From Oikopleura dioica (Eukaryota; Animalia; Chordata), in NCBI GenBank assembly GCA_907165135.1, contig OU015566.1, positions 14,384,001 through 14,448,000 of the forward strand: a stretch of 64,000 bases of DNA. The letters run 5' to 3'. A program made the position numbers and the translations under genes. Each line of letters begins with the position of its first letter. Position 1 is the stretch's first letter. The notes beneath the pieces are model-generated. The model was not told the origin of the DNA. It did no database searches and saw nothing but the letters and a program-made list of their open reading frames with translations. Below, one piece after another: positions 1-64,000 of this stretch.

Positions 1-13
1 TATTTTTGATCGC

Positions 14-292
14 GTGAATTCCTCTCAGGCTGAATATGCTACTGAAAACAAAAAACTGAAAAAGGAAGTCAGAAAACTCAAAAAAGAAAATTGCGAGCTG
101 AAGAGAAAATTAGAACAACTTACAAATTGCACGATTTGCTTCGAAGAGTATGGACACGAAACTGAAAGAGCTGTGATAACTCGATGTGGTCATTCATTCT
201 GCTACCGTTGTTTAAAGTCAATGCTTCCACAATGGTGTCCTTCTTGCAGAGGTCACTTTCAGACTTCTGACATTATCAAAATCTACCTTTAA
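14..292 (+). CDS. Coiled-coil + C3HC4 RING finger protein, 3' part (5' exons probably upstream of the window)
   Basis: ORF encodes a Lys/Glu-rich heptad stretch followed by CTIC...CGHSFCYRC...CPSC, then a stop. Confidence 0.85.
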   Translation: MNSSQAEYATENKKLKKEVRKLKKENCELKRKLEQLTNCTICFEEYGHETERAVITRCGHSFCYRCLKSMLPQWCPSCRGHFQTSDIIKIYL

Positions 293-1071
293 TATGACAT
301 AAAAAATGTCCTGATTTTATCTACAAATTACTTTGATCCGCCAATAAATATCTTAAAAATCACGTTTTTGAACTGGTGATTTCGTCAGAGCAGATCCGCA
401 AATTGAATCTCCTCTTTCCAGCTCATCACTCGAAACCGGATTTGATTCAATCAGAAGCCGGATGGAACATCCGAAATCGAATATGTTCCTGGCGCGTGTT
501 TTCTACCATTTTACTTCTCCAACGCTCGTCAGATGTAAATGACGCGTTCTGAAAAATTCAAGTACCGCTCCAGTTTTTTACAACTCAAAATATCGGGTCA
601 AAAATCGAAGCGTGAAAAATTGAACAATGATCGCTCGCGGAGGCAAAACGTGCTCAAGTAGCTCAGCGGGGGATCTAATCTTATCAGATGTTTTCGAAAG
701 AGGGAATCGAAAACGCGAAATTATAGTCTTCAAAGCCAGAAACATAAGCGCCGCGAATTGAACGCAACGAATCTGATTTACTTCAATATGCACCCTTTTC
801 TGTTTACTTACCATTTGCTGACTCAGTTTTAAGGGTGTCACGAGCTAGGAAAGATTGATTTCTAAGCATTTATTTTCGTCTGTTTTCCGATTTTGTCGCG
901 ATAAAAGCCTCCTCGAATCAGGTTTTCAGGATTGGCAGAAAACTTATCGCACAAGAACCTTATCGCTAGAATGTCCGACACTTGTCCGATTTGCTTTTGG
1001 TGAATCAGTGATGAACCCAGCTGGTGGCCACGTGAGCCCCGGAAGCGAAGAGTTTTTCTTTTAGAAGGTTA

Positions 1072-1290
1072 CTTTTCATATTTCTGAAAGAAATGGTAGA
1101 AAAACGCTGTTGGCAAAAAATAGGAGAACTGCTCTTATTTATTAATTATACGATTAAGGGTGTCACTAAGCTAAATTTTATACAAAATATCTTGTTCTTG
1201 CTTTTCATATTTCAATAAATTCGTAAAAAAGCTGTTAGCAATAGGAAAACTGCTCTTATTCTATTAATGATAAGATTAAGGGTGTCACGA
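1072..1290. repeat. ~125 bp imperfect tandem duplication, each unit containing TAAGGGTGTCAC
   Basis: cttttcatatttc...gctgtt(g/a)gca...actgctcttatt...attaagggtgtcac occurs twice in tandem (motif at 1155 and 1277). Confidence 0.75.
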
Positions 1291-2640
1291 GGATATTTTT
1301 TTTCGAAAAACCTAGTTCTCAGCATCTTCCTATTTTTATTTTCAAACAAACATGAGAAAATATACGTGTATCCGCCGGCTGATCATGTTCATTTTGCCTT
1401 GAGAGTAGATCTGATTTATTACAGTAATGATTTTAGTCGGCGACGAATTGACCAAATCAATTCCGCTCTCTCAATTTTCAATTTTCGAGCCTCGTCACTG
1501 CGAATTTGTTTTGAAGGCAGAATCAGTTTGAAACCAAAGCAGTTTTTAATGTAGAAACAGCTTTATCAACATAATCCACAATCAAGAAAATCAAAAAGGA
1601 GTGGTCATTTTTTTATCTTAGAGGAGCGAGGCTTGTTGCGTAAAAGCTCGGAAAAGCTCGATATTGATCGGGAAATTAGAATGTCACGTTGACTTCCAAA
1701 GCTGGAGAAAATCTTTTGACTCGCTATTTTTTAAAGAAAGTCGCTTTCAAAAAACACTGAAAAAGGCAAATTTATAGTTCTTAGCGCGGCTCAAAGTTAC
1801 TAATAAGTTCTCATTTCGCGCCAGAGAAACGTGTTTTAGCTGAAAATTATGCTTCAAAAAACCGTGTCTTTCGAAAATTACCGCTCTAGAAAAACGTCTT
1901 TAGAAGTTATAAGACGCGTGTTCCATTAGAACACAGAAGCAATGCGCAGTTATTCGCAAATGCGGCTAAACAAAAATCTCTCTTCTTCGAAAAAGACCTT
2001 AATTATGCAAAACTGAATTTATTAAACAATACTGGAGAAAGCGGCTGATTTGTTTTTTTCTCGCGCGGGAAAGAAAATGCATTTTTGATGAAAAGCAAAG
2101 ATCAATTTTAAGCGGCGCCTGGGGCACTGTGCCTTAATCTTTTCACAGAAAAAGTTAAGAGGAGTAAAGAAAATGAGGTTTTCTGAAGACGAAAGGTTTT
2201 AAAAAGGTAAAAATCTCGCAAAAAACGGGGTTTAAGCTGCTTTTTTAAGGGCTTCCCTCTTTTAACATTAGTTTGTTCTCTTTTGTCTAGAATTATAAGA
2301 AAAACAGATCTGTTAATTGAGTTTTATAAATTTAATAAAGGTAACAATTAAAATTAAGGAAAACAAAAAAATTAAGCTTATTCCAGAATAGAACTGCTTT
2401 TCCACAAAATATTATTAGGAGCTCGCACGTGACAGCTTTTGCAGCTCGTTGAGCTCCACTTTTGGAGCGATTTATTCACCTTAAGAGCGTGCCGTCTAAA
2501 TTATCGAGAATCACGGTCTCAGATTTTGGAAATATTGCGCTAGGGATACGCGAGAAATTTTATTAGACGGATTAATGTATATTCACGAAGAGAGCAGAAA
2601 CTGCGGAATTAAGAATTTGAAGCTTTTTGGAAGGAAAGAA

Positions 2641-3594
2641 TCAGAATATTTTTTTGATCTGAGAATCTGTAAAGCCTTTTCGACATTTTGGACAGGTTTT
2701 TGGGTTCAAAGAGGTCAAACAAGAAATGCAAAATGAATGAAAACAGGTCACGATGCAGGCTTGTTGATGTTCCTCGCCATATTTTTCGAAGCAAACTCCA
2801 CAGGATAGCCCATCATCACTGTTGGCTGGAGTTTTCTCCTCTAAGAATTGAATTGTTATACCGTATAAGTTATACGGTATAACTTATACGATTGGAAAAG
2901 AGATAACATTCATACCAGTTTTACCGAGCGTCTGTTTGATTGCTTTTAATTTTTTGACAGTCAATTCAAGATTATTTATCGCTCTTAGCAAGTCGGTCTC
3001 TGATTTCCGGGCTTTATCGAGATTATCGCTAAGTGTTTTGATTTCTTTTGAATTTTTGTCAAGTTCTGCTTTCTTTTGTTGAAGATTCTTTTCAGCACTT
3101 GCAAGGCTTTCATTATTGTCTTTCAATTTACGAATTCTGGTGATTTCTTCGGATAGTTCTCCTGACAAAATGTGCAACTGGTTCTTTTCTGGCCACGGTA
3201 ATTCGCCTTTTACTCTTTTTACTGCTACAGACAATTTTTGAGCGAAGTCCTTTGCGTATTTCTCGCTTTTAAAGTGGAGCCCATATCTACAAGTAATTTA
3301 AGAAATCTGATTCGCGATTGAAGGCACAGCTTACATTTCTTCGTTTGCTTTCCATTGATGAAATTTTGGAGTTGCTTCATTGTAGAGCAGGTTTTCTTCG
3401 ATGACATAATCGACCGTGATCTCACACGTGCTGCTGTTTCTGCCAACAATTCGGTACTCCTGTTTCTCCGCATTTAAGAAAATAAAAACGTTGTTTTCCC
3501 GACATGAATCCATGACGATCCATTGCTGCTTATCCCTGTCGTACAAGTTGACATTCGCGACGACTTTAACTATTTCCGATCCCCAATCTGACAT
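2641..3594 (-). CDS. EVH1(WH1)-coiled coil-C3HC4 RING protein, 3 exons (3594-3335, 3286-2916, 2840-2641), 276 aa
   Basis: Two GT-AG introns (48 and 75 nt) join in phase, total 831 nt. Ena/VASP-like EVH1 (LYDRDKQQW...YRIVGR...YNEATPKFHQW...YGLHF), heptad region, then CGVC...CFHSFCISC...CPKC. Confidence 0.9.
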
Positions 3595-3901
3595 TTTTCT
3601 CTTTCACGATTTTGTGTTTCTGAAGAATCGCAAACGAATTTTATGTTTGTTTTTGGTATCTCACTACTATCTTACTTAAATATTGACAAAAATTTGAACG
3701 ACTCGTTATCTAAAAGATGAGTTGTGAGCTTCTAATGTCACTCAATAAATATTCTAGATCGTAAATTGGCACCCGCTCGTCAATTACCAAGTGCTAAGAT
3801 AAATCTGTTACGCAAAACGAGACCAAAATGTTTGCTCTGCTCTGCGCCTCGCGAAATTCCCAAGAAAACTTAATCCAAAATCAAAGGACCACCTTCTCAA
3901 A

Positions 3902-4926
3902 ATGGATTTCAAAATCAGGAAAAGAGGTCAAAAACTGGTCACCAAAATTGAGCTTATTATTTTCGAAGTTTGCAAAGTTTTGACCTGATAATTGAAGACT
4001 TATTAGAGAAGAGGAGGAAGAAGAGGTTTATGGCTACTGGAAAGATGGAATTTTGAATGATCACAAAAGAGAATCGATTCAGTATTTCACGAAGCTACTG
4101 TCAGTCAGAAGCATTTTCGTTATAACAGGGTAAGTTGAGGAAAATATTTAGTCAACAAACCGTTATAGCCAATCAAAAGCCGGTGTTTGCTTTGTAAGCC
4201 AATCAAAACCCTAGACATCTATCAATTTTCTTTTCGAATAATCGATTTCTTACTGTAACTGTTCAGATTCGTGATCCCCTTTGTCTGTGGCTGCAAATTG
4301 ATTGGAACACTACTGTCATTGTTCCTGTATTACGTTTTGGTTAAAATCTCAGCGAAGTTGGGCAAAGACCAGATTCAAATTCGCGATGACATGCGGAGTA
4401 TAATCAAAAGCTATCCAGGAAGGTTTTTTGTCGTGGAGGACTCAACAAGTGCCAACAAGGAGATTTGTGCTTTCATCGCGATAAGACCTAAATTTATAGA
4501 TGGTAGCCTGTTCAATGAGATCCTTTCTTTCAGGTTTCTCCTTTTTTTTGAAATTTCAAAGCGAAAATTCAGTGTTTGCCCTGGTTACCGAAGAAGAGGG
4601 CTTGGCAGGTTGCTGCTAAAACATGTCTTTTCATTATCCTCTTGTTCCGATCGCGGGGTGTACCTGTCAACCACGTGTATGCAAGAAGCAGGAAACGGCT
4701 CTCAAGAGTCTCAACTCTAATGGTCTACAATTCGCGGTTGAAAACCACTTCCCGGAAGGAATTGAAAAGAGCATCATCGCTCAATGAAATTGCACCTTTT
4801 CGGCAGCTCTATTATGAGAAAATAGATTTGCCAAAAATAGTAGCTAATGATATTTTAAGAATCACTTTCGCGAAAAAGGATTTTCATTTAGCGGCCCGGC
4901 TTATATTTAGCAGAATAAATGTTTGA
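3902..4926 (+). CDS. NAT8/camello-like GNAT N-acetyltransferase; 3' end apparently frameshifted
   Basis: GT-AG introns 4130-4266 and 4534-4572 join in phase. Hydrophobic segment, FFVVED, acetyl-CoA motif SVCPGYRRRGLGRLL and VYLSTTCMQEA. The first intron needs a GA donor (3919). The C-terminal frame is ambiguous after ~4690. Confidence 0.75.
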
Positions 4927-5015
4927 AAAAGAAATAATCACTTTTCAACCCTTTGCTGTTATTTTAAGCCTTGAGAGCTTATATAAGTGTTATTTTGATA
5001 TTTTTTTTAAAACTG

Positions 5016-5210
5016 CCGAAAGATGGCGCTTTTTTAAACTCCCAGCCAATCAAAACATTTTTTCTTGAAGCTCGATTTTGAGTCAAAAGCCAATGAAATA
5101 TTCTTATTGGTCGAAAAACTAAAGAGTAAGTATTTTCTCACTCGATTTCGAGCACACTAAAAACAGGTTTTTGATTGGCTGTCAATTTGAAAAAGCGCCA
5201 TCTTCCGGTC
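5016..5210. mobile_element. MITE-like element with ~40 bp imperfect terminal inverted repeats (AAGATGGCGC-N16/17-CCAATC family)
   Basis: gccgaaagatggcgctttttt..agccaatcaaaac at the left pairs with gtttttgattggctg..aaaaagcgccatcttccgg at the right. Confidence 0.75.
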
Positions 5211-6440
5211 AAATTTTTTTTTCTTTTCGATAATTAATTTGACATGTTTTTGAAGCCATTGAAAAGCACTGAATTTATACCGAAAAATGGGTTTCTCCGA
5301 GACGATGGTAGATTGGACTGATTGGGTACAAGTTCAGACTATCATCAGGTAAGTTTCTCCTGCTTCGGCTTATGCGCTCTATCAGTTCTTTCGTTTTTTA
5401 ATTTGGTTGCGCAAGTTGTTTTCTCAACACAAGTTTTAGCTACTTTATCTGCAAATACATTCTCGTCCTGCGAATTCATCAATTCATCCTGCCTCTACAA
5501 AAACTGCGATTGCATTATTCTTTCGACTAAAAAATCGACTAATAAAGCCAGTTTTAAAATTTTCAATTTACAATTTTTTTTCGCGGAAAAGCGATAAAAA
5601 ACGTTGCAATCCAAAAATCCGTCCCTTCGCGTCCTTCTGCCCACTTGGCGCACCCTTTTCCTGAGAAAAAAGAAGCAGTGGCGAATTTTTCACGCGATTA
5701 CACGAAATTCCGCTCGAGAAAGAAAGCGAGAATTATTCAATCATCAAAAGTGGTAATGATGGAATTAATTATGAAAGGCTTCTTGCGCAGGCTAATTGGC
5801 CGCACGGGTGTCTTGCGGGGACGAGAAATGGGGGACCAGGGTGGGGAATACCTGAAGAGATCACGTGGTCGAAGCGGGTGAGAAAATTCGAAGGGTTGAG
5901 GTTGCTTAGTTAGCGATTAGATCGAAGCGGCTTTTGGGCGGGGAAATTAATAAATAATGAAAAAGCAAAATGATGGAAAAATGAGTAATCGATTTGAAAA
6001 AAGAAAATTTTGAGCTGAGTGAACCTTCTAACCCGGGTTCTCGTGGCGTCCGCTCACTTTGCCGCGTCGTTTGTGACGAGTTCTGGCCATCTGGCGCGAT
6101 TGGAATTTGGAATGGTGACCCGGCGCTGCGAGATTTGGATTTTAAGAAACCTCAAGAATCTCGCAGTTGGCATCATTAGAACGCTCTTTCCTTTCTGGAG
6201 CGCGGAAGACAGGGGCCAGGGCAGGAACGTGTTCTGAGGCTTTCGGCTCGAATCCATCAGCTCAAATGGCTCCGAGCTGCACTTGAGCAAACCCATCCAG
6301 AAGGATTAGCCCAAATGCTCATGAAATATGCACCTGTAATCACATCAATCCCAAACTACCAGTCATTTTTAGATGAACTTATCCGAAACCGGTCATAAAC
6401 CTTTTTTCGATAGATACCGCGACTCTGATTTTTCACTTGT

Positions 6441-6642
6441 TAATTTTCGCTAGAATACTGACTCATACAATTGAAGAATTTCGGCTCAAAATCGAGAAGC
6501 AGCTTGTGGTTTCCAGCAAAAAATAGACGGAAAAGCCGCGGTTCGCGCGGCTTAATACTTACCTTACTCGTAGCCGCAAGCGGCTTCTCGATTTTGAGCC
6601 GAAATTTTGGCTTTGTATGAATTTGAATTTTAGCGAAAATTA
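6441..6642. mobile_element. TA-flanked MITE-like fold-back element
   Basis: taattttcgcta / tagcgaaaatta at the ends, plus aatttcggctcaaaatcgagaagc / gcttctcgattttgagccgaaatt inner arms. Confidence 0.7.
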
Positions 6643-7879
6643 GCCAGTCAAAAATCTGAAGCGCGAAACTAATAATAAAAAAAAAATCGCGAATAACGAC
6701 GTCTACTCCCTTAAATTTTTTTGTCTTCTTTAGTTCTTATTATGCAGCGTCCTCGAGATATCCGCCACTTTAACCGCCGTCCAGGTAAGCGGCTCTCAGA
6801 AAGCACAAGTCTGATTAGCGCCTAAAGGACTAAAAGCCCGAAATTATCAAAAAACGCAAATATTCGCAAACAGCCGCTTCAACTTGCAATTATTCGCAGT
6901 GTTACTTGAATTCGCCGAATTACGGAGAATTTCAACGTGCTCTGATGATGCGTATCAGTTCTTACACGCCGTTACGGAAAATTCGAGTCAGAAATATTGA
7001 AGTACCGGAAAAAGGGAAATCCGGACATAATTTTGAACACGAACAAGTTAATTTAAGATTATCTGAACATTTCAATGCAGAAGGCGCCCGTTTTAACGAA
7101 GAAATCTTTAGTAAGATTATTGAATTTGGCGACTAGAATCAATGTTTTTCGCCGTGAGAATGTCTTAGCTAACAAAATCAGTGTAAATGTTTGAACGAAA
7201 GTATTTAGCATTAGAGTACTCGTGAGAGCAGTGTGTTGCGGCCAACACCACTAAAATGGAACGAGACAAGAGGACAAAGTGCTAACGCAATTTCGAACAC
7301 GTACACTCTTATTTCGCCAGCACAAGAAAAGTGACGTCGCGCGAAAATCACTCTTCGCGGAAATTTCTAATACTCCAGAAATTTACAAGTCAAAGAAAAA
7401 AAATGAGCAAAGAAAGACCTTCCTTTTGAACTCGGCCTTCTGATTGGTCGAAGGCGGACAAAAGCGCCATCTTCTGGAATCTTTCTCATAAAAAGACACT
7501 TCTTCATGAATTTGACTCAAAACGACTGTAATTGCTCGAAGATGGGAAAAAAATTTGGATTTCCGCGATAAACGTTCTTTTTAAAATGCCGATCAAAGTT
7601 TCACGAAATTCCAAAATCGCCGCTATCTTCCCCCTTTCGTCCAGGTTCCATTTCCTTTATCAAAAGAAACGATTCGTTCCCGTGAAAGCTGTTTTTTCTT
7701 CTGGTCAGGGCGGTGGCTTGACCACACGGTTCGATTCGGGGGGATTTCTGTTTTCCCTTGAGTTTTCGCGTTACGAACGAATTATTTTCAGATGCGGTCA
7801 GATTCAAATCTCTAGCCAGCGGATTCGTTTCTCATCCCCGATCAAAAAACTCAGTAGAGATTTCGACAAATTTTTCTCA

Positions 7880-7995
7880 GAAATTTTCAGCCAATCAGAA
7901 GCCTGGATTCATAAAACCGGCGAATCAGCAGCCGAGTAGCCGCCCACGCAAAATTTGTCAAAATTTTTTGTCGGTTTCTGACGCCACCCCGATTT
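7880..7995. repeat. Dispersed ~120 bp repeat unit (reverse copy of the units at 14822-15050)
   Basis: cagccaatcagaagcctggattc...cagccgagtagccgcccacgcaaaattt...tttgtcggtt...gacgccacccc is the reverse complement of the 14.8-15.0 kb units. Confidence 0.75.
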
Positions 7996-8039
7996 TCCAG
8001 CAGACTTTGAATTTGTCTCTAGAATAGATAGATACAGTA

Positions 8040-8262
8040 CAGTCAGGTCTTGCAATTGCGCGAACTGCGATTGCGCGGTTTTTGGCGAAAATCCCGAAAA
8101 TTTTTGCATTTTCCTAAAATCCTTTTTTTGATTGTAAAAAGAAAAGAGGCGAAAAAAGTCAATAAAATTGTCCCATTTTCAAAAAAAATTGACGGCTTGC
8201 AATTACGTGGTTTTTGGCGAAAATCCCGAAAAATAAAACCGCGCATTTGCAAGACCTGACTG
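8040..8262. mobile_element. Tc1/mariner-type MITE (223 bp)
   Basis: TA|CAGTCAGGTCTTGCAA...TTGCAAGACCTGACTG|TA: perfect 16 bp TIR (about 23 bp with one mismatch) and TA target duplication. Internal direct repeat ggtttttggcgaaaatcccgaaaa occurs twice. Confidence 0.9.
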
Positions 8263-8754
8263 TAATCCTCTTCTATTTCGATAAAAGCTCCGCGGAAAAA
8301 GTTATCAGTTCACGGTAAATTACAAAAAAGTCTCGCCACGTGGTATAATAAATGATCAGCTAGGCACCTGTCCGCGGGACTAAGAGATTATAGGACAATC
8401 TGTCGATTGATCCGCCCTGGCTCATCCGCCAAATCGAGAGATTAGTTGTGAACATTTAGAAAGAGCATCCCCCTAAGCTTTTGTTTGAACATCGCTTTTT
8501 GCAAAACTCCGTTTTTTTAGAAACTCTCACACTTAGAGGTCGAAAAAGACGGTGCTTAGAAAACGAAAATTCTAATTGATAGCTTCTGAGGCTCATCAAA
8601 TTAGCTGTTGCCAACCACAGTTGTTGAGACTTGAGAGCTTTTACTAGGATTTGAAAAGTGCCATTACAAACTCGTTAGAGGAGGAAAACAACTACTCGGT
8701 GATTTTTTCTTGCCACCGCAGAAAAGGTTCATTTCTCTCGTTTTTCTCCTGGAA

Positions 8755-8900
8755 AGGAATCCAGGCTTCTGATTGGCCGGTTTTCTGAATCCAAGCTTTT
8801 GATTCGCCGGCTTTATGATTCCTAGCTTCTGATTGGCTGGCTTTATGAATTCTTGCTTCTGATTGGCTTGGTTTATGAACTCAGGCTTCTGATTGGCTGA
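8755..8900. repeat. 30 bp minisatellite (~5 units) carrying a CCAAT box per unit
   Basis: Units resemble gaatccaggcttctgattggccggttttct, repeated with divergence. Confidence 0.85.
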
Positions 8901-11900
8901 AACAAAAATAAAAGCGCCATCTTTCGACCAATTCTTTTGAAATGATGGTTAAACCAAGCAAGTTACCCGTAATCGCGATAAAATTCTCGGAAGCATCGCC
9001 TCCCTAATTGCGCCCTTCGATGATTTTCTTCGGATATACATAAATCTACTCCGCTCTCAAAAATTAGCGCCCTTATCGCTTATCGCTTACTTCGCTGCTT
9101 TTTAGAAACAAGCACTTTAGCGAGCGAAAACGCCGGAAAAAACGCTGCCGATCTACGTCTCCGACTCGGCGTAGATGATCTTTCCGAGAGTAAACCTTCC
9201 GAATCCGTTTTGTGAGCGGTAATTCACGAGAATTAAGAAATTGAAATTGGCGGAAATTATTTTGTTATGGCATCGAATTCAATTGATGTATTCTTCTTAT
9301 TCAATATTTGCTCGAAAAAAGAGAGTTTTCTTTTTGGAAAATTTGAAAATTTTTCTAATAAATCTTCATGTCTTCTTTGAACCGCGCGGTTATTCATGAA
9401 AGCTCATTCTTCGACCAATTGGCAATCATTTTCAATTGTCCTTCTTGTTCTTCATAACGAAGCAAGTGGACTTGAAAATGGAACGTACTCGGTGAAGAAT
9501 GAGCAATTCTGCTTTTCTGGGAAACGGCACGGAGACACTTACGTTTCCCTTTTACGCAATAACGCGCTCGCATAATTCATAATCATGAGTATCCGCCACG
9601 TTAGCAAGCCTTGAAGGGCGCAAAGCAGTGGCCCTTTTCTTTTTCTAAACAATTTTTGACACTTTCAATGACAAAAATGAGCACTTTTTGAACACTTCTT
9701 TTTTCGAAAAAATGACAATTTTGCCGGAAGAGGGCGCTTTTTTACCAGTTTTTGACCTATCAGAAAGCATTATTCAATTAAACATTTGTGCATGTTTTCT
9801 GGTTGAACTTTTTGCCAAAAATCTGGATCAAAAATAAAAACGAGGTCGAAGATAGAAGATTCTAAAAAACCTAACAGGGTCAAACGAAATCTTCTTTAGT
9901 TCGGTTCGAAGTAATCTAAAAGCGTTTTCGGAGAAAGTGAGTAAATTAGTGTTTTTTGGTTTCCGTTGGAGACCTTGCGCGATTTTCGCGGGCAGCAGGG
10001 TCCAGATGCCGCCGATCACGTGTTTCTACTTTCTAATCGCTTGCGTCTTCGCGTTCACACGTTCTATCCGTCTACTAGACATTTTAACGTTTTCGTCAAT
10101 GTCAATTCTTTGATTAATCGACGTGTCAGCAAATAAAGCAGCTTGATTATTTGAAATTTCTGTCTGTAAAAAAATTCAATTTCTGTCTCTTAGAAAGCGC
10201 ATCAAATTTCAAAATTCCAGCTGCAAGAAATGATCAAAATTTCAGCTGATGAATTTCGCGAGCAAGAGCCCGCATAACTCTGATATAAACTGCTTTTTAT
10301 CTTCCTCGCTTGTGAATGTAACATCGTTTCCAATCGTTTCCAAATAGTTATCAATTCTGTTCTCCGAAAGCGGCGAGTTCTAACGGCGCGTTTATCAGAA
10401 TATGCATCGACAGTACCAAAATGTTCGCTCGATAAGGCGCGAAGAAACTAGCCGCCCGCCGGATGAGAAATTGACGGCGACAAGGTTCTAAATACGCGTG
10501 CACTTGTTTTTAAGAAGCAAGAAACTCTTCATCATTTTTTAAGTTAAAAATCATCCAAAAATTAATTTCTTTTTCTTTTTTTCGGCCTAAGAGCAATTTT
10601 CCTGGTATTTATGATTAACACCATTCCTTAGTAAAAAACAGAAATCGGTTCACTTTATAAATCAGTTTTCTGAATGACTTTTCTGTTTCACTGTTTATTT
10701 TGCGGGGTCTTTAAAGATGTTGTCTCCCAAAATGCGCGAGTTGAACCGTTCCAGGCAATTTGTACCATTTGGTGATGTGAAAACACGACCTGATGTGTCC
10801 GAAAACAACGCAAAAAAAAGATGCCTTGGGAAGAAAAATTTATAAAGCAATTAGTTTTTAATTAACGATTTTTTATTCAATTTTTCGGAAAATTATCGAT
10901 GCTGCCTCGACTTTCAATCAGTTTTTGCAAAATTTTAGTAAGTTTTTTTTCTTATGTCAAATTTAACGATGTGATACCCTTATTTTTTATCGCCAAAAAG
11001 GAGTAAATCTAACTGAGTGCGAGTAAATCCGGTTAAAATTGCGAAATGAGCGCGTTTTGTTTTGGTATTTAGGCTTGTCTAATTCGTTATCTTGCGAGTA
11101 TCAGGTGAGCTCGTGACGAGAACCCAGCCGTTGTCGCACCTTCGATAACGGCTCAGAGGAGGAACACAAAACACAAAGCGCCTTATCGACCCTAAAGGGG
11201 ACGTGGCCGCTGAATACCAAATCCGAGCTTGACACTTTATCGAAGTAAAGAAAACAAGATAAATCTTATATTTCGAAAGAGTAATTATATGATATAATTT
11301 ATATCCAAATATTTTTTGATATTTATTTTGCTAAGAATTTTTTGATAAAATTCTTGGAGTTGTCTTTTTCGGAAGTTTTCTGGATGACGCAAGTTTATTA
11401 GGCGCACGTCAGATCGCGCAAACGCTTCTTGCTGGAGCTCTCTCTCTTCGGTCAGCTCATTCTAGCGCTCCGTACAAGTGTACTTTTTTACGCAAGAGAC
11501 GCGTCGTAGCCCGCGCGTTCGATCATGATCGACGATCTTTTTAGTCGCCGCCTCGATTTTTCATCGCATAACTTTGAGACATTCCAGCCAGCTTTCAATT
11601 CACACAAGAAATTTTTGATGCATCACCGAAATTCATCAATAAACTTGCATTTACCCTCGCCAAAATTTAAGGGTATCATAACGAAAAAAAATCTGAGCTC
11701 AGTGACCTGTCTCAAAACCTGAGTCAGGCCCCTGAGTTACCGGAAAAGCCGCATCGGAATCCTGACTCAGGTTTCTACATAGGTTTTTGAGCTAAGAAAA
11801 CAAATTTGAGTTTTGAAAAAACCATAGAAAGTCAAAAAAAGACGTGTTAGTGCCCATTTTTCTCCAAAAAACAAGCGCAAAGAACAGATAACTCGACTCG

Positions 11901-12414
11901 TTGTAAAGATAAGATATTGTTCCAACCCCTTTTCAACCCTCATTTGTTTGAGGATCAATAATCGGACTCTAGGGGCGTTTAATCGATCTTGGTCATTATT
12001 ATAGCTTCAAATTCTGAAGATCAAAACTTCTTTATTTGAAAAAATGGGCCAAAATAATCATCTTCAGAATCGCTCTAAAAACTCGTGACGGAACTCAAAG
12101 CTGTTTCTAACACGATAGTTCATCCTCTGGTTTCTTTGGTTGATCCGCTGGTGATCCTGCATTGAGCCCTTAGCACTATCATTTCTTTTCGCGAAATGAA
12201 GTCATCATTTCCCTTTTCACGGAAGCTTCGGTCGGCCGACACGTGATCATTTTCCCACAAAAAAGAAAGCGCGTCTTTTAGAAACTAGTTAACGGATCAG
12301 AACAGAACGCAAGAATCGCGCGGATTCGCGTTTAGTGGTCGACTCAAGACAGTTAATTTTTCGAGCAATTAACACTTTTTTTTCTAGAATCGCTTAGTCG
12401 ATAATTTTAATATT

Positions 12415-12590
12415 CCGCCAGAGGATGGTGCTATTGCGAGATTTCAGCCAATCAGAAAGCTATATTTTACAGTCGAAATCTATTGGACGTTCTTATTTGA
12501 CGAAAGCAATCAAAATTCCGACTCTTTTATTTTAATATAAAAAATGATTCTGATTGGTCGAAATATTTGAAATAGCGCCATATATCGACA
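12415..12590. mobile_element. Second MITE-like inverted pair of the AAGATGGCGC/CCAATC family
   Basis: gaggatggtgcta..ttcagccaatcagaa pairs with ttctgattggtcgaa..tagcgccatat. Confidence 0.6.
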
Positions 12591-13866
12591 AAATAATAGA
12601 AAAAAGGAAAATTATAAAATAATAATTTTTTAACATTTATGAGTCAGAAATCTCGCTCCTTTTTTCGCGAGTAATTGAGTCGCCAGGTACTTGGTCCGAC
12701 AAAAAAGAGGTTCACGGAGTCGGTAATTAGCGTCGTAATATTTTGGTTTTTGATCCCTTCGGCGAATAATTACTTCCGAGCGAATGCATAAGTTTGCGCT
12801 CGTGTAAGATTTCACAAGGGTTCATCCCGCGGGTCAGCCAAAACCGAAAAGCGCCGCGATTTTAGAACGCATCTTTTGAGGTGTTCAAGATGCGCTCACG
12901 GGTTAATCTTGCTCGTACTAAGGTTAATTGGGATCTATCTAGGTAAAAATGTAGAGCGATTAATATAAGATGATGCGGTATTGAGATTTATTTTTTACTC
13001 TCGATTCAGAAAGCCGATGAACTTTAAAACAATCGCCACCAAAAGCTGTCCTCAAAACGTCGATCTATTTGAACCGTTCCCTAATTCTGCGGCGGAAAAG
13101 CAGGTGTGCCCAGCGCCCAGAACTGGGACATATTCAAGTGCAGAGAGGACATTTAGCGGGGAGAAGAGAGAGCGAAAAAACGTGCCTTGTTTGATTTCGC
13201 GACGGGTTTTGATTTTGATACTGCCCAGATTGCGTCCGCTCCAGGTCGGCCGAACGCTTCATCTTTTGACAAGCCAAGTCTCGCTAAAGAAAATCCGTAA
13301 GATCGCCTTTCCGCGAAATCATGAGCAGAAAAAGGGCGGCAATAGCATTAGTTGAAAAAGTAATTGTTACATTTTTTGAAACACGGAAAATTGTTTTGAG
13401 AATAAATCTTATACAACTCGCGCCTTTTTTGATCGCTTAAATTGGCTGAAATTATGATTTATAATTGGAACATAAATATGGACATAACTCCGGACAAGTT
13501 TTCTTAAAGACCAATCAAAAGAAAATTACAGCGCTTCGTTGAACAGTGAGTGTAACAAGCATCAGAGACGACCTTGGGTCGACCTGTGCTCCGGAAATAG
13601 TGACGGCGCGTCAGCTCTGTTTTTCGTTGACTTCGACGTGTTGCTAAATCCGTGACCCCTTAGCTCACAATACTCAATACAAAATAACTAACAAACCAAG
13701 CTAACGAAAGCACACAATTGACGTAATCGAACCCGCGAAGCCACGTGGACGCGTTTAAAAAATTTGGGACCTCAGCTGGGATTCATAACTATCTCGCCAT
13801 GATTAATCCTAAAATAATAAATTTGCTCCCAGCTCAAAAATTGATGCTCTTTTTTCTGCGTCTCAA

Positions 13867-14041
13867 TTTGTCTCAAAAAAGTAGCCAACGAAAGCCGCGA
13901 AGCGGCTTTTGAAAACGAAGCCGCGTAGCGGCTTTGCCAAGAGATATTTATTCTAAATATTTATTTCTCGGCGAAGCCGCTATGTGGCTTCGTTTTCAAA
14001 AGCCGCTTCGCGGCTTTCGTTGGCTACTTTTTTGAGACAAA
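13867..14041. repeat. 175 bp near-perfect palindrome (fold-back element)
   Basis: tttgtctcaaaaaagtagccaacgaaagccgcgaagcggcttttgaaaacgaagcc... is mirrored by ...ggcttcgttttcaaaagccgcttcgcggctttcgttggctacttttttgagacaaa. Confidence 0.9.
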
Positions 14042-14821
14042 AAAAAATAAATTTTCTGTTTTTTTTTTATTAAAAAATTGCTGAGTCATGTTTTAAAATT
14101 TTAAAAGCAATTTAGTTGAACATTTCTTTTGAACCTTTTTGACACGAAAAACGCTTTTTGTGTTCATGAATACGTAGTTTTAAAAATGAGTTGTAAGAAC
14201 TTTTTTCCAATAAACGCTACTTTGTTCTATGCGCTTTTAGAAAACCCCCGCTGTTGGGAAAAAAACGAAGGCACTTGTGAAAGTCACAGGCGCTGTAGCG
14301 TTGCCTCACATTGATTTGAAAAACATGAATTCGGAAAGGATAAGTGAACGCTGGGCGCGTTTATTTTGGCACACTGAAATCAGTGAATTCAAGAGGATTA
14401 GGTGACGCCGTTTATCGCCTTTTGCCAACCGTTTTCGAATCGAAATTACGCGGTTTTTATGATGACACTTGCGTATTTTCGCCTGTTCAATTAGTTTAAA
14501 GCAATTACACATAATGACCCACGTTTGTTTGAGAATAAATGCCGACCAGTTTCCCCAACATCAATTTTTTTTTTATATTTTCGCCGAGAACTATCAACTT
14601 CATTCGATTTATATGAAACGTGCTGATCACATAACGACTTTCCAAGCTCCACGGTTCTCATCACTCAATCCCGACTCCAACCCCGTTATTTCACGCGGAA
14701 GATTTTGTTTACTAACCTTACGTGAAATTTTACACTTTCTCAGGGCAATGGTACTTGAGTCGAAAAGTTCAAAGGAAATTTAGACCATCAAACTTGCATT
14801 TTACTTTTTATGAAATCTGCA

Positions 14822-15050
14822 GAGCTTTCTTGCATGGGCGGCTACTCGGTTGCTGATTGGCCGGTTAGCCGAATCCAGGCTTCTGATTGGCTGAAAATTG
14901 GGGTGGCGTCTCGAACCGACAAAAAATTTCGAAAAATTTTGCGTGGGCGGCGACTCGGCTGCTGATTGATCGGTTTGCAGAATCCAGGCTTCTGATTGGT
15001 TGAAAATGTCCACGTAAAATTTTTCGAAATTTTTTGTCGGTTCCAGACAT
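14822..15050. repeat. ~2 tandem copies of a ~120 bp CCAAT-containing repeat
   Basis: gggcggc(t/g)actcgg(t/c)tgctgattg...gaatccaggcttctgattgg(c/t)tgaaaat occurs twice; related to 7880-7995 and 8755-8900. Confidence 0.8.
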
Positions 15051-16440
15051 TTCCCCTGATTTTCTCCTTCAAGAAAGCAATTTCCCTGTAAAACTGCGGT
15101 CCGAAGCAGGCGGCCGGGGGATGGATTGAATTGACCGGACCTTGGCCCTTTTGAATTATCAACTGGTGACTTTCTAAAGGCAGCGCTCCCCTGGTTCTTC
15201 AGTGGCTGAGTCGTTTCCCGTGCTCCAGGATCGGAAACTGGCACTTTGATGAAACGTCAGCGGCTCTTACTAAAAATAGAATTCACTTCCTTCCCTCTTT
15301 GTTCTCCTCCTCGCCAATTCGTAACACCGATAATCCTCTCAGACAAAATGGAACTAAAGAAGTACGATGATTGAGGGTCGCCCCCGACATCTTTAAAAGA
15401 GCCCGTTTCGTAAAATTTTCGCGAATTGAGCCGACTGGCGTGGAAGTTTGATGACTTTCGCTGCGGTCGATGTTCTGTTTACGGAGGCTACAAAGTGAAG
15501 ATCGTCATTATTGCGCGAAAAACCGCAGAAAATGATATCGAATACAAATTATAATAGTTTGCTTGTTCACTCTTGACTTTACTCCGAACAAAGCGACGTA
15601 GCCCAAAAGATGAACAAGGGAACACTTGCAGCAAATCAAGGATGAACAAGGGCAGCCCCTCTCTCATGATTCAAGAATCATGAAGAAAAGCTGATTTCAA
15701 ACTTGTAAAATTCTTCTTTTAGAAAGCAGGGTTCAGAATCGCCCCTCTTTTTGCTTATCAGAAATGGCCGTTATTCCGCGCTAGAAAACCGCTTGGAAAG
15801 CAAAACAGCGCAGCAGCTAATTAAAAGAGCATCCGTTGATTTATTGAACGAAGGGATCAAATGCTCCAGATAACGGATAAGCCCTGGAAAAGAAAAGTGT
15901 TTTTTCAAGCGTTCTCCGCGAGCTGCTTCGAAAAACATCTCGTGGAAATGGAAAAAATCCCAATTTGCGAAAAGAAAATCCAAGAAAATCGTTGTCGCGA
16001 ACGTTTTTTTTTTCTAAAATTTTTATTTGAAAAATTTCAGATTTTTCACTTTCTTTCGCGGTCGATTCGTTCATGAATTTCTAATGGCGTCAACAAAGAA
16101 AAATAGATTACGTGAGAGCAGAAATTAATTCAAATATCGCGGCTCGCATCAAAATGCGCAAGTATTCGAATAAGAAAATTGCTCCGTCATTCTTGGCGGA
16201 GCAGCAAAATCATTTAGATGCATCATTTTCTTGCTTTCCATTTCCTGCTTCTCGAAAACCGCAGGAAAAACATTTGCCACTCGCTGAAAATGAGAATTTT
16301 GGAGTTTTATCGACCCGCTGCGGCCGCTTTTTTTCATCACGTATAGAATTATTCGCGCTTTATCGAAAACCAAAGCCACTTGTCTTTTTTTCCTCAAATT
16401 TAATGAACTGGCTTGTCAAAACTCCGCATTGTGCTTAGAA

Positions 16441-16632
16441 ATATGTCTGGATGTCTCGAGATGTCCCTGAATGTCCATAAATATCTCCTTAAGTCCCCTC
16501 ATGTCGTTGAAATCTAAAAATGTCACTTGATGTTCATAAATGTCTCTTGATGTCCGAGATGTCGCTGGACATTGGACATTTGGGATGTACCTCAATGTCG
16601 AAAAATGCCGGTAAATGTCCATGAATGTCCAT
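16441..16632. repeat. Degenerate ~9-10 bp tandem repeat built on ATGTC
   Basis: atgtctgg, atgtctcg, atgtccct, atgtccat, atgtcgtt, atgtcact ... recur at roughly 10 bp spacing. Confidence 0.75.
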
Positions 16633-19600
16633 TTTAGTGAGAGCTCCAATCTTAACCGTCTCAGCAGTTTTTCAACCCATTTTTTCACTTTTTTCGACCA
16701 TCTGTGCCTCGATGATAATTGCATAATTCCAGTTCTGCGAAAGTGCTTTCGGATCTCTTAGAGCGCCCGGCCCACTGGTTTACTCTTTTATCTTTGGCTC
16801 CAGTTGCGCATATCGGCGCTCCCTTCACTGGCGCCTATCTCTGGCTTGAACCTTCCGCCAAAACTGCCCATTGTCGGCCTTATCCAAAGGCTGGAATCCA
16901 ACTGAGCCCAGAAAAAGCAGTCGAATTCGAGAACTCTTATCAACTTCGCCTGCAGTTTTATCTCCATCGCTTTCCGGATCTTCAAAGATCAGAAAAATCA
17001 ACGAGAAGCAGTTTTTACGCAACACAAAGATCGTTTGTCTCCGAAAATTGTGTTTGATTTTTCTAAAGCAGTTGTTGTCACTTTCTAAATTCTTTGTCAA
17101 AACGGCGAAAAAAGTGCAGATGGTGAACATCCTGAAGTGTGATGGAACGGCGTTCATTTGTCTCATCTTCGCTATGCTGTAACCTGTCAAGAAAAGAAAT
17201 TTCGAGGATTTTTCTCGCGGGCTCGAAACAAACAAGTACGTAAATAATTAAACGCAAGAATCATTCGCGAAATAGTTTTAAAATTGTGCCGAGAAAAGTG
17301 GCCGAAACTCACACGCAAAAATTGGTATAATGGCTTCTCTGACGCGGAGCTGCGTTTTTCTGAGACCCTTATTTGCGATAAGAAGAGATATTTTCTATTG
17401 CTGGTTGAATAAAATGAATGATTGTGGCATTGGTGGGGGAATAAGCGGCGGGATTGGAATGCACTTCCTGGGATATTTCAATTTGCTCTTGGAAGTTCTA
17501 TTTTCATCAAAATAGAACTTGTGGAATTCCACCCAGAAATTTGGATTGATTCGGCCAGCGAGCGCGGCGACAAGGAGCAACATGTGGAATCTAATGAACT
17601 CGCATTCCTCCAATATTCCTAAAACCTCGTTCATTCAACCCGACATCCATTTCATGCATTTTTCCAATTTTTTATTGGAACCACTTTTTTTTCTGACAAA
17701 TCAGCAAAAAGGAGGTTTTTCTTGGCGCTGAAGTTTTTAGATCAATTTCAAGCGTTTTTAGCTCGAAACATCTAAGTCCGATTTCATAACTTCTATTTAT
17801 TTCGCCTCAACTTGATTTCCCATCACGATTTTGTTATTTTTACAAAGTGACGGCGCCGGCTTTTCGGAGCTGGATTAATTTTTCAGATTTTTTTTCGCAT
17901 TTTGTTTTTGTTGGTTGCTCGATACTTCGAATGGCCTTTTTTGCTTGCACAATCTTATACAAACAAATGGCTTTTTATTTTATTGAATGGATTTGGGGAG
18001 AAAGCCGCGGAGGATAAATTGTTTGGCGAAGATGTTTATCGAGCTTGGATAATTTTCCGATCACGTTGGATTTTTTAATGCTTAGTTCCATCATTGATGG
18101 ACCATCAAGGATACCTTGATTTAGCCGGCGATATTTCAATTTTAGTTAGCAAAGAGACACCCTTATTCAAAAAATTTTTCAAATCTTAAGGGTATCAACC
18201 CGAAATAGCTGTTTGAAAAATGTATTACTACCTGACGGAGGGGTCCCTAAGTTAGCATAGTGACGCCCTTATTCGGCGAAGATTTCTGGGGCAATTATTG
18301 TTATCGAATCGGTGCACTAATGAAACTATAATTACCACCACGTTTTTCATAATTACAAAAACTCGCAAAGCAAAGTCAAAAATCGTTGCTTTGCTTCCAT
18401 ATAATTAGATTTCCACACTCAAATGAGCCTATTTTTTATTTTCCCGAAAATAGTGCTGATAAGCAAAGATAACTCTTTCTCTAATGAAGAATCGTATATT
18501 TTGCTCAAAACCGAGTGATAATGGCAGCGTTAAATGCATTTTCATGATTTATTATTTGATGTCCAAGCGCGCTCTGTTTTTTGGTAAACCCGGCGAAAAA
18601 ATTGAACGAATTCAATTATTGTCAATAGCCGCCCTTTTTTGTTGTGGAATGACAGAAATAACAAAGCAAGGTGACAACTTTTAATAGAGAAAAATGAGCT
18701 GATCTAATTGAATTTAATTCGTCTCTCTCTTGTTGCCACAGTATCAAGAATTACAGCGTTATCAGCAAAATATTATCAAGAAACATAGATTTTCATGATA
18801 CAAGCATCAATTACATACAGTAATTCATTTTGACATTACTTATTTTTTACAGGCAAAGTCACGTGAATTCGATTTCTACTGTTATCTGAGACAATTAATT
18901 AAGGGGGTAGGCGTCAATAATCGACCTTTTTCTTCATATATTTCTTCATCAAATAACATATTGGCACCCTTATTTTATTTCACAATAGAATGAAGTAAGG
19001 GTACCCCTTCAAACAGACGAGATAGACAGTACTTAGTACTTAGTAAATATTCGAATCTTCTTTTCTTTTAACATCGCCGTCTATGACCACGCGGGTGAGT
19101 CTAATCCAATGATAGCTGCATTTATCCGCCGAATGAACGGTACCTTGTGGAGAAGATTCAATCTTCAATAATTAAATTCTTGATCTCGACCATTTTATCG
19201 AAAATGTTACGAAAGGGAGAGGTATTTTATTTAAAGTCAGTGACAAGGGTTAGCGATAAGAGCAGCCGCAAATCGACCGTGGAGAGTTCCAAGTAAAACA
19301 TCAGAGTTTTTAAAAAAGTGAAAGACAGGTGCATCGGTCGGGAGAGACGTGTGTGGACCCGTATCGCTTCTAGAGGCGGTTGGAGATAACTTTACTCGAC
19401 GTAACAGTCCAATGAATAATCATTACGGTGGAAAATGAATAAGAACATAGGCAAAAGAGCTAATTATGACGGTACTTGATCTAACTTCTCGCATAAAATC
19501 GAGCCAATCAAAAAGCAGAATTTATTTTATCAGCCAATCAGAAACGCCTGCTTCGAAAAGCCGATTTCGTGACTTTGAATGACGCAAAAGTCCAACAACT

Positions 19601-20829
19601 AACAAGAAATCTAAGCAAAGCTGGCGAGAAACTTACAGCCCATCAGTCAAAATAAAACTCTAGCACACGTACTTCAAGTCATGTAATCGGCAGCTTCCTC
19701 CTTAACTCCACAAGTTTCCCATGATCCGAGCGTCCAGCCGGGAGCTAATGGTGGCTCGTTCATTTTTTTGTGAACCTCGCTGCATTAAAAATCTGTTCGA
19801 CCTAAACGACACTTTAGAAGCAAAAAGGCGGACTCTTGAATATTTGAAACATGATTACGTAATGGCAACAAGTGGGCACTTAATTCCTTTTTCTTCAAAT
19901 TCAAAACTTTTCAAGCAAGAAAAAAAAGTCAGCTTTAGAAAAACTCAGTTTTACAACTTTCAGTGCGACTTGTTTGTTTTGCAAGAACCCTGGAATTTTT
20001 TTCTTTAGAAGACGAGTTTTGAAATGGATTGAATTATGTCCCCTTTCAAAAAATTGACGATAAAGAAGAGCGCTTAGCGGGAGATGCTCTTACTCCAGGC
20101 TTCTAAAATTTTAAACAACGCTTCATTATCACTAGAAGAAGGTCTTATCAGCAAGTTTATTTCGCTCCAAATGGAAAGTCGTCTCTAAGTCAAATAATTT
20201 TCCGTCTTCTGAAAGTACTTTTTTGCTCATCAAGAAGCTCCCCGGCCACGTGTTTTCCAAAGATCTTGAGGCCTCTTTTCTGTATGATTAAGTTCCACTT
20301 CCTGGCTTCGAAAACGGCCTCAGCTGCTGGATAATGGCGATAATGGTCGGATTGTACACGAAAAAGACGACTTGTAGCGGCCTCATCAAAAAGCGATCCA
20401 CGTTGCATCTGGGTATTTTGTGTTGGTAACGATACCTTATGCAAGTTGCATTATCTCGGGGATGATGCTGGCCCGGGCCGGGCTCAGCTGAAGACGTGTC
20501 AGACGATTGCGCCTAGTCTCACCTTTCCAAAGCCGCCCAGCTCAACTTGCTCTGCTTTTTTTCACGGATTTTATTGTTATTGTTGAGATGGGTTTTGAAG
20601 ATTTCAACCAATGATTCGATGGTTATTTATAAAAAACTTATTCTTTCGAAAAAAAATCTATCAGTTTCGCATCATGAATCTTCAGTGAACGGGAAAATAA
20701 ACCTTACCCTTCCCGGATTCCAAAATATACGATAGCCGCCCGTTTGTTCCATTTCGAAATTATGGCCACAAAAAATTTTCGCCCACTGTAGATAGTATTT
20801 TGGCTAAATACTCTTATCCTCAGTTATCT

Positions 20830-21046
20830 AGGCAGTGTTCCTGCGCGGAGCGACGTGGAGCGGCCCCGCTATCGCGATTTCTCCCAGCCTCGGCTCGGCG
20901 GCGCCATCTTTATCGCGCGCGCTCATGCTCCTTGCGCGCGTTGCTCACGAGCGCCAGCGCGAGCGGATTTCTGAACGCGGCGGAGAAATGGAATCATTAT
21001 TTCAGTGTTGAACACGGATACTGAGAGGACAAGACGTAAATTCAGG
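20830..21046 (+). promoter_or_regulatory. CpG-rich putative promoter / non-coding first exon of LARP6
   Basis: Strongly GC/CpG-rich island with a YY1-like GCGCCATCTT (20901-20910), ending at a good donor ttcag|GTATTT (21046); 1.7 kb upstream of the LARP6 ATG. Inferred, with no transcript data. Confidence 0.4.
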
Positions 21047-22767
21047 TATTTTGATCGAACCCGACTTTTCGTACCGATTTTTCCCCGACAAAGAAGACCA
21101 GAGAGAGTATGCAGCTTTGAACCCGACCCTTCCCGAATCTCTAGAGACACCCTTAAATATTCAAAAAGAAAAGAAAAATAATGAATTATAAAATTTCATT
21201 TCTGAAATAATTTGAACCAAATCGAACCTTAAATCACCAAAAAAAAACCACCCACCCAAACCGTCTGATTTCGAACCTCTCTGGCTTCTCCGATAAACAA
21301 AAATCAACTCCAAAACAAAACCGAACCAGGAACCTTGTTTCTGAACCGAATCCTTGTCTCCTCCCTGATCCCGTGACAACGCTGAACCAGCCATTTAGGT
21401 AAAACCACACCTTTTTCCCAAACACAAAAACTCAAACTAACCCTTTCTTTTTTTCCTTATTTTTTTCTAACATTCGAGTAGATTGGTAATCAAAGGACCG
21501 GATAAACGATTATATTTTTCTCTCGATTTCAAATATTTCTATTCTTCTCTTAGACATCTTCATTCTCATTTTATTTTGATAATTTTGATCTTTATCATTT
21601 TTGATAAAATTAAGTTGTTTATCCTAAAAAGCAAAAGACCAAATATTCTGAAAGAAACAGTGGAAAACTTAAGCTCAGTTAAATATCAATTCTGATGATT
21701 ATATTTACCCTTCACTCAAATTCCTACCTCCGAAGCTCAAAACCTTCCTCCGAACCCAAACTCGCACATCCCGACCAGAGATGTAAATCACCACAGCCAC
21801 CCCACCACTGTAACCACCTAACCCGAACCTCCTTACCCGAACCCACGGATCTCAACTTCATGGTACCTTAGCTGAATCGACGCCCAACTTGAACCCCCGA
21901 AATTTTTTCGAAAAAACAGGCCCTAACTTTCCCCTTAAATTTTTTCTACCCTTTTCTCCCAATCCATCCGAACCTTCGCTTCCTCCATTTTCCCTCAAAT
22001 TTTTTTTTTCAAGGACCCTTTGTCGATCCTCACCTACCTTCCCGTATCCACCCTTTACCCCGCTTCAAGACTGAAGAAACTGTTTGCCCTTATTTAAAAT
22101 TTTATTTTACCCTTGACCTCGACCCTCACTTCGACCCCCTCCCAGAACATCAAGTCCCGAAACTCAACCTCAAATCACCTTCCTCTCATCTCCAAACTCC
22201 ACCCATTCACTTCACGCACCTTTTCCCTATCCCCTCACGTTTCCCCTCTCCATAACCCTCCCCTTAATTTCCACCAAGATTAACCCACCTTGACCCCTTC
22301 TTAACCCATTTAAACCTCCCCGAACCCAACCCCCTACCAATGACCCTGCCTTTAACCCATTATCACCACAACCTAACTGTCCCTGATAGTATGTTTTATA
22401 CAGTATCTCCCTTTCCCTTTGCACTTTCAATATAATCATCAAAAAAGCTTCATTCAAACTCTAGACATGAGTAATTTCTGTCTGAGCTCAATTTTCAACT
22501 GTAAAAAGCCACAACGCAGAACTTTGGAAATCCAAAAGATCGCAGAAATCGTCGCAAGACCTCAAATCTTCAAAACGAAAAATTATAACTGTATCCTTCC
22601 ACAAAAAATTTCAAACCCTTTTGATAGTCATTCTTAAACGATAGTATAGGCTTTTAGAGAATCGATTTCATCGTATAACTCAAGCTTTAAAACTAGAATT
22701 TGAAACAGAACAACCCTTTTCGCGTGTGCCGAAAAAAGCCTTTAGGGCTTAGTAAGAGAGAATAAAA

Positions 22768-25700
22768 ATGAACTCTCTTAACAACGGCATGGTTGTCGTC
22801 CCGATCCTAACCCCTTACGGAACCCAACTTGTACCGATGTCGGTGAACCAACTCCTTGGATCTGGAATGGGAAATCAAATGCCTTCTGCTGATCTCAACT
22901 CCTTGACTCAGACTTTTCAACAGCAGCAGGCCGCCAACCTCCGAAATATTCAAGGTAAATCAACTTCTAATTTTTTATACCTCTTGGCCAATCAGAAGTC
23001 GAAATCGATTATGCCAGCCAATCAAAAAATACCTATAAATAACTCTTTTGTTAAGCAATTCAATCACAACTTCGATCCTTCCAATCCAACCAAAACCCGA
23101 TCGTGAGCTCCATTCTCCAGCAAGCTCAAGCCGCTCAGCTCAACGCCACCGCCCAAAAAGCTCAGTTCGGTCACGACTCGCACAAGATGGAAATGGACAA
23201 GATCACGGCGAAGCTGGACGCGACAAAGCTTCAAAAATCCAGCTCTTCGAAGAAAGACCTCGGCGCGATTGGCGATCTCCGACCAATGTACAGATCGACT
23301 TCTCGCGGCCAGAGCTCTGGATTCTCCTCTGGAAATACTTCGGAATCTGATTCTGGACATTCGAGAAACTCGATTTCTCCGATCGGGACGAAATTGCACA
23401 TGAAGGGAAAAACGCAGTCGTATACTTCTACTTCGCAGTTTTCGTCGAACTCTTCTGGTTGGTCGGAAGGATGCTCTGGAGACGAAACTGGCTCCGGTAG
23501 GACCTATTCTATTCAAACACAAAATTCAAATTCGATTCTAGGAAAATTCAATTCATTCAAACTTCTCGAACAACGAAGCGGAAGCAAAGCTCTCTTTCTT
23601 CAAAAAATGGTTGAAGTTCTTGAATCTTACTTCTCCGACGAAGGACTAAAACGAAATCAATTCCTCGCCAAGCAAATTCAACTAAATCCCGAAGGAATTC
23701 CTCTCAAAAAAGTTGCAGCTATGCGACGAGTCAAGGTAGAATATTAAAAAACGCTACCGAAATAGTGAACTAAAAATCTACATTTTTCATGATTTTATTT
23801 TATTACTCTTCTTTTTAGGCGTTGACACGTGACTACATGACCGTCGCGTCTGCTATCCGAAAATCTTCCATGCTCGAGCTGTCACGTGACGGCCAACTGG
23901 TCAAGCGAACTGTTCAACCAGCTTCTCTCGAGCCCCCAAAGCCCATCCGAACCGTCCTTGCCATCAATCTCCACGAAAACCCGACCGTCGAAACGGTCAC
24001 TAGCGCCTTTGCCAAGTACGGTGATTTGACTCAAGTGCGCGTTATCCGGCCAACTTCGGCGCTGCCCGCCTATTTGAAGGAGTTCACTATGTGGGTTCCT
24101 GATCTCGGCACCACCAACTGCGCTGTGATCGAGTTTGAGACGCAGGATGAGGCTCAAGCTGCTTGCCGAGAAATCAACATGGCAAACAGAGAAAACGGAA
24201 AGCTCAGAGTTGCTCTCCTCAAGGTTTGCGATTTCTAAAGAGTATCACAATTTCTAATAGATTTCTTATGCATCCAAGGGTATTTTTCGCCCCTAAGCTT
24301 CATTATTTCGGCTGACTACCCATACACTGATAAATCCCATCAGTTTCGTAATTTTTCTCTTAACCCATTTCCTTCCACTCCTTCACTTAATTCCCCGACA
24401 AAAAAACTTTACTCTCTACCATCAATCCCGACCCAAACCTGAACCGCCAATTCACCCCGACAAAATCCGATCCGACCAAAATCCCTCCCAAAATTCTTAA
24501 TCAAACCCCGATCTTTGACACCTGTTTTTCTCGGACCATAACGTGGACCCGCACCAATTTATTCAATCCCGTTTCCCTACCTTACCAGAGCCCTTCCATA
24601 CCAAAAACCACAACCTTTACTCAGACTCATAACTTCACCTTTCTTTCTTATGAAAGTCCCCCCCCCCCTCAATAATCCAATAAACACTACTTTAACACCC
24701 GTACCTATTATTCAATCCCCTTACCGTACCTTACCATAGCCCTTCCATACCCAAGACCTCAACCTTTACTCAAAGCCATCAATTCACCTTTCCCTTTCAT
24801 GAGAGGCCCTTCCCTCATTTGGAATCTATTTAAAACTACCATTACTTCCTGAGAACACATCCCAATCACCATCCTCGACTCAGACCCCCGCCCGAACCTT
24901 ATCCTTTCTCTTCCTTACCCGAATCCTACCTCATTTGAACCATCATTCCACCCCAGAACTTACCCTCGACCTGATCTCCTACCCTTCAATTTCGATTATC
25001 TGACCCCTTACAAACAGCCTCCTCCGTCAATCAAACCTCTCCCCAAAAAAGATACCATTTGAGTTCCGGGTATCTTCTCCCTAATCAGGATACTGACACT
25101 TTTTAGCCCGGCGCTCGAATCCGCCGCACTCTCTACCGCCAATACAAAGAAGACGACGGTAAAACTACCGAAACCAAAAAACTTCCCAAGTTCGAATTAA
25201 AAACTCTCTCCGACTCTGGACACGGCTCCGACGGATCCGCCGAAATCTCAACAGAAAACTCCGAAGACGAAGAAAAATGCTCTGCAAAGGTCAGAAACAA
25301 CTTCGCTCCCGCATACGTAAGATGACCCCTTATTCTCCCATTTCAACTTTTTGAACCGAAAAAATGACGGTTTTTCTAGGTTGTTGGAACCCGACGAGCC
25401 TGGCTGAGCAAATCGCTTCAAAAAGACGCCGAAACTGTATAACAATTTTTAGGATTTTCACGAGCTCATTCAAATTTATTTATAGGTTATTATCAATTAA
25501 ACAATTTTTCTATTCTATTTCCGTTTTCCCTTTTCCCAAAAAAGCTCTTTGTCCCGAATCCAGCGCCCGAACCTGGCTCCAGAATCAAACTTCCAATCAA
25601 AAAACACAGAACACCGCCTTCAACCAACTCCACCCACCCTCGCTCCGATCACTTTTTATAACTCGCGCCTAGGTCCTCCCCGAGAACAATTTGAGCAACG

Positions 25701-25789
25701 CGATCCGCCAACCACGTGGTCCAGTCGAGGGAAGCCGCGGCTTTGACGCCAAATTTTCCCGAAATCGCTCTCGAAACTTTTTCGCCTAA
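22768..25789 (+). CDS. LARP6: La-related protein 6 (Acheron) homolog, multi-exon
   Basis: La motif (LESYFSDEGLKRNQFLAKQ...RRVK|ALTRDY), LARP6-type RRM (VRVIRP...CAVIEFE) and C-terminal SUZ-C/LSA motif (IRQPRGPVEGSRGF, exon 25673-25789). In-phase GT-AG introns 22955-23055, 23497-23541, 23736-23818, 24224-25106, 25290-25379. The junctions between ~25440 and 25672 are unresolved. Confidence 0.9.
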
Positions 25790-26568
25790 GATACTTTATT
25801 GCTTATTTTTCCCGTAATTTTTTAAAAAGAATAACTATCTTATCGCGTTAAATTTCGATCGAGCCAAGGTTCAAGCGCACAAGACAATTTTCCCGATCTT
25901 CATTCTCTTCCAGAAGGCGATTTGGAACTTTGACTTTGACTAGAAACCAACTAGAACGCAGCTTGGCTGTAAATACAAAACATCATCAAAAAACGACTTC
26001 TACTGCTGAAAAAATCCTGAAAAATGGCTCTTCGATGTAAAAAAATTCAACTTTCAACGACTTCAAATCTGAAAAAAAAACGCATCAACTCGACTTGCTT
26101 CAAAATCGAAAGAAACCAAAAACGAAGCATAAAAACTCACTCTCTTCCATGATTTCAAAAAACCGCGAATCAAAAATTACTCGATTCCCATTTCGCCTGT
26201 GCACAATTTTTTTCTCATCAACTGACAAATACTTTTTTTTCATAGGCCGGTTTTTCAAACGAATAATTCAACAAAATTTTCGAGGAAATTAAAAATTAAA
26301 TTTTCAAAAGTAATTAATATTTTCTTGCTATATGCAAACCCTCGGATGTAAATAAAACATTTTTTTGATGAATAAACTCGTGTCTCTTTCTCTTTTGGAG
26401 ACATTTTTAAAGCTTAAAAACTTTGTCGCTTTTCTTTCGCAAGATATGCAGATTTGACCCCGGCGTGACGAAAGATATAATTACTCCACTAATACCGCAA
26501 TAAGTTATTGCCAATAACGATTTTACAACAGAGGGGCTTCAACTCAGAAAAAATAGCGATTTTATACA

Positions 26569-27343
26569 ATGAATTACAAATTTTGGTTTTTCTCTTGTTT
26601 TTTCATTGCGAAAGGAGCTCTTCCAGATGAAGATAGAGTTGTGGTCAGAACGGGTTTTTCGAGAATTTCAAGAAGCGTTGCCAATTCTACAGCGGAGGAT
26701 ATTTTTCTTGAGATAACTGGTAAGCATAAACATCATAGAATTTATCTATGTTTTCCAAGGCGGTGAAAGTTTGGGCGAAAAGATGACTTTGAAAGCTCAG
26801 CTGAATATTTTCAACTACACGGCTCATTTGACCGACTGCGATATTTTCATCAATTCAAAAACTTATCGAATCCTCGAGTCTGAAACCGTTACTTCAACAG
26901 GACTTTTGCTCAATGTTCAAAAACTCAGTAGCTGGACTCTTGAATTGAAGAGATTTTCAACGTCTGCTTCGAAGATGGAAAAAATGGACTTTCAATGCGA
27001 AATTCGGCTGTCTTCTTGTCTTCCATCCGCTGATCCTCTTGGTTATTACTACACTGGACATCGCACAGGATTTTTTCTTCAAATTTGAGAAGCACCTTCT
27101 TTCGAGAAAACTCATTGAAGAAAACTGAAAGTCACCAACTCAGGTCGAACCTGCCAAAAATGGAGTTCCCAATGGCCCCATAGTCACTCTTACCGCAATC
27201 AAATTATTTCGCGCTTTGGCGAACGATTTCTCAATACAAATTACTGCCGCAATCCTGATAACTACAACGGCGGAGTCTGGTGCTACACCACAGATCCAAG
27301 CAAGAGATGGGAATTGTGTGAAATTCCAACTTGTGATTTTTGA
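26569..27343 (+). CDS. Secreted protein with a C-terminal Kringle domain
   Basis: Signal-like N-terminus and GT-AG intron 26720-26759. Kringle: C..YYYTG|KLKVTNSGRTCQKW..PHSH...NYCRNPD...WCYTTDPSKRWELCEIPTC. The second junction is non-canonical. Confidence 0.8.
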
Positions 27344-27405
27344 TTATCTTCTTTGGTTTTAACGAAATAAATCTTATGCAGCATGAGGCTTGTTTTATCA
27401 AAAAA

Positions 27406-28637
27406 TCAAATACAGTAGTCAGCAGAAACTTGAAAAAGAACAGGAGCTTTAGTGTTTTCGTTGTCCATCTTTTTGATCGTCCAAGTTCTTGAATCGACGA
27501 ATTCTTCAATTTTGATTCGATTTTGCTCGAAATCGAATCGGTTGATTGAATTTCCCGACACAACAAATACCGACTCTTCTATTCTGATCACGGACGAATA
27601 TTTATCGAACTCAATGATACATTAATTTATCACATTCAAATCTTACTGTAATGGGCACGCCGATCTCTTTCCAGCCAGAGCCTGCTAGAAGAAAAACTCC
27701 GTTAAAGCGACCAGCGACCAATAAATTCCCACTTTCAAAACCGATCGCGAGAACTCTCTCGGCCAGTCTCGGATAGTCCGGCATGGAATACCAACCAGAG
27801 CGAGAGAGGTCGAGCTTTTCCACCCTGAGTTTGCTTTTACAAGCTTCGCAGTTATTGCCACTTCCTCGATAATTTTGAACCCAGACTAAGTCTCCTATTG
27901 CAGCAGCTTTGCCCTTGTAAAGAGCGAGTTTCCCACTGGCATGGCTGAATATTGAAGAAAACGTTTTCTCAGATCTACGGCCGTCGAAAATCTCACATTC
28001 TTTCGTCATTCTTGAGCCATCGCCTCCAGGAAAGCAGATCAGAGCTTTTGATCCATCGCTTATTGAAAGTGCGCTTGCAGTTGAATCAATTTCATGAACT
28101 AGCCTTGCTGATTGCTCGATCAACTCGCAGTTTATTAATTTCAGGATCTAGTGATAAATATTTCTTGATTGTTTCTTCAAGTTTTTTCCTACCCTTTGCT
28201 TATAAAAATCTCCTCCGAAGATAAAAAGCTCGCCTTCAATTGAAGCAAAAGGACCCCAATCGCCATGATTTTCAAAAGAATCAATTATGCCAACTCTTTT
28301 TTGAACGAGTCCATCTTCAGAAACAAGAAAAGAATTGTCAATAAGCTTTGAACTAGAGCCCAGAATCAATATGAACTAAATTTAAACTGTTAAAATAATT
28401 TTAGAAAACATAATCAAGAACCGGTTTAACACGCTCTGTGGTAGTTGAAGTTGTAGTCGCCGCATTTGTTCTTATTGTTGGTTGAGTAAGTCCTACTGTT
28501 CGAATATCAGCTCTTTCAGAATGAGAACCCGGTCTGTATTTAAAAACAAGACCAACAGCTAAACCAGCGACGAGAAAAATATTAATAATGATCAAAATTT
28601 TACGCGTTTTACTGATTTTCAAGCCCGTCTCTGTCAT
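27406..28637 (-). CDS. Type II membrane protein with Thr-rich stalk and kelch/beta-propeller-like ectodomain, 4 exons
   Basis: N-terminal TM segment (ILIIINIFLVAGLAVGLVF), a TTTSTTT stalk, and blade-like motifs ELFIFGG, ALICF..ECEIFDG, KLALYKGKAAAIG, LLVAG..W. Three short GT-AG introns join in phase 0. Confidence 0.75.
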
Positions 28638-28931
28638 TTTTGAGGCTGAACTTTCAAAGAGGAGTCATAAAATAAGGGAACTCGTAAAAATACAATTGTT
28701 GAACCGGCATTTCGTAAGAGCTAATTTAAGTAAATAATTTATTGGTGAATATCAATGAATTTGTAATTGCGGAAAAAGAAGTTGGCAATCATACTGATCA
28801 GAAAACGGCGGAGTCAAATTGGAAGTTCAAAATCTGTGAGTACATAATGTGAAATCAAAAGCATTCAAGGTGCAGTCAAAAAGAATTGTTGAAATGAGAG
28901 AAAAACAGAGTCTTGAAGTCTTCTGAAATTC

Positions 28932-30646
<1,715 letters not shown>

Positions 30647-31755
30647 TTTTAATTTTTTTGTCTGAAAAGATGAAAAATGCGTTTTGATGCTTTGAAAAAG
30701 CGGCGATCGAATCCGCCACCGGCAATGTTGAAAAAGTGGGAGTGGTGAGTTGAAAGCAACAAGGAGATAAACTCGCTAGTAATTAGCTATTCGAGCGGTT
30801 TTTAAACACTTCAAAAGGGGAATGAAATAAACAAGTTACGTAACAATCTTCGCAATAAAATTAATAATCAGCAGCTTTGGGACAATTAAAACGAGTTGAT
30901 AAAGGTTCAAAATGTCTGATGAAGGGTGCAAAAGGGTTGAATGTAGCTCTAGGCAAAGGCAACTCTAGAACAGTTATGAAAAGAGGTTATAACTTGGCAA
31001 AAGATTCATTTTTTCATTGGAAAATGAAGCCTCTTGATTTCTCAAAAAGATACAGTATCTTTCTCTTTATAACAAGTTTTTTTCACAAGCTTCGAATTTG
31101 AATGTTGACCTTTTATGCGCGTCAAAAAGGTGCTGGAAAGTTCGATAGCGCTCTTGAACTTACTCCTTTGTTCTTTCTTCTCTGGGCAGACGGAGAAAAA
31201 GGGTTCTCTCTGAATAAAAACTGCGGAAATAGAAAGAAAAACGTCTCTATTAGAAGTCTTTTGTTATTATTTTTTTGTTTGATAGGAAATGAGCTATATC
31301 ATCGGCCTCATCTCAAATGTCAATTTTTTAGTAAAAAAGAAAAGTATTTGCCCTCGATTATTATACGAGACAATTGATGGATTATGATCGAGCTTTCTTT
31401 TATTTCCTGTCTAAAGAATGTAATGGCTATCAAATTTACTGAATAAACTCTTCAGAAAACTCACTAAAACAGGGGTGGCCTAAACTTTGATCGTTGTCAT
31501 GTGTGATTCTTTGAGAAAGTGATTCTTCCTGTTTGTAAAAGGTAGTACGTGGTAACTCGTCGGGGGTTGGCCCGGCGAGTGGAAGGTAAAACAAACGCAA
31601 ACGGATTAAATTTGTCGAAACGTCGTAGAAGGACTAAACTTGAGCCAGCTTTTAAATTACTTCCGTGAATTTTGTTTAATAGCAAGTGACAAATTTGGAG
31701 CTTTTTATATATTTAAGCAAGAAAGTGACATGGAGTCAGAAATTCTTTTCCGGAG

Positions 31756-32764
31756 TTAGCAGCCCATCTTGTCGTTGTAGAAGTTTCGGACTTTTCGAGC
31801 TGCTCGGATGACCTGTCGGTGGACTTTGCCTCGTCCTTCGCAAGCGTTGTTTCGCGCCCAGCTGTTGAGAGCGGCGTTGACTTGGCCATTGAGCTTGCAG
31901 AAGTCGCTCTCATCGAAGACTTGCACGTCGTCGGCGGAGTCTTCGGAGCCGAAGCCGTTGTCTTCGTAGCAGTTTTCGCCGTTGTCAGCGTCGACAACCT
32001 TGTTAAAGACTTTGTAGAATCGGTTGACGTATCGCTCAGTCCAAGATGCGTCTTCTGGGAGGGATGCGGCGATTCTCTGAATTCCCAATTTTACCAATTT
32101 TATTCAATGAATATTTTGTCACTTACGCCAAAGTGGTATTCGATGATGTCAAGTCGGTCAGCTTCAACGAGCTCGAATTCAAAGCCGGAAAAGCGGAAGA
32201 GATGATCAGAGGTGAAACTGACAGTTGCTTGACCTCCTAGGACAAATAGATCTTCAAATCCGTCGTCCTTAACGTTGACGAGATCAGGAGTCATTTTGCC
32301 GCCCTCTTTTATGCCTTTTTGTTTCTCTCGTCGTTGATCGGAGTATTCGCCACAGAAGTTTCTCTCTTGACCGTTGGCAACGACCTTGACGTAATCATAT
32401 ACACAACCTTGAGCATACTCAACGTCGAATCGGTTTGCTTTAATTAAAAAGCCGGAAACCCTCGGATGTCGATGGTCCAGCTGCAATAAGCTCTGTTGGG
32501 ATAGTAGCCATATAAATAGTCTGGCGACGAAAATGTTTGAAACTCAGTGATGCGGCCGCCGCAGTCGGTAAAAATCGGTTCACCGTTAGTAGTGAATTCG
32601 TTTGTGGAATAGGATGGAGTTGTCCCGGTAGAGTAAATTCCAGTGACAGTAGTGGAGTCATAATTATCAGTGGTGTAATAGGAAGCAGATGCGCCGGCAA
32701 TCAAGGAAAACAGCTGAAATGTATATTTATTTATTTTCTCTTGTCTCTGTGAATAAACCTTCAT
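31756..32764 (-). pseudogene. CUB-domain secreted protein, tandem copy 1; 1-nt frameshift in exon 2 (pseudogene or assembly indel)
   Basis: Exons 32764-32759, 32713-32127 (587 nt, not a multiple of 3) and 32076-31756. The frame breaks at ~32460 (cgagggtttcc) relative to the paralogues. Confidence 0.7.
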
Positions 32765-33263
32765 TCTCTAGCTTCTTTTTCAGATATTCCGATAAATTTT
32801 GGATTGCTTCATGCGTTTTTGTACTTTCTGGCTTCGGCCATTGCTCCTAGGTGGCGGTGCACAAACACCAAGGGGTTAAGCGTTAGAGACGGATCGGCAA
32901 GTGAAAGTTGAAATTAATGACTGGTTGTCAAGATAACGATGTCGAATTTGATTGATCGAGGATTCTGACCCGAAAAACACTTTTTGTGGATTCAATAATG
33001 TAATTTCTAAGACAAAACCAAAAACAACGACTACTACGACGACGAAAACTACGACAACATCGACAGTCAGAACAACGACTACAACTTGTAGTCTTGTTGT
33101 AGTCTACAAGGCATGTACCGTATGTAATAAATTCTGCCACCCTAGCGCAGGATTGAGGTATAAATAAACTATTTTCGTGAATTTGCTTCAATAGTGACAA
33201 GTTTGGAGAATATTATTTATTTTAACGAGAAAGTGATATGGAGTCAGAAATTCTTTTCCGGAG

Positions 33264-34263
33264 TTAGCAGCCCATCTTGTCGTTGTAGAAGTTTCGGACC
33301 TTTCGAGCGGCTCGGATGACCTGTCGGTGGACCTTGCCTCGTCCTTCGCAAGCGTTGTTTCGCGCCCAGCTGTTGAGAGCGGCGTTGACTTGGCCGTTGA
33401 GCTTGCAGAAGTCGCTCTCATCAAAGACCTGGACGTCGTCGGCGGAGTCATCAGAGCCGAAGCCATTTTCTTCGTAGCAGTTTTCGCCGTTGTCAGCGTC
33501 GACAACCTTGTTGAAGACTTTGTAGAATCGGTTGACGTATCGTTCAGTCCAAGATGCGCCTTCTGGGAGGGATGCGGCGATTCTCTGAAATCCCAGTTTT
33601 ACCAATCATATTTACTGATTAGTATTTCGTTACTTACGCCAAAGTGGTATTTGATGATGTCAAGTCGATCAGCTTCAACAAGCTCCAATTCGAAACTACC
33701 TCTTGAAATGATGTGATCCGAGGAGAAACTGACTGTGGCTTGGCCTCCTAGGACAAAAATATCCTCGAATCCGTCGTTCGAGGCATTGACGAGGTCAGGA
33801 GTCATTTTGCCGCCCTCTTTGACCTTCCTGCCGGCTTCGCGTCTTCGTCGCCTGAAAAGCTTAGGGCCGCAGAAGTTCCTCTCTTCTCCGTTGGCGACTA
33901 CCTTCACGTAGTCAAACACGCAGTTGGTAGCATACTCAACAACGAATCGATTGGCCTTGATGAAGAAACCGGGAACTCCTCGGATATCGATGGTCCAGGT
34001 GCAATGAGCTCTGTTGGGATAGGTGCCATCACCGGCGTCTGGAGACGAAAATTTTTGAAGCTCAGTGATGCGGCCGCCGCAATCGGTTGCAATCGGTTCA
34101 CCGTTTGTAGTGTGTGTTATGTACGTAGTTGAAGTGATAGGGAGTTCTGTACTGGGGATATAGGACTCAGTGGTGTAGTAAGAAGCAGTTGCGCCGGCGA
34201 TCAAGGAAAAGAGCTAAAATAAATTTTTATAATTACTCGTGTCTCTGTGAATAAAACCTTCAT
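33264..34263 (-). CDS. Secreted CUB-domain protein, tandem copy 2 (signal peptide, Thr-rich linker, CUB, ~106 aa Cys-containing C-terminal domain)
   Basis: Exons 34263-34258 (MK), 34213-33638 and 33584-33264, GT-AG and in phase. CUB motifs DCGG...FSSP..YPNRAHCTWTI...CVFDYVKV...FCG...VSFSSD. Confidence 0.9.
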
Positions 34264-34455
34264 TCTCTAGCTATTTTCAGATATTCTGATAAATTCTGAG
34301 CTGCTTCGCGCGGTTTTGTAGTTTCTCACTTCGGCTATCGCTACTAGGTGGCGGTGCACTTACACCAAGAGGTTAGACGTTAGAGACGCACTGAGCCAGT
34401 TTTGCAGACTCGCCTATGTTGTCACTAAACAGGCGGCGTTTAATTTTTTGAGGAA

Positions 34456-35447
34456 ATCTCTAGTATGGATCGTAACAGAAAGGTTTCGCTATGCAAGGAT
34501 TTAAACAGAAATCTGCCGCATAGCATGAAACGAAAAAATTGGATAGTTCGATTTTTTAAAGGCAATTCTAAGGGTGTCAAAAGCCTACCGGCCTAAAATA
34601 CTCACCTTTAAATGTAGATCTCGGGCCTATCTTTCATTTTGACGGTGTATTTAAGGAGGTAGTCCCTGCTTTTTGCGATCTCGGCACTTTTTGAACGGCG
34701 CTCCCACAAATTTGCGCTGGGGTTGAGGGATAAAAACTCTAGGAATAGAAAGGTCGAACCCTAATGAAAGTTTGAATTCACGGAAAAAAATTTTATTCGC
34801 CCGCTTAAGGAGTTAGAGGGCGATAATCGAACCTAGCCCGGGCGAAATCGCCATTTTGGCCTATTTTTAAACGCGCTGAAAATCAAGAGGATCTTTCAAA
34901 AATTTAAACTAATTGAATTTTTTGAAAGTTTATACGTTTGTCTAGGTTTGAATTAAGGGAAATTAAAAAAGTCCAAAAAGTCATAATGTAATGCCATCAA
35001 TCAAAGGTTGGGTCTCAAAATCTTTAAAAAATAAGTTTTTTAAGGATGATTTATACTAAATAAGCTTAATAATAGACATTTTATTTATTATTTTTATTAT
35101 CTAGAGGTCATTTAAAATCGAAATAAAGCTATATCTATGGATAAAATTGACAAAAAAATTCGAGTTTTTGAAATTTTTCATCAAAATCTCACTTTTCGAG
35201 TGTGATTTTGGGGTTTTTCCTCTTACATTTGGAAAAAATGATCCACACAAAGTTTTTAGCTCTTCTAACGAGCTTTCAGAATCTGCTTAGAAAATTTGAA
35301 AATTCCGATTTTTTCAAAAGCGAGGACTACCCCCTTAATTGCCTTTGAAAAATCGAACTATCCAATTTTTTATTCCATGCTTAGCGGCAGATTTCTGTTT
35401 GGATCCTTGCATAGCGAAACCTTTCTGTTACGATCCATACTAGAGAT
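34456..35447. repeat. ~110 bp inverted-repeat arms (34456-34567 and 35337-35447) split by a nested element
   Basis: atctctagtatggatcgtaacagaaaggtttcgctatgcaaggat...ggcaatt is the reverse complement of aattgcc...atccttgcatagcgaaacctttctgttacgatccatactagagat. Confidence 0.85.
34651..35338. mobile_element. TTAA-flanked non-autonomous DNA element (~680 bp)
   Basis: TTAAggaggtagtccctgctttt ... aaaagcgaggactaccccCTTAA: imperfect ~19 bp TIR with TTAA at both ends. Confidence 0.7.
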
Positions 35448-35570
35448 ACTTGTGTCCAAAATAAGATAATGTCCTAAGTACATTTGATTGAGTTTTCAAA
35501 AATTTTGAAATCGTTTTTTTCTTTTTTTTTATTCGGATTATAAGACAGATCAGCATATTCTTTTCCGGAG

Positions 35571-36568
35571 TTAGCAGCCCATCTTGTCGTTGTAGAAGTT
35601 TCTGACCTTTCGAGCGGCTCGGATGACCTGTCGGTGGACTTTGCCTCGTCCTTCGCAAGCGTTGTTTCGCGCCCAGCTGTTGAGAGCGGCGTTGACCTGG
35701 CCGTTGAGCTTGCAGAAGTCGCTTTCATCGAAGACTTGCACGTCGTCGGCGGAGTCTTCGGAGCCGAAGCCGTTGTCTTCGTAGCAGTTTTCGCCGTTGT
35801 CAGCGTCGACAACCTTGTTAAAGACTTTGTAGAATCGGTTGACGTATCGCTCAGTCCAGGAAGCGTCTTCTGGAAGAGATGCGGCGATTCTCTGAAATCC
35901 CAATTTTACCAATTTTATTCACCTAATTGGTTACTTACGCCAAAGTGGTATTCGATGATGTCAAGTCGGTCAGCTTCAACAAGCTCGAGTTCGAAACTAC
36001 CTCCAGAATAGGAGTGGTCCGAGGAGAAACTGACTGTTGCTTGGCCTCCTAGGACAAAGATGTCCTCGAATCCGTCGTTTGAAACATTGACGAGATCCTC
36101 AGTCAGTTTGTTGCCCTTTTTTGCCTTCTTGCCGGCATCGCGTCTTCGTCGGTGGTCGTTGAAGCCGCAGAAATTCCTCTCTTCCCCGTTTGCAATGACC
36201 TTCACGAAGTCAAAAGCGCAGTAGTCATCCCACTCAACCTCAAATTGATTGGCTTTGATGAAGAAAGCGGGAACTCCTCGGATATCGATGGTCCAGGTGC
36301 AATGAGCTCTGTTGGGATAGGTGCCATCGCCGGCGTCTGGAGACGAAAATGTTTGAAGCTCAGTGATTCGCCCGCCACAATCGGTTACAATCGGTTCACC
36401 GTTTGTAGTGGCTGTGTTGACCCAAGTAGTAGGGGTGGTGAATTCCGTAGTGGGGTCATAGGACTCAGTGGTGTAGTAGGAAGCAGATGCGCCGGCAATC
36501 AAGGAAAAGAGCTAAAATAAATTTTAATATATTTCCCCGTGTCTCTATGAATAAAAAATAACCTTCAT
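35571..36568 (-). CDS. Secreted CUB-domain protein, tandem copy 3
   Basis: Exons 36568-36563, 36511-35939 and 35891-35571, in phase; same architecture as copy 2. Confidence 0.9.
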
Positions 36569-36812
36569 TCTCTAGCTTTTTTCAGATATTCTGATAAATT
36601 CTGAGTTGCTTCGCGCGGTTTTGTACTTTCTAAGATTGCCATCGCTCCTAGGTGGCGGTGCATTTCAACCAAGAGGTTAGACGTTAGAGACGAATTGAGA
36701 TTGCCTAGGGCGAAGAAATTACTTGCAATATTTGATTTCTTTGTCATATTCTTATAGAATGGAAATAAAAGTCACGAGTTTTTTCAAACATCCGCATCAG
36801 AAAAAGGAAGCA

Positions 36813-36942
36813 GTTTGGACTCTTGGGAGCACACCGGACCGAAGTTCTGCCCTTGTTATTTGTCCATCGTCAGCTAATACTCCAGTGAATGCCTGTAATG
36901 GAGTATCAAACAGCTTTAGCTTAGCTGAACTAAGCTTTTTTG
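36813..36942 (-). pseudogene. Truncated duplicate of a 3' exon of the neighbouring ceramidase-like gene
   Basis: Closely similar to 37517-37645 (KLFDTPLQA...LADDGQITRAELRS.VLPRVQT), then runs into a stop. Confidence 0.75.
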
Positions 36943-37269
36943 AGTCATTCATAGGTAAGGGACTTAACGAGCTTGCAGGTAACTGCCAATTTCAGAAAGA
37001 AAATTTGTATTCGCCTCAGAGCCGGAGCGAGAGCAAGTGAAAGTCGAAATTAATGACTGGTTGTCAAGATACCGATGTCGAATTTGATTGATCGAGGATG
37101 GAATGGTATTCTGACCCAAAAACAGTTTTCGTGGATTGAATCCACTGGATTCAATAATTTAATTTCTAAGACAAAACCAACAACAACGACTACTACGACG
37201 ACGACTACTATCGTGACAAGTTTGAAGTTCAAGATGAAAATAAACAGCGTAATTTTATCTAACTGGTAT

Positions 37270-40200
37270 TTATTTTTCAAAGCAGTGCAAAGAATAATTA
37301 ACCAGCGAGTCGACATCAATCTCGTGATAGATCTGAAAACGTAAGTCACGTGCTACGGAACAGTTACAGTCACCTGATTGTAAGCTTCGATATTTGAGTA
37401 GTTTTTAGCCGGCCGAGCTACTGCAATGTGCAGTTTATTGTCTGAAAATGAAGTCGTGATGAAAAATATTAAAAAAGTCACCTTTTGAACTGTAAATAAT
37501 AGACTGCAAAAGCCCCGTTTGGACTCTAGGGAGCACGTCGGAGCGTAATTCTGCCCTTGTTATTTGTCCATCGTCGGCTAATACCGCACTCAATGCCTGT
37601 AATGGAGTATCGAACAGCTTGAGCTAAGCCGAACTGAGCTTTTTGGAGATTCACAAATAATCAGTTGATACTTAATACTCCGGCTTGAAGAGGGCATCAT
37701 TGTATTTCGGGCATTCCCAATCCACCCCCAAATAAACTGTGTTCTCGATGACTCCCGGATCAGTTGGGTTTTCGTGGAATTCTTCCAACACTTCATCACT
37801 TCAAATTCAACATACTAATCTACTGAGACAGGGTTAAAGAGAACCTGTAGATAAGCGTCGTTATTGTATGATTAGCTCCCTGTTTCGTGTCTGCCACCCC
37901 GACAAACGCGTCCAAAGTCCGCTCTTTGCTCTTCATAAACTCAAAAACTTCTTCATAACTTGCAGAAATCTCCAAGGCCTCTCGGATCAGCATCGGAAAA
38001 GGTGTTCCTTCGGGTTGTTTGGCTTCTCCAGAGGGGTGAAATATAGATTGGTCTGGAAGTTGAACAATCGTTGAGGAAATAAGAATGCCATCTTCGTTGA
38101 TTCCAAAGGACATACCAAGCTTTCCCGCCCAGGAAACACTTTGATTCTTTCATTTTGTGACAAAAATCTTAGCTAACCTGAGAATGGACTTTTTATTGCG
38201 ACTGTGGTAGACATTTATCTGCGGAAATTCCCTAAGGACTTCAATTTTAAGAGTCGATTTCAAGCTCTTTTTACCTCAACCAGGGGTCTAAATTCGCAGT
38301 GCGAATTCGCTTTATTGTGAAGCGATGCGAAGCGAAGCGAATTCGCTTTCGCTTCGCTTCGCACTGGAGAGCAGAATTCGCTTCGCTTTCGCTTCGCAAA
38401 AATTCCCAAATTTTCGCATAGATTTTCGCACATCAAGCGACTTTGCTATTCGGAAGATTCTTTATCAAAGAGTTGGAGAGGGGCATTATTGTCAATAATT
38501 TATTGATGCTGTTATAAATTCAAGTTTTCTCAGTCTTCTGAAGACGAGTCTAATGATGGGTCTGACTCTCAATAAATCCAAGGATTGACTGGTTATCAAG
38601 CTGATCCTACCCCGGAATACACGTTGTCACCAGCCTTTTGCTAGTATGCTTGTAAGTATGCTAGAATATTTTTGAATGATCAGAATGATCTTTATGAACA
38701 GGGCTTATCTAGAATCGAAGATGATCTCCTCTCCTATCGAGCAAGGGTGACCATTCGGGCAAGAAATCGTCGATTGGCCATCCGAATGCCCGGCCGAAAT
38801 CAAGGGCCAAGAGTCGAGCCGTCCGAATACCCGGTCGAGCTGGTGATGGGATTTTCAATAGATAAGGGTTTTGCCCGAAAATTGTCCGTTTTCCCCGACT
38901 TCCCGATGCTCGAACGATCACCTCCGCTATCGAGTTTGTTACTAACTTGAAATTATCAACAGTTAGACCCACCATTCGGCTTATATTGACGAGCTGAAAA
39001 AGGTACAATAACAGATTTTTTGGGTGTAGGGCGCCCAGGTTCACAAAATTTTTAAAAGTACGAAATCAGGGGTTTGTATGCGCTCCGCGCCTGATTTTAT
39101 AGAGAAACTCATTTTTGACGTTATTAACTTTCTCTACAACCGCGCCTTCAGTCAATATGAGTCACTTTTTTGACCGAAAATTGTGAACCGGGTTCACAAA
39201 ATTGTGAACCAACCGATTGTGAAGTTCACCCAGGTTACCTGGGCGCCCGCCACCCGATTTTTTTGTTATTTTCTGCTCCAAAAATAGGTTTTTGAAATCA
39301 TCTTTCAATCCGAGCATCCGAGAATGCGGTTCAATTCAAGCGAAAAAATTTTCGCTTTTTTTCGCAATTTTCAATGATATTTCGCTTCGCTTTCGCTTCG
39401 CACATGGGCGAAGAATTCGCTTCGCTTTCGCTTCGCAAAAAATTTGAAAAAATTGTTCGCTTTCGCTTCGCTTTCGCACTAGGATTTCGGCTGATATTTA
39501 GACCCCTGCCTCAACGGATTCTCAAAATCGCCATCAAGAGTCCTCGCAATCAGCAAATCGTTCCCTTCATTTCCAAGTTTATCTCCCCAGATTCCTCAAA
39601 TCCAACATCATTAATGTCCATTCAAATGGAAGATTATGCTCACCGATGATGCTTCCGTGAGATTCACTTCGCTCAGTAAGCAAGTTCATCCAGAGGATTT
39701 TCGCTCTTAGCTCCGGCTTTTCCAATCCCGGCTGATGGAGGGTATGCATCAGGACTCCGTCGCTAATGCCGTCAAGTTCAAGCTTTATGTCCTCACTGAA
39801 TCGATGTTGCTTTCTCTTTATACTGTCATTACCTGATATAATCCCATGTTTGATCCCGAAGCTCTTCGAAGTCTCGATCGAGTTTTTGCTTCGCGCATTC
39901 GTGAAGAAATGTTTCCGGGAGCCAAATAAATTCATCAAGACACTCTTCTTTGTACCAATTCATCATATATTCCTCAGTCTTTGCCAATAAAACCAGAATT
40001 TCCGAACCCATCAAGACTCCCCGAGCAAAGCCCATTTCAAAAGGAGATCCCCAAAGATGAAGAACTGGAATTGAAGCGACATCCGTTTCGATTGTATGTC
40101 TTTCGCCTTTCACGTGACCTATCTGAGCTTTTCACTTGTTACAGTTGGGCTAACTGTAGATAAGCTACTGCCTTGACAAGCTGTTTCCATCTTCGGAGCC

Positions 40201-40495
40201 GAATCCCAAGGGACCTTGAATCGAGATTGAAATCAACGAGGACTTACTCAAATATCGGGATGAAACTCGATCTCCTTCCTTTATGTTTGGTATGTACTGT
40301 AATTCTGGCCCAGTACTGCAATGCTCAGCGGGTCCAGTCGCCCACCAGTAATGCAGCAAGTTGTGTTTTGCCTCTAAAAAGCTCAAAAATCAACGATCCC
40401 GACTTTCCCAATTTTTTACCATCTGATAAAATTCTCCCTGCGATAGTTGTCCCCACAAGAATTGACAACAAAAACGATTTTTTAACTTTTCTCAT
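37270..40495 (-). CDS. Secreted acid-ceramidase/NAAA-like Ntn-hydrolase (Dictyostelium dcd1-like), multi-exon, interrupted by a 1.2 kb transposon at a splice donor
   Basis: Signal peptide MRKVKKSFLLSILVGTTIAG. Motifs PVLHLWGSPFEMGFARG, WG...LLIARTLDGD..PLR|EFPQINVYH, SVSWAGKLG, GTPFPMLIRE, IENTVYLGVDWECP, VLPRVQTGLLQSIIY, EAYNQ. Family call is from remembered motifs. Confidence 0.7.
38281..39508. mobile_element. hAT-like non-autonomous transposon (1228 bp)
   Basis: TIR CAGGGGTCTAAAT...ATTTAGACCCCTG; flanking 7 bp direct repeat CCTCAAC (38274-38280 and 39509-39515); subterminal TTCGC arrays at both ends; no recognisable transposase. Confidence 0.9.
39022..39255. mobile_element. Small inverted-repeat element nested inside the hAT-like element
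   Basis: gggtgtagggcgcccaggt ... acctgggcgcccgccaccc, with internal ttgtgaacc/ggttcacaa repeats. Confidence 0.6.
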
Positions 40496-41902
40496 GTTCT
40501 CTGATGCTCTGATGCTACATTTGACCCGACCGCTTCGATATTTTCCAGTAGATAAATAAGCGATAACATTTACTGCGATAAATATTGGTTCTTTATCGAC
40601 TTTTTTTTTCCCGAGCAGCCAGAATTTTTTCTTTTATTGGCAATAAATTATTGCCGAATTTTTATTGCAGAAAATCGAACTGGAAAGTGAAGAATAAACG
40701 TCCACGTCATTTTTCTTCTTCAAGGAATTCATGATCTAAAATGAACTTTGGTAAAAAGAAGGATGACTTGTTGAATGAGAACCTCATAAACGGGTCACTT
40801 CGGAGGGCGAAGTTGTTGGCCATTCGTTGACAGTATTTTGCGTGCTTGTTCATATTCCTGCCACACTTTTGATAGGTTATCGAAGTTTATATACAGTCCA
40901 GTCGTCAAACTGCACATTAACCCTTTCCAATAAACCGGCAATGCCACGTGATCCAAACCGCATTCGCCCCTTTCTCATGTCTGAAAAATCATCGTAGAGC
41001 CTTTTCATGGTTTTTCTTGGGTTCATTTTTGTTTCATTAAATTACGCAAGAAACGGTATTTACAAAGTAATTCAGTATTCATTCGAAAAACCAACGGGCC
41101 CATCTTGACCTTCAGCAGCGTCGACTTCGACCAACATGGCGGCACTGATCTTGGTTTTGAAACAAAGTGACCAAAATTGATAGTTCTAGGAAAAAAGATC
41201 CAGGTCGAGAGGAGTTCGAACTCCGATCAGGCAAAAATTTCACCTTGAGTCAATCAAATAAACCATTAAACTTACGTCAAGAGACGAATAACTGTAAATT
41301 GGACAAATATCCAGCCCACAAAAATTCTCGAAGCCTTATCATTTTTAGGAGTATAAAATCTGTCTGTTTCAGTCTGTTCCTGATGAATAAATATAAATTG
41401 CTCAATTTCATTTTATTTTTTTTTTCTTTTCTCGATTATTTTTCGTTTTTTATTCTGTTGACTCTGGTAACTGAGCGCTTTTATATGTTTTGGTGGATAT
41501 ATATTTTAATAAGATGTTGAATACTTGCATAGGGAAACTAACTCGCTGGGGAACTGGGCCATTTGGCAATGATCCTTTTACGTCAATTTCCAAAACGCTT
41601 GCGAAAATACGGCTTATTGGAAAATGGTTTTTGAGGATGAGCCGGTTTCAGACTAGAAGTTCTGTCTAACTGAAAATTTTCTCATCTAAGAAATTTTTTT
41701 TTCAGTTCCAAAAGAGCAAAAGTAATCCGTCAGATTAGGATTTTCAACTCGACTTGAATGCCAGACCGATTTCAAAAAAGCTCCTTAAAGGTAAGTAAAT
41801 TACTTATTTTTTCGCCGCGGAGTCTCAAATCTGTTACGAGAAGGTATTAACAAGCGGTGTCAGTTGATTCGATTCACTTCAGGAGTCGAATTCTAGTTTC
41901 GA

Positions 41903-44406
41903 ATGAAATCGAGAATCAAGGAGGAGATTCAGCCCGTCGATGAGGCAAAACCGCTCAAGATTAAAAACGCGAAAGGTCGGAAAAAGAAAAAAACTCAAGT
42001 TGACGAAGAGATGATTCGTATTGAAAACTTGGCTTTTGATAAAGAAATGGACGACAATTTCAAACAATTCAGCGGAATGAAAATTCAGGTATTTTGATCT
42101 TAATAATTCTTATCCTACCTCTTCTTAAAATTGACGGCTAAAAACGTGATAGATATTTTTGAATAAATAAAAATAAGTGTTTGGACTGCGAATGCTTCGG
42201 AACTCTGCGAAAAGTTGGCGACAAAGTCTATCTTCTCACCGAAGAAGTTCTCTCTACCCGCAGCATTCATACGCAAAAGGCGGATTTGCAAAAAGATAAA
42301 ACATGGAAGGAAAAAGTGAGCCTGGCTGAGCACGGATTCGCCACCGACAAGCAGCAATACAGCTACCTCGGACTGGGATCGCTTTTCTGGATAACCATCA
42401 TGCTTATAAGTTTTAAACTTATTCATCTGTTTTATTCATAAAACTCCTTTCAGCGAATTGGCACTCTCTCCAAAGTTCAAAGGCAGTAACGACTTTCTTG
42501 ACTTCAACCTGCAGCCGAAACTACAAAGAGTGCGTCAAAATTGCTGAAATGGATATTTGCGGCCATTTGATGAAGCAATGCTACGAGACTGAAGAGTTCA
42601 TCCTCCCTGAACCGGTTTCTAAAATCGAGCATGTCAAAGCTGCGCCCCTCGAATTCTCCGAGGAAGAAAACGAAGTGAATCTGCGCCGATGCCAAAAGAA
42701 GCAGTTTTACGACCAGAATATCTGCCGCCATCTCTGCTCGACAACACTTGTACTGAAATCAACAAGGACTAACCCGATTTCTCCTTGTGAATCGATGTGT
42801 TTTGAACTGACTAAATCTTCTGAGTCAGCAGGACAAGTCTGCCCAACTCAAAAATACTGTCGGAATGGCTGCCCTTGCCCATTTTACGAGTGCGAAAAAT
42901 TCGATTCGCGGCAGAAATTCATTCCCGTCTTCGATTTGAAATCACAAATGAACACTCAATCAAATGAATACCTTGACCCCATAACTGAGCGTTGGGCAGA
43001 CCGCGTTAATGTTGGTCTCGAATTTCGAAAATTCCAATTTTCCGATTTCAACGGGAATGACAGAAAGATCAAGATATCAGATTCTTTCATACCTTATGAA
43101 CGTTTTTTTTTTATTTCCAAGCATTTCTCTTTCAAAACGAAATAAACAAAAACGGTAAAAGTCTACTGGTGCCACTTTTCTCAATGGCGAACATTATTTG
43201 GTCGATGCGATTGGCAATCTTATGAAAGTCAAGGAAAACGGAGATTCCCCCATTTTTATTGACAATCGACGTAATGGAATGTAAGAATGAATAATTTTTT
43301 GAATTTATCTTGCAAAATTCAGAGGATTTTTCGTGTTTCACTTTGGCTCCTCTATTGGAACTCATCATATCGAGATTCGTTTTGAAGAGAAGGGGACGAA
43401 GGTTTTCCCAGTTGTTGTCATCTGAAAAAGGTCAAATAGATTGGAATTAAATTTAACCTACCTTTTCTGACCGATGAAAAGTTCTCCTACTGGAAAACAG
43501 GACAAATGCTACTACTACGCTCCAGAATACAACTTGGAACGTTTCGAAGAGGCACAAGGTTATATTGCCAGTAATCATTTCAATGCCAAAGTGTCGTCGA
43601 CAAGTTTCAAGGGAGTATTCTATCTTATGAGCGTTAGGATCAGAGTTCCTTATTCACCTCACCCAATATTCGCCTAAGTGAAGGTAGGTGAAGATGCAAA
43701 TTTTTTACTTCACCTTACTTCACCTTATTTTTTCGAAAATCGGCTTTCACCTAAGTTCACCCAAAGGTGAGGTTTAGGTGACAAGTTTTCACCTCACCCT
43801 TGGGTTAATGTGAAAGGGTGACTTTGGAACTCTGGTTAGGATGGGCGATTCTTACATCAAACTCTCAACGACTTTAGCTCTGAATAGGATTCGAAAAAAC
43901 GAAGAACTCGACAAAGGGTGGAGGAAAAATGAGATTCAGCTTCCGGCAGAACTCAGAGACCTTAATCCTGTTCACGTCGTCCCTTTGATAGGAGTTGAAA
44001 ATATTTTACCAAGATAATTTTGATTGCCAGACATAATAAGCATTATTTTTTATCAGACATTATCTAAAACTTAATAAAGACGGATCTAGGAAAACTGCTC
44101 CTTATTCTGGTGACGAGGAGTGTTGTTCTTTCAAATACATTGTACTCGTTGTTGTTGGAGGCGGAGGGGAAATTTTTCACTCTTGGCAGCGAATGGATTG
44201 GCTCTCTCGTCAAATATGAAGAAAAGTCAGTTTGTTTATCGAAATTATTTGCTACCAATGATCCATCTTACACTGATCAAGGCGGGGTGATTAACGATGA
44301 ATGCGAGTACTTTGGAAATGGAATTATCAATGACGAGAGGTTTTTTCTACAAAGTTATGTGTTTGACGCTTTATTTGAGATCGAATTCGACTTCGGAAAG
44401 GCTTAA
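41903..44406 (+). CDS. Type II membrane protein with Cys-rich region (CP..CRNGCPCPFYEC) and kelch-like repeats; exon boundaries partly uncertain
   Basis: Exon-like ORFs 41903-42086, ~42180-42410 (TM segment YLGLGSLFWITIMLI), 42498-43100, 43474-44017 (with MITE) and 44110-44406. Confidence 0.6.
43641..43834. mobile_element. hAT-like MITE (194 bp) inserted in a coding exon
   Basis: TIR CAGAGTTCC...GGAACTCTG; perfect 8 bp TSD GTTAGGAT (43633-43640 and 43835-43842); internal TCACC repeats. Confidence 0.9.
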
Positions 44407-44504
44407 CAAGACCATAAATGCACTTATACGCCCGATAAGGCCCGCTTCTTACGGTACGTAAAGCAGTCTTGCTAATCTACTAAGAAAAAATCGAGATCGA
44501 GTTC

Positions 44505-46451
44505 GTGCAACAAAAAGCTCAGCAGAAAATACACGTGACGAGTAATCCGTTTTTCGCCTTCCACGACGACGTTTTTCCTGGTTTTTCAAAAAATGCTGCT
44601 CCCCAGCCACGATTTCCTCGGCCAAGCTTTTATCATAAAACAATAGTTCCCGATAATTTCTTTACTTCGCTTGAAGAACTAGCGCATATTTCAACTGTTG
44701 AAATGGAACTCAATGGAAAAGAGAAATTTCAACTCGAAATCGAAGTTGGCACTCGCTTTTTTTTGAAAGACACAAAATTTCTTGAATGCAATTTTTTTGA
44801 CGAAAACACTCTTTTGCGAGTTGGACTTTCGAAAAATGGCTCGTTTTGGATTGAATCCGACTTTTTTGACAAGTTTTTTGTTCAAAGATCAAAGAAGTCA
44901 CTTGATTTTGTGTTTTATTTTCGTTCAAAATCGTTTTTTGTTGAACTTTTTCAGGAAAAGATTGATTTAAATTTGACTAAATTTTTTATAACTATAAAAA
45001 AATCAAAATTGAAGAAAAAGGGCAATAAAAAAGAAGCTCATTCAAAAGTAAAAATAACTGGACTTGAGAAAGTCGAAAGCAGAAAACTCCGGATTTTCAA
45101 GTTCGACCGAGAAACGAAAATCAAAAATTTCATTTTGAAATCTCGATTTGATCCTCAGATAAATGTTATTTTACCTGATTCGGATGGTTTTCACAAACCA
45201 TACGCATTAAAGCCTGAAGGGTCGAAAAAGGAAGAAATATTCATCAGCAGTCCATTCGATAGCCTAAGCATTTCTTACTACGTTTACCACTCGCGACACG
45301 CACTGATAAATGGTCGGCTTCATATTTTTGGTGGATTGATTTCTCGGCAGAAGGTAATAAAATAGAGAAAATAGTCTCGTATTTTTATAGATCGCGCGAT
45401 TGGATGGCTGCCGATTCGTCGAGTTGTCTTCTCGGCTGTTGTATGATTTCAGATATGGTCATTCTGCTGTTACGATTGAAAAAGGCAGCAAAGGTGAATT
45501 TTATATGAATTGTTAGTCATTTAAAAACTTAACAGACTTTTTGACGAAAAATGACGAAAAAGTCCCAATTTTGCTATAATTTTAGATTTTTATTGGTCAA
45601 AAAGTGCTCCGAACAAGTTTTAATGGTGAATTTAACTTCGAGGCACACTAAGAAGCCAAAATATGGCTTTTTTGAAATTTTCGATTTTTTGAGGAAAATT
45701 GTTGACGGGGGGTCCTTAAAAGAAAAATACTTTAAGAATTAAGTTGCGAGTAAATTAAGTAAGAAACATATAAGAAAATTATTTCTAGCTATGATTTGTT
45801 TTGATTTTTTGGACCGAAACAAATGTCAGTTATTTGATGAATTGACAGTCAAACAGAAGGACAAAACGAATATGATACACAGATCTGGAGAATTGGCCCT
45901 GTACAATGGCCGTTTGATTGCCATCGGAGGTGGGGATGCAACAGGAGTAGTTGAGGAATTGACGGAAAATGGATGGAGAGTTTTAAGTCATTTGTCTCAT
46001 CCAAGGTAGACGTTTGCGAGGACTTTTTATTTAAAGATTTTAGATGGATTTCTTATTTTTCTGCGATCGGACTTCCTTCTGGAACTCTTTTGACCAGGGT
46101 TCTTAATCTGCGCTGGAGATTAGAAGTCGAGTCGAGTCGACTTATTTCCACAAGCACTTGTCGATTTAGAACCCTGTTTTTGACCATCGGAGGAATAGAT
46201 GAGAGAGATTTCAAATACCCTGATTTTGAAGCATTGAATGAAATTTGGGAACTGAAGAACGGAAAATGGTCGAATGTTGGCTCACTTTCAAAGGTTTATT
46301 AGTGTATTGATAAACAATTTGTTTGCTTTTTTCATCTATACTCTAGACTGTTTATCAATTATCTGCGATTTTCTTGGACAGCAGCGTATTTGTTTTTCCT
46401 GGCTTGGTTGACGCAGGCTACCCAATTATCCACAAAATTGATCTAGGTTAA
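44505..46451 (+). CDS. Kelch/beta-propeller-like protein, paralogous to 27406-28637 (may be a separate gene or a continuation of the upstream one)
   Basis: GRLHIFGG..QK|IARLDGC, ICF..KCQLFD, GELALYNGRLIAIGG, LLT..IGG, EIWELKNGKWSNVGSL; short introns between blocks. Confidence 0.7.
46095..46176. mobile_element. hAT-like mini-MITE (82 bp) inserted in frame in a coding exon
   Basis: TIR CAGGGTTCT...AGAACCCTG; 8 bp TSD with one mismatch (CTTTTGAC / TTTTTGAC); 82+8 = 90 nt = 30 stop-free codons. Confidence 0.85.
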
Positions 46452-46752
46452 AGTTCTGAGTTGTTTTCAATAATAATTATTAAAGTTAATAAAAAAATTT
46501 GAGTCAATTATGTAAATTCGGAGCTTTAAAAAGACTCGGCTGATAAAATTATTGAAACTCAAGTCATCGCGAAGCAAGAAGAACGGCAAATTTTGAATGC
46601 GATTATTTTTGTGACACCTGTTAATCAGTGCTCCAAGTATTAATTGCCTCGAGAAAATAAAATTGAATTGCTGAAAAACTGGTCGTTTGAAATCAACGAA
46701 GAGATTTTCATTGTCTAAAAGCATAAAATATTATTCTTGAAAGTTAATGATT

Positions 46753-49700
46753 TCAAAGCTCTTTATTTTGTTCAACACAGGGACAAGTATTCAAAGTCAT
46801 CACGAGTTCTTTGTTGCACTCGTCAAAGCAGTCTCGATCAGGAGGACACAAGCGAATGCAATTTGTCTAAAACCAATGTGACTTTCACTTGAAGCAATGT
46901 TCTTACATGAAATTCCAGGGCGTCTTCTCTGCATTCGATGTAGTTTTCGTTGTCAGTTTCAGCGGCTTCGCAGTTTTCCAAGCAAATCGGGTTTTCACAG
47001 CTATCGCAGCCGTTTGGGCACTTTTCTCCACAAGGACAGGAAGAAGAGCACTCTAATTATTATATAAGGAAAAAATAAATTCAGTGAATAACCGGAAAAC
47101 TCGGCGAGACAAGCATTTTCGCAAAGATGGTCGCTGCATTCACTTCTGCATTGAAGATAGTTTAGTCGACAGATTGTGTAGCATTCATCGTAGAGCTCTT
47201 CGTCTCTGGAAGAGAAACAAATTTCAAAACCATATTTCGGTCACTTACGGGCATTTGTCATCTGGTACTTCTGGTCCTTTGTAGCAAGTTTCGGGGCTTT
47301 CGCAAACGAATGATTTTGAAGTTGCATCGAAGGAAAAATTCGCATCTCGAGCAAATTTTACGAAGTAGTTTTCCTGTCATTTGGCTCTCCCATAAAGAAC
47401 ATGAATTTTATAAACATTTATCATTATGAAAATTAATTTCTTTATGAATGAACCATTCGCTGAATAAGTTCTCCATCAAAGCAAGCCGAAAGTTCCAGCA
47501 AATCATCCTCAAGCGGCTTCTCATCCTTCAGATTGGCGGATGTAGCAAGAGTTGAAAACGTGAATTTTCCAGCGTTGTTGTTGCTCACGAACTTTTCAAA
47601 ACGCTGTTTAGATATTCCGACAATTTTAGAAAAATCTCCCAAAAACGCGAATTTTCTGTCGTTCAACAAGGTGATTTCTGCAAAAGTCGTGAGAGAATAG
47701 TTGCTTTGAGGAGTGAAGGTAAACTGAATAATATAAGATCGATTATTCTTGCTTTTTTGATTACCGTTGCGTCTGAACTTGTGTAAGAGCATTTGTTTCC
47801 ACGAGTTGGTTGTGATCGAATGTAGTAAAATTCTGTGTTTTCATCAGCTCCTTGCAAAGATGCTATTGGAAAGGAGAAAGATGTAGTTGTTTGGTGCAAA
47901 AGTATGTAATTGTTTGTCAGTTTGTTGTTTTCTGCATCAACGCCGTCATAAAACTGCATCTGTTGATAATTTTGGGAGGGGAAATCGAGTAGAAATAATG
48001 TCAGATATGATCAACAGTCCTCTATTTCAGCATATGTTTGCCAACGAATCTCCGTTCCTTTTCCAAGTCCATTTTCTTTGCTCCCGATTCCAGCGAGATC
48101 TGCATCCATCGGCGCTGCGGGCACGTCTGGTTTCAAAATGACTCCATCATTTCGACAGCATTTTGACAAGATAGCCCATTTGAACTTTCCTTTTTGGTCG
48201 CCGAAACGGACTGGTCCAGTGCTAAAGTCTATCTTGAAACAGTTCTTTAATTTCTTGGTAACCTCAAAGTAACAGCAGCAATTTGGAATTCGGCGTCGAT
48301 TTTTTGGTATTGGTAGTTGTTCAGGCCGTCGTACTCCCCACTCAAGATCGGACCAGTCATCGGTCGAAGTCCAAGAGCATTTGTGAAAAGACCTGTCAAA
48401 CCGTAATCGAAGTTGAACGGAGAAGTAACCTCCAAAGAATGGACATGGGTGAGCAAGGCGGCGTAGATTCCGATTCTGGGATTTGCGTTGGCGAAAGTCA
48501 TTCCAATACCTTTCTTTGGCCTCGTCCCAGCCGGTACTGCAGCGTTAGAGAGGCCTTCGTGCATCCTTAATTACTTCATTAGAAATAAAAAGAGTGGAAA
48601 ATTTTACGTGAAAAGCCACTCTTCTCCACCGCCGATTTCCAAGTTCGCCCGACAGTGCTGATTCAAAACTTCTTTCGTGTATCTGATGGTCATTTGAGAA
48701 CAGCCAGACCATCGATCATTGAAAAATATATCACTACGCGTATTATAATTCTTAATTTCGGGAAGAGCTTTCCAGTATTGTCTATCATTGACGATCGTGA
48801 TTCCACCATACCAGCATTCATCCCTGTACGGGCAAGGAATATGACTGTCTGTATCTCCTCCTTTTATTTCTGCGTTCCAGCAGACTTTGTTCCGAGAATA
48901 TGGTTCAGAATGAATTTTCTCTTGCCTTGATTGAATTCAATATTCCGCTAAAAATCTTTTAAACTCACCTAACGTTAGCGTCGACTCTTTCACAAAGATA
49001 TTGATCTTGAAGTTGAGGAACACTTTCTAGCTTTGCAGTTGGAAAGCCATACTCACAGTCCATCCCAAAGTTGAGATTATAATTTCGACTCAGCTCATAA
49101 TAAATCTTTGCTGTTCCCCATCGGTCACAAGATGGAGGCTCCGTTTGTGGAGGCTCTAGCGAGGGAGGGCCCCAAATGTTATTTCGATTGTTCATGTATT
49201 TCTTAAGGCCAAATTCGTCAGTGTCAGCCCACCAGTCGGCCAAGTGAAAATAATTAACCAGAACAGGAGCATCTCCACCAACCAATTCCTTTCCAAGTTC
49301 CATCAATTCGCCAGACAAATCAACTTGAGTCTTCCCATCTTTTGTAACCAGCCCGTCGTAGTAGCTCCCCACAGCAGTGGTGAACATTGCTTTTGCATGT
49401 TGGGGAAAATCATTCTTTTCAATGTCTTCTTTAAAAGTTGAGCAGGGGCAGTCATCGGAGAGTCCCATAGCTCCAAAGACCTTGATCATATCTCCCCACT
49501 TCGCGATAGCTGCTCTCGGTCCTTGATTCGATGTCACAAGAATAGTAGTCGACTCAAACGGGACAAAACCAGTTCCATCCTCTCGTTTCTTCACAAACTC
49601 CTCATAAGCTCCACCGATGTGAGATCGGGCGCCTCTCGACGTACCAAACTCGAGGTCCAGTTGTTCAACAAAACAAGTTTCATCTTCTACTGGAGTCTTG

Positions 49701-50734
49701 AGTTTAAGACGAGCTGCTGCTTCCAAAAGCATGCTGTAAGCATTGTCTTTGGTGTAAATCCAATAATCTAAGTAAGAGTAGAATGAAGCCAAACTTGCTG
49801 GAGAAATAATGATCACATCCTTTTCGTTCTTGTGGACGAGCATAACTGGTCCTCCATCGAGCCCCTCGCCATCTCGAGCGATATCTTTCAAAGCGGAAAC
49901 CTTCCATTCTCCATTGACAGTGTGTTCTCCGCCGAAATGATCGCCTTTCAGCCACCAAAAGAAGCTATCAGACGATTCCGGCACCTTGAAGCTCGGAAAA
50001 CCAAAAAGAAGGTCTCCAACTCGTCCTCTGACGTCAGTGTTCTTCTTCGTCTCCGGTGAAAATTGTCGGAAATCGTCGAAAGAAAATCGGTCGCTGAAGA
50101 AATACACGCCCAATTGATCGAAATGCCGGATGATCATTTTGCCAAGTTTGTCGTTTGACCTTGCTCCGTAATGCTTCCAGCTGTATTCTTTGAAATTGAA
50201 CATTTCGTATTCTTCTTCTTTCAATTCGTCGCACTGGTCTTTTATCGGAAGGTAGTAGCCAAATCCGCCCAAAATATCGACCTCGGTGTCGAACATGTTT
50301 TTCTCTACAGTTGGATTTTTCTCTGGTCGGTCTTCATACAACCCATCGAAATTGACCTCGCAAATGTCGTCATTTTCGTCAAAGTTCTCTCCAATACAGT
50401 TGGTGTAGCAATTTATGATATTGATTGCAGGAGTACTTCCGTCATCGTACGGACTGTATTCACTAAGCGATGCAGAAATAAAGCCAGATTCCAAGGTTTG
50501 AGCGCCAGCAGTCAACTTGAACTTTCCGAGATCGTCTTTTTCGCGTTTTGAAACAAAAAATTAAACCCTTTTTTCATGAAAAATTTCTAAAACGACCCCT
50601 GCGCCGGTAAAAGTTGGAATTTCGATGGTCGTAGAATGATCATTCTTGTACTTCTCGAGCCAATAGGCACTAGTTCTTCCCTGCAATAATATCAGAAAAC
50701 TCAAGAAACCAGCGGTTTCGAGGCGATTCCGCAT
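46753..50734 (-). CDS. Large secreted protein: glycoside-hydrolase-like (TIM-barrel-type) region plus C-terminal Cys-rich repeats, multi-exon
   Basis: Signal peptide at 50734 and a 516-aa central ORF that splices in phase (gttag|GTGAGT...caag|) into downstream exons with LSTGPVRFGD, CCRNDGVILKP, FLGDFSKIVGIS. Ends with CPCGEKCPNGC repeats and a stop at 46753. Fold assignment is by remembered similarity. Confidence 0.7.
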
Positions 50735-50970
50735 GACTCTCTCTCTCTCTTCTATCTCTTTTCCTTTCAACTAAGAAGAGGTCTGATGGAAAGATTTGTA
50801 TGCACTTGATTTTCTGGTTAATAATTTTTTCTCACAATTACGTTTTTCACACATTCAAAAACAAAGATTGATGAAATACTTGCTTCATACTCGGCATTAC
50901 TCAATAATGACTCTATCATACACATTTTGTTGATTTGAACAGTGTTTATTTCAAAGAAATTGATGAAAAG

Positions 50971-51155
50971 TTATTGCTGGAAGTAGTTCGCTCGTAGCAT
51001 CCAATTGTATGGCTAAATTCATATTTTCTCTGAATGTGCGCACTTCTTACCCAAAGAGCCCAAGGGGTCTTCTTGCTATCCCTCACCCTATTTCTTCCCC
51101 AAGCGTTGCTCTTCTCGAACAAAAAAATCAGCGTAAGCATTGAAAAAAGTTTCAT
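50971..51155 (-). CDS. 48-aa secreted Trp-rich cationic peptide, 2 exons (51155-51051, 51012-50971)
   Basis: Signal-like MKLFSMLTLIFLFEKSNA; 38 nt GTAAG...TTTAG intron in phase 0; mature WGRNRVRDSKKTPWALWPYNWMLRANYFQQ. Confidence 0.5.
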
Positions 51156-51485
51156 TATTATGTCTCCGAGTTTGAAAGGCGTAATGGATGAACTTTTCGT
51201 CAGATACTGCTTTATATGCTCAGCTTTGAATTTTTTATGCGAGTTGACAATACTGAGGGCTTTAAAATAACATTAAAAAAGGTCGAAGGTCGCTCAGGCA
51301 TAAGGTCCGTTAGGCGATTGAATAAAGGCAGTTACGCCATTTAGGACCGTTAAGACAAAAAGACGGTTCAGCCATATGGACCATATGAGTTACGGTTTTT
51401 TCGGCTATTCTTGCGGGTTCGCAGCATCAAAATTTATGATTCACAAACAAGAGAAAAGAAGTCGAATATCATATTCATCTCCTTC

Positions 51486-51747
51486 AAAATTGAAGATCAC
51501 GTCAATATAAATTGACTTCTCAAGTATACTGTATAGAATTTTAAGTCAATAAGTACGATTTCGAGTTCAATGTTGATTTCGACAATATATTTATTCCAAA
51601 TATATGACTGATCATGTATCAGATGCTCCTAAATTTCCAGCACCTGGGTTTTTTAATCAACAGTGAACTTGAAATGGTAATTCTTGATTGCAAATTCTAT
51701 CCAGTATACTTGAGAAGTCAATTTATATTGACGTGATCTTCAATTTT
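51486..51747. repeat. Inverted repeat with 46 bp perfect arms (about 57 bp with one mismatch)
   Basis: aaaattgaagatcacgtcaatataaattgacttctcaagtatactg (51486-51531) pairs with cagtatacttgagaagtcaatttatattgacgtgatcttcaatttt (51702-51747). Confidence 0.9.
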
Positions 51748-51950
51748 GTCGACCAGAAAATTATTGAAAGCTGGTTATCTCAGAAGATTCTACTGATTGC
51801 TTCATCTTTTTAATTTTAGATGTGATTTCGTCTAATTCACATTATCTTTCCATCCCTGGTCTAATAAAGAAAAAACAAGTTTGATCTTTATTTTTTTTTT
51901 AGTTTTATTTTGTGAAAAGATGGTTGTAAAATATGATAAAATGATGTAAA

Positions 51951-53000
51951 TCAGAAAGCAGGCATAAAGTACTGTTGGTAAGTTTCTTCAGCGCCGAAAG
52001 AAACAGTTTCTGGAGCGCTGAAGATTTGTTCTTGAGCATTTTCGGCGAAGACGGTTGGAGGAGAGTAGCAGCCAGAATCGGTTCCGGGACTTTTGTTTCC
52101 AGTTTGAGTTTCGACTTGAACTGGCTGTGTTTCGTAGAATTGATTGGGGTAGACTTGAGGCTGTTGGAAGTAGAATTGCTGGTTTGCTGAGAAGAAGTTT
52201 GGCATCATTTGGGTTTCTTGGCCGAAGATAGCGTTTTCTTGAGGCCAGGAAACTGACGGAGGAGAATTCGAAAGCTGAGGAGGTGAGGGCACTGTTGGCA
52301 TTGCTGGAGCATTTGATGGACAAAGAGCAGTTTGAACAGGTTGATTTGAAGATTGCTGAGCGTGGCATTGTTTTCGGTATCGAGCGCGTCGGTTGGAAAA
52401 CCAGATTTGAACTCGGTTTTCTGTCATGCCAGTGAGAGCGGAGAGTTCTTCGCGGACGTAGACATCTGGGTAGTGGGTTTTGAGGAAGGCGCTTTCGAGG
52501 GCGTCGATTTGCGCTGGAGTGAAATTTGTTCGAGCTCGACGGGGCTTGGTAGGCGCTGCTGGTGGAGGAGAAAGGATGATTTCGTCGGTGGATGGGTCGG
52601 TGGTGTCTCCTTCTTCAGCGCAGCCTTTGGATCGGAGATGCTTTTTGATGGCATCGACGGACGGCGGTTTTTGGACGCCATTTTTGACCATTTCTTCTCG
52701 GATCTCCCAGGCAAAGGAGAATTGTTTTCGGTACTCGACGATCAGGTACTCTTGCTCCTTGCTGACATTTGATTTTTTCTTCGATCCTCCAGAAGCGCCG
52801 GGCTTGATTTGCCCAGTTTGTTTGAAACGAGAGAGGATTTTGGAGACGCAGCCGTGGGAGACTCGAAGATCTCGGGAAATGACGCAGGGACGGATTCCCA
52901 TTTGAAACATTTGGACGATTTTTTCGCGGGTTTCGAGGGACAGGGGACGACCATTGACGAAGGCACCGCCGAGTTGGTTGAGTTTCGCGCTGCTTTGCAT
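51951..53000 (-). CDS. Pax3/7: Pax3/7-class paired + homeodomain transcription factor, intronless, 349 aa
   Basis: Paired domain ([14 protein letters not shown]...[22 protein letters not shown]) and homeodomain with Ser50 (RRARTNFT...[11 protein letters not shown]...[15 protein letters not shown]). The ATG at 53000 immediately precedes the paired domain. Confidence 0.95.
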
Positions 53001-54356
53001 GTTGGTTGATTTTGAAGGTTTGTTGGTTTGTTGTTGGATGATGATTGTGATTTGAGTTGTTATGAGTTCCATGAAATCGGAAGTGGGTTTTATAGGAAGG
53101 GAATAGTACGCCATCTAAGAGGGGAAGACAGCTGGAATCAGGTGCATCCGGCAGTGCAGAAGGCGCGTGATTACTTTCACCATGACTTTTTTTAAGGTGC
53201 AACCGCGGCATCATTGATTCCAGCTGCTAAGGCAAGGTGCGCCTCACTTTCAATGCATTTTGAGAGAATAGAGATTGATAGAAAGAGCCTCTTACTGTAT
53301 TTTCAACTGAAGGAAACTCTTCTGTAAAACGACATCCTGAAATGACAGCAACCAATCAAAGCTGTTTCCGCTGAACAAATGTTCCATGAAGTGATTAGTT
53401 AAAATAACGGATTAGAAACTGGCCATCGGTCGAGGAAAAATTAAAAATTCGCAAAATGGCTAATGAGGCGGCAGAGCCGGAACTTTTTTCAAAATTGATC
53501 GATTCGGAAAAGGTCAGTACAAAGCGGACATATTGGTAATCTTTAGCTAACTGCTTGTCAGAACGGGGAATTAGCTTTTCGAATATGCAAAAATCGCGGC
53601 GGGTTTTGAAAAAGAAGTTTTCTTTTAACGATTTTCAACTGTAAATTCAAAACAGAAGAAGCATTAGATCATGTCTTCTGGCTTGGGAATCCGGTCAGAA
53701 GCGAGCCAAGAAACTAGAATCCGAATTCATTCTTCCACTTCCGCTGAAAATTGAAAAAGTTGATTTTGGACCAAATCGCGGCTTAAAAGTCACAATGGCA
53801 AGAGCAGGAAGCGAGCTTTCAAGAATGAAAGGAACAAACCGCAGTATCCAACACTCAAATACCCGCTGAATTTACTGTATAAACTCAGTAGTAATACATT
53901 CACCTGGCTCTTTGAAGGAATGCTATTTTTGCTCATTTTAGGCGGGACTTCCTTTTCGCCGTTTTTGAAGAAAACATCTTTCTCGGAAGTCATTTTAGAA
54001 TCTTGACTCTCACGGAAAAAAATAAGGGGATCATAAATTTTCACGCGCGGGAAAAGAAAGTATCCGATCGGCGGAAATTTCGGAAATTGTTGACCTCGTT
54101 AAATTTTCTATATTTTGGCTCCTTTTGAAGGTTATTGGGCTCAAGAAACCATTTTCACGGTTTTGGAACCGTAGATAGATTTGAGAATGACCGTAGTTCT
54201 TTTACATCTGCAGATATCTTAAGGGTTTACTAGTCAAAAGTGGAAAAATCGGCTTTGAATTTATATTTTATGTTTATTTACAGTCGTATTTCTACAATTT
54301 ACAGTAATCATCAACCTTTCTTCAAATCATACAGTAAGGCACAGTAATAAAAAGAA

Positions 54357-57300
54357 TCAATGAACAAGTTGAGCATAATGATCGTTTTCGGTGAGACTCT
54401 CTCCTCGTCCGGAATCAGCCGTGATCGATCCGATTTCGGAGTATTCGTGGCCGAACTCGTTGATTTTCTGGCTCGGATTAGCAACCAGCTTGGGTTGGTA
54501 GCTGTACTGGGGGTAGGATTGGGCGGGGAGGACGTAGTCGACGTGGGAGTGCTGGGTGAAGCGGGATTGGTTAGTGACGATGGAGGGGCCAGTGCTGTAG
54601 TTGGGCGAGGGAACGAGATTGACGAAGGTGCCGTCGCGGTAGATAGTGGTGCCATCGTAGGATTGACCTTCGAAGTTCTTGTCGGATCGGTTCGATCGGG
54701 AGACAACGAGGAAAACGCACAAAATGACGAGGAAGAGCAAGCCTCCGAGGACAACACCGCCGACGGTGATCCACTGGTTCGTGGTCAGGGAAGAGTCGAG
54801 CTCGATGAGAACAGAGTCCATTCGGATCGGGGCGATTTCGGACTCGTCTTTTGTCCAGGAAATTTCGGAGAGGTGGAGAACGCCGGTGTAGGAGATTTTT
54901 ATTCTGAAAGAGTGATTTTAGAATATTGATCGAAGTGGTGTTTAATGAATTTTCGGTACTTTGCGAGAAGGTTTTTGACTTACCGAATTTCGGTGACGAC
55001 TTTTTCGAGCAAAAGAGGAATGATTCGATGCTCGACTTTTCTAGCGCAGTCAATGTTGTATCGCCAAGTTTCGTCGGCCGAATTCGTCACTTCAATTTGA
55101 TTCAAGCAGCCTCGCGCTCGAGCGGAGACGTGAAAGACGAGTTCTGAAATATTGAGCGGCTTGGTCCATTTCATTGTCACTGTCAAAGCGCCATTCTCGC
55201 TCGCTGGAAAGGTCAAATATTCATCTTCGATTCCGTCGACCAATCGGCCAACACCGCTGAGGGAGGATTCGACGAGGCCAGTTTCTGGCTCCAGGTTGTC
55301 TCTGGGAAGACTGGAGAGGGAATAGCTCTCGAAGAAGTCGTCGCGATAGCAGCCGATCACTTCCGTTCTGATGCAGACTGGCTTGCCTTTGTCGGTTCGT
55401 GGGATGATCCGCAGGAATTTGCCGGAAATCGAGGGGGAAAGTTCGATGATGTCATCGTCGGAAGCGACTGTAAAGACGTCTGGGTGCTGGGACCAGTGTT
55501 CTCCATCGAGAGAGACGTTGAGGAAGACGGTTTCAGCTCGCTCAGACCCGCTTGGTCGGCCTTGGAGGGCGATTCTGGTGATTCTGGCGATGGAGAGGAG
55601 CTCGATCTAGAAGAATTTTTTTAGTTACAGTTATTTACAGAAGCAAGAAACAAAGAAACTTGGCTTGATCCGCACTCTGCTCAGCTGATCTCCCACAAAA
55701 GAGGGGCCACTTGAGTCGGATTTTCCGGTAAAGCGCAGCTGCGCAAAAAAGTGGCCAAAGTCAATATCAGAAATTTTCAGGGCTTTCTGAAATTTTGCAC
55801 CGAGGAACCGCAGCGTCAAGAGCTGCCAAAACGCGCGAAAAGGTCAATCGATGCGAAATCTCGTGTTTGATATTAGCTGAGCGGCTTTAAATTGTGAATT
55901 GAAGCCAACTAACAGTACTGTAGTTCAGTTCTCTTTACCTGTAGATATTCGTTCAGGTCTTCAGGAGAAATGGTCGGATGGCACCAAGCTCCGGCGCCGT
56001 CCTCGTTGTTCAGTCTGGCATAATGGGCTGCTGCAGAGTCGGCGTGGCTTTTTGAGGCTTTGAAATTTCGGTCTGGAATTCGCCCGTCTTCAACGCCCAG
56101 CGGGAAGTCGCATTCTGAAAAAAATCGGGATAAGCCTTGTTGTTTTCAGCGGGACGCTTTTGCGGAAATTATACATCATCCCCCGGCATGGCCTTTTTTG
56201 GATTGGAGAAAATTGGAACACTGGCATATACAAAAGGGGATTAAAAAGGGGACAGAGTATCAAAAAAGCTTGATACTCGAGCTCGTGTTAAAACAATTCT
56301 CAAATTCTCGCTCCAATTAACCCAGACTTCGGGATTATTTTATGGCCATTCGGAATCTGACACCTTGCGTCGCTTATTTCTCAATTACAGCTGGCCCAGG
56401 TTAGTTCTGTTTGCTTTTTATTTACAAAATGTAAGCTCGGGCACAAAGCTGCGTCCTTGTCAAAATGAGAAAAGGGTAAACACATGCGGATTAGGATAGA
56501 ATTTCTAGCTCTAGGCTTCTTATTCTTGGGAAAACTAATAAACAAGCTATTCAGAGGGGGTTCCCTTAGTGATTCTCGCGAATTTAACCTCTTTTGGAAA
56601 CAAATTTGCTATCGAGGGGGGTTCCCTTAATGATTTTCTTCAAAAAGAAGCCATTCTGAGCTGCAATTGAAAAAACTAATCAGTGCATTTGATTCGAATT
56701 TAATCACTGTGCCCAAATTAGCCTTTGCCCCAGGCGATCGCCCAAAAGAAAATGAATTCAATAGATTCTTCAACTCGAAAAATGTCGCTGAAAATTTCAC
56801 CCTGCTGAGCAGCTTTCGGAAGAACTTAAAAGCCCATCAAGTGGGTCTCTTTATTGATTCGGAAATTCAACTGACAAAAAATAATTTTTCAAATTCCGGA
56901 ATAAAATAATTTCAAGCGCAAATAAGATTGTTGAGAAAATTTTCTGCTGCCAGGAAGTCGCCCGATGTTCACTTACTGTCAGATGGCAGGCGATAGGGAG
57001 GAAGTGATCTGACTGTAAATGACACGCGGCGCGATTTGATTCGCGTGATAGAGGAAGTACCTCGCTCTCAGAATTACTGTGGACGGGGAATTAAAGGATT
57101 TCGGAAAGAAATTTTTAAGAAAAAACTGAAGGGGAAATAATCTGATAATGTTAAGGTCACCGCCTTATGTAAAAACCGCCGCTATCTGAAAAATTGGCGC
57201 GTGTCCTGCTTTTCCCCGCCCTCGGAAGGAATTCTAGAGCCACTCCAAAATTCACTTTCCTCATTCACGATTTTTAAATTCGTTTAACTAATCCCGCTAA

Positions 57301-57597
57301 ACTTACTCGTCAAAAACTTTTTCTAATGCCATTTCTGGAGGCGCGCCAGTTTTTTGCCGTTCAGCAGGGGGGAGTTAAATTTGCCGCCGCAAAAGAGCCG
57401 GAAATAGAAACCCATACTTGGATAAGGGGATCACGAGCAGAAGAGAACGACTCGCCGGAAATTGGCTCAATGCCACTGTTTTTTGAAAATTTGGGAAATT
57501 CGGAAATTCGAATAATTTTATGATGAAAAAAGCTCTTACCTTGAAAAGAGTCGCCCGCCGATGCAGCTGAAAAAATCGCGAAGAGGAGAATCTTCAT
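54357..57597 (-). CDS. Discoidin-domain-receptor-like type I membrane protein lacking a kinase domain, 4 exons (57597-57540, 56114-55939, 55606-54984, 54903-54357), 467 aa
   Basis: GT-AG introns join in phase, total 1404 nt. Signal peptide; discoidin domain (CDFPLGVEDGRIPD...ARLN..GAGAWC..EYLQ..ALQGR..VCIRTEVIGC); DS-like domain (GVGRLVDG...LSEISW); TM segment; Tyr-containing tail; stop followed by AATAAA. Confidence 0.9.
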
Positions 57598-60017
57598 GTT
57601 TTTTTTTTGGTTTCTGAAGAGGAAATGAAAGTTAGATTTTTACAAAAGTTGTATCCTTGGAAACGTTTTTTTTTTTTGTTGGGGGATGATCCGAAGGGTA
57701 TTGTCGGGCAGAAGCCAAGTGGAAATCGAAATAAAGCGAATGAATACAATACGAAAAACTGTGCTTTTTCACTGGAAGATATTAAAATTACGAATGATTC
57801 AGGTGTTCGAATGATCAAAAGGGAGCCATCTGTATTCAGAAATGTGGGTTTCAATAAAAATTGCTCTCTTTAAAGATTTTTAAAGCAGATTTTAGATGAA
57901 AAAAGTGACCATTTTTTGAATTCTGATTTTTGATTTTCATAAGAAGTAAGTCCATTTTTCTGTTAACAGTAATCTTGCTACTGTAATATTTTTACCTGAT
58001 TTGGAAGGAGCAGTCTTCGTTGATTTCTTCTGCTTGTATCTCTTTCTCAGTTCTTTTTGGCTTTGGAAATCGCTATTTATAAATTTAAATTATCGCCAGA
58101 TTTTGGAAATGACGATTTGGGGTTTTTGGATAATGTCTCTTGATTCCGGCGTTACTCTTTTTTTTGCGGCGGGGTGATGGCGCTCTCCTTTTCCTGCGCG
58201 CGACGGAGATGGCGAGAAAGAGCTGCGCACGCGCCGCCGCGTCAAAACGCACAAGCCGAGCTGGAGCAATTGAGGTCGATGAGCTTGAAAAGCGTGATAC
58301 TCTTGTTGTAGCGATCTCCGGCTGCTTTGAAGAGGGTGATACTTTTTCGTGTTTGTAAATAGCCTGGGGCGGGTGTCCAAGGGGGAAGGAGATGAAAGTA
58401 AGGAGGTGTTTTGGGCTTGTTTTTGAGATAATGTTATGGTTACACTTCCTTTGTAAATTTACTGTAGAACGCTGTTTTTTAGCCTTTTTTGCCCAAAATT
58501 ACTCCAACAGGTTAGTTCTAAAAATGAACTTCTTCTTCTTTCTCGTCGAAAAAAACATGACAGTAACCATAGAAATCCGGCGATAAAATAGCTTCTCCTA
58601 AATCCCCCTCTGCATTTCTGTGCTGCAGAAGTGCTTACTGTGTGCTTGTTCTTGTATCTGGAATTTGAGTTTTAATCTTGTCCAAATTTCCGCCAAAACG
58701 ACAAAAATCAAAAATCGCGTCGCTCCGTCTCCGGCTGGCCTTGGGCTCCTTTATCAGCTCTTTTTCTATTTCGCGTTATCGGAAGAGCACACAACTCGAC
58801 CATTTGTACACAACAAAAGTTATCGGCAAAAGGGCCATTAGAGGGACTTAACCCCTTGTGGCATTTCGATCGAAACTAGCTGCCAGAAGAGTAATCTGTT
58901 TTAATTTTGTTGGCAGAAAGCGTCTTCAAGTTCGAGTCAGCTTTAATCGAATTTGCAGGGCCCTAACTCCATTTTTCTCAATTTCAGTTGGCGTAAAATA
59001 TTCATCCCCGTCCATCTGCTCGCTAGACCTTTACATTTCAACTGACTTTTTATGCCCTCTTGATGGATTTCGTTCTTTATGCTCTCCACGGTCAAAATAT
59101 GCAAATTAAAAATAACGGATTTTCTAATTCGATTATTTTGTTCTTTTACTGTTTCTTTCTTTTTCGACTTCCGGCGGGGGATGAAGACAAGGAGTAAAAA
59201 AGGGAGCCATCGATCATTTCATGAATGATTTGTTTCCAACTTATCAGTCCTTATTTGTCCCAAACCCATTTGATCCGCGCGAGATCCGAAATTCTTTCGT
59301 GCTCCACAGCCGCCGATAAAGGACGGGAAAGTTGTCCGCCTTTCCGACGCGTGATCGATCGTTCTGAGGCTTTTTTCTTACGACTTCAGAGAAAATCAAA
59401 AACAGGAAGGATTTTTCCCTCATTTTTAATTGCCAAATAAAGCCGGAACTCCTCATTTTACATCAGAAATCGACCTTCTCCGCGGTCATCGTAACCTCAA
59501 ATGACCTCGAATGGCCTCAAGTGACACCAAATGTCCTCAATCGATCGAAGAAAACGTTTTCACTCAACCTCTCTTTCGTAAAAAGAACCCCCGCTTGATA
59601 GTGGCCATAATCAAGGTCAATCAGATTGGATTCCCTTTCCCGTTCCGCTTGGCGCGAAGACATCTGACTCGTAAAATCAATAGTGCTCTGTAACTAGGTG
59701 TGGGAAAAGGGAAGATTTTGCGCTTTCCGCGTGTTCCGCCATTGTGCAATTGTGTGATGAAAATCAGGTGCATGAAGAAAAACGCCTCGTTTTTTGCGTT
59801 ATCTGATTCGAATCGACAGGTTCCAGCGCTTTGATATGCCCAAATGTTACGCTTCTCACTTTCCGCGTAAAACGGGCTTGAAGAAGGTGGATTCTAAGAA
59901 GTTGAAAAAAGGGGTTGTTTCGACATGTTTTACCCATTGATAAAAAAGGCTCTTTTGATGGGGGAAGGCATTCAGGATCCCGTTTTAGTTGCTGCTTTTT
60001 CTGAAGGAATTAACATA

Positions 60018-60169
60018 GTGATACCCTTATCAAAATTCGTCAAAGGGAAGCTTTAAACCTTAGATTGGTAAGATAAGGGTATCAGTGATACCGTATCACT
60101 ATAAAGCTACATATAAGATGGGACCCTTAACGTCTATTTTCTTCAAAAAAAAACTCTTAAGGGTATCAC
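60018..60169. repeat. Cluster of TAAGGGTRTCAC terminal motifs (dispersed TA-flanked MITE-end family)
   Basis: Four copies in alternating orientation here (60018, 60074, 60121, 60158); similar clusters at 18156-18271 and 63142-63272. Confidence 0.65.
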
Positions 60170-63100
60170 TTTGTTAAATTCAAATAAAAAATTCAAATAA
60201 AAATTTTATTGAAAAAGTCGATTCGTGATCTCGTGAAAATCTCGTAATAGATTATTTTTTGTATCAATTTTTAATTACGATAAAAGTTGTACTTTGAAAG
60301 AATCGATCCCTTCCATTTATTTCTATTTCGTATTTAGACGAGGAAGGAACGCGAAAATCAAAGTCCGCAAATTGCGCGTGACGCCGTCTGGTCTTTCGCC
60401 AAGAAAACCTCAAAAAGATACTTTTTTCTTTCTCGAAAAACGTTAGTATCAATGATACTCCCCACGAGGGTTGATAGCCACTCTTTCGAGCATAATTTTG
60501 GGCACGCGCCCAATTTTTCGTTTTCTTTCAAGTATTTTTCAAAAACAAGGTTCCGTTTTTTTTCTTCTTTATTTTTAGGTCACATAGCATAACGAGACAG
60601 AAAATTGTCATAAAATTTCTGCGAGCTTTGTTTGTTATCTTGATGATTGCTGATGTATTTGAGGATTTGCTCGCTTTGTCGCATGTTTTCTAGCGCCTTT
60701 TGCTTGATTTCGGCCTGAACATTGGTTTTCTTAGAAAAAAGAAATTTCTACTTACAGTAAGGATGCCAGTAAAAAGCGAGGAAAAGAGCTCAAATCTCAT
60801 TTTCTTCCAGATTGATACCTAAAGCGCTCAAATCAGACATTTTTAAACGGCGGACAAGTCCAATTTTAATGAGCAAATGTTTTCGCCTCCCGAACCAACG
60901 AAAATACCGCATTTTGAATCAACAACCCTAAATAAGAAATTTAAATTAAACACGAACTCGCAGCTGCAGGTTACAACTGCTCGAAACAAGCCGCAAAAAA
61001 TATTTTTTTTCAAAGTTGACATTTTTGATTTTCGATTTTTGCGATTTTCTTGGCCCGAGCGAGATCCTTACTGTAAATTTAATTGGCTGTGTTTTTATTA
61101 TCTGACCCTTGGCGGGTGTGTGTTTGGCGATTTCCTGTTTTGGGCGCAAACAATGCTCTTAGGAAGGGCACGAGCGGAATACACATTTTCCGGTTTACAA
61201 GTCAAGTCTACCGCTAGAGCGGATAAGCCGGAAACGAGACGAGAAATGATCGACTCAGCGGTCAAGAACCCTTTTCTTGTTGAAAACTGGGACGAGTTAA
61301 TTCAATCTTGACGACTTCATTCATCATTTTCAAGAAGAATTAAGGGTATCCAAAACGATTTTTCATTCTTCTAACATTTTCAGCCAAGAAAGTAGTCAAT
61401 TGATCCGAAACTTTAGCCAAAAATTTCAAATAAAAAATTCCAGGACAAGTAATTTTCCTTCCCATATTCGGCCAAAAAAGGTGCAAAACACACTTCGCTG
61501 CTCAGTAAAAATTTTCCCAGCCCCTAACCACCCTCCTCTAAAATATTTTTTAAGTTGTTTATTTACTGAACTGAACAGGTACTTGATTACGACAGAGAGG
61601 AGAAGGTGTCTTTTCCCTCTCTTCTTCGGGTAGGTGTAATCTAATTATATAAAAGACACTTTGCTCGACTTTTACTCGCCCAGAAGTGGCCCTTGAGCTC
61701 GTCGGAGTTGTGAATTTTGTCACGTGAACAAAGTCCAACTCGCTCTTCAAATGATTGTAATTTTTTTAGGAATAAATAAGTCATGGAAGGGGATATGCCG
61801 TAGGTCTTTACGAGACTATTTGTAGATATTCAGAGAGCTTAGAACACAAAAATCCTGTAAATGTAACTTTTTCGACAATTATGGTTTTTGAAAAAAACTC
61901 GTTAAAAGCTAATAATTTCCTTGCTTTAAGTTGTTTCCTCCTTTTCTCCCAATTTTCAGCAACAGGAAGCGCCTTTCCTTGCCAAGTTGTCGAAAAAGTA
62001 TAAAAACTCCACGTGCTCCATAAAAATTTCAACTTGAGGAAATCACTTTCACGGCCAAGTTCTCGTCATTGTCCAGAAATTTGGGAAGTCGTTACAAATA
62101 ATGAAAAAAAAAACGAAACAATAAAAAAAACTTCATTTTTTCCAACAAAGAAGGAGGCTTTTTGCAACTTCCTCTTTCCCATGTCCGAGATTGAGGATTC
62201 TTTTCTAGAAAGATAAAAAAATAACCATAAAGTTGGTTAGATTACATCTCATATGAATTTATAATGGAAAGGAAAGTCATGAACCTAGAATTTAATTTAA
62301 TCTAATTTTGACGCCTCCGAAAATAGAGTAGAGAGAGAAATATGCTATTCTCATTAGCGGAGGTCCCTTATCACTGAAATCGACCGAAAACGAGCTCATT
62401 CTTGACCTCCTGGTCTGAGAATAACAATCGAGAATGACGTCCCAGTGTTATCGACAGAAATCGTCATAATAAGCTCATCCCACGCTGCGCCCGATCAGCA
62501 TTATTGCCTTTTTCTGCTGCTCTATAAAATTGACTCCAAAACTCGATAAGCGTCAATTGAATCTTCTGAATTGACTTCTGGAAACTTTCTATTTGCATTT
62601 CAAAGTCTTAGAATCTTAAGCAAGCAATAATTTCGCAGTTTCGACAAGGAGTAAGACAAAACTCTGACACGATAATTGCATCCGCAAAGGAAGTGTTCTC
62701 ACACTCGTTTGTTTTCCTTTCCTTCCTGTCCTTTTCTCGCTTGAGCTGGTTGATAAACGATAACGAATTATTCGAATTCGAAACGCTGCTGATAATTAGC
62801 AGCGTAATTCGAGCTGGCTACAAGTTCCATTCCACTGCGCCTCCTTTTCTAGTGCTATTTTCCCAGGACTGACCCTTCCGGAAACTTCAAATTTGGAGAT
62901 CGAAAGAATCGAGTTTTCGAGACGGTCGTAAATCGACCTGGTCGTTCTCAGAGTGTCGCTGCCAGCTTGATGAACTTTGTCTTGATTTTTTAGAATGCGT
63001 AAAAATGAACGTTCTCGTTTCTTATTTACGGCGTGTTACTTCAATAATGGATGGGCAAGACGCCCGATTTCCGGTGCATAATGGACAGACCTTTCCAATT

Positions 63101-64000
63101 CTTGTTTTTCATTAAAATTTTTCATAAGATTGGGGTGAGTAACACCCTTAAATTTGAAAATGTTAAGTAAGAAGTGGATAACGGTGGTATATCCTTAAGA
63201 AAAGTCGTAATCTTAAGGGTCCAACACTTGATTAAAACTTTTGAAATACTCACTTTGCCAGGGACACCCTTATTCGCTGAGATTTATCCGCTCAAAGTGG
63301 CGTCTCTTTAGGTGCCCCTCTCTTGGAAAAGAGGCAAATATTTAGGTGATCAAAACGGTAAAGAGGCCGCGTTTGAATCGGCGAAACCGCGAATTTACGA
63401 ATCATTATATTTGCAAGTACGTCCGGCCTCGAGTCCGTGATTTATCTTCAAGCCGGTTGAGAAAGAAAAATACGATCATGAGAAAGAGTGTTTTTTACAC
63501 TCTTGATAAAAAGAAAAGCCGAAAAATAAATTTGAATTGTGGAAATTAGAGTTTTTGTTTCAAATTTTCAGCGGCGAATTCTTTTGAAAAAATGATATTC
63601 AGATTAATTTTAGACGGATGAAATTATGTCTCACCGAAGGATGATGCTTTTAGACGTCAGAAGTCTTCGAGCCAAAAGTTTTCGAAGTGCGAAAAAGCTA
63701 AAGTAAGTTTCAGAGCAATACTTGATCAAAACGATCAAGTACCAATTCCCGAAGAAAAAGAAGTGGCACATGGAGAAGCACGTGATATCGTGATGGAAAG
63801 ATGGAAAATTTGGCCGAGCTCTTGTGGGAAATTAGAAGATCATCCTATAACTCGAGAGTGCTCGAGATCAAGGTCGTCAACTTATATCACACAGCTGTAT
63901 AAAACACTCTATTTGCCATCAACAACGAAAAACGGGTTCTCAAATAAATTTCGTCGAAAATTTTCTTTCAAGAAAAAAGTATCGTTTTGAAGAACAGATT

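What the first reader, a model, noticed from the sequence alone, without database searches (positions are those of the whole stretch)
43633..43842. Introner-like MITE: the 8 bp target duplication supplies both splice sites for scarless removal
A 194 bp element (TIR CAGAGTTCC) sits in a coding exon with a perfect TSD GTTAG|GAT. Unspliced, it adds 202 nt, shifts the frame and introduces stops. The first TSD copy offers an AG|GA donor and the second a TAG|G acceptor, so a 202 nt GA-AG intron (43638-43839) regenerates exactly ..MSVR MGDSY.., which stays open for about 57 more codons. In a lineage that tolerates GA donors, any insertion duplicating AGGA becomes a perfect intron: a direct mechanism linking hAT MITEs, non-canonical donors and rapid intron gain.
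Basis: partly seen in the sequence, partly recalled or inferred. Interest (0 to 1): 0.9.

Follow-up and report, generated by a model that had tools for sequence, protein, structure and literature searches.

The report
Exonic hAT transposon, candidate new intron
A small mobile DNA element recently landed inside a conserved coding exon of an Oikopleura gene and could be cut out of the RNA without a scar as an unusual GA-AG intron, a known route to new introns, but no RNA data could be found to show that this happens.

Summary
A 194-bp element (43641-43834) with perfect 9-bp terminal inverted repeats CAGAGTTCC and a perfect 8-bp target-site duplication (TSD) GTTAGGAT sits inside a coding exon. 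Three related Oikopleura contigs read straight through this site. Deleting 202 nt restores ..MSVR|MGDSY.., which matches ..MSVRLGERW.. in the closest relative.

Nine cut positions give the same mRNA. Only 43638-43839 starts with G and ends with AG.

The same gene has a homology-supported GA-AG intron at 44396-44484. A relative has GG-AG at that position. GA donors are therefore plausible here.

Splicing of the element itself is untested:
- Three RNA runs gave no read on any exon of this gene.
- No listed RNA run holds the gene.

Points against scarless splicing:
- The donor context is poor (GATCAG, against GAAAGG in the real intron).
- A better GT donor lies 5 nt upstream.
- Strong donors lie inside the element.
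- The host is a fast-evolving, multi-copy gene with a second exonic MITE.

An AG|G inside the TSD is expected by chance at 2-7% of sites.

My odds are scarless GA-AG 0.4, unrescued allele 0.37, and an in-frame GT-AG variant 0.15.

The idea is already published for Fritillaria MITE introns and for introners. This scan has also noted the same pattern repeatedly elsewhere in this genome, always without RNA.

The parts
43633..43640 (+). Target-site duplication, copy 1 (GTTAGGAT). It holds both the candidate GA donor (AG|GA at 43637/43638) and a GT (43633-43634).
43641..43834 (.). 194-bp non-autonomous hAT-like element (MITE). TIRs at 43641-43649 and 43826-43834. Twelve subterminal GGTGA/TCACC motifs. 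No coding capacity.
   Evidence: As RNA it folds into a long hairpin (-79 kcal/mol, z -5.6).
43835..43842 (+). Target-site duplication, copy 2 (GTTAGGAT). It holds the candidate acceptor TTAG|G (43839/43840).
43638..43839 (+). Candidate scarless GA-AG intron (202 nt). Not shown to be spliced.
   Evidence: It restores ..MSVRMGDSY.., matching homologs.
43633..43816 (+). Rival in-frame canonical GT-AG intron (184 nt). It would leave 18 nt of the element (+6 aa, GDFGTL) in the mRNA.
43482..43637 (+). Upstream half of the interrupted exon (..SPTGKQDKCYYYAPEYNLERFEEAQGYIASNHFNAK..MSVR).
   Evidence: tblastn to P0090, P0076, P0081 and others
43840..43993 (+). Downstream half of the interrupted exon (MGDSYIKLSTTLALNRIRKNEE..PLIG). 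It ends at a GT donor.
44396..44484 (+). Homology-supported GA-AG intron of the same gene (TTCG|GAAAGG...CTAAG|AA). The relative L003 has GG-AG at the same position.
43425..43481 (+). Non-canonical intron (AA-AG, or GA-AA if shifted by 1 nt) that is needed to keep ..VVVI-C-SPTG.. The same arrangement is found in L003.
46095..46176 (.). Second hAT-like MITE in a coding exon of the same gene. TIR CAGGGTTCT, TSD CTTTTGAC/TTTTTGAC. Element plus TSD is 90 nt, in frame and stop-free.

Best explanation
Shown: a young non-autonomous hAT-type transposon (194 bp, 8-bp TSD) inserted into a conserved coding exon of an Oikopleura-specific, multi-exon gene. The pre-insertion sequence is recovered exactly by deleting the element plus one TSD copy.

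Inferred: the allele is rescued at the RNA level by the ordinary (major) spliceosome, which removes 43638-43839 as a GA-AG intron. The AG|GA in TSD copy 1 serves as donor and the TAG|G in copy 2 as acceptor. Pairing of the TIRs brings the two sites together at the base of a hairpin. The mRNA is then identical to that of the empty allele. This would be a newborn, lineage-specific intron of the G[ACG]-AG class typical of Oikopleura dioica.
For: - The element anatomy is real and non-random.
- The site is coding and uninterrupted in three related contigs: L001 ..MSLRFGDPF.. and L003 ..MSLRLGIDW.., and L004/P0090 ..MSVRLGERW.., DNA ..ATGAGCGTTAGACTCGGC...
- Scarless removal gives the best protein match, and among the equivalent registers only GA-AG has an AG 3' end.
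- The same gene needs a GA-AG intron at 44396-44484 to keep ..FDF|EKIEIEF.. L003 has GG-AG at the same position.
- The gene also needs a still odder intron at 43425-43481, which is conserved in L003. Permissive donor use in this lineage is therefore supported by conservation.
- Published O. dioica GA-AG sites have AG upstream of the GA (PMC7072748). That is met here.
- AG|G in the TSD is uncommon by chance: 7.1% of sites, or 1.9% among nTnnnnAn sites.
- About 2.5 kb of coding sequence checked (42454-45494) shows no stop or frameshift, and the second exonic MITE is in frame and stop-free. This looks like insertions filtered for tolerability.
- The RNA hairpin juxtaposes the two TSD copies.
Against: - There is no RNA evidence at all. 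Three RNA runs gave zero reads on the exons, and no listed RNA run holds the gene.
- The donor context is poor. GATCAG has T at +3, where published GA donors have a conserved A, and it matches none of +3 to +6 of the GAAAGG seen in the gene's real GA intron.
- A better GT donor (GTTAGG, 43633) lies 5 nt upstream. With the same acceptor it removes 207 nt and shifts the frame.
- Near-consensus donors lie inside the element (AAG|GTAGGT at 43684, AAG|GTGAGG at 43766). Using them would leave a stop codon in the mRNA.
- In the predicted fold the GA donor is base-paired.
Confidence: 0.4

Rival explanations
1. Unrescued insertion allele. The MITE simply breaks this copy of a dispensable, fast-evolving, multi-copy gene. 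Transcripts are unspliced, or are spliced at stronger competing sites, and carry a frameshift or premature stop. The AGGA in the TSD is coincidence.
For: - The unspliced frame stops at 43675-43677.
- No expression of the gene was seen in any reachable RNA data.
- The family has many paralogs (75 and 24 homologs) and no known domain.
- Against a wild Tara contig of the same lineage (L005, 96% identical), the 23 substitutions in the large exon 44485-45353 split 13 non-synonymous to 10 synonymous. Five further ones in exon 45391-45494 were read in the wrong frame and are not counted. A 1-nt indel also lies in the large exon. Constraint therefore looks weak.
- This haplotype carries three lineage-specific TE insertions in the one gene (43641, 46095, 45537).
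- Stronger competing donors are present.
Against: - No other stop or frameshift is seen in about 2.5 kb of coding sequence checked.
- The second MITE is in frame and stop-free.
- GA and odder donors are used in this very gene.
- Unchecked notes from this scan report many similar exonic MITEs in other genes, which would be hard to explain as null alleles in so compact a genome.
Confidence: 0.37
2. In-frame but not scarless rescue. The canonical GT of TSD copy 1 (43633, GTTAGG) is joined to an AG inside the right end of the element (43816). This removes 184 nt and leaves six extra codons (..LMS-GDFGTL-VRMGDSY..).
For: It is the only GT-AG pair close to the element ends that keeps the frame open. 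GTTAGG fits the usual donor consensus better than GATCAG. A/G-rich ..AAG acceptors are common in this gene.
Against: It adds six residues in a conserved stretch. The acceptor lies inside the predicted hairpin stem. There is no RNA evidence.
Confidence: 0.15
3. Removal that is not ordinary splicing. This could be hairpin-guided excision defined by the TIR stem and TSD, as in euglenid non-conventional introns, or somatic DNA excision of the element by a hAT transposase.
For: The TIR hairpin is very stable. TSD-like repeats at the borders are a hallmark of euglenid non-conventional introns (PMC11282704).
Against: Nothing in larvaceans points to such a pathway. Fritillaria MITE introns are reported to be removed by the spliceosome (PMC11282704). 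hAT excision usually leaves footprints (from general knowledge).
Confidence: 0.05

Closest known systems
MITE-derived non-canonical introns of the larvacean Fritillaria borealis (Henriet et al. 2019, as summarised in PMC11282704)
   Same: Same animal class. Lineage-specific introns with TIRs and TSDs at the exon-intron borders, non-GT donors, and a proposed neutralisation of exonic transposon insertions by a permissive major spliceosome.
   Different: In Fritillaria the dominant borders are AG-AC and AG-AT, preceded by exonic TAC, and splicing was shown experimentally. Here the borders would be GA-AG, the TSD is an 8-bp hAT type, and splicing is not shown.
Introner elements of Micromonas and Aureococcus (Huff, Zilberman and Roy 2016) and the introner survey of Gozashti et al. 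2022 (both as described in PMC11282704)
   Same: A DNA transposon with TIRs and a TSD, where the TSD is co-opted as a splice site so that the insertion is removed precisely from the mRNA.
   Different: Introners carry one splice site themselves and take only the other from a 3-bp TSD. They exist as hundreds to thousands of intronic copies. Here both sites would come from the two copies of an 8-bp TSD, and the element carries no dedicated splice site at its ends. Its copy number and intron bias were not measured here.
Oikopleura dioica G[ACG]-AG non-canonical introns (11-12% of introns, PMC8008620; GA-AG logo in PMC7072748). Transposon-insertion intron gain is listed for Oikopleura in PMC3443670, Table 1, which cites Denoeud et al. 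2010.
   Same: The GA-AG class, with AG upstream of the donor. The host gene has a homology-supported GA-AG intron.
   Different: Published GA donors have a conserved A at +3, and the gene's own GA intron reads GAAAGG. The candidate reads GATCAG.
hAT superfamily elements (hobo, Hermes, Tol2; TIR and TSD features recalled from general knowledge, not checked here)
   Same: 8-bp TSD that fits nTnnnnAn (GTTAGGAT), TIRs beginning CAGAG, and repeated subterminal motifs.
   Different: No transposase. No autonomous partner with the same TIR was looked for.

Membership tests
hAT-type non-autonomous element (MITE) | 8-bp target-site duplication | tested here: met
   GTTAGGAT occurs twice, 8/8.
hAT-type non-autonomous element (MITE) | Terminal inverted repeats beginning YARNG | tested here: met
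   CAGAGTTCC / GGAACTCTG, 9/9.
hAT-type non-autonomous element (MITE) | Small and non-coding | tested here: met
   194 bp. The only ORF is read-through from the host exon.
hAT-type non-autonomous element (MITE) | Empty site in relatives | tested here: met
   L001, L003 and L004 are uninterrupted at the site. These are diverged relatives, not the same population.
hAT-type non-autonomous element (MITE) | Multiple copies in the genome | tested here: inconclusive
   RNA reads 90-95% alike to 43772-43826 come from other copies, and the X3 DNA run shows extra depth there. No second copy was found in the window or in the related loci, and none in the metagenome scan.
hAT-type non-autonomous element (MITE) | Autonomous partner that encodes a hAT transposase and has matching TIRs | not tested
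   Not searched.
Spliceosomal intron of the O. dioica G[ACG]-AG class | Junction seen in RNA | not testable with these tools
   Zero RNA reads on the exons in X11-X13. No listed RNA run holds the gene.
Spliceosomal intron of the O. dioica G[ACG]-AG class | G[ACG] at the 5' end and AG at the 3' end, with removal restoring the conserved frame | tested here: met
   43638 GA ... AG 43839. The product matches the homologs.
Spliceosomal intron of the O. dioica G[ACG]-AG class | Donor context AG|GA followed by A (PMC7072748) | tested here: not met
   The context is TAG|GATCAG. The upstream AG is present, but +3 is T. The gene's real GA intron reads G|GAAAGG.
Introner element (Huff 2016 / Gozashti 2022 sense) | Many near-identical copies that form introns in unrelated genes | not tested
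   Only unchecked notes from this scan suggest it.
Introner element (Huff 2016 / Gozashti 2022 sense) | Element and/or TSD provides the splice sites | tested here: inconclusive
   The sites exist in both TSD copies, but their use is unproven.
Fritillaria-type MITE intron | AG-AC or AG-AT borders preceded by exonic TAC | tested here: not met
   The borders would be GA-AG, preceded by TTAG.

The most novel reading that the evidence does not exclude
Scarless, TSD-defined removal is systematic in this Oikopleura lineage. Any hAT MITE whose 8-bp target contains AG|G would be excised exactly, helped by the TIR hairpin that places the two TSD copies side by side. This process would be the source of the species' unusual G[ACG]-AG introns and of its rapid intron gain, with still-polymorphic insertions such as this one being introns at birth.
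Probability: 0.15. Interest if true: 0.7.

Novelty: new member of a known kind. Interest (0 to 1): 0.35.

Why it matters
If spliced, this would be an intron at the moment of its birth in a chordate that can be cultured in the laboratory. The pre-insertion sequence is known exactly, and the insertion is young. Intron creation by a transposon could then be tested directly by RT-PCR on carriers and non-carriers. It would also tie Oikopleura's GA donors to mobile elements. The concept itself is already established in a sister larvacean and in algae, so the value lies in a clean test case, not in a new principle.

Tried and rejected
1. RNA evidence. Only reads from diverged copies of the two MITEs were laid. 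The runs may be from another lineage, or the gene may be silent in them. I could not tell which.

2. Spliced or empty-site sequence in public data. An exact 24-mer of the junction found nothing in the metagenome contigs. A TIR-gap-TIR pattern for further copies also found nothing. An exact look-up of the read-through ORF found nothing on record.

3. A same-lineage protein spanning the site. None was found. The length limits of the protein search exclude a gene model of about 1,000 aa or more and a short empty-site ORF, so this blank says little.

4. My first reading of the next intron (about 43991-44088) as GA-AG was wrong. A canonical GT-AG intron at 43994-44079 fits and is shared with L003.

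5. The intron between 43098 and 43161 could not be placed. DNA contigs of run X3 differ from the window there only by gaps (9 in 591 nt), so homopolymer length errors in the assembly are possible.

6. Rfam gave only sub-threshold miRNA-like hits on the hairpin. Pfam found no domain in the host family.

7. A relaxed whole-window MITE scan timed out.

Full report
WHAT IS THERE

GTTAGGAT occurs at 43633-43640 and again at 43835-43842. Between the two copies lies a 194-bp element with perfect 9-bp inverted termini, CAGAGTTCC and GGAACTCTG. The arms extend to 18 nt at 83% complementarity. The 18-nt terminal pattern is found only at these two ends, against 0.04 matches expected by chance. A strict scan of all 64 kb for YAG...CTR termini flanked by 8-bp repeats returned only this element and a second one at 46095-46176. 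Five shuffles returned none. The element contains twelve GGTGA/TCACC motifs and has no coding capacity. An 8-bp TSD that fits nTnnnnAn and TIRs starting CAGAG are hAT features; that statement rests on general knowledge and was not checked here.

THE HOST GENE

The element lies on the + strand in a multi-exon gene of an Oikopleura-specific family. The family has 75 and 24 homologs in two searches, several of them named Oikopleura dioica, and no Pfam domain.

Three related contigs read straight through the insertion point:
- L001..FHVMSLRFGDPFIK..
- L003..FFLMSLRLGIDWI..
- L004/P0090, the closest relative..FYLMSVRLGERWIKLSTT.., DNA ..ATGAGCGTTAGACTCGGC..

The window reads ..FYLMSVR[202 nt]MGDSYIKLSTT.. 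The insertion is therefore in conserved coding sequence, and the pre-insertion state is the sequence with the element and one TSD copy removed. Unspliced, the frame stops at 43675-43677.

INTRONS OF THE HOST GENE, PLACED BY HOMOLOGY

| Intron | Borders | Note |
|---|---|---|
| 43281-43322 | GT-AG | |
| 43425-43481 | AA-AG (or GA-AA if shifted by one base) | needed to keep ..VVVI-C-SPTG..; same odd form in L003 |
| 43994-44079 | GT-AG | shared with L003 |
| 44396-44484 | GA-AG (TTCG\|GAAAGG) | L003 has GG-AG at the same position |
| 45354-45390 | GT-AG | |
| 45495-45789 | GT-AG | |

This gene therefore already depends on a GA donor, and on an even less orthodox intron. It also agrees with published figures for O. 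dioica (PMC8008620, PMC7072748).

CAN THE ELEMENT BE SPLICED?

Because of the TSD, nine cut registers give the same mRNA. Only 43638-43839 begins with G and ends with AG, which is the GA-AG intron. The register 43633-43834 is GT-TG.

Several points count against the GA-AG route:
- The candidate donor TAG|GATCAG has the upstream AG of published GA donors but not the conserved A at +3 (PMC7072748). It resembles the gene's own GAAAGG donor only at +1 and +2.
- A better canonical donor, GTTAGG, lies at 43633. Joined to the acceptor at 43839 it removes 207 nt and shifts the frame. Joined to an AG at 43816 it gives an in-frame 184-nt GT-AG intron that leaves six extra codons.
- Near-consensus donors lie inside the element, AAG|GTAGGT at 43684 and AAG|GTGAGG at 43766. 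Using them would keep the stop codon in the mRNA.

As RNA, the region folds into a long hairpin (-79 kcal/mol, z -5.6). The hairpin puts the two TSD copies side by side but also base-pairs the GA donor.

RNA AND POPULATION DATA

No listed RNA run holds the gene. Three raw oligo-dT RNA runs laid on 42300-47300 gave zero reads on any exon. Only reads 90-95% alike to parts of the two MITEs were laid, and these come from other copies. The splice junction is therefore untested. I cannot say whether the runs are from another lineage or whether the gene is silent in them.

A DNA contig of run X3 carries the element with no substitution. That run is probably from the same stock as the assembly. Scans for the empty or spliced junction, and for further copies, in metagenome contigs found nothing.

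A wild Tara contig of the same lineage (L005, 96% identical) covers only downstream exons. It lacks the high-copy element in the intron at 45537-45714. It shows weak constraint in the large exon 44485-45353 (13 non-synonymous to 10 synonymous changes; five changes in the next exon were read in the wrong frame and are left out). It has a 1-nt indel in that exon.

CHANCE

In this gene's coding sequence, 7.1% of 8-bp targets contain AG|G and 2.9% contain AG|GA. Among nTnnnnAn targets, 1.9% contain AG|G. This is suggestive.

WEIGHING

For rescue by splicing:
- permissive donors are proven by conservation in this same gene;
- an AG|G-bearing TSD is rare by chance;
- about 2.5 kb of coding sequence checked (42454-45494) has no other lesion;
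- the second exonic MITE is in frame and stop-free.

For a dead allele:
- no expression was seen;
- the family is fast-evolving and multi-copy;
- this haplotype carries three TE insertions in one gene;
- the donor context is poor and better competing sites are present.

I put scarless GA-AG splicing at about 0.40, an unrescued allele at 0.37, the in-frame GT-AG variant at 0.15, and non-spliceosomal removal at 0.05.

WHAT IS KNOWN

- MITE-derived non-canonical introns with TIRs and TSDs at their borders are described in the larvacean Fritillaria borealis (Henriet 2019, via PMC11282704).
- Co-option of a TSD as a splice site is the introner mechanism (Huff 2016, via PMC11282704).
- Transposon-insertion intron gain is listed for Oikopleura (PMC3443670, Table 1, citing Denoeud 2010).
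- GA-AG introns are a known O. dioica trait (PMC7072748).

This locus would be a new member of that known kind. Its particular twist is that both sites would come from the two copies of an 8-bp hAT TSD. Earlier notes of this scan report the same pattern at many other places in this genome, and none of them has RNA support. They are leads only.

Noticed in passing
window 43425-43481; L003 3364-3428: A short intron that must be AA-AG (or GA-AA if shifted by 1 nt) to keep the conserved ..VVVI-C-SP.. junction. The same form and position occur in a diverged relative. In both genomes a canonical-looking G|GTC lies 6-7 nt downstream of the cut, but it cannot be used because an in-frame TGA precedes it.
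   Followed up: partly
window 44396-44484; L003 4261-4328: A conserved-position intron that is GA-AG in the window (G|GAAAGG) and GG-AG in L003 (G|GGAAGG). This supports G[ACG]-AG splicing in this gene by homology.
   Followed up: yes
window 46095-46176: A second hAT-like MITE (TIR CAGGGTTCT, TSD CTTTTGAC/TTTTTGAC) inside a kelch-like coding exon of the same gene. With its TSD it adds 90 nt in frame without a stop. RNA reads from longer copies of this family were seen.
   Followed up: partly
window 45537-45714: A high-copy element of about 178 bp inside a 295-nt GT-AG intron. Contig depth is 750-1170 in DNA run X3. It is absent from the wild Tara contig L005 and is flanked by a 9-bp imperfect repeat (CTTAACAGA / CTTAAAAGA).
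   Followed up: partly
window 38283-39506: A 1.2-kb element with TIRs CAGGGGTCTAAAT / ATTTAGACCCCTG, flanked by CCTCAAC repeats. It is hAT-like and non-autonomous by its size.
   Followed up: no
L004 330-1499 (P0090): The closest relative of this gene reads as one ORF across the positions of five window interruptions (43281, 43425, the MITE, 43994, 44396). Intron content of this gene therefore differs greatly between close Oikopleura lineages.
   Followed up: partly
L005 1-180 and window 44988: In the wild Tara contig, the exon upstream of window position 44701 is replaced by a roughly 30-bp tandem repeat array. There is also a 1-nt insertion in a T-run at 44988. This is either another disrupted allele or an error in the metagenome assembly.
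   Followed up: no
window 42761-44168: Illumina-based contigs of DNA run X3 match the window with no substitutions but with 9 and 4 gap letters. This suggests homopolymer-length errors or polymorphisms in the assembly. The positions of the gaps were not listed.
   Followed up: no
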